From Octopus vulgaris (Eukaryota): 64,000 bases of DNA. Location of the stretch: assembly GCA_951406725.2 (NCBI GenBank), contig OX597826.1, positions 58,342,001-58,406,000 of the forward strand, in the 5' to 3' direction. Each line of letters begins with the position of its first letter. Position 1 is the stretch's first letter. Both the position numbers and the translations under genes were made by a program. Below are positions 1 through 64,000 of this stretch, piece after piece. The notes under the pieces were generated by a model, which was given only the letters and a program-made list of their open reading frames with translations, made no database searches and was not told where the DNA came from.

Positions 1-215
1 ATAGGCTCCTGTAATTGTTGTACCATTGCCAGGAAATCTGTCATCACTACTCCGTCCTGGTCCCAGAAGACTGTGAGCATGACTTTGCCAGGGGAGGGCT
101 GCACCCTTGCCTTCTTTGGAGGAGGTGAGTCACAGTGCTTCCACTGTATTGACTCGACTTTGGTCTCTGGATCATAGTGATGGACACAGGTTTCATCCTG
201 TCTAATCAGTCTTTG
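1..215 (-). mobile_element. mariner (DD34D-type) transposase fragment, truncated by the satellite
   Basis: Minus-strand translation RLIRQDETCVHHYDPETKVESIQWKHCDSPPPKKARVQPSPGKVMLTVFWDQDGVVMTDFL, then a frameshift into GTTITGAY. Matches the mariner TGDETW-HHYDPE...KVMxTVFWD region. Runs off the window edge. Confidence 0.9.
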
Positions 216-225
216 ATCTCTGTCG

Positions 226-375
226 TGAGGTTATATGACGTTGCGTTAAATGACGTGAAAGGATGTGACGTGGGATGGCCTGAAATGACGTGACGTTAAA
301 TAACGAGGCATGACGTGCCGTTGAACAACGTGACGGGAAGCTACGTTAAATGACGTTAAATGTTGTTAAATGACA
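226..375. repeat. degenerate TGACG / TTAAATGACG short-unit array
   Basis: Repeated tgacg, tgacgt and ttaaatgacg words; CpG-rich. Confidence 0.75.
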
Positions 376-377
376 GT

Positions 378-500
378 CTTGACATTCCTGACATTCCAGA
401 TATTCCAGACATTCCTGATATTCCAGACATTACAGACATTCCTGACATTACTGACATTCCAGACATTCCAGACATTCCTGACATTACTGACATTCCAGAC
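378..500 (+). repeat. 9-bp tandem repeat GACATTCC(A/T), block 1
   Basis: Direct 9-bp periodicity; produces the DIP-repeat pseudo-ORF. Confidence 0.95.
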
Positions 501-1197
501 AGAGATCAAAGACGGTACCGAGAGAGATCGAAGAGGGTGCCGACATAGATCAAAGAGGATGCATACAGAGATCAAAGAGGGTAACGAAAGAGATCAAAGA
601 CGGTGCCGACAGAGATCAAAGAAGGTGCCGACAGAGATCAAAGAGGGTGCCGAAAGAGATCAGAGAGGGTCCCGAAAGAGATCAAAGAGGTAGCGTAAAG
701 ACATCAAAGAGGGTGTCGACAAAGATCAAAGAGGGTGCCGAAAGGGATCAAACAGGGTGCCGAAAGGGATCAAAGAGGTAGCCGAAAGAGATCAGATACG
801 GTGCCGACAGAGATCAAAGACAGTGCCGACAGAGATCAAAGATGGTGCCCAAAAGAGATCAAAGAGGGTGGTGAAAGAGATCAAAGACGGTGCCGACAGA
901 GATCAAAGACGGTGTCGAAAAGAGAGCAAAGAGGGTGGCGAAAGAGATCAAAGACGGTGCCGAGAGAAATCAAAGACGGTGCCGAAAGAGATCAAAGACG
1001 GTGTCGACAGAGATCAAAGAGGGAGTCGACAGAGATCAAAGAGGGTGCTGACAGAGATCAAAGAAGGAGCCGAAAGAGATCAAAGAGGGTACCGAAAAGA
1101 GACCAATATGGTGCCGACAGAGATCAAAGACGGTGCCAACAGAGATGAAAGAGAGTGCCGAAAGAGATCAAAGAGGGTGCCGACAGAGATCAAAGAC
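497..1197 (+). repeat. 22-bp minisatellite GCCGACAGAGATCAAAGAGGGT, block 1
   Basis: atcaaaga recurs every 22 bp (e.g. 969, 991, 1013, 1035, 1057, 1079); a few 23-bp units. Confidence 0.95.
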
Positions 1198-1411
1198 ATT
1201 CCAGACATTCCTGACATTCCAGACATTCCTGACATTCACTGACATTACTAACATTCCAGACATTCCAGACATTCCTGATATTCCAGACATTCCAGACATT
1301 CCTGACATTACTGACATTCGAGACATTCCTGACATTCCTGACATTCTTGACATTCCAGACATTCCAGACATTCCAGATATTCCTGACATTACTGAATTTC
1401 CAGACATTCCT
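1195..1411 (+). repeat. 9-bp repeat GACATTCC(A/T), block 2
   Basis: Same unit as 378-500. Confidence 0.95.
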
Positions 1412-1412
1412 A

Positions 1413-1660
1413 CAAAGAATGGGCCGACAGAGATGAAAGACGGTGCCGACAGAGATCAAAGAGGGTGCCGACGGAGATGAAAGACGGAGCCAAAAGTGAT
1501 CAAAGACGGTGTCGACATAGATTAAAGAAGGAGCCGAAAGAGATCAAAGATGGTGCCGAAAGAGACCAAAGAGGGTGACGAAAAGAGATCAAAGAGGGTG
1601 TCGAAAGAGATCAAAAAGGGTGTCGACAGAGATCAAAGAGGGTGCAAACCGAGATCAAAT
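1413..1660 (+). repeat. 22-bp minisatellite, block 2
   Basis: Same unit as 497-1197. Confidence 0.95.
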
Positions 1661-1715
1661 ACATTCCTGAAATTCCTGACATTTCAGACATTCCTGACAT
1701 TACTGACATTCCAGA
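1661..1715 (+). repeat. 9-bp repeat, block 3
   Basis: acattcctga/gacattccag units leading into the 59-bp array. Confidence 0.9.
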
Positions 1716-4700
1716 ACAAGGGGAGGAAGGAATGTTGAACATTCCAGAGTGGGGGATTCAGAGGTGAAGGGGAGGAAGTGGAGGAAGGAATGTTGAACAT
1801 TCCTGAGAGGGGGATTTGAGAGGTGAAGGGGAGGAAGGGGAGGAGGGAATGTTGAACATTCCAGAGAGGGAGAGGAATGAATTTTGAACATTCCAGAGAG
1901 GGGGATTTGACAGGTGAAGGGGAGGAAGGGGAGGAAGGAATGTTGAACATTCCAGAGAGAGGGATTTGAGAGTTGAAGGGAGGAAGGGGAGGAAAAATCG
2001 TTGAAAATTCCAGAGAGGGGGATTTGAAAGGTGAAGGGGAGGAAGGTGAGAGGGAACGCTGAACATTCCAGAGAGGGGGATTTGAGAGGACAAGGGGAGG
2101 AAGAGGAGGAAGGAATGTTGAATATTCAAGAGAGGGGGATTTGAGAGGTGAAGGAGAGGAAGGGGAGGAAGGAATGTTGAACATTCCTGAGAGGGGATTT
2201 AGGAGGAGAAGGGGATGAAGGAAAGTTGAACATTCCTGAGAGGGGGATTTGAGAGGTGAAAGGGAGGAAAGGGAGGAAGGATCTTTGAACATTCCTGAGA
2301 GGGGGATTTGAGAGGTGAAGGGGAGGCAGGGGAGGAAGGATCGTTGAACATTCCAGAGAGAAGGAAATGTGAGAGGTGAAGGGGAGGAAGGGGTGGAAGG
2401 AACGTTGAACATTTCTGAGAGGGGGATTTGAGAGGAGAAGGGGAGGAAGCGGAGGAAGGAATGTTGAACATTCCTGAGAGGGGGATTTGCGAGGTGAAGG
2501 GGAGGAAGGGGAGGAAGGATTGTTGAACATTCCAGAGAGGTGGATTTGAGAGGTGAAGGGGAGGAAGGGGAGGAAGGAAGGTTGAACATTCCAGAGTGGG
2601 GGTTTGAGAGGCGAAGGGGAGGAAAGGGTGGAAGGAATATTGAACATTCCGGAGAGAGGGATTTGAGCAGTGAAGGGGAGGAAGGAAAGGATGGAATGTT
2701 GAACATTCCAGAGAAGGGGAGGAGGAAAGAATTTTGAACATTCCTGAGAGGAGGATTTCAGAGGTGAAGGGGAGGGAGAGGAGAAAGGAATGTTCAACAT
2801 TCCAGAGAGGGGGATTTTAGAGGAGAAGGGGAGGAAGGGGAGGAAGGATTGTTCAACATTCCAGAGAGGGGGATTTTAGAGGAGAAGGGGATGAAGGGGA
2901 GGAAGGATTGTTGAACATTCCAGAGAGGGGGATTTGAGAGGTGAAGGGGAGGAAGGGGAGGGAGGAATGTTGAACATTCCAGAGAGGGGGATTTGAGAGG
3001 TGAATGGGAGGAAGGGGAGGGAGGAATGTTGAACATTCCAGAGAGGGGGATTTGAGAGGTGAAGGGGAGGAAGGGGAGGAAGGAATGTTCAACATTCCAG
3101 AGAGGGGGATTTTAGAGGAGAAGGGGAGGAAGGGGAGGAAGGAATGTTGAACATTCCAGAGAGGGGGATTTGAGAGGTGAAGGGGAGGAAGGGGAGGGAG
3201 GAATGTTGAACATTCCTCAGAGGGGGGTTTGAGAGGTGAAGGGGAGGAAGAGGAGAAAGGAATGTTCAACATTCCACAGAGGGGGATTTTAGAGGAGAAG
3301 GGGAGGAAGGGGAGGAAGGATTGTTCAACATTCCAGAGAGGGGGATTTTACAGGAGAAGGGGATGAAGGGGAGGAAGGATTGTTGAACATTCCAGAGAGG
3401 GGGATTTGAGAGGTGAAGGGGAGTAAGGGGAGGATGGATTGTTGAACATTCCAGAGAGGGGGATTTGAGAGGTGAAGGGGAGGAAGGGGAGGGAGGAATG
3501 TTGAACATTCCAGAGAGGGGGATTTGAGAGGAGAATGGGAGGAAGGGGAAGTAGGAATGTTGAACATTCCAGAGAGGGGGATTTGAGAGGTGAAGGTGAG
3601 GGAGGGGAGGTAGGAATGTTGAACATTCTAGAGAGGGGGATTTGAGAGGAGAATGGGAGGATGTGGAGGGAGGAATGTTGAACATTCCACAGAGTGGGAT
3701 TTGAGAGGTGAAAGGGAGGAAGGGGAGAAAGGAATGTTCAACATTCCACAGAGGGGGATTTTAGAGGAGAAGGGGAGGAAGGATTGTTCAACATTCCAGA
3801 GAGGGGGATTTTAGAGGAGAAGGGGAGGAAGGGGAGGAAGGATTGTTGAACATTCCAGAGAGGGGGATTTTAGAGGAGAAGGGGAGGAAGGGGAGGGAGG
3901 AATAATGAACATTCCAGAGAGGGGGATTTGAGAGGTGAAGGGGAGGAAGGGGAGGGAGGAATGTTCAACATTCCTCCCCCCTTCCTCCCCTTCTCCTCTC
4001 AAATCCCCTCTCTGGAATGTTCAACATTCCTCCCTCCCCCTTCCTCCCCTTCACCTCTCAAATCCCCCTCTCTGGAATGTTCAACATTCCTCCCTCCCCT
4101 TCCTCCCCTTCACCTCTCAAATCCCCCTCTCTGGAATGTTGAACATTCCAGAGAGGGGGATTTGAGAGGTGAATGGGAGGAAGGGGAGGGAGGAATGTTC
4201 AACATTCCAGAGAGGGGGATTTGAGAGGAGAATGGGAGGAAGGGGAGGGAGGAATGTTGAACATTCCAGAGAGGGGGATTTGAGAGGAGAATGGGAGGAA
4301 GGGGAGGGAGGAAAGTTGAACATTCCAGAGAGGGGGATTTGAGAGGTGAAGGGGAGGGAGGAATGTTGAACATTCCAGAGAGGGGGATTTGAGAGGTGAA
4401 GGTGAGGAAGGGGAGGGAGGAATGTTGAACATTCCAGAGAGGGGGATTTGAGAGGTGAAGGGGAGGGAGGAATGTTGAACATTCCAGAGAGGGGGATTTG
4501 AGAGGTGAAGGGGAGGAAGGGGAGGGAGGAATGTTGAACATTCCAGAGAGGGGGATTTTAGAGGAGAAGGGGAGGAAGGGGAGGAAGGATTGTTGAACAT
4601 TCCAGAGAGGGGGATTTGAGAGGTGAAGGGGAGGAAGGGGAGAAAGGAATGTTCAACATTCCAGAGAGGGGGATTTCAGAGGAGAATGGGAGGAAGGGGA

Positions 4701-7700
4701 GGGAGGAATGTTGAACATTCCAGAGAGGGGGATTTGAGAGGTGAAGGGGAGGAAGGGGAGAAAGGAATGTTCAACATTCCAGAAAGGGGGATTTTAGAGG
4801 AGAAGGGGAGGAAGGGGAGGAAGGATTGTTCAATATTCCAGAGAGGGGGATTTTAGATGAGAATGGGAGGAAGGGGAGGAAAGATTGTTGAACATTCCTG
4901 ACAGGGGGATTTGAGAGGTGAAGGGAAGAAGGGGAGGGAGGAATGTTGAACATTCCAGAGAGGGAGATTTGAGATGAGAAGGGGAGGAAGAGGAGGAAGG
5001 AATGTTCAACATTCCAGAGAGGGGGATTTGAGAGGTGAAGGGTAGGAAGGGGAGAAAGGAATGTTCAACATTCCAGAGAGGGGGATTTGAGAGGAGAATG
5101 TGAGGAAGGGGAGGGAGGAATGTTGAACATTCCAGAGAGGGGGATTTGAGAGGTGAAGGGGAGGAAGGGGAGGGAGGAATGTTGAACATTCCAGAGAGGG
5201 GGATTTCAGAGGTGAAGGGGAGGAAGGGGATGGAGGAATGTTGAACATTCCAGAGAGGGGGATTTGAGAGGTGAAGGGGAGGAAGGGGAGAAAGGAATGT
5301 TCAACATTCCAGAGAGGGGGATTTGAGAGGAGAATGGGAGGAAGGGGAGGAAGGATTGTTCAACATTCCAGAGAGGGGGATTTTAGAGGAGAATGGGAGG
5401 AAGGGGAGGAAGGATTGTTGAACATTCCAGAGAGGGGGATTTTAGAGGTGAAGGGAAGAAGGGGAGGGAGGAATGTTGAACATTCCAGAGAGGGAGATTT
5501 GAGATGAGAATGGGAGGAAGGGGAGGGAGGAATGTTGAACATTCCAGAGAGGATCAAAATCCACCTCTCAGGAATGTTCAACATTCCTTCCAACGCTTCC
5601 TTCCCTTCTCCTCTCAAATCCCCCTCTCAGGAAGTTTCAACATTCCTCTCACCCCTTCCTCCCAATCTCCTCTCAAATCCCCCACTCTAGAATGTTCAAC
5701 GAACCTTCCTCCCCTTCTTCCCTTCAACTCACAAATCCCCCTCTCTAGAATGTTCAACATTCCTTCCTCCCCCTCTCTGGAATGTTCAAGATTTCATCCT
5801 CCCCTTCCTCCCCTTCACCTCTCAAATCCCTCTCTCAGGAATGTTCAACATTCCCCACTCCCCTTCCTTCCCTTCACCTCTCAAATTCCACTCTCTTCGA
5901 TGTTCAACATTGTTTCCTCCGCTTCCACCCCTTCACCTTTGAAATCCCCATCTCTGGAATGTTCAACGATCAGAACTCCCCTTCAACCCTTTCACGTCTC
6001 AAATCCCCCTCTCAGGAATGATCAACATTCCTTTCTCCCCTTCACCTCTCACATCCCCCTCACTGGAATGTTCAAAATTCATTCCTACCCTCTCTCTGGA
6101 ATGTTCAACAATCCATCCTCCTCTTTACCTCTCAAATCCCACTCTCTGGAATGTTCAACATTCCTTCCTCCCTTTCGTCACCTTCACCTATTAAATCACC
6201 CTCCCTTGAATGTTCAACGATCCTTCCTCCCATTCCTCCCTTCAACCCTGAAATCCACCTCTCTGGAATGTTTAACATTCCTTCCTCCCCTTACTCGCCT
6301 TTACCTCTCAAATCCCCCTCCCTGGAATGTTCAACATTCCTTCCTCCCCCTCTCTCGAATGTTCAACATTCTATCCTCCCCTTCCTCCTCTTCACCTCTC
6401 AAATCCCCCTCTGAGGAAAGTTCATACTTCCCCCCTTCCTACCCTTCACCTCTCAAATCCCCCTCTCTGGGATGTTCAACATTCCTTCCTCCCCTTCAAC
6501 CCTTCACCTTTGAAATCCCCCTCTCTGGAATGTTCAACGTTCCTTCCTCCCCTTCCTCCAATTCACCTCTCAAATCCCCCCTCTCAGGAATGTTCAACAT
6601 TCCTTCCTCCACTTCTCCCCTTCTACTCTCAAATACCCCTCTCAGGAATGTTCAACATTCCTCCCTCCCTTCCTCCCCTTCACCTCAGTAATCCCCCTCT
6701 CTGGAATGTTCAACAATCCTTCCTCCCCTTCATCGCCTTCACATCTCAAATCCCCCTCTCAGGAATGTTCAACATTCCTTCCATCTCTTCTCTCAAATCT
6801 CCCTCTCAGGAATGTTCGACGATCCCCTTCCTCTTTTCAACTCTCAAATCCCCCTCTCTGGAATGTTCAACGATCCTTCCTCCCCTTCCTCCCCTTCACC
6901 TCTTAAATTCCCGTCTCAGGAATTTTCAATATTCCGTCCTCCCCTTCCTCCGCTTCTCCCCTCAAATCCTCCTCTCAGGAATGTTCAACATTCCATCCTC
7001 CCCTTCCTCCGCTTCTCCCCTCAAATCCCCCTCTCAGGAATGTTCAACATTCCTCCCTCCCCTTCCTCCCATTCTCCTCTCAAATCCCCCTCCCTGGAAT
7101 GTTCAACGATCCTTCCTACCCTTGTCCCCTTCAACTCACAAATCCCCCTCTCTAGAATGTTCAATGATCCTACCTCCCCTTCCTCCCCTTCTACTCTCAA
7201 ATCTCCCTCTCTGAAATGTTCAACATTACTTCCTTCTCTTCCTCCCCTTCACCTCTCAATTCCCCCTCTCTGGAATGTTCAACATTCCTTCCTCCCCCCT
7301 CTCTGGAATGTTTAACATTCCATCCTCCCCTTCCTCCCCTTCACCTCACATATACCTCTCTCTGGAATGTTCAGCATTCCATCCTCCACTTCCTGACCTT
7401 TTCTCTCTAATCCCCTTCTCTGGAATGTTTAACATTACTTCCTCCCCTTCCTCCCCTTCACCTCTCAAATTCCCCTCTCTGCAATGTTGAACATTCCTTC
7501 CTCGCCTTCTCTGGAATGTTCAACGTTCCATCCACCCCTTCCTCCCCTTCACCTCTCAAATCCCCCTCTCTTTGATGTTCAACATTCCTTCCTCCACTTC
7601 CTCCCCTTCACCTCTAAAATCCCCTTCTCTGGAATGTTGAACATTCCTTTTTCCCCTTCCTCACCTTCACCTTTGAAATCACCCTCTCTGGAATGTTCAA

Positions 7701-9683
7701 CGATCCTTACTCCACTTCATCCCCTTCACCTCAAAATCCCCCTCTCTGGAATGTTGAACATTCCTTTCTCCCCTTCCTCCCCTTCACCTCTCAAATCCCC
7801 CTCTCTGGAATGTTCAACATTACTTCCCACCCCCTCTCTGGAATGTTCAGCATTCCATGCTCCCCATCCTCCCCTTCACGTATCAAATCCCCCTCTCAGA
7901 AATGTTCAACATTCCATCCTCCCCTTCTTCCCCTTCACCTCTCAAATCCCCCTCTCTGAATTGTTTAACATTCCTTCCTCCCCTTCCTCCCCTTCACCAC
8001 TCAAAACCCCTCTCTGGAATGTTCAACATTCCTTCCTCCCCTTCACCTCTCAAAACCCATCTCTGGAATGTTCAACATTCCTTCCTCCCCTTCCTCCCCC
8101 TCACCTCTCAAATTCCCCTTTCTGGAATGTTTAACATTCCTTCTTCCCACCTCACTGGAATGTTCAACATTCCATCCTCCTCTTCCTCCCCTTCACCTCT
8201 CAAATTCCCCTCTCATGGAATGTTCAACATTCCTTCCTACCCTTCCTCACCTCCTCCTCTCAAATCCCCCTCTCAGGAATGTTGAACATTCCTCCCTCCC
8301 CTTCCTCTACTTCACCTCTCAAATCCCCCACTCTGGAATGTTCAACGAATCTTCCTCCCCTTCTTCCCTTCAACTCTCAAATCCCCCTCTCTGTAATGTT
8401 CAACGATCCTTCCTCCCCTTCCTTCCTTTCACCTCTCAAATCCCCCTCTCTGGAATATTCAACATTCCTTCCTCCCCTTCCTCCCCATCACCTCTCAAAT
8501 CCCCCTCTCTGGAATGTTCAACATTCCTTCCTCCCCCTCTCTGGAATGTTCAACATTCCTTCCTCCCCTTCACCTCTCAAATCCCCCTCTCAGGAATGTT
8601 CAACATTCCCCACTCCCCTTCCTTCCCTTCACCTCTCAAATTCCCCTCTCTGCGATGTTCAACATTCTTTCCTCCCCTTCCACCCCTTCACCTTTGAAAT
8701 CCCCCTCTCTGGAATGTTCAACGATCAGAACTCCCCTTCAACCCCTTCACGTCTCAAATCCCCCTTTCAGGAATGTTCAACATTCCTTCCTCCCCTTCCT
8801 CCCCTTCTCCTCTCAAATCACCCTCTCAGGAATGTTCAACAATCCAACCCATTCCTACCCTTCTCCTCACAAATCCCCCTCTCTGGAATGTTAAACATTC
8901 TATCCTCCCCTTCAGCTCTCACATCCCCCTCACTGGAATGTTCAAAATTCATTCTTACCCCCTCTCTAGAATTTTCAACATTCACCCCAACACTTCCTCC
9001 CCTTCACCTATCACATCCACCTCACTTGAATGTTCAAAATTCATTCCTACCCCACTCTCTGGAATGTTCAGCATTCCCCCCTCCCCTTCCTCCCTTCAAC
9101 CCTGAAATCAACCTCTCTGGAATGTTTAACATTCCTTCCTCCCCTTACTCGCCTTTACCTCTAAAATCCCCTTCCAGAGAGGGGGATTTGAAAGGTGAAG
9201 GGGAGGAAGGAATGTTGAACATTCCAGAGAGGGGGGTTATAGAAGTGAAGTGAGGAAGGGCAGGGAGGAATGTTGAAAATTCCTGAGAGGGGGATTTGAA
9301 AGGTGAAGGGCTGGAAGGGGAGGAAAGAATGTTGAAAATTCCAGAGAGGGGGATTTGAGAGGTGAAGGGGAGGAAGGGGAGGACGGATCGTTGAACATTC
9401 CAGAGAGGGGGATTTGAGAAGTGAAGGGGAGGAATGGGAGGATGTTAAATTTTACAGTGAGGGGGATTTGAGAGGTGAAGAGAGGAAGGAATGTTGAACA
9501 TTCCATAGAGATGGGCTTGAGAGGTGAAGGGGAGGAAGAGGAGGTAGGATCGTTGAATATTCCAGAGAGGGGGATTTCAGAGTTGAATGAGAGGAAGGAT
9601 AGGAAGGAATGTTGAACATTCCAGAGAGGGGTATTTGAGTGTTGAAGGTGAGGAAGGGTAGGAAGGATCGTCGAACATTCCAG
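1716..9683. repeat. 59-bp satellite with a 17-bp palindrome and a purine-rich arm; four orientation switches
   Basis: Consensus GGAATGTT(G/C)AACATTCC-AGAGAGGGGGATTTGAGAGGTGAAGGGGAGGAAGGGGAGGAA. G-rich on + at 1716-3965, 4141-5552 and 9172-9683; C-rich at 3966-4140 and 5553-9171. Shortened ~30 and ~50 bp variants occur. Confidence 0.95.
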
Positions 9684-9905
9684 ACATCCCTTTCATTCCT
9701 GACATTCCAGACATTCCAGACATTCCCGACATTCCAGTCATTCCTGACATTGCAGACATTCCTGATATTCCTGTCATTCCATTCATTCCGGACATTCCTG
9801 AAATTCCAGACATCCCCGACATCCCAGACATCTCTGACAATCCAGACATTTCTGGAATGTCTGGATTGTGAGGAGTGTCTGGAATATCAGGAATGTCTGG
9901 AATGA
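9676..9905. repeat. 9-bp repeat, block 4, inverting at ~9851
   Basis: gacattcc units to 9850, then ggaatgtc units; hairpin TCCAGACATT-tctgg-AATGTCTGGA at the switch. Confidence 0.9.
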
Positions 9906-9918
9906 CAGACATGCGGAG

Positions 9919-10068
9919 TAAGTCGATTGCATCGATCCCAATGGTACTTAATTTATCGACCCCGAGAGGATGAAAGGCAAAGTCGGATGCGGCAGAATTT
10001 GAGCGGCAGACGAAATACTGGTAAGCATTTCGCCCGGCGTGCTTACGTTTCTGCCAGTTCGCCGCCTT
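9919..10068 (-). mobile_element. tRNA-derived SINE family B (head GGCGGCGAGCTGGCAGAA; Deu/Nin-like core CTTTCATCCTTTCGGGGTCGATAAA)
   Basis: Homologous to copies at 14369, 16804, 21993, 40259, 55339, 55545, 56712 and 56960. Confidence 0.85.
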
Positions 10069-10490
10069 GTTTCTTCCCCAAACTTTATTTTTTTCTTCTC
10101 ATACAGTCACACTTTACAGAAATCAGTTAATTCAAGCCAGTGGCTTGTTTTATTTTTATTCGCACGTAATATGCAAATGTATTTATGTAAATATATCTAA
10201 TTCAATAAGGATATAAATAATACTAATTCAAGTATCTAAAGCAAATGAATTTCATACATAACTCTGATGGGCAGGGTTCGAAACCTCATGAATGAATCGT
10301 TGTATGTATTATTGCATAATCTAGCAATATTCATGAAGCCGAATTTCAACGAAGAATTGAAATTGATGTAATGAAAGTATTTACTCAGTGCATTCTACTT
10401 GGCTGTAATTGTAAAATCCCTGCGGATACTTGTGGATTTTCATTCATGTCCCTGACCAAAGAAACAATCTACGAGTTTAACGTCTGCCTG

Positions 10491-10946
10491 CTGGCCTGTA
10501 CCCGTGGATGAACTTAATAAGGTAGTCTCCAAGGTTAAAGCCCCAAATGAAATTATAGATGAAATTATAGATGTGTGTCGTGGTGGTAGTGGAGCTGTAA
10601 ATATAAATTTAAATTTGATTTAACAGTTTTATGACTTAATGACCTGGAGGCTCAAATCCCGATGTAACAGTTCTGTGCATAATTTCTTTTTTTTTTACAG
10701 GTTCCAATATTTGAATGCGGTCTTGCTGCGAGACGCTTTGAAAGATCCCCATTTAGTCGTTGACAACTATTAGCGGACGTTTTTAATTCGATTTTAACAC
10801 TTTAACTTTACCACTCCTGAAAATCAGGAAATGCATGGTAGCGATTCAGTTAAGGGACACACACATCTATAATTTCATCTATAATTTCATTTGGGCTTTA
10901 ACCTTGGAGACTACCTTATTAAGCTCAATCCACGGGTACAGGCCAG
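10491..10946. mobile_element. foldback/MITE-like element with ~88-bp terminal inverted repeats
   Basis: 10491-10579 (ctggcctgtacccgtggat...gaaattatagatgtgtgtc) is the near-perfect reverse complement of 10856-10946; no TSD recognised. Confidence 0.8.
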
Positions 10947-10964
10947 TTCGGTCATAATAACAAA

Positions 10965-11514
10965 TATATATATATGAGTGTATGTTTAAGTGCATGCTTG
11001 TGAGTGTGTGTGCGTGTGTGTGTATGTCTATGTGCACGTATGTAATACATATATATATATATATATACGTACATACATATATATACATTGATATGTGGAT
11101 GTATATACATACAGACATACACACACACATATATATATATACATACATACACACATTTACATATGTATATGTGTATATAGATATGCAAATATGTATACTT
11201 GTATATGTGTGTGCGTGTATGTATATACACGTATTCTAAACACACATACACACATACACACATACACACACACACATATATATATACACATATATGTATA
11301 TCTATGTATATATATATATATATATATATATTTGTGTTTTTGCGTGGTACACATGTATACATATATGAACGTACGTACGTACGTATGTATGTATGTATGT
11401 ATGTATGTATGTATGTATGTATGTATGTATGTATGTATGTATGTATGTATGTATGTATGTATGTATGTGTGTGTGTGTATGTATGTATCTATCCAGTATG
11501 TACACACATGGACA

Positions 11515-11596
<82 letters not shown>

Positions 11597-11710
11597 TATA
11601 TACATACATACATACATGCATACATACATACATACATACATACATACATACATACATACATACATACATACATACATACATACATACATACATACATACA
11701 TACATGCATA
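10965..11710. repeat. compound (TA)n/(TG)n/(TATG)n/(CATA)n microsatellite field
   Basis: Direct inspection. Similar fields at 24060-25020, 25750-26280, 28900-29110, 29765-29970, 37395-37850, 45296-45750, 52100-52530, 61900-62300 and 62930-63650. Confidence 0.95.
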
Positions 11711-11866
11711 CAAAGTATTATTAATAAATTTCAGGGTAGCAAAAAGTTATTTAGAAAATTTCGCTACCAGTGGTCTAGCGTGAAGAAAAAAAACTAGTCA
11801 ATAGACTATATATTATTCATATAAATACAATGTACATTTATATTATTCATATAAATACAATGTACA

Positions 11867-12063
11867 CATAAGAGATAGCCATAATAGGACATCTAACCCG
11901 CTAGAAGGAATACTTAAAATCCAAACCAATTAGAGGTAGGTACAGGAAATAGATGGTAAATGTTTTTATATTTCATTCCCTTTCGAAATTTCCCGGAATA
12001 TTGGTTTTAATTTTAACTATTCCTTCTAGCGGGTAAAATGTCCTATTATGGCCATCTCTTATG
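11867..12063. mobile_element. MITE with ~46-bp TIRs
   Basis: cataagagatagccataataggacatctaacccgctagaaggaata (11867-11912) versus tattccttctagcgggtaaaatgtcctattatggccatctcttatg (12018-12063). Confidence 0.85.
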
Positions 12064-12155
12064 AGTTTAAATGTACACTTTATTTATATGCATACTAAGT
12101 ATGTACATTTTGACACATACTAATATGATCTTATATATATATATATATATATATA

Positions 12156-12516
12156 GGCGCAGGAGTGGCTGTGTGGTAAGTAGCTTGTTTACCAACCACA
12201 TGGTTCCGGGTTCAGTCCCACTGCGTGGCATCTTGGGCAAGTGTCTTCTGCTATAGCCCCGGGCCGACCAATGCCTTGTGAGTGGATTTGGTAGACGGAA
12301 ACTGAAAGAAGCCTGTCGTATATATGTATATATATATATGTATGTGTATGTGTGTATGTGTGTCTGTGTTTGTTCCCCTAGCATTGCTTGACAACCGATG
12401 CTGGTGTGTTTACGACACAAAAAGAATAAGTCCCGGGGTCGAGTTGCTCGACTAAAGGCGGTGCTCCAGCATGGCCGCAGTCAAATGACTGAAACAAGTA
12501 AAAGAGTAAAAGAGTA
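12156..12516 (+). mobile_element. tRNA-derived SINE family A (CORE-like CTTGGGCAAGT, internal microsatellite, CR1-like tail), internally deleted
   Basis: A box (TGGCTGTGTGG) and B box (GGTTCAGTCCC); tail ggcggtgctccagcatggccgcagtcaaatgactgaaacaagtaaaagag; at least 9 copies in the window. Confidence 0.9.
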
Positions 12517-12852
12517 ATATATAAACAGAAATTACAAGCAACTCTTATTCACGCGATGCTCGCACAAAACATTCATACATTCACGCACACACAAATACAT
12601 ATGTGCAGAGATATTCCCACACACGCGCATACGCACTGTCATATAAACACGAAAGCGCTCGCCATTTTCGATGCAGATCGTACAGACGCTCACAAAGAGA
12701 AAAAGTACGTGTAATACACACATACACGAACACACACATATGCATATAGTTTCATACGCGTATATCCATAAGCACATACACATGCGAGTAACATACATGC
12801 ATATATATTCATGCACTTATATGCATAGACACACACACATATATACACATGG

Positions 12853-12887
<35 letters not shown>

Positions 12888-13177
12888 TGTATGTATGTAT
12901 GTATGTATGTATGTATGTGTACGTGTGTCTGTGTGTTTGTGAGTGTGTGTGTGTGCGTGTGCACATATGGTCATCTGCGTACGCATACACAATAAACATA
13001 TAAATGAAAATGTGCCGTCGTGCTTATAATGAGACCACCGGAAACGGAAGTAGTATTTGAATTGTGGACGAGTCCATCCATGATAGCCAAATAACAGGTA
13101 GGGTCAAATTTGGAAGTGGGTTACGACTGAGTGGACAGAGCATGCATAATAATAATAATGATAATGATGATAATAAC

Positions 13178-13243
<66 letters not shown>

Positions 13244-13351
13244 TAGAAGAAGGAGGAGGAGGAGAAGAAGAAGAAGAAGAGTAGAAGAAGAAGAAAAACT
13301 ACAACAGCCGCAAGAAGAGTTATAGTGATAGTGATGATGATGTTGCTGCAG

Positions 13352-13429
<78 letters not shown>

Positions 13430-14368
13430 TGTATGTGTGTGAGCAGGTGGTGCGATAGAAATGTTACGACGGCGGAGGCGTTACTTGACGTGGGTGAGAT
13501 GGGGCGGAAGTAGCATTGGTGGGTTGTTTTAAATATCTGGTCGAAGGACGTTGCAATGGCCATGGTGTATTCGTGTATTCGTGTGTGTGTGAAGAAATAT
13601 CAGTAGTAGTAGTAGTAGTAGTAGGTGGTGGTGGTGGCGGTGGAGGAGTTGCGGTCGGTTGGGGTTCAGCATGTAAGACTAAACGTTTACACCGAATGAC
13701 GATTTTAGTATAGTAATATCGCCACAACCACCACCACCACCACCACCACTAAAACCACCACCACCACCACCACCACCACCACCACCACCACCACCACTAA
13801 AACCACCACCACCATAGCCGTCTTTATTGTGCTCACCGTCACCCTCTTCTTTTTTAGCCATTATCACCTCCTCCTGTTTCGCACTACAACCATCAACATG
13901 ATGACGATGATGACGATGATAATGGTGACGATGATGATGATCCTTTTCCTCCTCCTCCTCCTCCTCCTCCCCCTCGTCATCATCAATATCATGAATATAA
14001 AAAAAAAAACTTCAATCTATTTGCAAACAGGAAACGGGATTCTGTGATGGTCATTCATATCTTTCTGAGAAAAAAAAACCCATGAAAATGAAGAACCTTC
14101 GACAAGAATGTAAACCGCCATCGCTGAGTAGCGTCATTGATGGCGTAATGTTTGCTTGACCATTCCGTATATACGGTATCTAGCGAATAATTTACATCGG
14201 TAGAAGCGTTAGGGCATCGCATAAAATTCCTTGTATTCTTTTGGCACTCAGATTTCGAATCCTGCAAGGCTAAAAACAACAACAAAAAACCCCGAATCTG
14301 AGGCGATTTTAATATTCTAAATACTACCCTGAATTTCATTCTTTGCGCCAATGTTATAAAAGTTTAAA

Positions 14369-14542
14369 GGCGGCGAGCTAGCAGAATCGTTAAGTACGCT
14401 AGATGAAATGCTTAGCGGCAGTTTGTTCGTGTCTATGTTCTGAGTTCAAATTCTGCAAAAGTCGACTTTGCCTTTCATCCTTTCGGGGTCGAAAAATAAA
14501 GTACGATGTAATCGACTAGTCCCTTTCCCACAAAATTTCAGG
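14369..14542 (+). mobile_element. SINE family B
   Basis: ggcggcgagctagcagaatcg...gagttcaaat...ctttcatcctttcggggtcg; an older decayed head lies at 14199-14270. Confidence 0.85.
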
Positions 14543-14582
14543 ATTATTACTAAAACTTTAGGCTTACTGTCTGTGGAAGAAT

Positions 14583-14790
14583 TTCTTCTTCTTCTTCTTC
14601 TTCTTCTTCTTCTTCTTCTTCTTCTTCTTCTTCTTCTTCTTCTTCTTCTTCTTCTTCTTCTTCTTCTTCTTCTTCTTCACCACTTCTTCTTCTTCAGCTT
14701 CTTCTTCTTCTTCTTCTTCTTCTTCTTCTTCTTCTTCTTCTTCTTCTTCTTCTTCTTCTTCTTCTTCTTCTTCTTCTTCTTCTTTCTTCT
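14583..14790. repeat. (CTT)n microsatellite
   Basis: Direct inspection. Confidence 0.97.
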
Positions 14791-15591
14791 TCCAGCTAAA
14801 GTCTTTGCTGAGACCCTGGAGATTTCTCGCGAAAAAGTTAAACATATCATCAACAACATTCTGGACATGAGAAAGCTTTCCACAAAATAGGTACCGAAAT
14901 GCCTGAAAGCAGATCTGAAGCGCAGCAGAGTGATGACATGAAAGGCGATTTTCAGCCAGTTTGCACCGGGACAGGCTAATTTTATGGCTCGTTTACTCAC
15001 CATGGATGAAAGTTGACTTCATCATTATGATCCCTAGACTAAATAGCGATTAACGGAGTGTAGTTACAGCCGTTCACGCGTCCCAAGAAGTTTCGAACCC
15101 AGAAGTCAGCTGGAAAGATTCTGACTTCAGTTTTCCGGGACATAGATGGGAGTATTCCTCATAAAATACCCCCAAAGAGTCCCACTATCAACGCAGAATA
15201 CTACATGACTCTGTTGGGAAGAACTGCGTGAAGCTTTAAAGCAGAAATACTGAGAAAGCGGGGCCGTGATGTCCTGTTTTTGTAGGACGATGTACCAACA
15301 CACACAAAGCCCATGAATCGCTACTGAAAATACGCGACTTTGGCTTCGATTTGATAGACCACCCTCCTTACTCTCCTGACTCGGGCCCCTGCGACTATCA
15401 CCTCTTTCCACAACTAAAGAAACATCAGCAAAAAGAATCTTTCGAGTTCTTTTTACAGGGCTTAGATAAACCCAAGGACCGCTGCAATAAGTGTGTGAAT
15501 CTGGAAGGGGAATATGTTGGAGAAAATCATAATCAACGGAAGCCCCTGTATTTTTTTCCTCAAACCCAGGAACTTTCCAGCACACCCTTCA
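14790..15591 (+). mobile_element. decayed mariner element (3' two-thirds with right TIR)
   Basis: AETLEISREKVKHIINNILDMRKLSTK*VPKCL; LLTMDES*LHHYDP; PKKFRTQKSAGK; HPPYSPDSGPCDYHLFPQLKKH; ends caggaactttccagcacacccttca|TA. Confidence 0.9.
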
Positions 15592-15759
15592 TATTCGGTC
15601 AGTACTTGAGAATGTGAGCATAAGTGGAGGGGCAAATACGTATTTAGTTTAGTAAGTGCGTGTATCTCCGGAGACATTTAATGCCCAGGTGCGCTATCTT
15701 CGACTCAACCTTGGTGCTTTTCCTATTTCAATACCTTGATTCTATCGGACCCTAAAAAT

Positions 15760-15892
15760 CTTTTACCTTTTACTTGTTTCGGTCATCCGATTGCGGGTAT
15801 GCTCGGGCACCACTTTCAACGGTTCTGGTCGAAAAGATCGATCGATCCCAGGATCTTTTTTTAAAAACCTGTTTCTTATTCTATCGGTCTCT
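15760..15892 (-). mobile_element. old 3' fragment of SINE family A
   Basis: ttttacttgtttcggtca...gctcgggcacc...cttattctatcggtctct, a diverged match to the family A tail. Confidence 0.65.
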
Positions 15893-16395
15893 GAACCCCA
15901 AACAGTGTAGTTGCAAAGCCAACTGCTTAATCACATTCACATGCCTGCCCGCATGAACACACACACATAAACACACACACACACACATGTATGTATATAT
16001 GTATATTTATATTTATGAATGTGTGTATATATATGCATAAAAATGTAATAAAGTGTGTATACATATATGCATATGTACAGTATGTATATGTCTGTATCTA
16101 TATCCATCCATCTATATTTATCTCTCTCTCTCTCCCTCTCTCTCTCACTCTATCTATCTATCTACCTATCTACCTATCTATCTATATATATATCTATCTA
16201 TATATATATATATATTTAAAAAAGGAGATGTGGAACACGAGTTGTGATATATAAAAAAAGGAAATGAAGAAAATGCTGACAAAATAATTTAAGTAAGGGA
16301 GAGTGTATTTAATTAGGTGAAAGTTCTTTTTACCGGTTGCGCATTTGTTATGCTTATCAAAAGATATTTTTAAAAGATAGATAGAGTTCCTTTCT

Positions 16396-16460
<65 letters not shown>

Positions 16461-16493
16461 ATAGATGGATAGATAGATAGATAGATAGATATA

Positions 16494-16643
16494 CAGGGTG
16501 TTTACTAAGTCTCTCTGCATGGCGATTCTTAGGGGCCAAAGTCTCTTCGAAATAATCCGTTCACCGAAAATCTCTTGAAATAGCGCCACGATGATGCGCA
16601 GGACGAAAATAATTCACTGAGGAGAAACTTTTTGAACACCCCG
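16494..16643 (-). mobile_element. 150-bp internally deleted Tc1/mariner derivative
   Basis: Ends TA|CAGGGTGTTT...TTTGAACACCCCG; internal minus-strand peptide [19 protein letters not shown] resembles the segment before WPPRSPDL in DDD transposases. Confidence 0.7.
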
Positions 16644-16648
16644 CGCGC

Positions 16649-16701
<53 letters not shown>

Positions 16702-16803
16702 CATACATACATACATACATACATACATACATACATACATACATGCATACATACATACATATTTACACGTGCATACATACATACATACATATATACATAC
16801 AAT

Positions 16804-17013
16804 GCGGCGAGCTTCGGGTGAAATGCTCAGCGGTATTTCGTCTGTCGTTACGTTCTGAGTTCAAATTCCGCCGAGGTCGACTTTACCTTTCATCCTTTCG
16901 GGGTGATAAATAAAGTACCAGTTTCGCACTGGGGTTGATGTAATCGACTTAATCCCTTTGTCTGTCCTTGTTTGTCCCCTCTATGTTTAGCCCCTTGTGG
17001 GCAATACAGAAAT
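16804..17013 (+). mobile_element. SINE family B
   Basis: Core match plus 3' part ttaatccctttgtctgtccttgtttgtcccct. Confidence 0.85.
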
Positions 17014-18176
17014 ATATATACATACATACATGCATACATACATACATACATACATACATACATACATACATACATACATGCATATACATACATACATACG
17101 TATATACATACACACATTCAATGGAGGCAGAGAAGAAGAGATATGTGCGTGTGTAGGGCCCGATATAGATAAGTGGGGTAAAATTGGTGGATTTCGGTTA
17201 GGGGTGGAAGTAATTCTCTGCCTACACTAATGAGTCATTCGGCCACTGACCATAGCAAATGACCTCTTCTCTCCATCACCCTCTCTCTTTCACTCCCTCC
17301 CTCCCTCTGTCACACATACACTCTCTCTCAACACGCATACACTCGCGCACTCATTTTCTCTCCTTCCCTTTTTCTCTACGATTTTTATCACATCACACGC
17401 TCCCATTATTTCTTCTTTTCCTTTTCCTTGTTATTTACCAATGTTGATGTCGTTCCTACGAATGCTGATGTTGTTGTTGCTGTTGTTGTTGTTGTTGTTG
17501 CTTTTAGTCTTCACTCCTTTTCGCACTCTTCGTCCATTCTCTCTCCATTCCTAAAATTCATGTGTCCAGTTCAGTCCGGTTCGTTTCATCTACGAAAAAT
17601 CAACGAAAAATACCCCACCCCACCCCACCCCACCCCGCCACCCCCTTCTCACCTACTCCCCAGCAGCTCACACGTATACATCTCTCGATCCCAGCCATTT
17701 CCCACCACCACCTCCACCACCACCACCACCACCACCACCACCACCAAACCACCACCACCACCACCACCACCACCACCACTACCACCACCACCACTATAAC
17801 CACCACCACCACCACCACCACCACTACCACTACCACCACCACCACAACCACCACCACCACCACCACCGCCGCAGCCACCGCCACCACCTCCTCCTCCTCC
17901 TCCTCCTCCAACTACCACTGCAATATTTTCATCTTATCTACAACTCCACACCCAACTTGCAGTCAGTCCACTATCATATCTCTTTGATGTCATCTCTTGC
18001 GCTGGTCAGCTATTTTCAAATCCTTCCCCACTCTCACCCACGCCCAAACCACCGTCACAGAACGCCAAGACTGACCAAGTAATTCAGGAACAATTCTGGC
18101 AGAAAACTCTGCCATTTGTTAGTAAACACCAACATCCTTATTTTGTTCCTTGCAATTTATTTCTTCACTGTCCTCT

Positions 18177-18212
<36 letters not shown>

Positions 18213-18421
18213 TATTGTTGTTATTGTTCTTGTTGTTATTATTGCCGTTATTGTTATTGTTGTTATTGTTATTGTTGTAGATATCGTGATCTTTATTGTT
18301 ATCGTTATAGTGGTCGCCATTATTGTTAGTGTGGTTTATGATAGTCTCATTGCTCAGCCTACTCAGGCGAAGGGAAATGACCATATACCAACCACCACTC
18401 CCATCTGCCTACCTACCTCCC

Positions 18422-18476
<55 letters not shown>

Positions 18477-18485
18477 CCACCTCCC

Positions 18486-18562
<77 letters not shown>

Positions 18563-18572
18563 CCCACCTCCC

Positions 18573-18637
<65 letters not shown>

Positions 18638-18651
18638 CCTACCTACTTCCC

Positions 18652-18723
<72 letters not shown>

Positions 18724-18729
18724 CTTTAC

Positions 18730-19129
18730 TCTCTTTTACTCTTTTACTTGTTTCAGTCATTTGACTGAGGCCATGCTGGAGCACCGCCTTTAGTCGAGCA
18801 AATCGACCCCAGGACTTATTCTTTGTAAGCCTGGTACTTATTCTATCGATCTCTTTTGCCGAACCGCTAAGTTACAGGGACGTAAACACACCCGCAACAG
18901 TCATCAAGCGATGTTGGGGGACAAACACAGACATACAAACACACACATACACACACACACACATATATATATACGACGGGCTTCTTTCAGTTTCCGTCTA
19001 CCAAATCCACTCACAAGGCCTAGGCCGACCCGAGGCTATAGTAGAAGACACTCGTCCAAGGTGCCACGCAGTGGGACTGAACTCGGAATCATGTGGTTGG
19101 TAAGCAAGCTACATACCACACTGCCACTC
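18730..19129 (-). mobile_element. SINE family A, near full length, inside (TATC)n
   Basis: Reverse complement of the family A sequence; (TCTA)n on both sides. Confidence 0.9.
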
Positions 19130-19135
19130 ATACAC

Positions 19136-19244
<109 letters not shown>

Positions 19245-19258
19245 GATCTATCTATCAT

Positions 19259-19316
<58 letters not shown>

Positions 19317-19386
19317 ACATACGCGTGTATGTGCGTGCTCCTGTGTGTTGTGAGAGTTTTATGTGTAAAGAAGTTTAACAAAATAA

Positions 19387-21992
<2,606 letters not shown>

Positions 21993-22120
21993 TCTACTGT
22001 AGGCACAAAGCCTAAAAAATTGTGGGAGGCGACTGCCCGATTGCAGTACTCAAAGGATACATATTTTATCGAACCTGAAAGAATGAACGGCAAAGTCGAT
22101 GTTGCCAGCATTTGAACTTA
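21993..22120 (-). mobile_element. old SINE family B fragment whose tail abuts the (AAT)n
   Basis: attttatcgaacctgaaagaatgaacggcaaagtcga...atttgaact. Confidence 0.7.
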
Positions 22121-22979
22121 AACTTATTATTCGGTTGTTACATTCTTGAAGAACGAAGCATCGCAGTTAATCTTTGCTAGCTTCATTTTTTCTTGTTTTC
22201 GGTACTTTCTTGAGAAAAATTTCCTTGTCGTCTGGAAAACATAATTTTCATCTCAATAATTTTTCATGTTCTATTCTATTCTGGAAAATTTTTTCCTTAT
22301 TCTCTAAATTTTTTGTCCCAATCGTTTGGAAATGTTCATATGCAATTATTTCTTCCTCACGAATATAAAAAAAAAAAATATATATATATATATACATACA
22401 TATATAAATATATGCACACACACATACACACATATATATATATATACATACATAGATATTCCATATTATGAATACACACACACACACACACACACACAAA
22501 TATATATTTATATAGATATATCTATATACATATTTGTATATTTGTGTGTGAAATTATATTTGGGTAGAAACCATGTAGGATGCTGTGTTAAGCTGGACCA
22601 CAGGATTTGGCTACCTCATGTCATCAACATCAATATGTTGTGGATTAGAATGAAGAATTTCCTGAATTCCATTTCTCTCTCTGATTGCTCTCTCTCTCTC
22701 TTATTACGTCTCTCTCTCTTTCTCTCTCTCTCTCTCCATACACACACACATACACATATGCATAAGTGTGAGCTATATCTATATATCTCTCTCTATATAT
22801 ATATAAATGAAAAATGCATTAAATACTACAAAGCGTACATGTAGGACAGGCAATCCTTCCTCAGTGTCCTTGTGTCTGTCCTACGTGTACGTTTTGTAGT
22901 ATTTAATGCATTTTCATTTATGGAATAACTGTATGCCATGCATCCCGACTTTTGTCAACAGTAAGTTTCTTTGTATATG

Positions 22980-23010
<31 letters not shown>

Positions 23011-23011
<1 letters not shown>

Positions 23012-23366
23012 ACTGGAACAAAAACGCAATAGAGGACAAAACATTCGGACAGATAGACGATACAAAGGCAGACAGGAAAAACAAAAAAGGACCGGTCATT
23101 CGTGGCCTTCTTTCTTCAGTCAAGTTACCAGATGTCCTTACAGTTTCGGGTAGTTACACTTGAGACTCTTCAATCTGGTTGCCCCCCCCCCAAGTCTAAG
23201 CTAAGAGCATTAGATTTTTTGTAAGAAAGGGAGCGAATGTGTAAGGCAACAAAGATAAAAAACGGAAACATTGTACACAATCAGTTGGGCTGCCGTGTAA
23301 AAATTGAAAACCTTAAAGCAGGAACTTAGGAGATAGACATAAGAGGTGTGGCGGTCGGCAGTCAAG

Positions 23367-23370
<4 letters not shown>
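23011..23370 (-). mobile_element. non-coding Penelope-like-derived repeat inserted in (TA)n
   Basis: Homologous in reverse to 35845-35990 (tctaatgc.ctt.gcttaga...tctcaag...ccgaaa...atctggt..cttgactga.ga); carries hammerhead boxes; (TA)n flanks. Confidence 0.6.
23107..23179 (-). ncRNA. candidate permuted hammerhead ribozyme (decayed stems II and III)
   Basis: ACCAGAT..gaagaGTC|TCAAGT-10nt-GAAACT..ATCTGGT-a-ACTTGA-CTGAAGA. Confidence 0.55.
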
Positions 23371-23401
<31 letters not shown>

Positions 23402-24101
23402 GTTCACGTATATATAGGTATGTATATATATAATGTATATCGGTTTGAATTATGAAATACATATGTTCTACTCGTGACATAGTATGCTGTATATTTAAGG
23501 AGATTGGGTTAGTATTTCTAGCAGGGTTAGCGACCACATACTTAAGGGGTTATTTATTTCATAGACCACATTCCAAGACATGTTCTGCTGGAAGTCAAAA
23601 ATACGAGTACAAAAACGATACTGAATGGTGTAAGTAAATACCAGAAGGCACTAAATACGATGGCTCATGCCATCAATTTTTCGGCAGAGAACCCTGGCCC
23701 AATAGAGAAAATAATGCAGATATTTTTTTCAGGTTTTCATGTCATCGAAACCCTTTAGGGATGTAGGAAGATGATAGGTTAACATGAAACTTGTCTTAGA
23801 GGATGGTTGAATTTGAAAAACCACAAAAATTTGAAAATAAATACAAATTCCTGCTGTTCAGGCACTTTTAGTTCGGTGTAGAACACATTTTTTTCGAACA
23901 GGTATTATGAATAAATAAATCCATAAATAGATAAAATAAATAAATAAATAAATAAATCAACGTAAGTTGCTGGAAAGTAAATAAAAAAAATACACACGAA
24001 AATGCAATAAAATTATAATGATTCCATAAAACGTTCCCAGACTGAAGACTATGATAGTACGTGATTGCATATACATACATACACACACACACACACACAC
24101 C

Positions 24102-24151
<50 letters not shown>

Positions 24152-24165
24152 CATATATATATGTA

Positions 24166-24197
<32 letters not shown>

Positions 24198-24644
24198 CAT
24201 ATATATATATATACTTATTCATACATATATACATACACACACACACACATATATATATCTATATATATATGCAGGCACACATTCATACACACGTAACAGA
24301 GTAGAAGATTTAAGAACACAAATACACAATCATGTGCAATCGCGTACTGACATACATGAACAAATACACATACACAAGCACATGCATATATGCATACACA
24401 CACATTTGGGTATAGACATCAGATTATTACCATTTTGTGTGTATGCGTGATTATTACATTTTTGAGTGTGTGTGTGTGTATGAATCATGTGTGTATAAAA
24501 TTAAGATATGTACTTGCAACGTGTTATGTATGTATATCGATATATATGCGTACATCCATTTATATGAATATATATATATATATCAGTATACATACATATA
24601 ACTTTATACTATATATATATATATGTATTTATATATATACATAT

Positions 24645-24730
<86 letters not shown>

Positions 24731-24862
24731 CTATGTATATATACATATATATATGCGTCGTACATATACATGTATATATATATATACATGTGTACATTAT
24801 ATATATATATTTATGTATGTATGTATATATATATACGTATATATATATATATATATGTTATA

Positions 24863-24898
<36 letters not shown>

Positions 24899-24907
24899 TG
24901 TATGTAT

Positions 24908-24952
<45 letters not shown>

Positions 24953-25896
24953 TATGTATGTATGTATGTTTGTATGTATGTATTTATGTATATATATATA
25001 TGTATGTAAGTGTGTATGTATGTACTTCATATATTCTGGTTTTTCTGACTCGTTTTGATTCAGACATGGAATGAAGTATTTTATAAGATTTCTGTGAAGA
25101 AATAAAATATAAATAAAATGAATTTTGGAAAGAAAAAATGGTGTGGAAAAACAAGAAAACGAAATGCGACACTACTCCCCTCTACCGCCAACCATCCTTT
25201 CGTTCCTTCACAATAAACGTAAATTTATAAAATAGCAAAAAAAAAAAAACTTACAAGGAAAAAATACATATATAAACATGTTGACATGACATTCCTATGT
25301 ATATACGCGCACATAAATACATACATACATACATACATACTTACATAAAATCATACTTATATATTACATATGCGTTTGTGTGGGATTGTGTTATAAATTT
25401 GTATTTATATATATATATATGTGTGTATGTATGTATGTATGTATATGTCTATATCTATATCTATATCTATATCTATAACCATATATATATATATATATAT
25501 ATATATGGATGATTGCATGTATGAATAGACAGATGGATCTATGTGTTTCAGTTTGACCATGTACATGTGTGATATGTATATCATATATATATATATAATA
25601 AGTATATTTTATATTCTGAGAAAGTCTTTATTCCTAAATTTCTTTCTGTTTTTCTTTACCGTTTTTTTTTTTTCTCTTTTTGTTCAGACGTATCTAAGTT
25701 TGAAATAATATACATATGTGTGTTTCGAAATGTTTGTGATATATAAATGTGTATATGTGCGCGCGCAAATCTGCATTACATATGCGTGTGTGTATGTGTG
25801 AATATATATATATGTGTGTGTGTGTGTGTGTTTGTGTGTGTGTGCGTGTGTACATAAATATATATATCTTTCTTTATGCGTATATATATAAATACA

Positions 25897-25929
<33 letters not shown>

Positions 25930-26152
25930 TTATATACACATTCATACACCCGTACATATATATATATATATACACACACACTATTTGTATTTTATTACTT
26001 TATTATCACATTTATCTGCACATACACGCAAACCGTGTACCCAACCCCACTCATAGAAACATTCGCACGAGCATATCTTTATGGATGCGCAAACGTTCCT
26101 CAAACCGCGATATACATAGGTTTAATTTTTTTCCCTTGAGTTTATCTTCTCA

Positions 26153-26222
<70 letters not shown>

Positions 26223-26254
26223 TATATACATACATATATGTACATAACTACATA

Positions 26255-26930
26255 TATACGAATATATACATGCATATATGTGTACAGGACATAAAAAAAA
26301 CGTTGAACACAATTAGAAACGAAAACATAAAAGCCCAAACGTAGAAACGAACATTTTTTCGAACAACGAAAAAAACCAAACAGAGAAACGCGACACGCAA
26401 CATAAAGAATATTCCCCTTCATCAGTTGTTCCTGTTTCGTCTACTCTGCGTTTTGAAGGAAAGGACAATACGCGACTTCGTTGAAACAGCCCTTCCCGCA
26501 AAGCAAATTAAATAAAATTTAGGACTTTTTGCGGAGGGCAAAAGTGGCAGTAAGAACAGGGCAGTGAGAACAACACAGTAAAAATAAACGGTGAGGGCTG
26601 TTAAGCCAGGACGATGGAAAAATTATTATGATTGCTAGGAAAACGAGCTTATGAGAGGAGATAGTATAAGCACGTCTTGTCTCTAGAAAGGTAATGGGCA
26701 GAAAGATAGATTCTCTTTCGTCACGTGTCAGCAACGAGAGAGTCGAGGAGGAGGAGTGAGAGAGAGGGAACGGTGACGAGGAGAGGAGAAGAATAGGGAA
26801 GGGTGGGAGAGAAAACCAGAAAGGATGAAGAACAAGAGAGGGAGAGAGGTAGTAAAGGTAGAAGAGTGTTCATCTTAATTATTAAGAAAAAACTTACTTG
26901 CAAAAGGATGCGTTGCGTTCGATCACATAA
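26255..26930 (-). mobile_element. non-coding Penelope-like-derived repeat (second family)
   Basis: Same layout as 35170-36048 (pyrimidine tract, CACGTG, T-rich region, hammerhead boxes, end in (TA)n); its end is repeated at 27165-27338. Confidence 0.6.
26412..26489 (-). ncRNA. candidate permuted hammerhead ribozyme (G12->A in this copy)
   Basis: CTGTTTC..CGCGTA|TTGTCC-tttccttc-aAAA-CGCa..GAAACAG-GAACAA-CTGATGA-aggggaa; sibling at 27319-27331 has GGACAA-CTGATGA. Confidence 0.55.
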
Positions 26931-27111
26931 TAATATAAATAATATATAAACATATGCATATATACATACATATATGTACATATCTTATATACAATATATA
27001 TACTGAACTTTACAGAAGTTCCTGCCGGTAATCGGCTATATTTACATACCGAATTCTACCAGTAAATAATCGGGGTTTTTTTAAAAGCCTTTTATAGAAA
27101 TTATTTACTCT

Positions 27112-27164
<53 letters not shown>

Positions 27165-27167
<3 letters not shown>

Positions 27168-27338
27168 GTATATATACATGCATATATGGGTACAGGACAT
27201 CAAAAAAATTTTGAACACAATGAGAAACTAACACAGAAAAACAAAAACGTGGAAACGAACTTTGTTTTCGAAAACGAAAATAGAGAAACGAGACATGCAA
27301 CATAAAGAATATTCCCCTTCATCAGTTGTCCCTATTTC
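27165..27338 (-). mobile_element. truncated copy of the 26255-26930 family
   Basis: Roughly 80% similar by eye to 26255-26438, including cataaagaatattccccttcatcagttgt. Confidence 0.8.
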
Positions 27339-27519
27339 ATGTATGTATGTATGTATGTATGTATGTATGTATGTATGTATGTATGCATGCATGCATGTAT
27401 GTATGTATGTATATATATTTATATAAATATATATATACAAACATACATATATATACATGCATATATGTACATACATACATATACATAATTATACATATAT
27501 ATGATCAGATACAATTGTT

Positions 27520-28280
27520 TTTGCATTAACTCCGCTCTAACTGAAGTTCGGATTCATGCTGCACAGGGAAAACCCTATCACTCAACCTTGAAGACTTCCA
27601 CATCAACACCATGTAGATCTCTAATGTTACCTGGAAAGATGTTGAACAATTGCGGGTCCTTGAAACCCAGACTATTGCAGTACTGTGTCCTCATTTTAAA
27701 TGGGGAAGACGGGATCTTTGCTATGATGCAGGGACATCCATTTCGAGGATTGGTGTAGGTGTCAATTCCAAAATTGGGACCTAAACCCTCTTAGATCTTC
27801 CAAATATATATCACCGCATATCTCTCTCATCTCTCCAGGGAAGAGAGACTCAGCTCCTTTAGCTCCTCCCAGAGGCCCCCTCTTTTGCATCGAGTCACTC
27901 TTCTTTGTGCAATGGCGCCGGATTGCTTCGTGCTCCACAGTTTGTTTCACACTCTCTGGGGACCATAGGTGGGAGCAGTAGTACAAGCGGATGAGAATGA
28001 AAGTCTTCCATAGCAGTAGCAGGGCCTCTCTTTTCCTGGTTCTGAATGTCCTCAGAATCCATCCAGCCAACTCGCCTGCACAGTGTGGCCATCTTGGTAA
28101 TATGCAAATGGACTGTTGCATCATTGCTCACGTGGAACTCCAAGTCACGCACCGACTCTGACTCTGGGATCGTATTACCTTCTAGTCCAGTGTATTCCAA
28201 TTTCAGCCCGATATTGGATCGATAGGGGAGTGCTTGAAATTTCATAGCATTGAACTGCATGTTGTTTTTGTTAGCCCATA
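27520..28280 (-). mobile_element. CR1-clade LINE ORF2 C-terminal fragment (pseudogenised)
   Basis: YIWANKNNMQFNAMKFQAL...VRDL...; GWILRTFRTR...LLLLWKTFILIRLYYCSHLWSP; YAVIYIWKILEG; NSLGFKDPQLFN; frameshifted. Confidence 0.85.
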
Positions 28281-28299
28281 TATACATACATACTATATA

Positions 28300-28683
28300 T
28301 TATTTACTATTTATTATTTAATTGAACACCTCGTATCGATTTCCAAGGAATTTTATATACAAATACTCAGTGAAAGTATTAATAGTGAAACTATTAAAAC
28401 TAAAAGTATTATCTCACTTTACAATAGAGATGTTAATGTTTCACTTTTGACACGTAATACTGAAATAGTGTAAGAGATAAGAGGTTGCTCCGGGATCGCA
28501 TTAGGCAAGAAGTTGAAAGTTTTTGGCTTATGACATTTCATGGACCCTAAGTAAGGCACGTATAAAATTTGAATGAAATCGGTTGCGTAGTTCTCGAGTT
28601 TTAGTGATGCACACATGCAGACACACAGACACAGACACACACTCACACACACACACACACATTCTCAGTTTTATATATATAGA
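28300..28683 (-). mobile_element. non-autonomous Helitron 5' portion
   Basis: Minus strand begins A|TCTATATATATAAAACTGAGAATG(TG)n, like the Helitron start at 52594; left boundary uncertain. Confidence 0.65.
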
Positions 28684-28968
28684 TATAGGTATACATAAAC
28701 ACACCCACGCACCCACACTCACGTGCAGATAAAAGAGTGTATATACGTGTGTTGTGCGTGTGTTTTTTTTTATGTAAAGTACATGGAAACATACTTTATG
28801 TCCATGCATGCGTATCTATCAGTGTAAGTCTATGCCTGTATAGATGACTATCTGTAAATGTGCTTGCGTATCCGTATGCATATCTGTTTACATATTCATA
28901 AATGTGTGTATATATACATACACACACACAGACACGCACACACACACACACATATGTATATAGTATAT

Positions 28969-29029
<61 letters not shown>

Positions 29030-29051
29030 CATATATATATATATGTATATA

Positions 29052-29102
<51 letters not shown>

Positions 29103-29811
29103 ATATATGTCCGTAGTAAGAGGATGTATGGACCTCAATTAAATCAACAGTTGGTAAGACCTACGAATGCTGAAAACAAAATTATGGTGGCCATAAATAA
29201 CAGTGTTGGCAGGAAGCTTCTAGAAAGAGTCACGTGTGAGAAGAACGTGACATCAGCAGTCTGTTTTCGAGAGACAGAGACTTCGTTGACTGAATATGTC
29301 GGACTTGAGCTGTTCGCATTAATATTAACAGAATACGCCATTGCTCATAAAGTTATTAAACGCCATGTACACTATGTATGTACGTACGTATGTATGTGTA
29401 TGTGTGTATGTGTGTGTGTGTGTATGCGTGTTTGTGTGTATGTATGTACGTGAATTGTATTAGTGTTTGTTCTTATGGTCAGTTATAAGAAGAGTTTTAC
29501 ACTAATCTCAGGAATTACTCAACTTTTCTGGAGTAAGGTGGCAAGCTGGTAGAAACATTAGCACGCACACACACAAGCGCGCGCACACACACACACACAA
29601 GACACACGTACTTTTCACAGATTATCCTTTTCCTTCTCACTCAACTGTCTTTCTTCTTTCCGACGGAGAGCAATGCTCGAAACCTCACATCCCCTCTTTT
29701 TCTCATTTAAAACATTCTCTGAGCGTCAACACAATGAATTCACAATGAATTCACAATGAATTCATTGATATATATATATATATATATATATATGCATATA
29801 CATATATATAA

Positions 29812-29862
<51 letters not shown>

Positions 29863-29898
29863 CATACATACATGCATATATATACATATATATATAAT

Positions 29899-29972
<74 letters not shown>

Positions 29973-29973
<1 letters not shown>

Positions 29974-30301
29974 GGAGATGTACTTGCATAGCGAGTGACT
30001 TGATCTGAGATCGTGTGCTGGATCGAAAACAATTGCAGCGTGGAAGGTGTTTATAAACCATTTAAGAAACACACAAAACCGTTAGATCCACTTCAACATT
30101 TAAATTTAATTTGTCAAGATATTTTCGTCGCTTTGAGACCTCGACCTGTTCACTGACAGAACTCTGTGCTGCATCTCCGCGAACAGGTCGCGGTCTCAAA
30201 GCGACGAAAATATCTTGGCAAATTAAATTTAAATGTTGAAGTGGATCTAACGGTTTTGTGTGTTTCTTAAATGGCTTATAAACACCTTCCACGCTGAAAT
30301 T
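29973..30301. mobile_element. Penelope-like terminal-repeat fragment with an inverted partial copy (121-bp-arm hairpin)
   Basis: Arms 30031-30151 and 30181-30301 with 4 mismatches and a 29-nt loop; sits in (TA)n; contains a hammerhead-like motif. Confidence 0.65.
30112..30158 (-). ncRNA. candidate minimal type I hammerhead with G3-C8 core variant
   Basis: UGUCA-GUGAACA-g-GUCG(A/C)-loop-GCGAC-GAAA-AUAUCU-UGACA. Confidence 0.5.
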
Positions 30302-30317
30302 ATATATATATATATAT

Positions 30318-30721
30318 AGGAGTGGCTGTGTGGTAAGTAGCTTGCTTACCAACCATATGGTTCCGGGTTCAGTCCCACTGCGGGGAATCTTGGGCAAGTG
30401 TCTTCTGCTATAGCCTCGGGCCGACCAATGCCTTGTGAGTGGATTTGGTAGACGGAAACTGAAAGAAGTCTGTCGTATATATGTATATATATATATGTGC
30501 ATGCGTGTGTATATGTTTGTGTGTGTGTGTCCCTCTAGCGTTGCTTGACAACCGATGCTGGTGTGTTTACGTCCTCGTCACTTAGCGGTTCGGCAAAAGA
30601 GGCCGATAGAATATGTACTGGGCTTAAAAAGAATAAATCCCGGGGTCGATTTGCTCGACTAAAGGCGGTGCTCCAGCATGGCCGCAGTCAAATGACTGGA
30701 ACAAGTAAAAGAGTAAAAGAG
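30318..30721 (+). mobile_element. SINE family A
   Basis: Near full-length match to 12156 and 57169. Confidence 0.92.
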
Positions 30722-31454
30722 TATATATACGGGTACGATGGTGTAAGCAGGAGAAATAGGACTGAAAATATGAGTATACGACATTTCCATCGATATTTAG
30801 CAGAAGCAACAGAGTAACTCAAGGTCCGAGAGTTTCGTGCGTTGGCACTTACCAAGCTAGTGGCAAACACACACACACACACATGGCATATAGTTCTGTA
30901 GGTTACATCAGGTATTAAGCAACTAGAAAGGATTTGACGAATTAAAGTAAAAATGGGTAAAATTAAGAACACCAAGAACAAGAGCAAGGAGTATGACAGC
31001 AACGATAAGAAATATATTATTCAGAAAAAAAAGTTCAGAATTATTTTAATTAATCTTAGACTGACATGGATTTGCTCAGTCTTTAATCTTACGAAAAAAA
31101 AAAATAACTAAATGAAATTTTTTAAAAAAATGTTTAATCCTCTGTCTCGTAATAAGTCTAATGACATATAGCAGTGACATATTCTGGTTCTTTCGTCACT
31201 TTCTATCATTTCCTGCTTTCTTCAATCTCATTTTCGTTTTTCAGTCTTTCTCTCCTCTCACTCACTCTCTCTCTCCTCCTCACTTTATATATATGTGTAT
31301 ATAGTTGTACACACGCACACACGCGCATACATACGTACTCGTATATATGTATTCACGCACATATACACATTTCATTTTAATTCTCTTCTATCTCTACCCT
31401 TCCTTGTCATATTCCTCTAAAATTCGCACTCGTGATTATTAAATGTATATATCT

Positions 31455-31690
31455 GTGGATGCAGATGTCTTTAAAATGAAACTGGATCTCTTCCTGTCAG
31501 GTGTCCCAGATGAACCAACTTCACGGCAGGAGGTGCAGATGAGGGCAGCTGCATCGAACTCTCTCATGCACCAAATGGCAGTTGCTAGAAAGAGTTCGTG
31601 AAGTAAAACCAAGTAGCAACACCAAATGGCGGTGCCCCAGCATGGCCACAGCTCATGAGCTGAAACTAGAATCAATCAATCAATCAATCT
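31455..31690 (+). mobile_element. 5'-truncated CR1-clade LINE 3' end with UTR hairpin and (AATC)n tail
   Basis: VDADVFKMKLDLFLSGVPDEPTSRQEVQMRAAASNSLMHQMAVARKSS*, then ggcggtgccccagcatggccacagctcatgagctgaaactaga(atca)n. Confidence 0.85.
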
Positions 31691-31759
31691 TACACCTGCT
31701 AGATACTATAATACAAAAAATTCACGTGTATACACACGCACACACATACAAACACACAA

Positions 31760-31790
<31 letters not shown>

Positions 31791-31953
31791 GAGATAGATA
31801 GATAGATATATAGATAGATAGATAAAGATATGTATATGATTATTATATATATATATATAAATATATATCGGTAAATATAATAGAGACCTAATTCCTCTAT
31901 TTAGATAATATCGAGGTCTCTTTCATTCTTTTGTTGTCTTACCATTTCTATCA

Positions 31954-31986
<33 letters not shown>

Positions 31987-31989
31987 CAA

Positions 31990-32640
31990 ACACGTAGGAA
32001 GTAAATAGACACCTTTAATTATTCAAAATATTTTATATAATACGCAAAGCGAACAATTGAAATGTAATCGATAGGTAGGACTACATACTTTAGTATTTAG
32101 TTTATATTATCTTTGCAGTTTTTAATTCAGAAACTGTTTTTGGTATTGAACTGATGAGCTTTGTGATTGTCTCTTGTGGAATTTCTTCCCATTTTTCACG
32201 CAACAATCGAAACAATTCATCTTTAGATTTAGGCTTCTGTCGAGTTTTTCGTATAGCTCTATCTAGTATGCTCCAAAGATTTTCAATTGGTTTCATGTCA
32301 GGAGATTGGCTCGGCCAAGGAAGCTTTCAGATCCCATTTACAGTCACCCATTGTTGATTCCTTTTCGCTGTGTGGCATGGAGCCCCATCTTCCACGAATA
32401 AAAACTCTTTTTTCGTTATGTTATCGTGTGAATACATCGGAAATAGTCCTTGCTTAAGTATTTCGATGTATTTTTCAGAGTTTATGGTTCCAACACAATC
32501 AATCAGCTCAGAACGACCATTGCTGGTGACAGTTCACCACACCATTTCAGAGATACCGCCATGTTTCACAGTTGGTTGGAGTCTTTTCAAATCAAATTCT
32601 TGATTGGGAAGCCTCCAAGACCCAAACACGTCCACTGTCT
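31990..32640 (-). mobile_element. Tc1-like transposase 3' fragment
   Basis: PTVKHGG...MVW; FVEDGAPCHTAK; LPWPSQSPDMKPIENLWSILDRAIRK...LREKWEEIPQETITKLISSIPK. Confidence 0.9.
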
Positions 32641-32705
32641 GAAAATAATGCAAGGTAGAAAGTGTTAATCCTCATTTGGCTTATATACATACATACATAC
32701 ACTTA

Positions 32706-32788
<83 letters not shown>

Positions 32789-33172
32789 GTGTCTTCATTC
32801 TTTTGAATTTATTAGTGTAAATTTGTGTAGATATGAAACGTTATATAGAAGTAGTAAGTATATGATTTAACTTATTAAACAGAGTTCAACAAGTTTGTTC
32901 ATACTTACGTAAATGGAGGAGAATAAATGTTAATATGGATGATTATTTTTTTTTATTCATGTAGCTATACAATTGTTTCATAGAAAATGACACGAAATTC
33001 ATATTTAAGACTTTGAGTTGTCATAAAGTACTCGTCGGTAGCTGAAAAAACTAAAAGGACGTTAGAAATGACATAGGTATGGTGTTATTAATCATTTTGT
33101 AATGCGTTACTGTTCTTGGAGTCATGTCTATTTAAACAAGACTGATATATAGAACTCGGGTGCTGATATATA

Positions 33173-34528
33173 CAGGGTGCTTCAAAGAAATTTGATGTAA
33201 TTTCGCGATCTAACAACTTTGCCAGTTCTCGTTCAAAGGACTTCAAATTTTAACAGAATGTGTAGAAACAGGTTAAAATTTTATGTTTAATGTTTGATAT
33301 GTTTATCTTTCCAGGTAGAGAAATGGCAGTCATTCGAAGAGAAAAGGCGTTTTGTGTATTGAAGCATGATGGAACACAGTCAAACAACTGTGCAGCGTGC
33401 ATTTGTGAGAGAGTTCTCTAAAAGATCACCAACGGCAATGCAGGTTCGGACATGACATGAAAGAAAAAAAAATTCAAAGAGGAAGGCAAAAGGATCTGGA
33501 CAGCCACTAACATCGGAAGAAACGGTCGAGCGGGTTCGACAAAAGCTCTTGCGAAGCCCCAAGAAGTCCATAAGAAGAACAAGTCTGGAAACCCAGATTC
33601 CTCCAACGATAGTTGGCGCGTCCTGAGGAAACGCTTGCTAATGAAACCCTACAAGCTGCAGCTCGTTCAGGCCATAAAAGCAGATGACAAGCGAAAGCGC
33701 AAACAATTCTGTGTTGAAATGCAAGAGAAACTTGAAGAAAACGGGTTCAACGAATGTCTTGTTTTCAGTGATGAGGCCACATTTCATACGAATGGCAAAG
33801 TCAATAAGCATAATTTTCGCATTTGGGGCAAAGAGAATCCCCGTGCCACAGTTGAGCATGAGAGGAACTCACCAAAATTGAATGTGTTCTGCGCCGTCTT
33901 TAAGAAGCATCTTCATGGCCCGTTTTTCTTTGAGGGAAATGTGATCAGCGTTGTTTATCTGCAAATACTTCAGAACTGGCTAATGGATGAATTCATTGCA
34001 AATGAACATGAAGACTTCATTTTTCAACAAGATGGGGCTCCACCTCACTAGAATCTTACTGTGCGGGCTTATCTCAATGACAATCTGCGAGGGGAATGGA
34101 TCGGGTGTGATGGTGATGAAGACAATATGCTATTGAAATGGCTGCCATGTTCACCTGAGCTGACACCTTGCGATTTTTTTTTCTGGGTGTATATTAGAGG
34201 CCTGGTCTATGTCCCCCTTTTCCTGCAAACCTAGAGGAATTCGAGCAGAGAATCACTTCTGCACTGGAGACTGTTACCCAAGACATGCTGTAGCGTGTTT
34301 TAGAGGAGCTGAACTACTGACTTGACGCGCGCCGTCTCTCAGGCGGTGCGCTATTGAACGTTTGTGAAATCGTTCATGGAATCCATATACCTTTGAATTT
34401 CTCATTCAAAATAAAAGGAATACATCTTATGTTGCTCAACATTAAGCCTATTTAGTTTCATTTGCCTTGAGTATGTAGTTTCTGTGATATTTACATCCCA
34501 ATGATATCAAATTTTTTGAAACACCCTG
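33173..34528 (+). mobile_element. full-length decayed rosa/DD41D-clade Tc1/mariner element, ~29-bp TIRs, TA TSD
   Basis: TA|CAGGGTGCTTCAAAGAAATTTGAT...ATCAAATTTTTTGAAACACCCTG|TA; transposase ~33323-34367 with VFSDEATFH, FQQDGAPPH and WLPCSPELTPCDFFFW; several stops and frameshifts. Confidence 0.93.
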
Positions 34529-34583
<55 letters not shown>

Positions 34584-34717
34584 TATTAAAGGCTAACATT
34601 CTCTCCTTAAATTTCTATATATGAGCTAATTTAAACACCCCTAAAAGTTGTGAATAATTCGTGAGGCTGTATTTTTAGGAAAAGGACAACCCAAGTAAGG
34701 AAGTAAAGCAAATACTC

Positions 34718-35128
34718 TCTCTCTTTTACTCTTTTACTCTTTTACTTGTTTCAGTCATTTGACTGCGGCCATGCTGGAGCACCGCCTTTAGTCGAGCAAA
34801 TCGACCCCGGGACTTATTCTTTTGTAATCCCAGTACTTATTCTATCGGTCTCTTTTTGCCGAACCGTTAAGTGACGGGGACGTAAACACACCAGCATCGG
34901 TTGTCAAGCAATGCTAGGGGGACAAACACAGACACACAAACACACACATACATATATATATATATACATATATACGACGGGCTTCTTTCAGTTTCCGTCT
35001 ACCAAATCCACTCACAAGGCATTGGGCGGCCCGAGGCTATAGCAGAAGACACTTGCCCAAGATGCCACGCAGTGGGACTGAACCCGGAACCATGTGGTTG
35101 GTTAGTAAGCTACTTACCACACAGCCAC
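34718..35128 (-). mobile_element. SINE family A
   Basis: Reverse complement of the family A sequence. Confidence 0.92.
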
Positions 35129-35169
35129 ATGCAAATAAGTAATAATGTACATACTATGTGTATGTGTGT

Positions 35170-36048
35170 TGAGGGCTTCGAATGTCCCGTCCTGTGGTTC
35201 TTGTGTCGTCTCTGTGGCGTTTCACGTTCTTGTCCATGTCTGTAATTATTTTTACTGTTTACCTATATAATCGGCGGCTACGTATCCACAATTGTCCTTA
35301 TACGATAAGTATATTTTTTTCTCAAGCATTGATACGACTCTTAATCTTTCTTTCTCTCTCTCTCCCTCCCTTATTCCCCCTCCTTTCTTTCCCTCTCCAT
35401 CCGTTTCCCCCCCCCTTCTACGTTTCTCTATCTCTCTCACCTCCAGCCCCCTCGATCTGTCTCTTTCTTCTCCTCCCTCGTCCACCTTCTCTCTCTTTTC
35501 ATCTGTCCCTTTCTCTTGTCTTTTGTTCTCACGTGACCGCTGACCGCTGTTGAGCGCTCTTTTCGTTCCAGCAGCCGTTGAAGCAACACGTACTTGTTCG
35601 TCTCCCTGTGGCCATTAGGCACAACTTCATAAGCCAGCCCCATGCTCAATTCGTCCTGTCGAAAGACCCTTGTCCTACGTCCTGGTTTTGTTTTGTTGTT
35701 TATTTTTTATACTTTATTTTTACCGTTATTGTTTTTACGTGTTTGTATTCTTATTGTTGTCACGTATTCGGTATTTTTGTTCGTGTACTTCGTTCGTTTT
35801 CCGTCCTCGTGTTGTATACATTCGAAGCTTTCTTCCAGGGGATCTAATGCACTTGGCTTAGATTTCCCGTGGCGGGCTGCCCATATCGGAGCAATCTCAA
35901 GATTAATCAGCCGAAATTGCTAAGATGATCTGGTTCTTGACTGATGACTGAGGGCTTCGAATGTCCCGTCCTGTGGTTCTTGTGTCGTCTCTGTGGCGTT
36001 TCACGTTCTTGTCCATGTCTGTAATTATTTTTACTGTTTACCTATATA
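35170..36048 (+). mobile_element. non-autonomous Penelope-like/retrozyme-like element with identical 100-bp direct terminal repeats
   Basis: 35170-35269 is identical to 35949-36048 (period 779 bp); possible GIY-YIG C-terminal relic YNRRLRI/QLSLYDKYIFFSSIDTTLN at 35266-35345; hammerhead boxes at 35881-35956. Confidence 0.7.
35881..35956 (+). ncRNA. candidate permuted hammerhead ribozyme (best-preserved copy)
   Basis: CCAtATC-gg-AGCAA-UC|UCAAGA-uuaaucagcc-GAAA-UUGCU-aagau-GAUCUGG-u-UCUUGA-CUGAUGA; stems I and III perfect. Confidence 0.62.
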
Positions 36049-36124
36049 TATATATATATATATATATATAGGTAGATAGATAGATAGATAGAACTATATA
36101 AAGATAGATATGTTTCATAGATAA

Positions 36125-36173
<49 letters not shown>

Positions 36174-36313
36174 CAAACAGATAAAAGAGATAAAAAGACT
36201 AACAGGGTATTTTTTGTAGAATTGGAACCAGGTTATTAAGGAAGTTCATTTGAAATAGTTGATTTGTCAAAATAGAGTTATCCATCCATCCATCCACCCA
36301 CCCATCTATCTAT

Positions 36314-36379
<66 letters not shown>

Positions 36380-36499
36380 GCTTGTCTGTCTGCCTGACTG
36401 TCTGTCTGCCTGTCTGTCTGTATGTATGCTTATCTATCTTTACCTCTCTCTCTCTCTCTCTCTCTAGACATATACACACACATATATATATGCATACAT

Positions 36500-36531
<32 letters not shown>

Positions 36532-36785
36532 GTAGGTATATATATATATGCTAGTCTGTCCGTCTGCCTTTCTGTCCCCCGCCCCAGTTGTGCATCTCCC
36601 TGTCTGGGCTGTATTTTGGTGACATGCATACATGAGTTCGCGTGTCGCCATCTAGCCCTCCTAGTTACAATACGCTCTGGGGCGCGAATGAAGTTGAAAT
36701 ATTTGCTGAGTTAATTAACGCTGAATAAGCAGAACTCTACGTACACGCACGCACACACACAAACACACACACGCACGCACACACA

Positions 36786-36820
<35 letters not shown>

Positions 36821-37274
36821 GCACACATACAGACATACACGCATTGAGAGACACCCATATACATATATATATATACATGTTCCTGTCTGTTACACAATTT
36901 AAAAAGAAAAGAATAGGGAAAATTCTGAAACCAGCGACAAAAATTATCTCCGCCTCCAAAGAAGTAAAATGAAATGAAAAAACCAGTAGAAATTTTGGGA
37001 AGAAAATTAGCAAAAAAATTGAAAAATATAAAAAGTTGAACGGACAGTAGAAATTCGATAAATGCCCGGATGCTAATAAAATTATTATCATTATCATTAT
37101 TCGCTGGCAAAATCTTCCCCTAGCTCCAATTAGATTTTAAATGAGTACTCTTACTTATGAATTCCTGACCTGCAAGTTGACACAAATCTCATTAAAATAA
37201 AGAACATGCGTGGTGTGACTAAGAGATGTAGAAAGAAGTGATGATTGTGCGTGTCAGAGAAAGTGGGAAGTGGG

Positions 37275-37311
<37 letters not shown>

Positions 37312-37441
37312 GAGGCGAAAGGGAAGGAAGGTGTGAGGGAAAAAGAGGGGGAAAAAGGAGGGAGGTAGAGATCGGTAAAGTTAGAAATAGCAAAAAGTGT
37401 GTGTGTGTGTGTGCATGTATGTACGTATGTTATGTATGTAT

Positions 37442-37539
<98 letters not shown>

Positions 37540-37742
37540 CATATATGTATATGCATATGTATATATTGTTATATATATATGTATATGTACATATATGCAT
37601 ACATATATATACATATATATATGCATATATATATATATTGTTATATATATATGTATATGTACATATATGCATACATATATATACATATATATATGCATAT
37701 ATATATATATAGTTATGCGCGTGTATATATATACCTGTGTTC

Positions 37743-37774
<32 letters not shown>

Positions 37775-37775
37775 C

Positions 37776-37852
<77 letters not shown>

Positions 37853-38305
37853 AAGAGAAAGAAATAGATAGAGGGAGAAAACTGTTCGAGTGCATTTATA
37901 TAAATGCTTGTGTCCGTATGTATGCACACTTACGTATATACGATAGATATTTGTACGTAGATAACACATATATGTGGACCCATACATTTATGGGTAGACA
38001 GAATCTGATACAGAGGCAATTAATTGTGGTTGAAATTTCGAAATTCAAATAATAAAAAAGGAAAAAGCACACGAAGAACAATACATAATTATTCCCAAAT
38101 ATGTTAATTCATTATGCTTAGACGTTTATCGCCTGCAAACTTATGCACATTATATCGCCCCTAAACTAGCTAACACCCCGTTATATCGTCGACCATTTTT
38201 TTCCCCTGTATTTCTTCATGAAATTTTTTGATGATGGGTTTTATATTTTGTTGCTTTTTCCTGGTCTCGAAATACCGTTACGTAATAGGGATGGTCTGTA
38301 GCAAT

Positions 38306-38307
38306 AG

Positions 38308-38360
<53 letters not shown>

Positions 38361-38531
38361 GTGATGGTGATGACGACGGTAAGGATTATGGCAGTGATGA
38401 TGACGATGGTGATGATGGTGACAATGGCGATGATTATGATGATGATAAATGATGATGATGGTGATGACGACGGTAAGGATTAGACGGTGATGATGATGAT
38501 GGTGATGATGGTGACAATGGCGATGATGATT

Positions 38532-38590
<59 letters not shown>

Positions 38591-38601
38591 TGTGGTTGTG
38601 G

Positions 38602-38635
<34 letters not shown>

Positions 38636-38797
38636 ATCGACGACAGTGAGGATTATGGCAGTGATGATGACGATGGTGATGATGGTGACAATGGCGATGA
38701 TTATGATGATGATGATGATGATGATGGTGATGACGACGGTAAGGATTAGACGGTGATGATGATGATGGTGATGATGGTGACAATGGCGATGATGATT

Positions 38798-38850
<53 letters not shown>

Positions 38851-39066
38851 TGTGGTTGTGGTGATGATGATGATGATGATGAAGATGATGATGATGATAA
38901 CGACGACAGTGAGGATTATGGCAGTGATGATGACGATGGTGATGATGGTGACAATGGCGATGATTATGATGATGATGATGATGATGATGGTGATGACGAC
39001 GGTAAGGATTAGACGGTGATGATGATGATGGTGATGATGGTGACAATGGCGATGATGATTATGATA

Positions 39067-39110
<44 letters not shown>

Positions 39111-39121
39111 TGTGGTTGTGG

Positions 39122-39158
<37 letters not shown>

Positions 39159-39400
39159 AACGACGACAGTGAGGATTATGGCAGTGATGATGACGATGGT
39201 GATGATGGTGACAATGGCGATGATTATGATGATGATGATGATGATGATGACGATGACGACGATGACGACGATGACGATGATATTGTTGCTGATGATGATG
39301 ATAACGCGGAGGAGAAGGACAATGCTGCTGCTGCTGATGATAATGATGTTGCTTATGATAATCATAATTATGATGATAATGATGATGAAGATTATGATGA
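38306..39400. repeat. (GAT)n-derived higher-order repeat, ~263-266 bp unit
   Basis: gacgacggtaaggattagacggtg recurs at ~38466, 38732 and 38995; variant version at 46204-47330. Confidence 0.85.
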
Positions 39401-39597
39401 TGATGAAGATGATGATGGTGGCGGTGGTGGTGCTGGTGGTGTTGCTGTTGCTGCTGTTGTTGCTGTTGCTGTTGCTGTTGCTGGTGGCGACGATATGGTT
39501 GCTGACGATGATGAAGGTGATTACGAAAGGGATGATGATGATGATGGTGAGAAGGAGGAAGAGTAGGAAGGAAGACGTCAATAATGGTGTTGGCAAA

Positions 39598-39639
<42 letters not shown>

Positions 39640-39912
39640 AGCAATAAAATAATTATAATTATTGTTACTATTGGCATAATAACAACGATGAGACTCTCAT
39701 GGTTAATGATTAAGGCAAGTACAAAAACAAAAAAAAAAAATAATAGACAAAAAAGGAAAACAAAAAAAACAAACAATTATAGAAAGAGTGGGAACAATAA
39801 TACAGCAATTGTGACAGCAACAATAACAAAAAACACCACCATCATCAACATCATCATCACAACCGTTACCGCTTCCATTACCAACGACTACAACAACAAC
39901 AACAACAACAAC

Positions 39913-39951
<39 letters not shown>

Positions 39952-40115
39952 TAATAATAATTAATAATAATAATAATGATAATAATAATAATGAATAATA
40001 ATACTAATACTAATAATAATAATAATAATAATAATTAATAATAATTAATAATAATAATAATGCTAATAATAATAATGATAATACTACTACTACTACTACT
40101 ACTACTAATAATAAT

Positions 40116-40175
<60 letters not shown>

Positions 40176-40184
40176 TGATGATGG

Positions 40185-40215
<31 letters not shown>

Positions 40216-40258
40216 GGTGGTGGTGGTGGTGGTGGTGATGATGATAATAATAATCATG

Positions 40259-40510
40259 ATTCTTTCAAATTTTGGTACAAGGCCTGCAAGTGTGAGCGTG
40301 GGGAGAGGGTGGTTAGTCGATTTACATCGAATCAAGAACTTTATTGATACTTTATTTTATAAGCCCCGGAAGCAGGAAAGGCGAAGCTGACCTCTGCGAG
40401 ATTTGAACTCGAGATGTAAAGTGCCGGAAGAAATACTGCAAGGCAAATTTTTTTGTTGTTTTTTTTTTTGTTTTTTGTTCAGCTCTTTCAACGATTCAGC
40501 CGCTCCAGTA
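40259..40510 (-). mobile_element. old SINE family B copy (duplicate at 48261-48510)
   Basis: ttagtcgatttacatcga...ggaaaggcgaagctgacctc...atttgaactc. Confidence 0.7.
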
Positions 40511-40632
40511 CCCTTGTTCTCAATCAAATAATAAGCACCACAACAACAACCTCAACAACAGTAATAATAACACCAATAGCAATAATAGTAATAACGAGAA
40601 CACCACCATCAATAATAATAATTATTATTATT

Positions 40633-40756
<124 letters not shown>

Positions 40757-41036
40757 AAGAAGAAGAAGAAGAAGAAGAAGAAGAAGAAGAAGAAGAAGAA
40801 GAAGAAGAAGAAGAAGAAGAAGAAGAAGAAGAAGAAGAAGAAGAAGAAGAAGAAATGCAATGATTTCTATTATTGGCCATGATAGTTGAAGACAGTGAAT
40901 ACCAGAAGACAAAATGCAAACACAAAATCGATTTCCTTGAAGTTACGCAGATCATTAAGAAACAAATGTTATAACAAAAAAAAACAAACAAAATCAGGAA
41001 GAGGAGGAAAGCTTCTACATCAGGTGAATAATAATA

Positions 41037-41105
<69 letters not shown>

Positions 41106-41239
41106 TCAAAAAGGAAATAGAAGCAGCGCTAGTGTAAAAACCATCATCGACCACATATACTCAACGTATGTATCGTAGCCCACCGGAAATACACAAGATA
41201 TATACGTTAAGTATATGTGGTCGATGATGCTTGATGGTA

Positions 41240-41324
<85 letters not shown>

Positions 41325-41606
41325 TAATAATAATAATAAGGTTAATATGGGCTTAAGCTAGGGAATAAGATTGTTTGACAGAGAATAAGGAAGGAACATT
41401 TTACAAAATACCGACAGACGTTTAACTGAAAGACACTATCCGTCAACGTCTTCCATGAATTAAACATTAATATTTCGTAAGTAACAATGAAAGAGGGATG
41501 AAAATGTCATTGCATTAATGTCTTTGTGTAATTTTATTACCCTTTTGCGTCGCCATCTTACGAAATAGTAACAAACAACGAATATATATATATATATATA
41601 TATGTG

Positions 41607-41688
<82 letters not shown>

Positions 41689-42088
41689 CTTATCCAGGAT
41701 TAAAAGGGGAATACTTATTTGTATAAAGCTCTGCATCATAAGAAATGTTATCATCTGATGTAATTAATGATGGCAATTAAATAAAAGACTTGATTTTATG
41801 ATGAAAATTTGCGAAGTTAAACCGAAAATCCATAAATGCACACAGATGAAATACGCTTCTATATTACATTTATATTCCGCATCTACAGACTGTCACCAAA
41901 TATTAAAATTCTGCTAAATTTCCGTACAAAATTTCGAGAGAAAACTACTCCAACTTGAAAGAAAATTTCAATCCCATCAGGTTATGCAAATGTTTTACGG
42001 TGGCACCCGTATAACTTCGTTTCAAATAGCTTGAAATATCTCTAAGGGCAGACGTGTGTCGTTCTAAATTTCGAGCCTATGGAGATAT

Positions 42089-42238
42089 AGGAGTGGCTGT
42101 GTGGTAAGTAGCTTGCTTACCAATCACATGGTACCGGGTTCAGTCCCACTGCGTGGCACCTATGTCTTCTACTATAGCCTCGGGCCGACCAAAGCCTTGT
42201 GAGTGGATTTGGTAGACGGAAACAGAAAGAAGCCTGTC

Positions 42239-42285
<47 letters not shown>

Positions 42286-42513
42286 CATGTGTGCATATGT
42301 TTGTGTGTCTGTGTTTGTCCCCACCCAACATTACTTGACAACCGATGCTGGTGTGTTTACGTCCCCATAACTTAGCGGTTCGGCAAAAGAGACTGATAGA
42401 ATAAGTACTAGGCTTACATAGAATAAGTCCTGGGGTCGAGTTGCTCGACTAAAGGCGGTGCTCTAGCATGGCCACAGTCACATGACTGAAACAAGTAAAA
42501 GAGTAAAAGAGAG
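42089..42513 (+). mobile_element. SINE family A (duplicate at 50166-50583)
   Basis: Family A match. Confidence 0.92.
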
Positions 42514-42930
42514 TATACATGTATCAACTTCTAAAGTGTATTCATAGAGAGAAACAAAGAAAATGAGTTTAGGTGAGCATAAAAGAACGAGGAAGAAAAA
42601 GCTTATCACATAAGCCACAGAAATTAAAAGATTCTTTGTAGAAGCCAAGAACATAGTGAAAAGAAAAGAGAAAAGGATTTAGATAAGGACAAAACAACGG
42701 AAAACATTTTTTTTTGAAAATTACAAAAGACAGAATTAAAGCAGAATTCTAAAATATTCCACAAAAATATATAAAGGTACTCTTCTCTATGTCCATTATT
42801 TGCGTGATTTGTGAGACGAATTGGATACAAGGAATAACTAATAACCATATTAAATTTAATGGACTGATTTGAAGAAATAGATAGTCTAATAAGTTAAGCT
42901 ATAGAAGTGCAACTATTAATTACAAACAGA

Positions 42931-43304
42931 AACAAGAGCACTCAGCGAGCGCAAACCTCCGCCAAGGTAACACCGATGTCCTCTCAACGGTTAACCGTAG
43001 ATGATATTTAAAATGAGAATATCTGAAATAAACTTGACTGTTCTCACAAACAAGACCACTAAAAATGAACCCGACCACCATAAAAAATTAAATAAAAAAC
43101 CGGAGAAATAATCCAGAATCCTTTTCCAGTACCGGATTGATCCAAAAATCTAATCAGTTCATGCCAGTCACAATGCCAAACATCCGTGCAAGTTTCATCC
43201 GAATCCATACCGGGGTTCTTGAGATATCTTGTCTACAGACAACCACAGAAACAAACAAACACAACTAAAAGCAATACCACCGCCTTCGCTAAGGCGGAGG
43301 TAAT
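42931..43304. mobile_element. Helentron/HINE-like non-autonomous element (duplicate at 51000-51373)
   Basis: Subterminal inverted repeats ACCTCCGCC/GGCGGAGGT, terminal hairpin ccgccttcgctaaggcgg, internal (AAAC)n, AA/TT-type ends. Confidence 0.7.
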
Positions 43305-43519
43305 AAAACAACAAGAAAATAAGTTCTTACACATACAAACATACCAAATATAAACAAGAATGCGCGAACTAATCTCCTCATCTGATACAGAGGAAAGATT
43401 AAACTAGGTGTGTGTTCAAAAATATAGGAGCATAAGGGTACCTGTTGTCATCAGTAAGTACAAAGATTATGACCAAAAAACATTGCCGAACGAATTAATG
43501 AGTTATATATATATCTACA

Positions 43520-43906
43520 GGGACAAGCGTGGTTGCGTGGTACGAAGCTTGCTTCTCTACCACACGGTTCCGAGTTCAGTCTCACTGTGTGGTACCTTGG
43601 GCAATTGCTTTCTACTATAGCCTTGGACCAACCAAAGCCTTGTGAGAGGATTTAGTGAATGGAAACTGAAAGAAGCCCGTGTTAGTATGTATATATATTT
43701 TATGTGTGTATCGTTGTATCTGTATTTGTCTCTCCACCATCACTTGACAACCGATATTTATGTCACCATAACTGAGCAGTCCAGCAAAAGAGACATATAG
43801 TATAAGTACTAGGTTTACAAAGAATAAGTCCTGGGGGGGTCGATTTCTTTGACTAAAACCCTTTAAGGGGGTGATCCAGCATGGCCGCAGTCAAATGACT
43901 GAAATA
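43520..43906 (+). mobile_element. older SINE family A copy (duplicate at 51589-51975)
   Basis: Diverged head; tail ccagcatggccgcagtcaaatgactgaaa. Confidence 0.85.
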
Positions 43907-44138
43907 GTGTTCTGCTAATGAGGTAGGAAGTATTGAGACCATTAGTGGAATTTTAAAGGATGACAACTTCTGTTTGCATTTTGGGAACTGAATGTTACCT
44001 GCACTGCTGCGACAATGAGTAATGAGTGATGAGTACACACGCAATACACACACATACACATACACACACGCACACACAGATACACACACGAATGCACACA
44101 CACACATACACACGAATATGCATGTATTTATATATAAA

Positions 44139-44202
44139 CTAGCAGTATCGCCCGGCGTTGCTCGGGTTTGTAAGGGAAATAATTATAAAGCATTTTTAGA
44201 TA
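44139..44202 (-). mobile_element. Helitron 3' end running into the gap
   Basis: Minus strand ...CCCGAGCAACGCCGGG-cgatactg-CTAG|T: subterminal hairpin plus CTAG; empty A|T site at 52212|52213 in copy 2. Confidence 0.85.
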
Positions 44203-44302
44203 NNNNNNNNNNNNNNNNNNNNNNNNNNNNNNNNNNNNNNNNNNNNNNNNNNNNNNNNNNNNNNNNNNNNNNNNNNNNNNNNNNNNNNNNNNNNNNNNNN
44301 NN
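44203..44302. other. assembly gap (100 N)
   Basis: Run of N. Confidence 1.
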
Positions 44303-52212
<7,910 letters not shown>

Positions 52213-52360
52213 TACATATATAGCACATATGTATATATATGTACATGTGTATGTATGTATACATACATATATTTACCTATATATATACATATATATACAT
52301 ATGTATATATATATGTACATGTTTGTATGTATACATCCACATATATTTACCTATATATAT

Positions 52361-52398
<38 letters not shown>

Positions 52399-52530
52399 GC
52401 ATACGTATATATATATATGTACATGTATATATGTATACACATACATATATTTACCTATATATTCATGTATACACATATGTATATAAATGTACATGTATAT
52501 ATGTCTATATGTGTACACACACATATATTT

Positions 52531-52567
52531 AGCATGGCCACAGCTCGTGAGCTGAAACTAGATAAAA
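52531..52567 (+). mobile_element. minimal LINE 3'-tip insertion (hairpin only)
   Basis: agcatggccacagctcgtgagctgaaactaga matches 31639-31670 with one mismatch. Confidence 0.75.
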
Positions 52568-53008
52568 TTTAAAAAATTAAAAATAAATATATATCTCTAT
52601 ATATAAAACTGGCGTTTTTACCGCTTGGTTCGCTTTCAATGCCACTACATCCCGTCCGATTCGCTCCAAAATTTACAGGGACATGTAGAATGAGGTGACG
52701 ATGCGCGTGGGCTACCTTACAAATCCCTATCTTAAAAGGTGTGGTTGCTAGGGGCCATCTTCCTACCTCACCCTATATCCTCCAGTACTCTGTCACTCCT
52801 CTTCATTTGACAATGCAACTACCGTTATTTAATGTAACGTCTTCCTCAAATCACTCTGTCGCGATTTACTCTCTTCCAAGAACATTTTCACTCACTCTTA
52901 TCTCTTACCTTCCTATACATTTTACTCATGTATCTATCAGCGTTCATGGACAGTAACAAATATTACATCGCCATCCCCATCGCCATCGCATTCTATTGTC
53001 TACCTGTC

Positions 53009-53052
<44 letters not shown>

Positions 53053-53420
53053 CATATATCTAATATTATATTTTTATTTTTATGTTTTTGTTTTTGGTTT
53101 TTTTACTGTTTCATTTCCCTATTAGTGGTTTTATCTCTAATTTAATTTCTACAGCGTGCACACACACACACCTATATGTGGACCCAGTACACCCGAATGA
53201 AATCGGGTTCTCTTCATCAAAATGTGAAAAGGGGTCTACAATTATCATCGCCACAACTTATGTATGTCTTCCTCACTCACTCACTCTTTTTCCTAATGAT
53301 AATTATCATCGCCACCACCAACACCACCAACACACAATCTGGACAATCTTTCTCTTATAACAAATCATGCTTACATTGCAACGACGTCTGCCACCTCCGC
53401 CGTCTCTATTTATTCTGCAA

Positions 53421-53534
53421 ATGACCAGAACTCGGGAAACTTGGTTTAGTGTTCTATGGTCTATGACCAGAACTCGGGAAACTTGGTTGAGTGTTCTATG
53501 GTCTATGACCAGAACTTGGGAAACTTGGTTGAGT
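53421..53534 (+). repeat. 42-bp tandem repeat (~2.7 copies) inside the Helitron
   Basis: atgaccagaactcgggaaacttggtt(t/g)agtgttctatggtct at 53421, 53463 and 53505. Confidence 0.9.
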
Positions 53535-54224
53535 CCTCATCTTATAAAATGTGGCCCCAGTACACCCAAATGAAATCGGGTTATATTAACCAAAAGGTGA
53601 AAAGGGGTATAAATGGGGCTGGAAGGGGATTAAAATTTAAAGGAGCGGGTGTTTAGCAATTCTCTGTTACATCAAGCTAAAAAATTTCCTCCAGCCTTTT
53701 AATCGTCAATGTGTTGCCGTCCATGATGAAGAAGTTTTGAATGCTTGCCATCGTGAGTCTACTGTCGTGAGAAAGAATCAAGTCAAAACTTGGTTTTTAG
53801 GGATTTTCTTTTACATCAAGTTCAATATTTTACGCCAGCCGTTGAACTGTCAATACGTTGCTGTCCGTCGTTAAGAAATGCCAGCCATGGTGACTCTACT
53901 ATCCTCAAAGTCTATCCCTTCAAACTTTGGTTTCCAATATTTTATTATTTTTATTCAGCTCGCAAGTTCGTCTGTCCCTTTTAAATGTTAGTATTTTGCT
54001 GTCTGTCTTGAAGCAGACCTTTCCTTTGTAACTGCCTGATATTTATGATTGATCTTTCTAAATATTTTATTTCTCAACTTACTCAAGATCTTTTGTTGTT
54101 TATAAATGGGAGAGAGATACATAAAGATAGAGAGTAAGAGAAAGCGAGGGAGAGTCCGAGAGAAAGGAAGAGTAAGAGAGTGGGAAAGTGAGAGAGAAAG
54201 GAGAAAGAAACAAAGAGGGAGAAT

Positions 54225-54540
54225 CATCATCATCATCATCATCGTTTAACGTCCGTTTTCCGTGCTAGCACGGGTTGGACAGTTTGACAGGGGTCTGGGA
54301 AGCCAGGAGGCTGCACCAGGCTCCAGTCTGATCTGGCAGTGTTTCGACAGGTGGATGCCCTTCCTAACGCCAACCACTCTGTGAGCGTAGTGGGTGCTTT
54401 TTTCGTGCCGCCTGCACAGGTGCCAGGGGGGCTGGCAGCGGCCACGATCGGTTGGTGCTTTTTACGTGCCACCAGCACAGAAGCCAGTCAAGGCGGCGCT
54501 GCAATCCGCCACGTTCGGATGGTGCTTTTTACGTGCTGAA
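54225..54540 (-). mobile_element. Meta-domain-type SINE with (ATG)n tail, 5' truncated
   Basis: Minus strand GGTTGGCGTTAGGAAGGGCATCC and 3' end cggacgttaaacg(atg)n. Confidence 0.75.
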
Positions 54541-54714
54541 AGGAAGCAACAGAAAGTAACAACCACACTCTTACCCGCGCGTAGAGCGGGTCACCTTCAG
54601 CTAGTATATATATATAAACACATACTCTAACACATTATATATGTGTGTACGTATATCTTCGTACATAGATATGAAATATATATATGTATATGTGTGTGTT
54701 CGTGTGCGTGTGTT

Positions 54715-54769
<55 letters not shown>

Positions 54770-55338
54770 GTGTGTTGTACTTGTTTTACTCAATTCTTGA
54801 TGCTCAATTGCATTTAGAAGCATATTCCTGTAATTTGGCCGATCATGCTGTCAAATGTAACAGACAGGTTATATTTCACTTGTATTTTGTCATTAATTGC
54901 TAAATAATATGTATATTAATTAATAAATAAATTGATTGATTGCTTTTTACCAATGTTCTTCCGTTACAACCTTTGACCTTACCGATGCAACACACCCCTT
55001 CTTCACCATCTTCATGCTACGGCACACACCCTGCTGTTTCATTCTTGCATTGTATCTTATAGCGCATGTTGTTCATGTTATTTGTACGTACACTATACGT
55101 TTATATGGACATATGTATGGCTGTACATGTGTCTATATGAAATTTATATTAAGGATGGTCCAGTGAATGCTGTGTATATGTGATTGTGCATGTGTGTGGT
55201 TATAATGGCAGTGGTGGGTGTGGTACCTCTGTTGACCTTTGGTCTTTGGAATTCAGGCTTCAGATTTCGTAATTCATTTCGAATTCATTACGCCCGCATA
55301 TTTATAAAATGATGTCAATATGTGTATATATAATTCTA

Positions 55339-55512
55339 AGGTGGCGAGTTGGCAGAATCGATAGCCTGTCTTTGCGTCCTGAGTTCAAATTCCACCGAGG
55401 TCGACTTTGCCTTTGATCCTTACGGGGTCGATAAAAGAAGTACCAGTTGAGTTATCGGGCCGATGTAATTGATTAACCCTTGAAATTGCTGGGCTTTTGT
55501 CAAAATTTGAAA
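55339..55512 (+). mobile_element. SINE family B
   Basis: Head and core match. Confidence 0.85.
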
Positions 55513-55544
55513 TCCATATTATGTATATTTTTGTTTTACTTGAA

Positions 55545-55699
55545 GGGGCCTAGTCGATTTCATCAATGCCAGCGTTTAATTGGTATTTATTTTATCGACC
55601 CCGAAAGGAAGAAAGGTAGAGTCGACCTCGGTTGGATTTGAACTCAGACCGTAATGACGGACGAAATGCCGCTAAGCATTTCGTCCGGCGCGCTGCCTT
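55545..55699 (-). mobile_element. SINE family B, inverted relative to 55339
   Basis: ttatcgaccccgaaagga..aaaggtagagtcgacctcgg...atttgaactcag. Confidence 0.85.
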
Positions 55700-55719
55700 T
55701 CTAATATAATAATAATAAT

Positions 55720-55985
55720 GACAGGTTAGCTTGGGATGTTAAGCAGTTGTGGTTGATGAAAAAGGTGGTAGTAGTACCAATAATTGTCGGTGTCCTGGGA
55801 AAAGTGAGTAAAAGTGTTGAGAAGTACATGGAACAAATAGGGGCTGTAATAAGGATGGAGCACTTGCAGAAAACAGCACTGCTTGGATGGTGCTCGAAAA
55901 ATAAGGGGTGTTACCTTAGTTCACTGGTAATGAACAGCTGGCACCGTAGTACATCTCCAGCGTTAGAAGTTGTGCAAAGACAAAT
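55720..55985 (+). mobile_element. R4/Dong-clade (RLE) LINE 3' end inserted in (TAA)n
   Basis: DRLAWDVKQLWLMKKVVVVPIIVGVLGKVSKSVEKYMEQIGAVIRMEHLQKTALLG; TAA repeats on both sides. Confidence 0.8.
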
Positions 55986-56019
55986 AATAATAATAATGAT
56001 AATAATAATAATAATAATA

Positions 56020-56197
<178 letters not shown>

Positions 56198-56711
56198 TGA
56201 TAAATCATGTACATTGTTTTGTCTTGGTATAAAAGATGGGCTACAGCAAATATTCTGCTCAATACCACAGATTTGCTTGTCAGTTGCTTGACCATAACCA
56301 GTTGAACATGTCCCTTAGTGGCTGACGATATGTGCGTCTCTGATCACGAGCAGAAGTAGTGGGGGAATATCATAGCCGGGTGTTGAAAGGAATTCTTAGA
56401 GGTTTGGATAATTCACATGGGTGGTTCGTTCAACATCCTTAAACAATCCTTATTCAGGGACGTTTTGAGTGGGATGGGTTACTCGACCAGAAGAAAATTC
56501 TAACTGGGCCCCACCTGCAAGGTCATGCACTATTCATCTTGATATGAGATCACCATGTCGCGCACATATGGGTGTGATGCATGTGCCTAGTGTGCCCTTA
56601 TTAGACGGGTAGTCATGATGAATATACTGGACTTCGTATATTTTACCCACGTGTCTCTTTGATGGCATGCACTGCTCTCTCACAATAATAATAGCAATAG
56701 TAATAATAACA

Positions 56712-57122
56712 GTCCTTTGTGGTTTAGGTATAAGGCCTGAAATTTGGAGTGAAAGCTGCTAGTCGATTACATCGTCGCCAATGTTTATCTGGTATTTTAT
56801 CGACCAATAAAGGATGAAAGGCAAAGTGGACCTCTACGAAATTTGAACTCAGAACGTAACGATAAACGAAATGGTGCTGAGAATTTTGCCCAGAGTACCA
56901 GCGATTCTGCCATCTTGCACTGATTTAGTCCCAGAATAAACAATTTTGAAGGAAAGTGGTCAGTTGATCCCCTTCACTCCAATACGTAGGTTGTAGCTTA
57001 TGTGTCGATCCTGCAATGAAAGGTAAAGTTAACCTCACCCGGGATTTGAACTCAGAACGTAAAGAGCAAAATAATTGCAAAGCATTTTGTCCGATACTAT
57101 AACGACTATGTGCCACGCCACC
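56712..57122 (-). mobile_element. two tandem old SINE family B copies (56712-56915, 56960-57122)
   Basis: Each has tgaaagg.aaagt..acctc...atttgaactcagaacgtaa. Confidence 0.8.
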
Positions 57123-57168
57123 GTCCGAATACAATTATGGTACTGCTTCTGATGATGATGATGATACT

Positions 57169-57581
57169 CTCTTTACCCTCTTTTACTTGTTTCAGCCATT
57201 TGACTGCGGTCATGCTGGAGCACCGCCTTTAGTCGAGCAAATCGACCCCGGGACTTATTCTTTGTAAGCCCAGTACTTATTCTATCGGTCTCTTTTGCCG
57301 AACTGCTAAGTGACGGGGACGTAAACACACCAGCATCGGTTGTCAAGCAATGCTAGAGGGACAAACACAGACACACAAACATATACATACACATACATAC
57401 ATATATATACATATATACGACAGGCTTCTTTCAGTTTCCGTCTACCAAATCCACTCACAAGTCTTTGGTCGGCCCGAGGTTATAAGCAGAAGACACTTGC
57501 CCAAGATGCCACGCAGTGGGACTGAACCCTGAACCATGTGGTTGGTAGGTAAGCTACTTACCACACAGCCACTCCTGCGCC
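57169..57581 (-). mobile_element. SINE family A, full length, inside (GAT)n
   Basis: Complete from the GGCGCAGGAGTGG head to the tail; GAT repeats on both sides. Confidence 0.93.
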
Positions 57582-57644
<63 letters not shown>

Positions 57645-58578
57645 AAGCTAGATGAGGATTTGTCACATTGGTATATTGCCACGCGAGTCTGATCAAATGT
57701 GGCGTCTTCTAGGATTTATTGGAAATTGTGTAGAAACACGCAAAGTACAATAGCACAGAAACATAAAATACAAACTAAACAACAAAAATAGAATATAACA
57801 AAAATTACCTGAAATCAAAGATCGCCTAAGACAAGAGATCCTTGTGAAATACAAAGAATCTCTCGTTATGAAAAGCAACAAGGATTTCTTTTTTGTTTTA
57901 ACAAAACAAGCAATTCGTTTTAAACGATTTTAGCAAGTACTACGCAAAAAAAAAAAAGGGAAGAAAAAAACAGCCAAGTAAATAAATCAAATGTAGTGCA
58001 AGAGAATGAGAAGATATGTGGTGGTGGTGGTGGTGGTGGTGGTGATGGTGGTGATGGTGGTGATGGTGGTGATGGTTTTTGGTTATGGCAGCAGCGGTGG
58101 AGGTAGGGAGACGAAGAATAGATGAATCACCAGGGGCGAGAAATGTTTCACAGAAACGCAAAACCCAAAAAAAAGCAAAGCGAAAAAAAAAAAAAAATCA
58201 AAACAAAATAAAACAAAAAAAAAACAAACACAAACACAATGTCGAGAAGGAATGGCAACACAAAAAGTCACCCAAACAAAAAAAAAAAAAACAAAAATAA
58301 AAACATGAAAATATAAACAAAAAGTGCAGTACCCGGAAATGACAACGTGATAAACCGCTGGCTCAAATATATAACTGAATGTCAGAACATATTTGCAAAG
58401 ATATTCAACATTTTATTGCAAGAATCATAAACAAAACAGGAATGGTTGGTTAATCGAGAGAAAGAACCCAACCAAAGATCTCAAAGCTGTAAAAGCGCAG
58501 TTAATAAACGTGTAGTAGATACATTGTTATTTATATACGGTGCATGGAATCGGTGGAGCAATTGTCATAAAATCCAGT

Positions 58579-58772
58579 TTAGAAATATTCGTCAAGATCA
58601 ACTTGTAGACAGCAAAAGAAAAGAGTAATATCTGTTAACCAAAGAAAGAGAAATATGAGAAATTGACCATCGACAGGTAAAAACTGAGACAGTAACGATA
58701 AAAGGGAGGTGGTGGAACTTCGTGGTTTTGGCTCTGAGGATTCAGTGGTTTCTTCAACTGAATTATCTGCTC
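58579..58772 (-). CDS. putative terminal exon of a cell-surface (possibly GPI-anchored) protein
   Basis: Acceptor ctttgtttattaattcAG|GA (phase 1); peptide ADNSVEETTESSEPKPRSSTTSLLSLLSQFLPVDGQFLIFLFLWLTDITLFFCCLQVDLDEYF*; non-repetitive; AATAAA at 58417-58412 followed by a U-rich tract. Confidence 0.42.
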
Positions 58773-58833
58773 CTGAATTAATAAACAAAGTGCTGGGTAT
58801 TCTACAGACACGTGTACTGTTAATGTAATTCTC

Positions 58834-59175
58834 GTGAAGGTGCTGGCTTAATGGGTAGGAGATTCGGCTAAAGATTGTAAGGTTGTGAGTTCGGTTCCCG
58901 GTTGCGCGTTGTGTCCTTGAGTAAGACAGTCTATTTCACGTTGAGTAAGACACTTTATTTCACGTTCCACTCAACTGGAAAAAAATGAGCAGTACCTATA
59001 TTTCAAAGGGCCGGCCTTGTCACCTTCTGTGACTCGTTGAATCTCCCTGAGAACTACGTTCAGTACGCATGTCTGATGAGTGCTCAGCCATTTGCACGTT
59101 ACTTTCACGAGCAGTGTTGATCGGATCAACCGGAATCCTCCTCGTCGTAACCGAAGGAGTTCCAATTTATTCTTC
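58834..59175 (+). mobile_element. tRNA-derived V-domain-like SINE with 10-bp TSD
   Basis: A/B boxes tggcttaatgg and gagttcggttccc; ttgtgtccttgagtaagaca; TSD TGTAATTCTC at 58824-58833 and 59176-59185; internal 24-bp tandem duplication. Confidence 0.8.
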
Positions 59176-59536
59176 TGTAATTCTCAAGTAGACTCAGCGT
59201 GACAAGCATCTATCTTTTGGATTACGGGTATGCTGTAGCTAGCGAGCTTTATTACAGTTACCCAATTTAATTCAGAAAGTATGGGTGGACCCGAGCCTGT
59301 AGAAAACAACACTTACTCAAGATTATACGCAACGGGATTAAACCTGAAGCTTCGTGGCCGGGAAGCGATTTTCTTAACCATTCGGCCAAATCATGCCAAT
59401 CTAAAGGAAAAGAGTACATTTTACTTTAAGGAAAACAAGTTTTAGAAAGGGATATCATAGACACATACGATTAATATTTAGTAAGGTAATAAGTATTAAT
59501 ACTCTCGTTGTTTCGGAAATAAGATATAATCTAAGT

Positions 59537-59865
59537 CAGAGGTTCTCAAACGTTTTGGGTCACCGCCCCCCTCATGGCCACATAATACTCTCAGCGCCCC
59601 ACCCCTATTTTTATGTATAAATAAATAGTTTATATTTCACTAATTTATACATACTATGAATCATTTGATATTTAATACAATATATAATTTGTATATAATA
59701 CTATAATAATATCATAATAAATTCATAGCATCTCCTAATCCACTGTTTTCCTCCCAACGCCTCCTTTTTATCTACCGCCCCACTACCGCTCCTTAGGCAC
59801 CAGCGCCTACCTGGACAGTCTCAACGTCCACCGGGGGCCGGTAGCGCCCACTTTCATATCCTATG
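59537..59865. mobile_element. hAT (Charlie-like) MITE
   Basis: 8-bp TSD ATCTAAGT (59529-59536, 59866-59873); left TIR CAGAGGTTCTCAAAC; degenerate right TIR; CGCCCC-type subterminal motifs. Confidence 0.85.
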
Positions 59866-60178
59866 ATCTAAGTTATAATTTTCTCTAATGGAAGCTCACG
59901 AATTATTAAGACTAGAAGGAAAAAAAAAGAGCAGAGTAAATAATGACAGAATTTAGAATGTACAATTCAAAATCTGACAGAGTGACAGATGTTCATTAAG
60001 CTAGACAATTATTACAAAATATATGTACTGCTATACAAAAGAGTATTTTGTAAACTGTGATGGAAAACTAATACGAATATGTAGAATATATATTAAACAT
60101 ATAAAACTCTACCCAGCCGGCATTTGTATAGTCATTAAAGGTTAACAATTATGTAAGAAGAGCTGGAACTATAACATA

Positions 60179-61260
60179 CAGGGGTTGGACAAAATAATGG
60201 AAACACCTTAAAATTTCAAACAAATTTATTTTAATATCGGGTAGGGTCACACTTAGCAGTAATTACAGCTTAAATTCTTCGAGCTATGGGCTCGTACAAG
60301 GTTTCAATTGATTCCAAAGATATTTCTGTCCAGTCTTCAGTTCTTGTAGTGATGATGGTAGAGGATATCAACTCCTTACTTTTTTTTCTAAAATGCACCA
60401 TAAATGTTCAATAATACTGAGATCTGGGGACTGTGGTGGCCAGGTAAGATGTTCAACTTCACTAAAAAGTTCCTCGTGCCATTCAGTAACAACTTTAGCT
60501 GTGTGAATTGGTGCATTACCATCCTGAAAGATTGCGTTTCCCTCTGGAAACAGTTTCGCAACTTAGGAAGAATTTGATCAGATAATATGCTTAAATAATA
60601 TTGGCTATTAATTATGGCAGGAAGGGAAACTATTGGACCGGCGGATTTCAAAGATATAGCACTCCCACCAGATCATCACAGATCCTCCTCCATGTTTAAT
60701 AGTTGGAAGAAGGCAGTCTGGATCAAATGCTTCTTTTGGCTGTCTCCACAAGTATAGTCGGTCGGTGGTTGGAAATAAGGTAAAGGATGACTCGTTCGGG
60801 AAAACATTCTTCCACTGTTCTAGGGACTGATTCTGTAGGTTTTTTACTCCACTCTAAACGCTTTACAACGTCTGTTTTTGAAAGTAGTGGTTTTCTGATT
60901 ACAGCCCTCCCGTAATCTCTTTGTGCAGCTCCCAGCTACTAGTTTTTGTGGAAACTGGGTTCTCGAAGTGGTCATTAAGCTCTGCAGTAATTTTGGGAAC
61001 TGTACTTTTGTGATCCTTTCTAACACTTCGCATAAGAATCCGACGGTCCCTATCTGAAAGTTTTGGTTTTCTTCCGGAGTGTTTCGACGAGGAGGTTTTT
61101 CCCTCTTTCTCAAAGGCTGTCATTACTTTCGAGACAGTACTTCTTGATACACCAAACATTTTGGTTGTTTTCGTTACGCTAACACCTGACATACGAGCAC
61201 CAACAATTTGACCTATTTGAAAGTCCGACAGATCTGTCATTTTAATGAATTTTAATTACC
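60179..61260 (-). mobile_element. decayed Tc1-like element with DD36E spacing; one TIR visible
   Basis: MTDLSDFQIGQIVGARMSGVSVTKT...GRKPKLSDRDRR; NESSFTLFPT; KHGGGSVMIW; FQDGNAPIHTAK...WPPQSPDLSIIEHLW; TIR TA|CAGGGGTTGGACAAAATAATGGAAACACC. Confidence 0.92.
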
Positions 61261-61939
61261 TTTTCTAATGATATCTGAAAAGGAACAGCAATTTTAGCGA
61301 AACATAACGCACTGCCCAGAGTAGGAATTGAACCCACGACATTATCATTATGAAACAAGCAACATAAGCATAAGTTTATGCGTGTGCAGAAATGTGGTGG
61401 TGCAAACAAACCCTACAAAACCTAGACTGACGAAGTCGGCAGAATCAGAGATTATTGTCAAGAAGGATCAGAAACCCCACCGCCACCATCTCCTAATCGT
61501 CAGGACATGTCAAACGGATGGCAATTTATTTGCACTCCCATGATAACAATAAATGTGCGTATTTTTTACTTGACCTTCATTGCTACGAATGCTTAGACTA
61601 AATTGACGTCAGCTTAGCAACACTCGGAATATCTCCAAAAATCTATTGTTTGTTCTTTCCCATATATAGTAGCGAAACTCTGACTTAGCTCTAGAGGATC
61701 TAGACAACAGATGACTCTGAAGGGGCAAAAGCACACCGAAACGTCGTGTATGCCAAATGGGTGATATTAATTTATAGCTTGGTTTGATTTGTCTTTAAAT
61801 ACAAAGTCTATCGAGACTTAGTTTTCGCTTAGACAAGATCCTGCAGCAAAATCTTTACACTTTCAGGAGTGTATCCTGAAAATAATGTACACATACTTAT
61901 GCATACATGAGTACACACAAACACACACACACACACACT

Positions 61940-61981
<42 letters not shown>

Positions 61982-62018
61982 CATACACACACACACACAC
62001 ACAGACATATATATGTAT

Positions 62019-62063
<45 letters not shown>

Positions 62064-62153
62064 TATATATATGTATATATATATGATATAGAGAGAGAGA
62101 GAATATATATACATACACATATACATGCATGTATGTATATATATATTTATGTA

Positions 62154-62199
<46 letters not shown>

Positions 62200-62948
62200 T
62201 AGATATATTAATATATATACATATATAACTATGTGTGTGTATAAATATGTATCTTTCTCTCCCCCTCTCTCTCTATATATATACATACTTACAGGCATGT
62301 ATGTATATACATAAACATATACCAATTTTCAAACACCTTCGTAGCCATAGATTTCAATGCCACTATGAAGATATGAAATCTAAGCAAAAATATATGATAA
62401 AATTTTTAATACATGAGAAAAAGGAAATAAATTACTAGGATACGAAATTATGTAAAACCTCTCATAAATATTCATTTAAGAAATAATGAGCAAATATTTT
62501 AACAATTAATTGAAAATTATTTTATAGAGGAAATGAGCAAAAAATATTACGCATGGATGTATGTATATATACTTTCCTATGTTAACGTAGATATGTACTA
62601 ATGCATGTCATGTATGCAATTATATATATATATAGATAGATAGAGATACATACATACATACATATATATATAATATATATACCGAGTGTTTCACTATAAA
62701 ACAAATTGCACACAATCAGTAGCAATATTCTTATACATTCATATACACAGAATCACACACATACACATGTATACATACATGCATCATACAAGCAGATATG
62801 CACACACTAAAAGACACAGAAAGATATAGTTATGTGGGAGTCATCACTTGCCATATTTTTGTCGCCTGAAGGATCGCGTGTTGCGAGACACTTTGAGTAG
62901 GTACAGAGCCAAATCATCAGTTTCGACCGAATATATATATATATATAC

Positions 62949-63008
<60 letters not shown>

Positions 63009-63300
63009 CACACATGCATACATATATATAATGTACCTACGCATGTATGTATATAACGGTACATCGATATATGTGCATCTACGTATTTGTCTATATACAT
63101 ACTAGTATACGAAGAAACGTACTGACAAACACTCAAACACAAACACATATATATATACACTCAAACATGTGTAAGGACCACCAGCTACTTTCTGACAAAA
63201 ATATAATTTTGGCATGACACGCAATAAGAAATAAATTAAGCTTAGATACATGTATATATATATGTATGTATGTATATGTATGTATGTATGTATATATATT

Positions 63301-63331
<31 letters not shown>

Positions 63332-63364
63332 GTATATATATGTGTATAAATTTATAAAAATATG

Positions 63365-63407
<43 letters not shown>

Positions 63408-63916
63408 GCACATATATATACATATATATGCATATATACATATGCATATATGTATATTTGCGTATATATATGCATATGTATATGTATACATACATGCATA
63501 TATATATATATGCACATATATATACATATATATATGTATGTATGGACATACATTTCAATGCATGTATGTAATAGCATATGCACGTATGTATATATGTTTG
63601 TACACACACAAGCACACATACACACACACCCTTACATGTATATATGAATAAATGAACAAGACGGAAGTGTGAAAAAATACCCAAAATCAGTCAAATTTTA
63701 AAAAAGAACACCATTTGTATATATATGTGAGTGTGTGTGTATGCATATATATATTAGTGTGTGTATGTGCATGCATGTATGTATGTATATATATAAACTG
63801 TTTAACAGAAATTTTCATCGTCCATTTTTGAGTGGGACAAATTATTCCTTGTGTGTTCTAATTGAGTTGGAAACGTCCCAGTATGATAACCCCAGGAGAA
63901 ATATAGGAAGAGAGGG

Positions 63917-63994
<78 letters not shown>

Positions 63995-64000
63995 ACACAC

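Follow-up and report, generated by a model that had tools for sequence, protein, structure and literature searches.

A decayed, predicted hammerhead ribozyme with permuted strand order on a Penelope-type repeat of Octopus vulgaris

In a 64,000-nt stretch of Octopus vulgaris DNA (GenBank assembly GCA_951406725.2, contig OX597826.1, positions 58,342,001 to 58,406,000; hereafter the window), an earlier note had marked nucleotides 26412-26489 of the minus strand as a permuted hammerhead, one of three such families in the window. The locus raises the question of whether a segment with a damaged core is indeed the remnant of a ribozyme and, if so, how its strands would fit together. The repeat family of the copy under study is called here the 26412-26489 family, the other two families of the window are called B and C, and a related lineage that matches a published octopus Naiad end is called the Naiad lineage. 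As judged from the sequences compared below, the segment is rather probably a decayed hammerhead in which the strands run in the order cleavage site, GAAA, CUGANGA (S-G-C), with a core predicted to be open between A9 and G10.1, and the repeat that carries it is non-coding, of Penelope type and likely moved by Naiad proteins.

All of the elements that the earlier note had listed were found at their places on the minus strand (Table 1), and their S-G-C order is that of the type-SGC hammerheads of Eckert et al. (2023). The bounds given for the motif were too short, as it reaches ~50 nt further upstream, to 26538. In the window copy the hammerhead core (CUGANGA, GAAA and UH) is incomplete. Block G carries two mutations, G12 to A at 26454 and a stem III G to A at 26447, and one pair in stem I and one in the outer helix are broken. 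The loss of G12 together with these two broken pairs suggests that the window copy is inactive, and it is likely a dead remnant of the predicted ribozyme. No Rfam hammerhead appeared among the 150 matches listed of 540 in the window, and neither the window copy nor an intact family B copy matched the Rfam hammerhead families at E values up to 10, which is to be expected from the non-circular block order. Plain folding of 26400-26500, which is blind to pseudoknots, gave a z of -0.44.

Table 1. Positions of the motif, its host element and the related motifs in the window. Strand pairings and the cut are predictions.
Feature	Position	Strand	Remark
Upstream strand IIa' (CCCU), predicted partner of the strand directly after CUGAUGA	26535..26538	minus	3-6/6 pairs in six subfamilies of the lineage
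Hairpin H, between IIa' and the stem II 5' strand	26496..26534	minus	closing stem 7/7 in 5/6 subfamilies, with double changes
Strand X (GAAGG), predicted stem II 5' strand; G10.1 = 26495	26491..26495	minus	5/5 Watson-Crick pairs, 6/6 subfamilies
Outer helix 5' strand (stem III extension)	26482..26489	minus	
CUGUUUC	26489-26483	minus	read from sequence
Block S: stem III strand, U16.1-A17, stem I strand; predicted cut 26469/26468	26463..26474	minus	
CGCG	26474-26471	minus	read from sequence
UA	26470-26469	minus	read from sequence
UUGUCC	26468-26463	minus	read from sequence
Block G: stem II 3' strand CCUUC, GAAA box, stem III strand	26447..26459	minus	
AAAA, at the place of the GAAA box	26454-26451	minus	read from sequence
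CGCA	26450-26447	minus	read from sequence
Outer helix 3' strand, adjoining stem I	26432..26439	minus	
GAAACAG	26438-26432	minus	read from sequence
Stem I strand (G to A at 26430), CUGAUGA box, strand IIa (AGGG)	26415..26431	minus	
GAACAA	26431-26426	minus	read from sequence
CUGAUGA box	26425-26419	minus	read from sequence
Host element, a Penelope-type unit (744 nt, non-coding) in partial tandem with a (TA)n end	26210..27340 (ends approximate)	minus	coverage by 91 loci
Foreign DNA inside the host element, ~150 nt	about 27105-26990 (ends approximate)		
Sibling motif, 5' part of the same insertion, beginning ~29 nt past the cut	27319..27340	minus	
Family B motif, intact core, unit 777 nt; predicted cut after 35896	35811..35969	plus	
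Family C motif, decayed copy, related to family B	23092..23246	minus	

The 39 best other matches of the window copy in the genome are 87-89% identical to it, and a 21-nt tag of the family has 801 exact genomic copies. Across 60 loci of the family the bases lost from the window copy are restored in the majority: position 26454 is G in 41 of the 55 covering copies, which brings back G12, position 26447 is G in 45 of 58, which brings back the last base of stem III, and position 26430 is G in 58 of 60, which brings back GGACAA. Both parts of the consensus that had been predicted, C-GAAA-CGCG and GGACAA, are thus present in the family majority, and with core and stems restored there the reading as a permuted hammerhead with stems I and III holds, and a chance match can be set aside. 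A check of the family copies for a consensus AAAA, or for unpaired stems I and III, came out against neither the GAAA box nor the pairings. The loss of G12 had been put down to CpG decay; among 100 matches listed of 182, the C-G12 dinucleotide is CG in 63, CA in 14 and TG in 23 (hand count), and such counts fit decay of the CpG type.

Core nucleotides are all kept across the lineages. CUGANGA, GAAA and UH are intact in the family majority and in 14 representative sequences, the latter having been picked for intact boxes. Position 17, scored in 40 copies of the 26412-26489 family, is A in 20, C in 18, U in two and G in none; at position 7 the copies have A or U. Source subfamilies differ from one another at N7, H17 and the linker; as far as the alignments tell, the source elements vary at positions where a hammerhead tolerates change.

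Stem II had been drawn as GGGGAA paired with UUCCUU. This six-pair helix needs U26460, which is replaced by G (22) or A (18) in 40 of 44 family copies, and it was rejected. Another partner emerges from the 14 representatives, which span four lineages (locus L270 was dropped for its mutated cleavage site, and L253, a hit with no clear upstream strand, was left out). The five bases before GAAA find a partner, at 96% Watson-Crick pairing, in a strand that precedes the cleavage site by 19-27 nt, and the first of these pairs is G-C in 14 of 14; the strand directly after CUGANGA reaches 24-29% Watson-Crick as stem II partner when zero to two inserted bases are allowed. Hairpin H (-8.0 kcal/mol in the window copy) lies immediately 5' of the upstream strand X, and IIa' lies immediately 5' of H. 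The registers of X, H and IIa are the best-scoring ones within short ranges, and the H or IIa register is misplaced in some representatives (A, B5 and N).

Exchanging strands between lineages lowered the Watson-Crick fraction of every helix, from 0.97 to 0.39 for stem I, from 0.88 to 0.20 for stem III, from 0.96 to 0.37 for stem II formed with the upstream strand, from 0.86 to 0.38 for hairpin H and from 0.69 to 0.35 for IIa (14 representatives in each case). Stems I, II and III therefore flank the core and covary, stem II doing so only with the upstream strand. In seven B/C sequences, 14 of the 44 pairs of the model show double changes, a count that is inflated by relatedness and that was reached by none of 500 shuffles. 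Upstream stem II is 97% paired in these seven sequences, with three double-change pairs, and pairing drops to 22-53% in slid controls on the same alignment. Moreover, subfamily A5 (25 copies) has three stem X/II pairs changed on both sides and keeps 5/5 Watson-Crick pairs.

The strand before GAAA thus has its partner upstream, and the strand after CUGANGA has one still further upstream, beyond a hairpin. This predicts a core that is open between A9 and G10.1 and has two helices inserted there. In the proposed fold stem III would close a loop that holds one stem I strand and one stem II strand, as the covariation suggests. The outer helix would then reverse the direction of the chain and thereby let the CUGANGA strand complete stem I; the partner for stem II would come from the upstream strand. 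IIa and hairpin H would be inserted between A9 and G10.1, probably with one stacked on the other in the manner of a four-way junction. What the data show directly is the sequence with its block order, helices that covary, the copy numbers, the build of the element and the step in 5' ends described below; the three-dimensional fold, catalysis and the Naiad partner are things that we infer.

A simpler arrangement, which we consider unlikely, is that the 26412-26489 family folds as a plain type-SGC hammerhead, in which stem II joins the strand after CUGAUGA, with one A inserted, to CCUUC and the upstream helices are accessory or inhibitory. Such a register of four pairs, two to three of them Watson-Crick, is present after a 1-nt insertion in 6/6 subfamilies of the lineage, its duplex energy is -3.9 kcal/mol as against -4.6 kcal/mol for upstream strand X, and the accessible part of Eckert et al. 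(2023, PMC10085705) reports SGC ribozymes that cut. A weaker plain-SGC stem II is therefore possible in this family. The same register fails elsewhere, as the adjacent strand gives at most one contiguous pair in 8/8 B/C representatives, so that a stem II strand within 1-2 nt of CUGAnGA is weak in the 26412-26489 lineage and absent in B/C. Even a 5-nt insertion leaves the B/C helix 75% paired, a value matched by 27 of 500 shuffles, and this variant was rejected as a general solution. Within the family under study, the five upstream pairs survive the three double changes of A5, and the downstream strand pairs better with IIa' (-7.2 kcal/mol). The opened core with an upstream stem II is thus the preferred reading.

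A point against the model is the outer helix, which is only 74% paired in a MAFFT alignment of the seven B/C sequences. Between stem III and the outer helix, families B and C and the Naiad lineage carry what we take to be a kink-turn consensus, with a 3-nt bulge and tandem GA pairs. In the 26412-26489 family this place is held by another purine-rich internal loop, readable as loop E or as a reversed kink-turn; a standard kink-turn is absent, and outer helix and stem I follow each other with no linker. Subfamily A5 fits the reversed kink-turn consensus. The strict loop E reading is weakened, as most A5 copies have ACUA and not AGUA. The three window families had been described as sharing one architecture, and this is true of the block order, common to all three, but not of the overall layout.

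These differences bear on a second alternative, to which we give slightly less weight than to the plain type-SGC fold: the fold may be real but cut only in trans, between two RNA copies, or with the protein of the element, the outer helix being unable to reach stem I within one molecule. The lack of a linker and of a standard kink-turn in the 26412-26489 family would agree with this, whereas the kink-turn consensus would supply the bend in cis in B, C and the Naiad lineage, and the reversed consensus of A5 argues in the same direction. An anole Penelope hammerhead is described in the accessible text of PMC11167929 as cutting only with protein present, and dimer cleavage by Penelope hammerheads is named in the title of a reference.

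Genomic 5' ends were compared with the predicted cut. Thirty copies of the 26412-26489 family were picked by a 3' tag 50 nt downstream; 15 of them start at +1 to +23, two of these forming the arms of a single inverted insertion, whereas the ranges -1 to -29 and +24 to +50 contain no start at all. The p value of the step is 5e-6. In a second set of 30 copies, one of which is shared with the first, five start on the cut (within TA ambiguity), seven at +7 to +9 and two at about -15. In the B lineage, among 100 copies listed of 4,673, six have their junction with (TA)n precisely on the cut, and no more than one starts at -1 to -11. A hand count of 36 distinct TA-flanked loci, a sample that overlaps with this B-lineage listing, placed the start of 34 at +1 to +11; no locus starts at -1 to -8, one is ambiguous and one unrelated. 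About half of the copies run across the predicted cut.

A template ending at the scissile bond would explain the step in 5' ends, and the copies that cross the site suggest that uncut or re-ligated templates are used as well. The step is indirect evidence, read from genomic DNA, for cleavage in vivo at the predicted bond, and it supports the placement of the cut between 26469 and 26468 that had been proposed. The family B stretch is present in assembled contigs of 20 RNA runs, and no ends were visible in four runs that were compared, a result that counts neither for nor against cleavage. That the motif is a non-catalytic structure, its 5'-end pile marking a transcription start or a reverse-transcriptase stall, is very improbable: most truncated copies begin several nt past the cut rather than on it, and the junctions favour A/T microhomology with the (TA)n target, but in lineages of different sequence the pile begins, on its upstream side, at the predicted scissile bond, while core nucleotides are kept throughout and G is never found at position 17.

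The unit length of the host element, 744 nt, was taken from the spacing of units in locus L252. Its longest ATG frame is 101 aa, and a Naiad-type ORF with an N-terminal GIY-YIG and a C-terminal reverse transcriptase (RT) is absent. A spacing of 3,974 nt between two copies, considered as a full-length element, is a segmental duplication. The truncated sibling described in the earlier note does read GGACAA-CUGAUGA, at 27331-27319; it starts at 27340, however, and belongs to the same partial-tandem insertion, and so is no independent copy. It lies 900 nt away because of the foreign DNA within the insertion. Units of this kind, non-coding, of 744, 777 and 796 nt and with one hammerhead motif each, form tandem arrays of up to three units. 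In each of the three window families the 3' end is fixed in (TA)n and the 5' ends vary, and partial tandems as well as inverted copies occur; these are marks of Penelope-like elements in the part of Craig et al. (2021, PMC8557442) available.

A more direct link to Naiad comes from a 17-mer of the published octopus Naiad end, which has 523 exact genomic copies and none in the control. In 8 of 30 loci, the query locus included, the Naiad-lineage motif lies 1.0-1.5 kb behind a broken RT fragment, which we take to be of Penelope type from its sequence motifs; a Pfam match for this fragment was not found. Naiad 3' ends published with Craig et al. were inspected by eye over 240-600 nt in 15 of 54 consensus sequences, with names deduced from the order of the metadata table. 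Four of the 15 show the S-G-C order (two octopus, one bobtail squid and one box jellyfish), three a clean CSG order (two nematodes and one spider), and eight nothing of a permuted motif within the stretch displayed. Strand IIa, the hairpin and the upstream strand are visible in the jellyfish and squid ends, imperfectly in the squid. Naiad retrotransposons had been taken to lack a ribozyme, and this motif is likely the missing one. None of the loci retrieved held an autonomous element of the 26412-26489 family; the unit is tied to Naiad by architecture only, and its mobilisation by Naiad proteins is what we regard as likely.

Some features of these ends stand apart. The CSG permutation seen in the nematode and spider ends (PMC8557442, File S5) has, according to the sources available in part, so far been known from two metagenomic sequences. 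The oyster consensus end in the accessible portion of the same data set has no CUGANGA box and carries a compact GC-rich motif, which may be another structured RNA. Locus L262 has an apparent canonical Penelope 3' end at 2287-3177 (plus strand), with a C-terminal GIY-YIG-like frame, that is unrelated to the permuted motif in that locus.

A life cycle can be proposed from these observations. Read-through transcripts of tandem units would cut themselves once per unit, and reverse transcription would be initiated ~250 nt downstream of the cut, always at the same internal site. Where the template has been cut, it would run off at that point and yield short copies, and on an uncut or re-ligated (circular) template it would pass the site and yield partial tandems. 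By analogy with animal retrozymes, a monomer or a circle may be the intermediate. The fullest form of the proposal, for which we see the case as evenly balanced, is that four separate strands come together to form the core of an active hammerhead, with two stacked helices in place of the A9-G10.1 link; this would be the missing Naiad ribozyme in cephalopods and a box jellyfish, with nematode and spider Naiads using CSG, and it would cut in vivo and feed thousands of retrozyme-like units of 750-850 nt, possibly via circles.

The earlier note had expected a very abundant motif, and genome-wide counts agree. A generic pattern in one spacing variant, beyond whose reach the 26412-26489 family lies, has 11,994 genomic matches as against 178 for the reversed pattern. 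Searches with profiles for three groups of lineages found 10 hits in a sample of 80 regularly spaced 10-kb stretches (800 kb of the 2.8-Gb genome) and four in the 64-kb window, which is thus ~5x richer than the genome sample. Rough extrapolation from the profile hits points to some tens of thousands of copies. Family B is young, its 39 best other matches all being ~100% identical; the very young element at 35171-36047 (plus strand), with its intact core, is the best natural candidate for a cleavage test. Hits of GCS and CSG descriptors in the genome sample (three in 800 kb) depend on T-runs and were taken to be chance matches. Locus L253 has an S-G-C hit at 5666-5820 (plus strand) with stems I and III, the outer helix and IIa, lacking a clear hairpin or upstream stem II strand; it may be another family or a deleted copy.

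The motif shares with type SGC (HRIMA-1 and variants) the S-G-C order, the core nucleotides and a short linker between stems I and II. In the accessible text of Eckert et al. (2023, PMC10085705), stem II is assumed to lie within 1-2 nt after CUGAnGA, whereas here the partner would be an upstream strand accompanied by two extra helices, and stem III is extended by the outer helix. Their examples came from metatranscriptomes, and the octopus motif sits in an animal retroelement; as far as that text goes, the genomes of known organisms yielded no RNA of this kind save for one weak bacterial GCS candidate. Core insertions described in the available part of Perreault et al. are of 1-2 nt. Because block C appears broken, the motif is set apart from membership of type SGC, though it would work in an SGC-like manner; it is best described as a candidate new variant of the hammerhead ribozyme.

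With the Naiad clade (Craig et al., 2021, PMC8557442) the families have in common (TA)n targets, partial tandems and inverted, 5'-truncated copies, and the published octopus end carries the permuted motif; the 26412-26489 family differs in being a non-coding 744-nt unit. The accessible part of that paper reports no canonical hammerhead in Naiads and flags eight Naiad families as 'HHR_half_core'. Animal non-LTR retrozymes (Cervera and de la Pena, 2020, PMC7229834; Li et al., bioRxiv 10.64898/2026.07.22.740005) likewise consist of non-coding tandem units with one hammerhead each. In the available portions of these sources an origin in Penelope-like elements is proposed and units measure 51-972 bp, a range that includes 744 nt. 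They differ in having type I hammerheads and demonstrated circular RNAs, whereas the order here is S-G-C and the topology is non-circular. A point against the proposal comes from the anole Penelope element, which according to the accessible text of PMC11167929 could insert in vitro without cleavage, and for which RNA ends were not seen at the cut. No description of the present layout, or of permuted hammerheads in Naiads, was found in the literature covered, which lay mostly outside subscription journals.

If the model is right, non-circularly permuted hammerheads, so far a matter of environmental sequence and one weak bacterial candidate, would also reside in animal genomes, with a copy number above ten thousand. 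Published searches assume that stem II directly follows CUGAnGA, and this would no longer hold; the apparent lack of hammerheads in Naiad retrotransposons would be explained. The 5'-end step at the predicted bond makes an in vivo role of Penelope hammerheads testable.

Other features of the window were recorded in passing. A satellite array of 59-bp repeats extends over ~8 kb at 1718-9684, with large internal inversions, and is the source of spurious Rfam microRNA matches. At 33171-34530 there is a decayed DNA transposon, presumably Tc1/mariner-like, with a transposase-like frame (33461-34051, plus strand) between terminal inverted repeats. A tandem duplication of ~8 kb, seen as paired motif hits 7.9-8.1 kb apart, covers ~38300-44500 and 46300-52500.

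Follow-up and report, generated by a model that had tools for sequence, protein, structure and literature searches.

The window analysed here, 64,000 nt of the Octopus vulgaris genome (contig OX597826.1), contains at positions 35820–35962 of the forward strand a predicted self-cleaving RNA motif. We read it as a monomeric, pseudoknotted hammerhead of the SGC/CSG/GCS cyclic order which would be opened between A9 and G10.1, derived from Naiad elements and serving a non-autonomous retrozyme, and give this reading a probability of about 0.78. With much the same confidence the motif is best filed as a split-core variant of the SGC/CSG class, its function being predicted. Judged from its sequence, the carrier is a young, non-coding tandem repeat with units of 780 nt that targets (TA)n.

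The initial annotation of this region had proposed, at 35881..35956, a hammerhead in which GAAA precedes CUGAUGA, a non-circular order that implies a pseudoknot. All elements quoted there are present in the window copy exactly where it had placed them, and the strand order is as claimed. The full motif is larger. In the standard hammerhead numbering, which is used throughout, it begins with the 5' strand of a clamp helix, P0 (35820–35832), which pairs with 35950–35962 according to covariation, folding and RNAalifold. A hairpin, Pb (35835–35872), follows as the second inserted helix of a predicted four-way junction; it is indicated by folding and by compensatory changes in alignment columns 30–32. 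The 5' strand of stem II lies at 35875–35879 (G10.1 at 35875; covariation and unguided RNAalifold), and the 5' strand of the stem I–II interaction helix at 35881–35887, with its partner at 35927–35933 found in a pairing check. This helix has 3+3 bp with one mismatch in family A, the repeat family of the window copy. The segment 35890–35896 provides a strand of stem III together with U16.1 (35895) and C17 (35896). Cleavage is predicted 3' of 35896, in an AUC triplet, in agreement with the initial annotation. Stem III of the window copy has 6 bp (35890–35895 with 35916–35921). Directly downstream are located the 5' strand of stem I (35897–35902), which forms a covarying helix of 6 bp with 35935–35940, and a 5-nt linker to stem II (35903–35907), whose letters are identical to the linker given for the validated CSG-1 (PMC10085705). 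Block G (35908–35921) comprises the stem II 3' strand with C11.1 at 35912, GAAA at 35913–35916 and the second stem III strand. The stem I 3' strand and CUGAUGA (C3–A9 at 35941–35947; G5 at 35943) occupy 35935–35947, and two unpaired bases separate A9 from the P0 3' strand at 35950–35962.

CUGAUGA alone occurs in the window as often as expected by chance (13 found, 12.6 expected). The whole descriptor, consisting of core and helices, matches only once, at 35941, whereas 40 shuffles gave 0.025 matches on average. Across five subfamily consensuses, 13 of 13 core positions are invariant compared to 59 of 130 others (Fisher p = 7e-5), a favourable outcome for the box conservation suggested as a check; all four bases occur at the free position N7. 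H17 is a C in 39 and a U in two of 41 copies. Thus the entire hammerhead core is found, C3-U4-G5-A6-N7-G8-A9, G12-A13-A14, A15.1-U16.1 and H17, and the adjoining stems I, II and III all covary, by which stems I and III of the initial annotation are confirmed as real. A stem I–II tertiary interaction is present as well, as a 6–11 bp helix in all eight metagenomic matches and with only 3+3 bp in the window copy. The AUC triplet is rare among the natural hammerheads compiled in PMC1636495, yet competent. A search of Rfam at the motif site gave no ribozyme match, in line with the claim that standard tools overlook this motif.

Family-wide covariation had been put forward as a further check. In an alignment of 41 copies, 92.8% of the 978 helix cells are paired, compared to 28–47% in slid controls, and double changes are found in 11 of 24 pairs; because the 41 rows come from five related subfamilies, paired-cell counts overstate the independent events, of which there are a handful. 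Stem I is paired in 96%, with double changes in three of six pairs. Stem II, formed by the upstream strand 35875–35879 and 35908–35912, is paired in 94%, with double changes in three of five pairs. P0, Pb and this upstream stem II were all recovered by RNAalifold without guidance. Among the parsed examples several pair types occur at every stem position except 10.1–11.1, which is G-C in 13 of 13, though the search did not demand it; a G10.1–C11.1 pair is typical of the hammerheads treated in PMC4209133. A measure of further pair types fell below the shuffle mean in the 41-copy alignment. Since the 5' strand of stem II sits upstream and not after CUGAUGA, block C is split. The strand after A9 leads into P0, the other P0 strand into Pb, and Pb to G10.1; therefore, we predict that an inserted four-way junction separates A9 from G10.1 where stem II begins.

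Of all versions of this architecture, that of family A is the loosest: its interaction helix contains the mismatch, and three strands of its junction each carry two unpaired bases. In a pseudoknot-free ensemble, competing folds dominate in family A, stems I–III reach probabilities of only 0.1–0.2 and the interaction helix about 0. The 76 nt initially annotated fold no better than shuffles (z = +1.1), and single-strand folding cannot show the knot. The automatic parse chose a wrong junction in several copies, that of the window among them; for the window copy, P0 and Pb are based on covariation, the pairing check and RNAalifold. Two of eight representatives from the same genome gave no match in this parse, being decayed copies or cut stretches.

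Types SGC and CSG have been described and validated as self-cleaving (Eckert et al. 2023, PMC10085705). The claim that the window motif lies outside types I, II and III is correct insofar as GAAA precedes CUGAUGA: it is no circular permutation of CGS with a knot-free core, and Rfam hammerhead matches are absent. As a new order, however, the claim does not stand, as S-G-C had already been published and biochemically validated there. The scheme of six permutations set out in that paper takes CUGANGA and its adjacent stems as inseparable. Thus, the order is known and the split is not covered. With type SGC (HRIMA-1 and variants), as that paper depicts it, the window motif has in common the block order, all core nucleotides, the short linker from stem I to stem II and an interaction helix formed by the segment 3' of the 10.x strand and the segment 5' of the 2.x strand. 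In type SGC stem II directly follows CUGANGA, within 1–2 nt of A9, whereas P0 and Pb stand in place of that link here and the interaction helix has a further connection, at the 5' side, to stem III. What had been called an extra helix extending stem III is, by position, the stem I–II interaction helix of SGC and CSG ribozymes. Type CSG (CSG-1, CSG-2), found in DNA, has the same cyclic order and the same connection from stem II through the interaction helix to stem III; its block C is intact, however, and the molecule is opened after stem III. According to the sections of PMC10085705 on their occurrence, CSG comprises five soil-metagenome sequences of unknown host, SGC stems from environmental sequence, and neither was found in the genome of a known organism. 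The A9/G10.1 step also tolerates an insertion in the minimal hammerheads of Penelope-like elements (PLEs) and in a viroid case, with the G10.1–C11.1 pair conserved, as described in the relevant parts of PMC4209133; there one base lies between 9 and 10.1, compared to two helices and the molecule's ends here. A full-text literature search, which covered few subscription papers, yielded among the papers listed no permuted hammerhead in Naiads or octopus and no helical insertion at A9/G10.1.

The motif is part of a family A insertion at 35170–36043 on the plus strand, a 5'-truncated, non-coding tandem retroelement of 1.1 units with a fixed 3' end, which differs from the family consensus at four of 874 nt. 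One 780-nt monomer extends over 35264–36043, with the predicted cut at monomer position 633/634, and the fixed 3' end enters a (TA)n target at 36043–36070. With 35815–35970 as query, 2124 candidates were obtained from the genome (2.8 Gb, 227 contigs); the 40 that were scored are all 100% identical, and matches are often paired at the tandem spacing of 777–785 nt. Thirty fetched loci, chosen for the presence of the whole motif, represent 24 insertions, or 25 with the window copy. In 23 of 24 visible cases the 3' end is the same base followed by (TA)n, about 147 nt after the predicted cut. The 5' ends are scattered over the monomer, and the insertions measure 357 to 2084 nt, 13 of 25 exceeding one unit and the longest reaching 2.7 units. 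There are older relatives, families B (2527 candidates), C (2047 candidates), D and E; these candidate counts overlap and are not copy numbers. The inspected copies of B, C and D mostly end in (TA)n or a related microsatellite. A family B copy lies in the window at 23011–23290 on the minus strand. It is 71% identical over the motif, has C17 at 23164 and ends in (TA)n; decay of its stems II and III makes it fail the strict descriptor.

None of 120 family loci, nor the window, showed similarity to a reverse transcriptase (RT) or endonuclease in tblastn searches with 12 Naiad-type and one Neptune-type proteins, and the autonomous Naiad open reading frame (N-terminal GIY-YIG, CxC, DKA, RT) is lacking from them. 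Contigs from four sequencing runs guessed to be RNA contain family A and related families. In multi-unit insertions eight variants are common to all units and five are single-unit singletons; such unit-wide variants fit a monomer bottleneck such as a circle. As non-coding tandems of low GC content with one ribozyme per unit, these repeats resemble the animal non-LTR retrozymes, which are thought, according to the portions of the literature that treat their mobility, to move via circular RNA and a PLE protein (Cervera and de la Pena 2020, PMC7229834; Li et al. 2026, 10.64898/2026.07.22.740005). The retrozymes described there carry type I hammerheads in units of about 150–450 nt, whereas in family A the units measure 780 nt, the motif is knotted with a split core, and the 3' end lies strictly in (TA)n.

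Several other repeats are located in the window. A SINE-like repeat of 400 nt (34727–35128) lies directly upstream of the family A insertion and recurs at six other sites, with copies 84–95% identical. A large 59-nt satellite with blocks in opposite orientation extends over 1700–9700 next to arrays of 9 and 22 nt, (AAT)n is repeated 871 times with 99% purity at 19382–21992, and a tandem duplication of about 8 kb connects 36411–44138 and 44303–52212 at 95–99% identity.

If the RNA is cut after C35896, RT is expected to fall off there. At reverse-strand loci, the 5' ends that abut (TA)n number nine at 35850–35879, 40 at 35880–35909 and 17 at 35910–35939, counted with a pattern that allows less filler for upstream starts. 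The pile-up is located at 35897–35910. Of 41 loci tallied by hand from the first 100 of 316 matches, 34 start at or after 35897 and seven before (p = 7e-7), and five start exactly at 35897 (U1.1). TA/AT microhomologies occur at 18 of the 34 downstream junctions; with such sites removed, 16 starts at or after 35897 stand against three before (p = 4e-4). The pile-up may thus be an indirect sign of cleavage in vivo; a start site or RT pause could also produce a peak. Most copies read through the predicted cut and therefore need ligated or uncut RNA. Truncations close to the cut seem enriched among family D loci; these loci were not counted, because the query itself is such a truncated copy.

Naiad PLEs target (TA)n and lack canonical hammerheads, and a hammerhead 'core' or 'half core' is sometimes noted for them (Craig et al. 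2021, PMC8557442). The features listed in that source include, as in family A, the (TA)n target, partial tandems and inverted 5'-truncated copies (compare locus L013 of our set). In our analysis, a subset of Naiads carries the same motif near the 3' end. For Naiads only the flags 'HHR_core' and 'HHR_half_core' appear in the published material, and family A differs in having no open reading frame. On visual inspection, all seven elements recur at the 3' ends of Naiad_Ovul and Naiad_Obim, where their succession is identical and their sequence unrelated. The Octopus Naiad motif has 228 exact matches in this genome and none for the reversed control; it is found on the same strand downstream of Naiad RT fragments in 5 of 12 and 10 of 25 loci, with two loci common to both sets. 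By eye, in snippets around CUGANGA, at least 10 of 54 published Naiad consensuses show the same fold. The carriers are two from Octopus, three from Acropora, Clytia-3 and Morbakka-2, and probably Pomphorhynchus and Eulimnadia, these two named by file order. The tenth, the Beroe consensus, has a stem I of only 2 bp, and the nematode Naiads have the ordinary block order.

Metagenomic Naiads were taken from the best 80 of 392 loci, of which 65 have at least 150 nt after the match to the open reading frame. A descriptor that demanded only the core and stems I and III found the motif in seven of these 65 3' stretches, with no hit in antisense or in 30 shuffles. All seven also possess the upstream stem II, interaction helix, P0 and Pb, and in four of them the junction is without any unpaired base. 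A stem II contiguous with CUGANGA is possible in none of the seven. The motif is absent from the other 58 stretches, some of which are short and some of which contain other conserved motifs. Carriers are scattered on a quick RT tree, with six changes. Rfam reported no ribozyme at gathering score in 20 Naiad loci. Viral contigs yielded no Naiad relatives; none of 21 pattern matches passed the descriptor.

No sequence similarity is detectable between families A–E and this genome's Naiad motif among the best-scoring genome candidates. What A–E and Naiads share is the succession of seven helical elements, similar linkers, a position 75–150 nt from the 3' end and the target. Because architecture, position and target are shared, we infer that the motif descends from the 3' end of Naiad PLEs. 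The common 3' architecture and (TA)n target of family A and Naiads would fit a Naiad-derived non-autonomous element. With two single-protein queries, only broken Naiad copies were seen among the best-scoring candidates of this genome, the longest open frame having 292 aa; a search with a 292-aa fragment gave homologues, and one with a 139-aa fragment gave none.

Other arrangements were seen in Naiad 3' ends. At L201:4330-4430, Pb, stem II, stem III, interaction helix and GAAA are present, and downstream there is neither a stem I partner nor a CUGANGA; this is a deletion or another variant. L254 and L264 have in common, 70–95 nt past the open reading frame match, a CUGAUGA and after it a closing helix that encloses two small hairpins; GAAA is missing. 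A different conserved 3' UTR motif characterizes other Naiad clades (L227:5590-5750, L228, L249, L234, L246; L222, L230, L233, L237, L257) and was also noticed by eye in Naiad_Scon. Its block order looks twister-like by eye, a resemblance we presume; Rfam has no match for L227. A third conserved 3' UTR motif, about 50 nt long (L208:3290-3345, L211, L214, L247), may be a structured RNA or a ribozyme; Rfam has nothing that matches L208, and similar stretches were noticed by eye in Naiad_CGi and in Clytia Naiad-1 and -2. Spider, ostracod and crab Naiads show yet another arrangement in the sequences of the PMC8557442 supplement, with CUGANGA after a C-run.

In the model that we propose, the strands would follow each other as P0, Pb, stem II (5'), interaction helix, stem III-UH-stem I, linker, stem II-GAAA-stem III, interaction helix, stem I-CUGANGA and P0. 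The four-way junction would consist of P0, Pb, stem II and the G12–A9 end of the core; by the usual helix-stacking argument P0 is probably stacked on Pb, and stem II still on the core. A motif of the Naiad 3' end would here serve a non-autonomous retrozyme. Tandem transcripts would be cut after C35896 into 780-nt units, which are probably ligated to circles. A Penelope-type RT/endonuclease acting in trans may nick (TA)n and prime about 147 nt downstream of the cut. Copying round the template would account for a fixed 3' end, for 5' ends at random positions and for insertions of as many as 2.7 units, and on unligated RNA the RT would run off at U35897.

The initial annotation had sought stem II downstream of CUGAUGA, as in an ordinary type SGC with an offset stem II, or otherwise in a dimer or trans fold. 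One monomer holds every strand, therefore a dimer or trans fold is unnecessary; the pseudoknot that was named alongside it stands. The two pairings suggested for stem II both form in the window copy and lack conservation: they are paired in 34% and 63% of the alignment, and the in-register strand in 21%, compared to 94% for the upstream strand. A 4-bp pairing in the window copy, some double changes behind the 63%, and P0 as a switch, conceivable in principle, speak for such a fold, which the lack of an intact stem II in all seven independent Naiad examples makes most improbable. A real ribozyme independent of Naiads, with A–E belonging to another element such as this genome's intact Neptune-type PLE, is also quite improbable. 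The missing sequence match between A–E and the local Naiad motif would suit it, as would the 16 of 150 GIY-YIG matches (Neptune-type PLE) that contain an open frame of 781 aa and terminate in (TA)n. However, the 3' regions of 20 Neptune-type loci are without the motif, and order, linkers, position and target of the seven elements agree with Naiads. A separate matter is the current driver of family A, for which we consider the Neptune-type PLE likelier than a Naiad. This PLE is young (L097, L102, L109, L110; 781-aa open reading frame, (TA)n end) and, by eye, has a minimal hammerhead resembling type I, in which the first box deviates from CUGANGA.

The same architecture may also belong to a family A that cleaves weakly or only with protein and spreads as uncleaved tandem read-through, its 5'-end peak marking a transcription start or an RT pause. 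In work on a Poseidon PLE, insertion in vitro did not require the hammerhead, which needed protein in order to cut (Frangieh et al. 2024, PMC11167929). Along with this precedent, the weak interaction helix and competing folds of family A, the 13 of 25 insertions that pass the site repeatedly or exceed one unit, and the microhomologies at 18 of 34 junctions would be explained. We nevertheless consider weak cleavage unlikely, as the peak persists without the microhomology sites (16 versus 3) with five ends exactly at U1.1, the youngest family retains an intact core, and subfamily alleles are always found in all units of an insertion.

With the split-core hammerhead that we favour, a non-circularly permuted hammerhead would for the first time be assigned, with covariation in its support, to genomes of named organisms, and would occur in many copies in an animal. 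The motif contradicts the published assumption of a contiguous CUGANGA and stem II, which points to a blind spot in descriptor searches, and the four-way junction at the base of stem II would offer a ready site for aptamer or switch design. The genomic pile-up of 5' ends would be a rare hint of a PLE-type ribozyme cutting RNA that is used for insertion. The 'half core' of a subset of Naiads would find an explanation, and the argument that Naiads thrive without a hammerhead would be reopened. Taken one step further, at odds that we place somewhat above even, this may be a seventh hammerhead wiring, beyond the six permutations considered possible, old in Naiads of four or five animal phyla and cleaving in vivo, that in this cephalopod drives a currently spreading 780-nt circular-RNA retrozyme which has outlived its parent Naiad.
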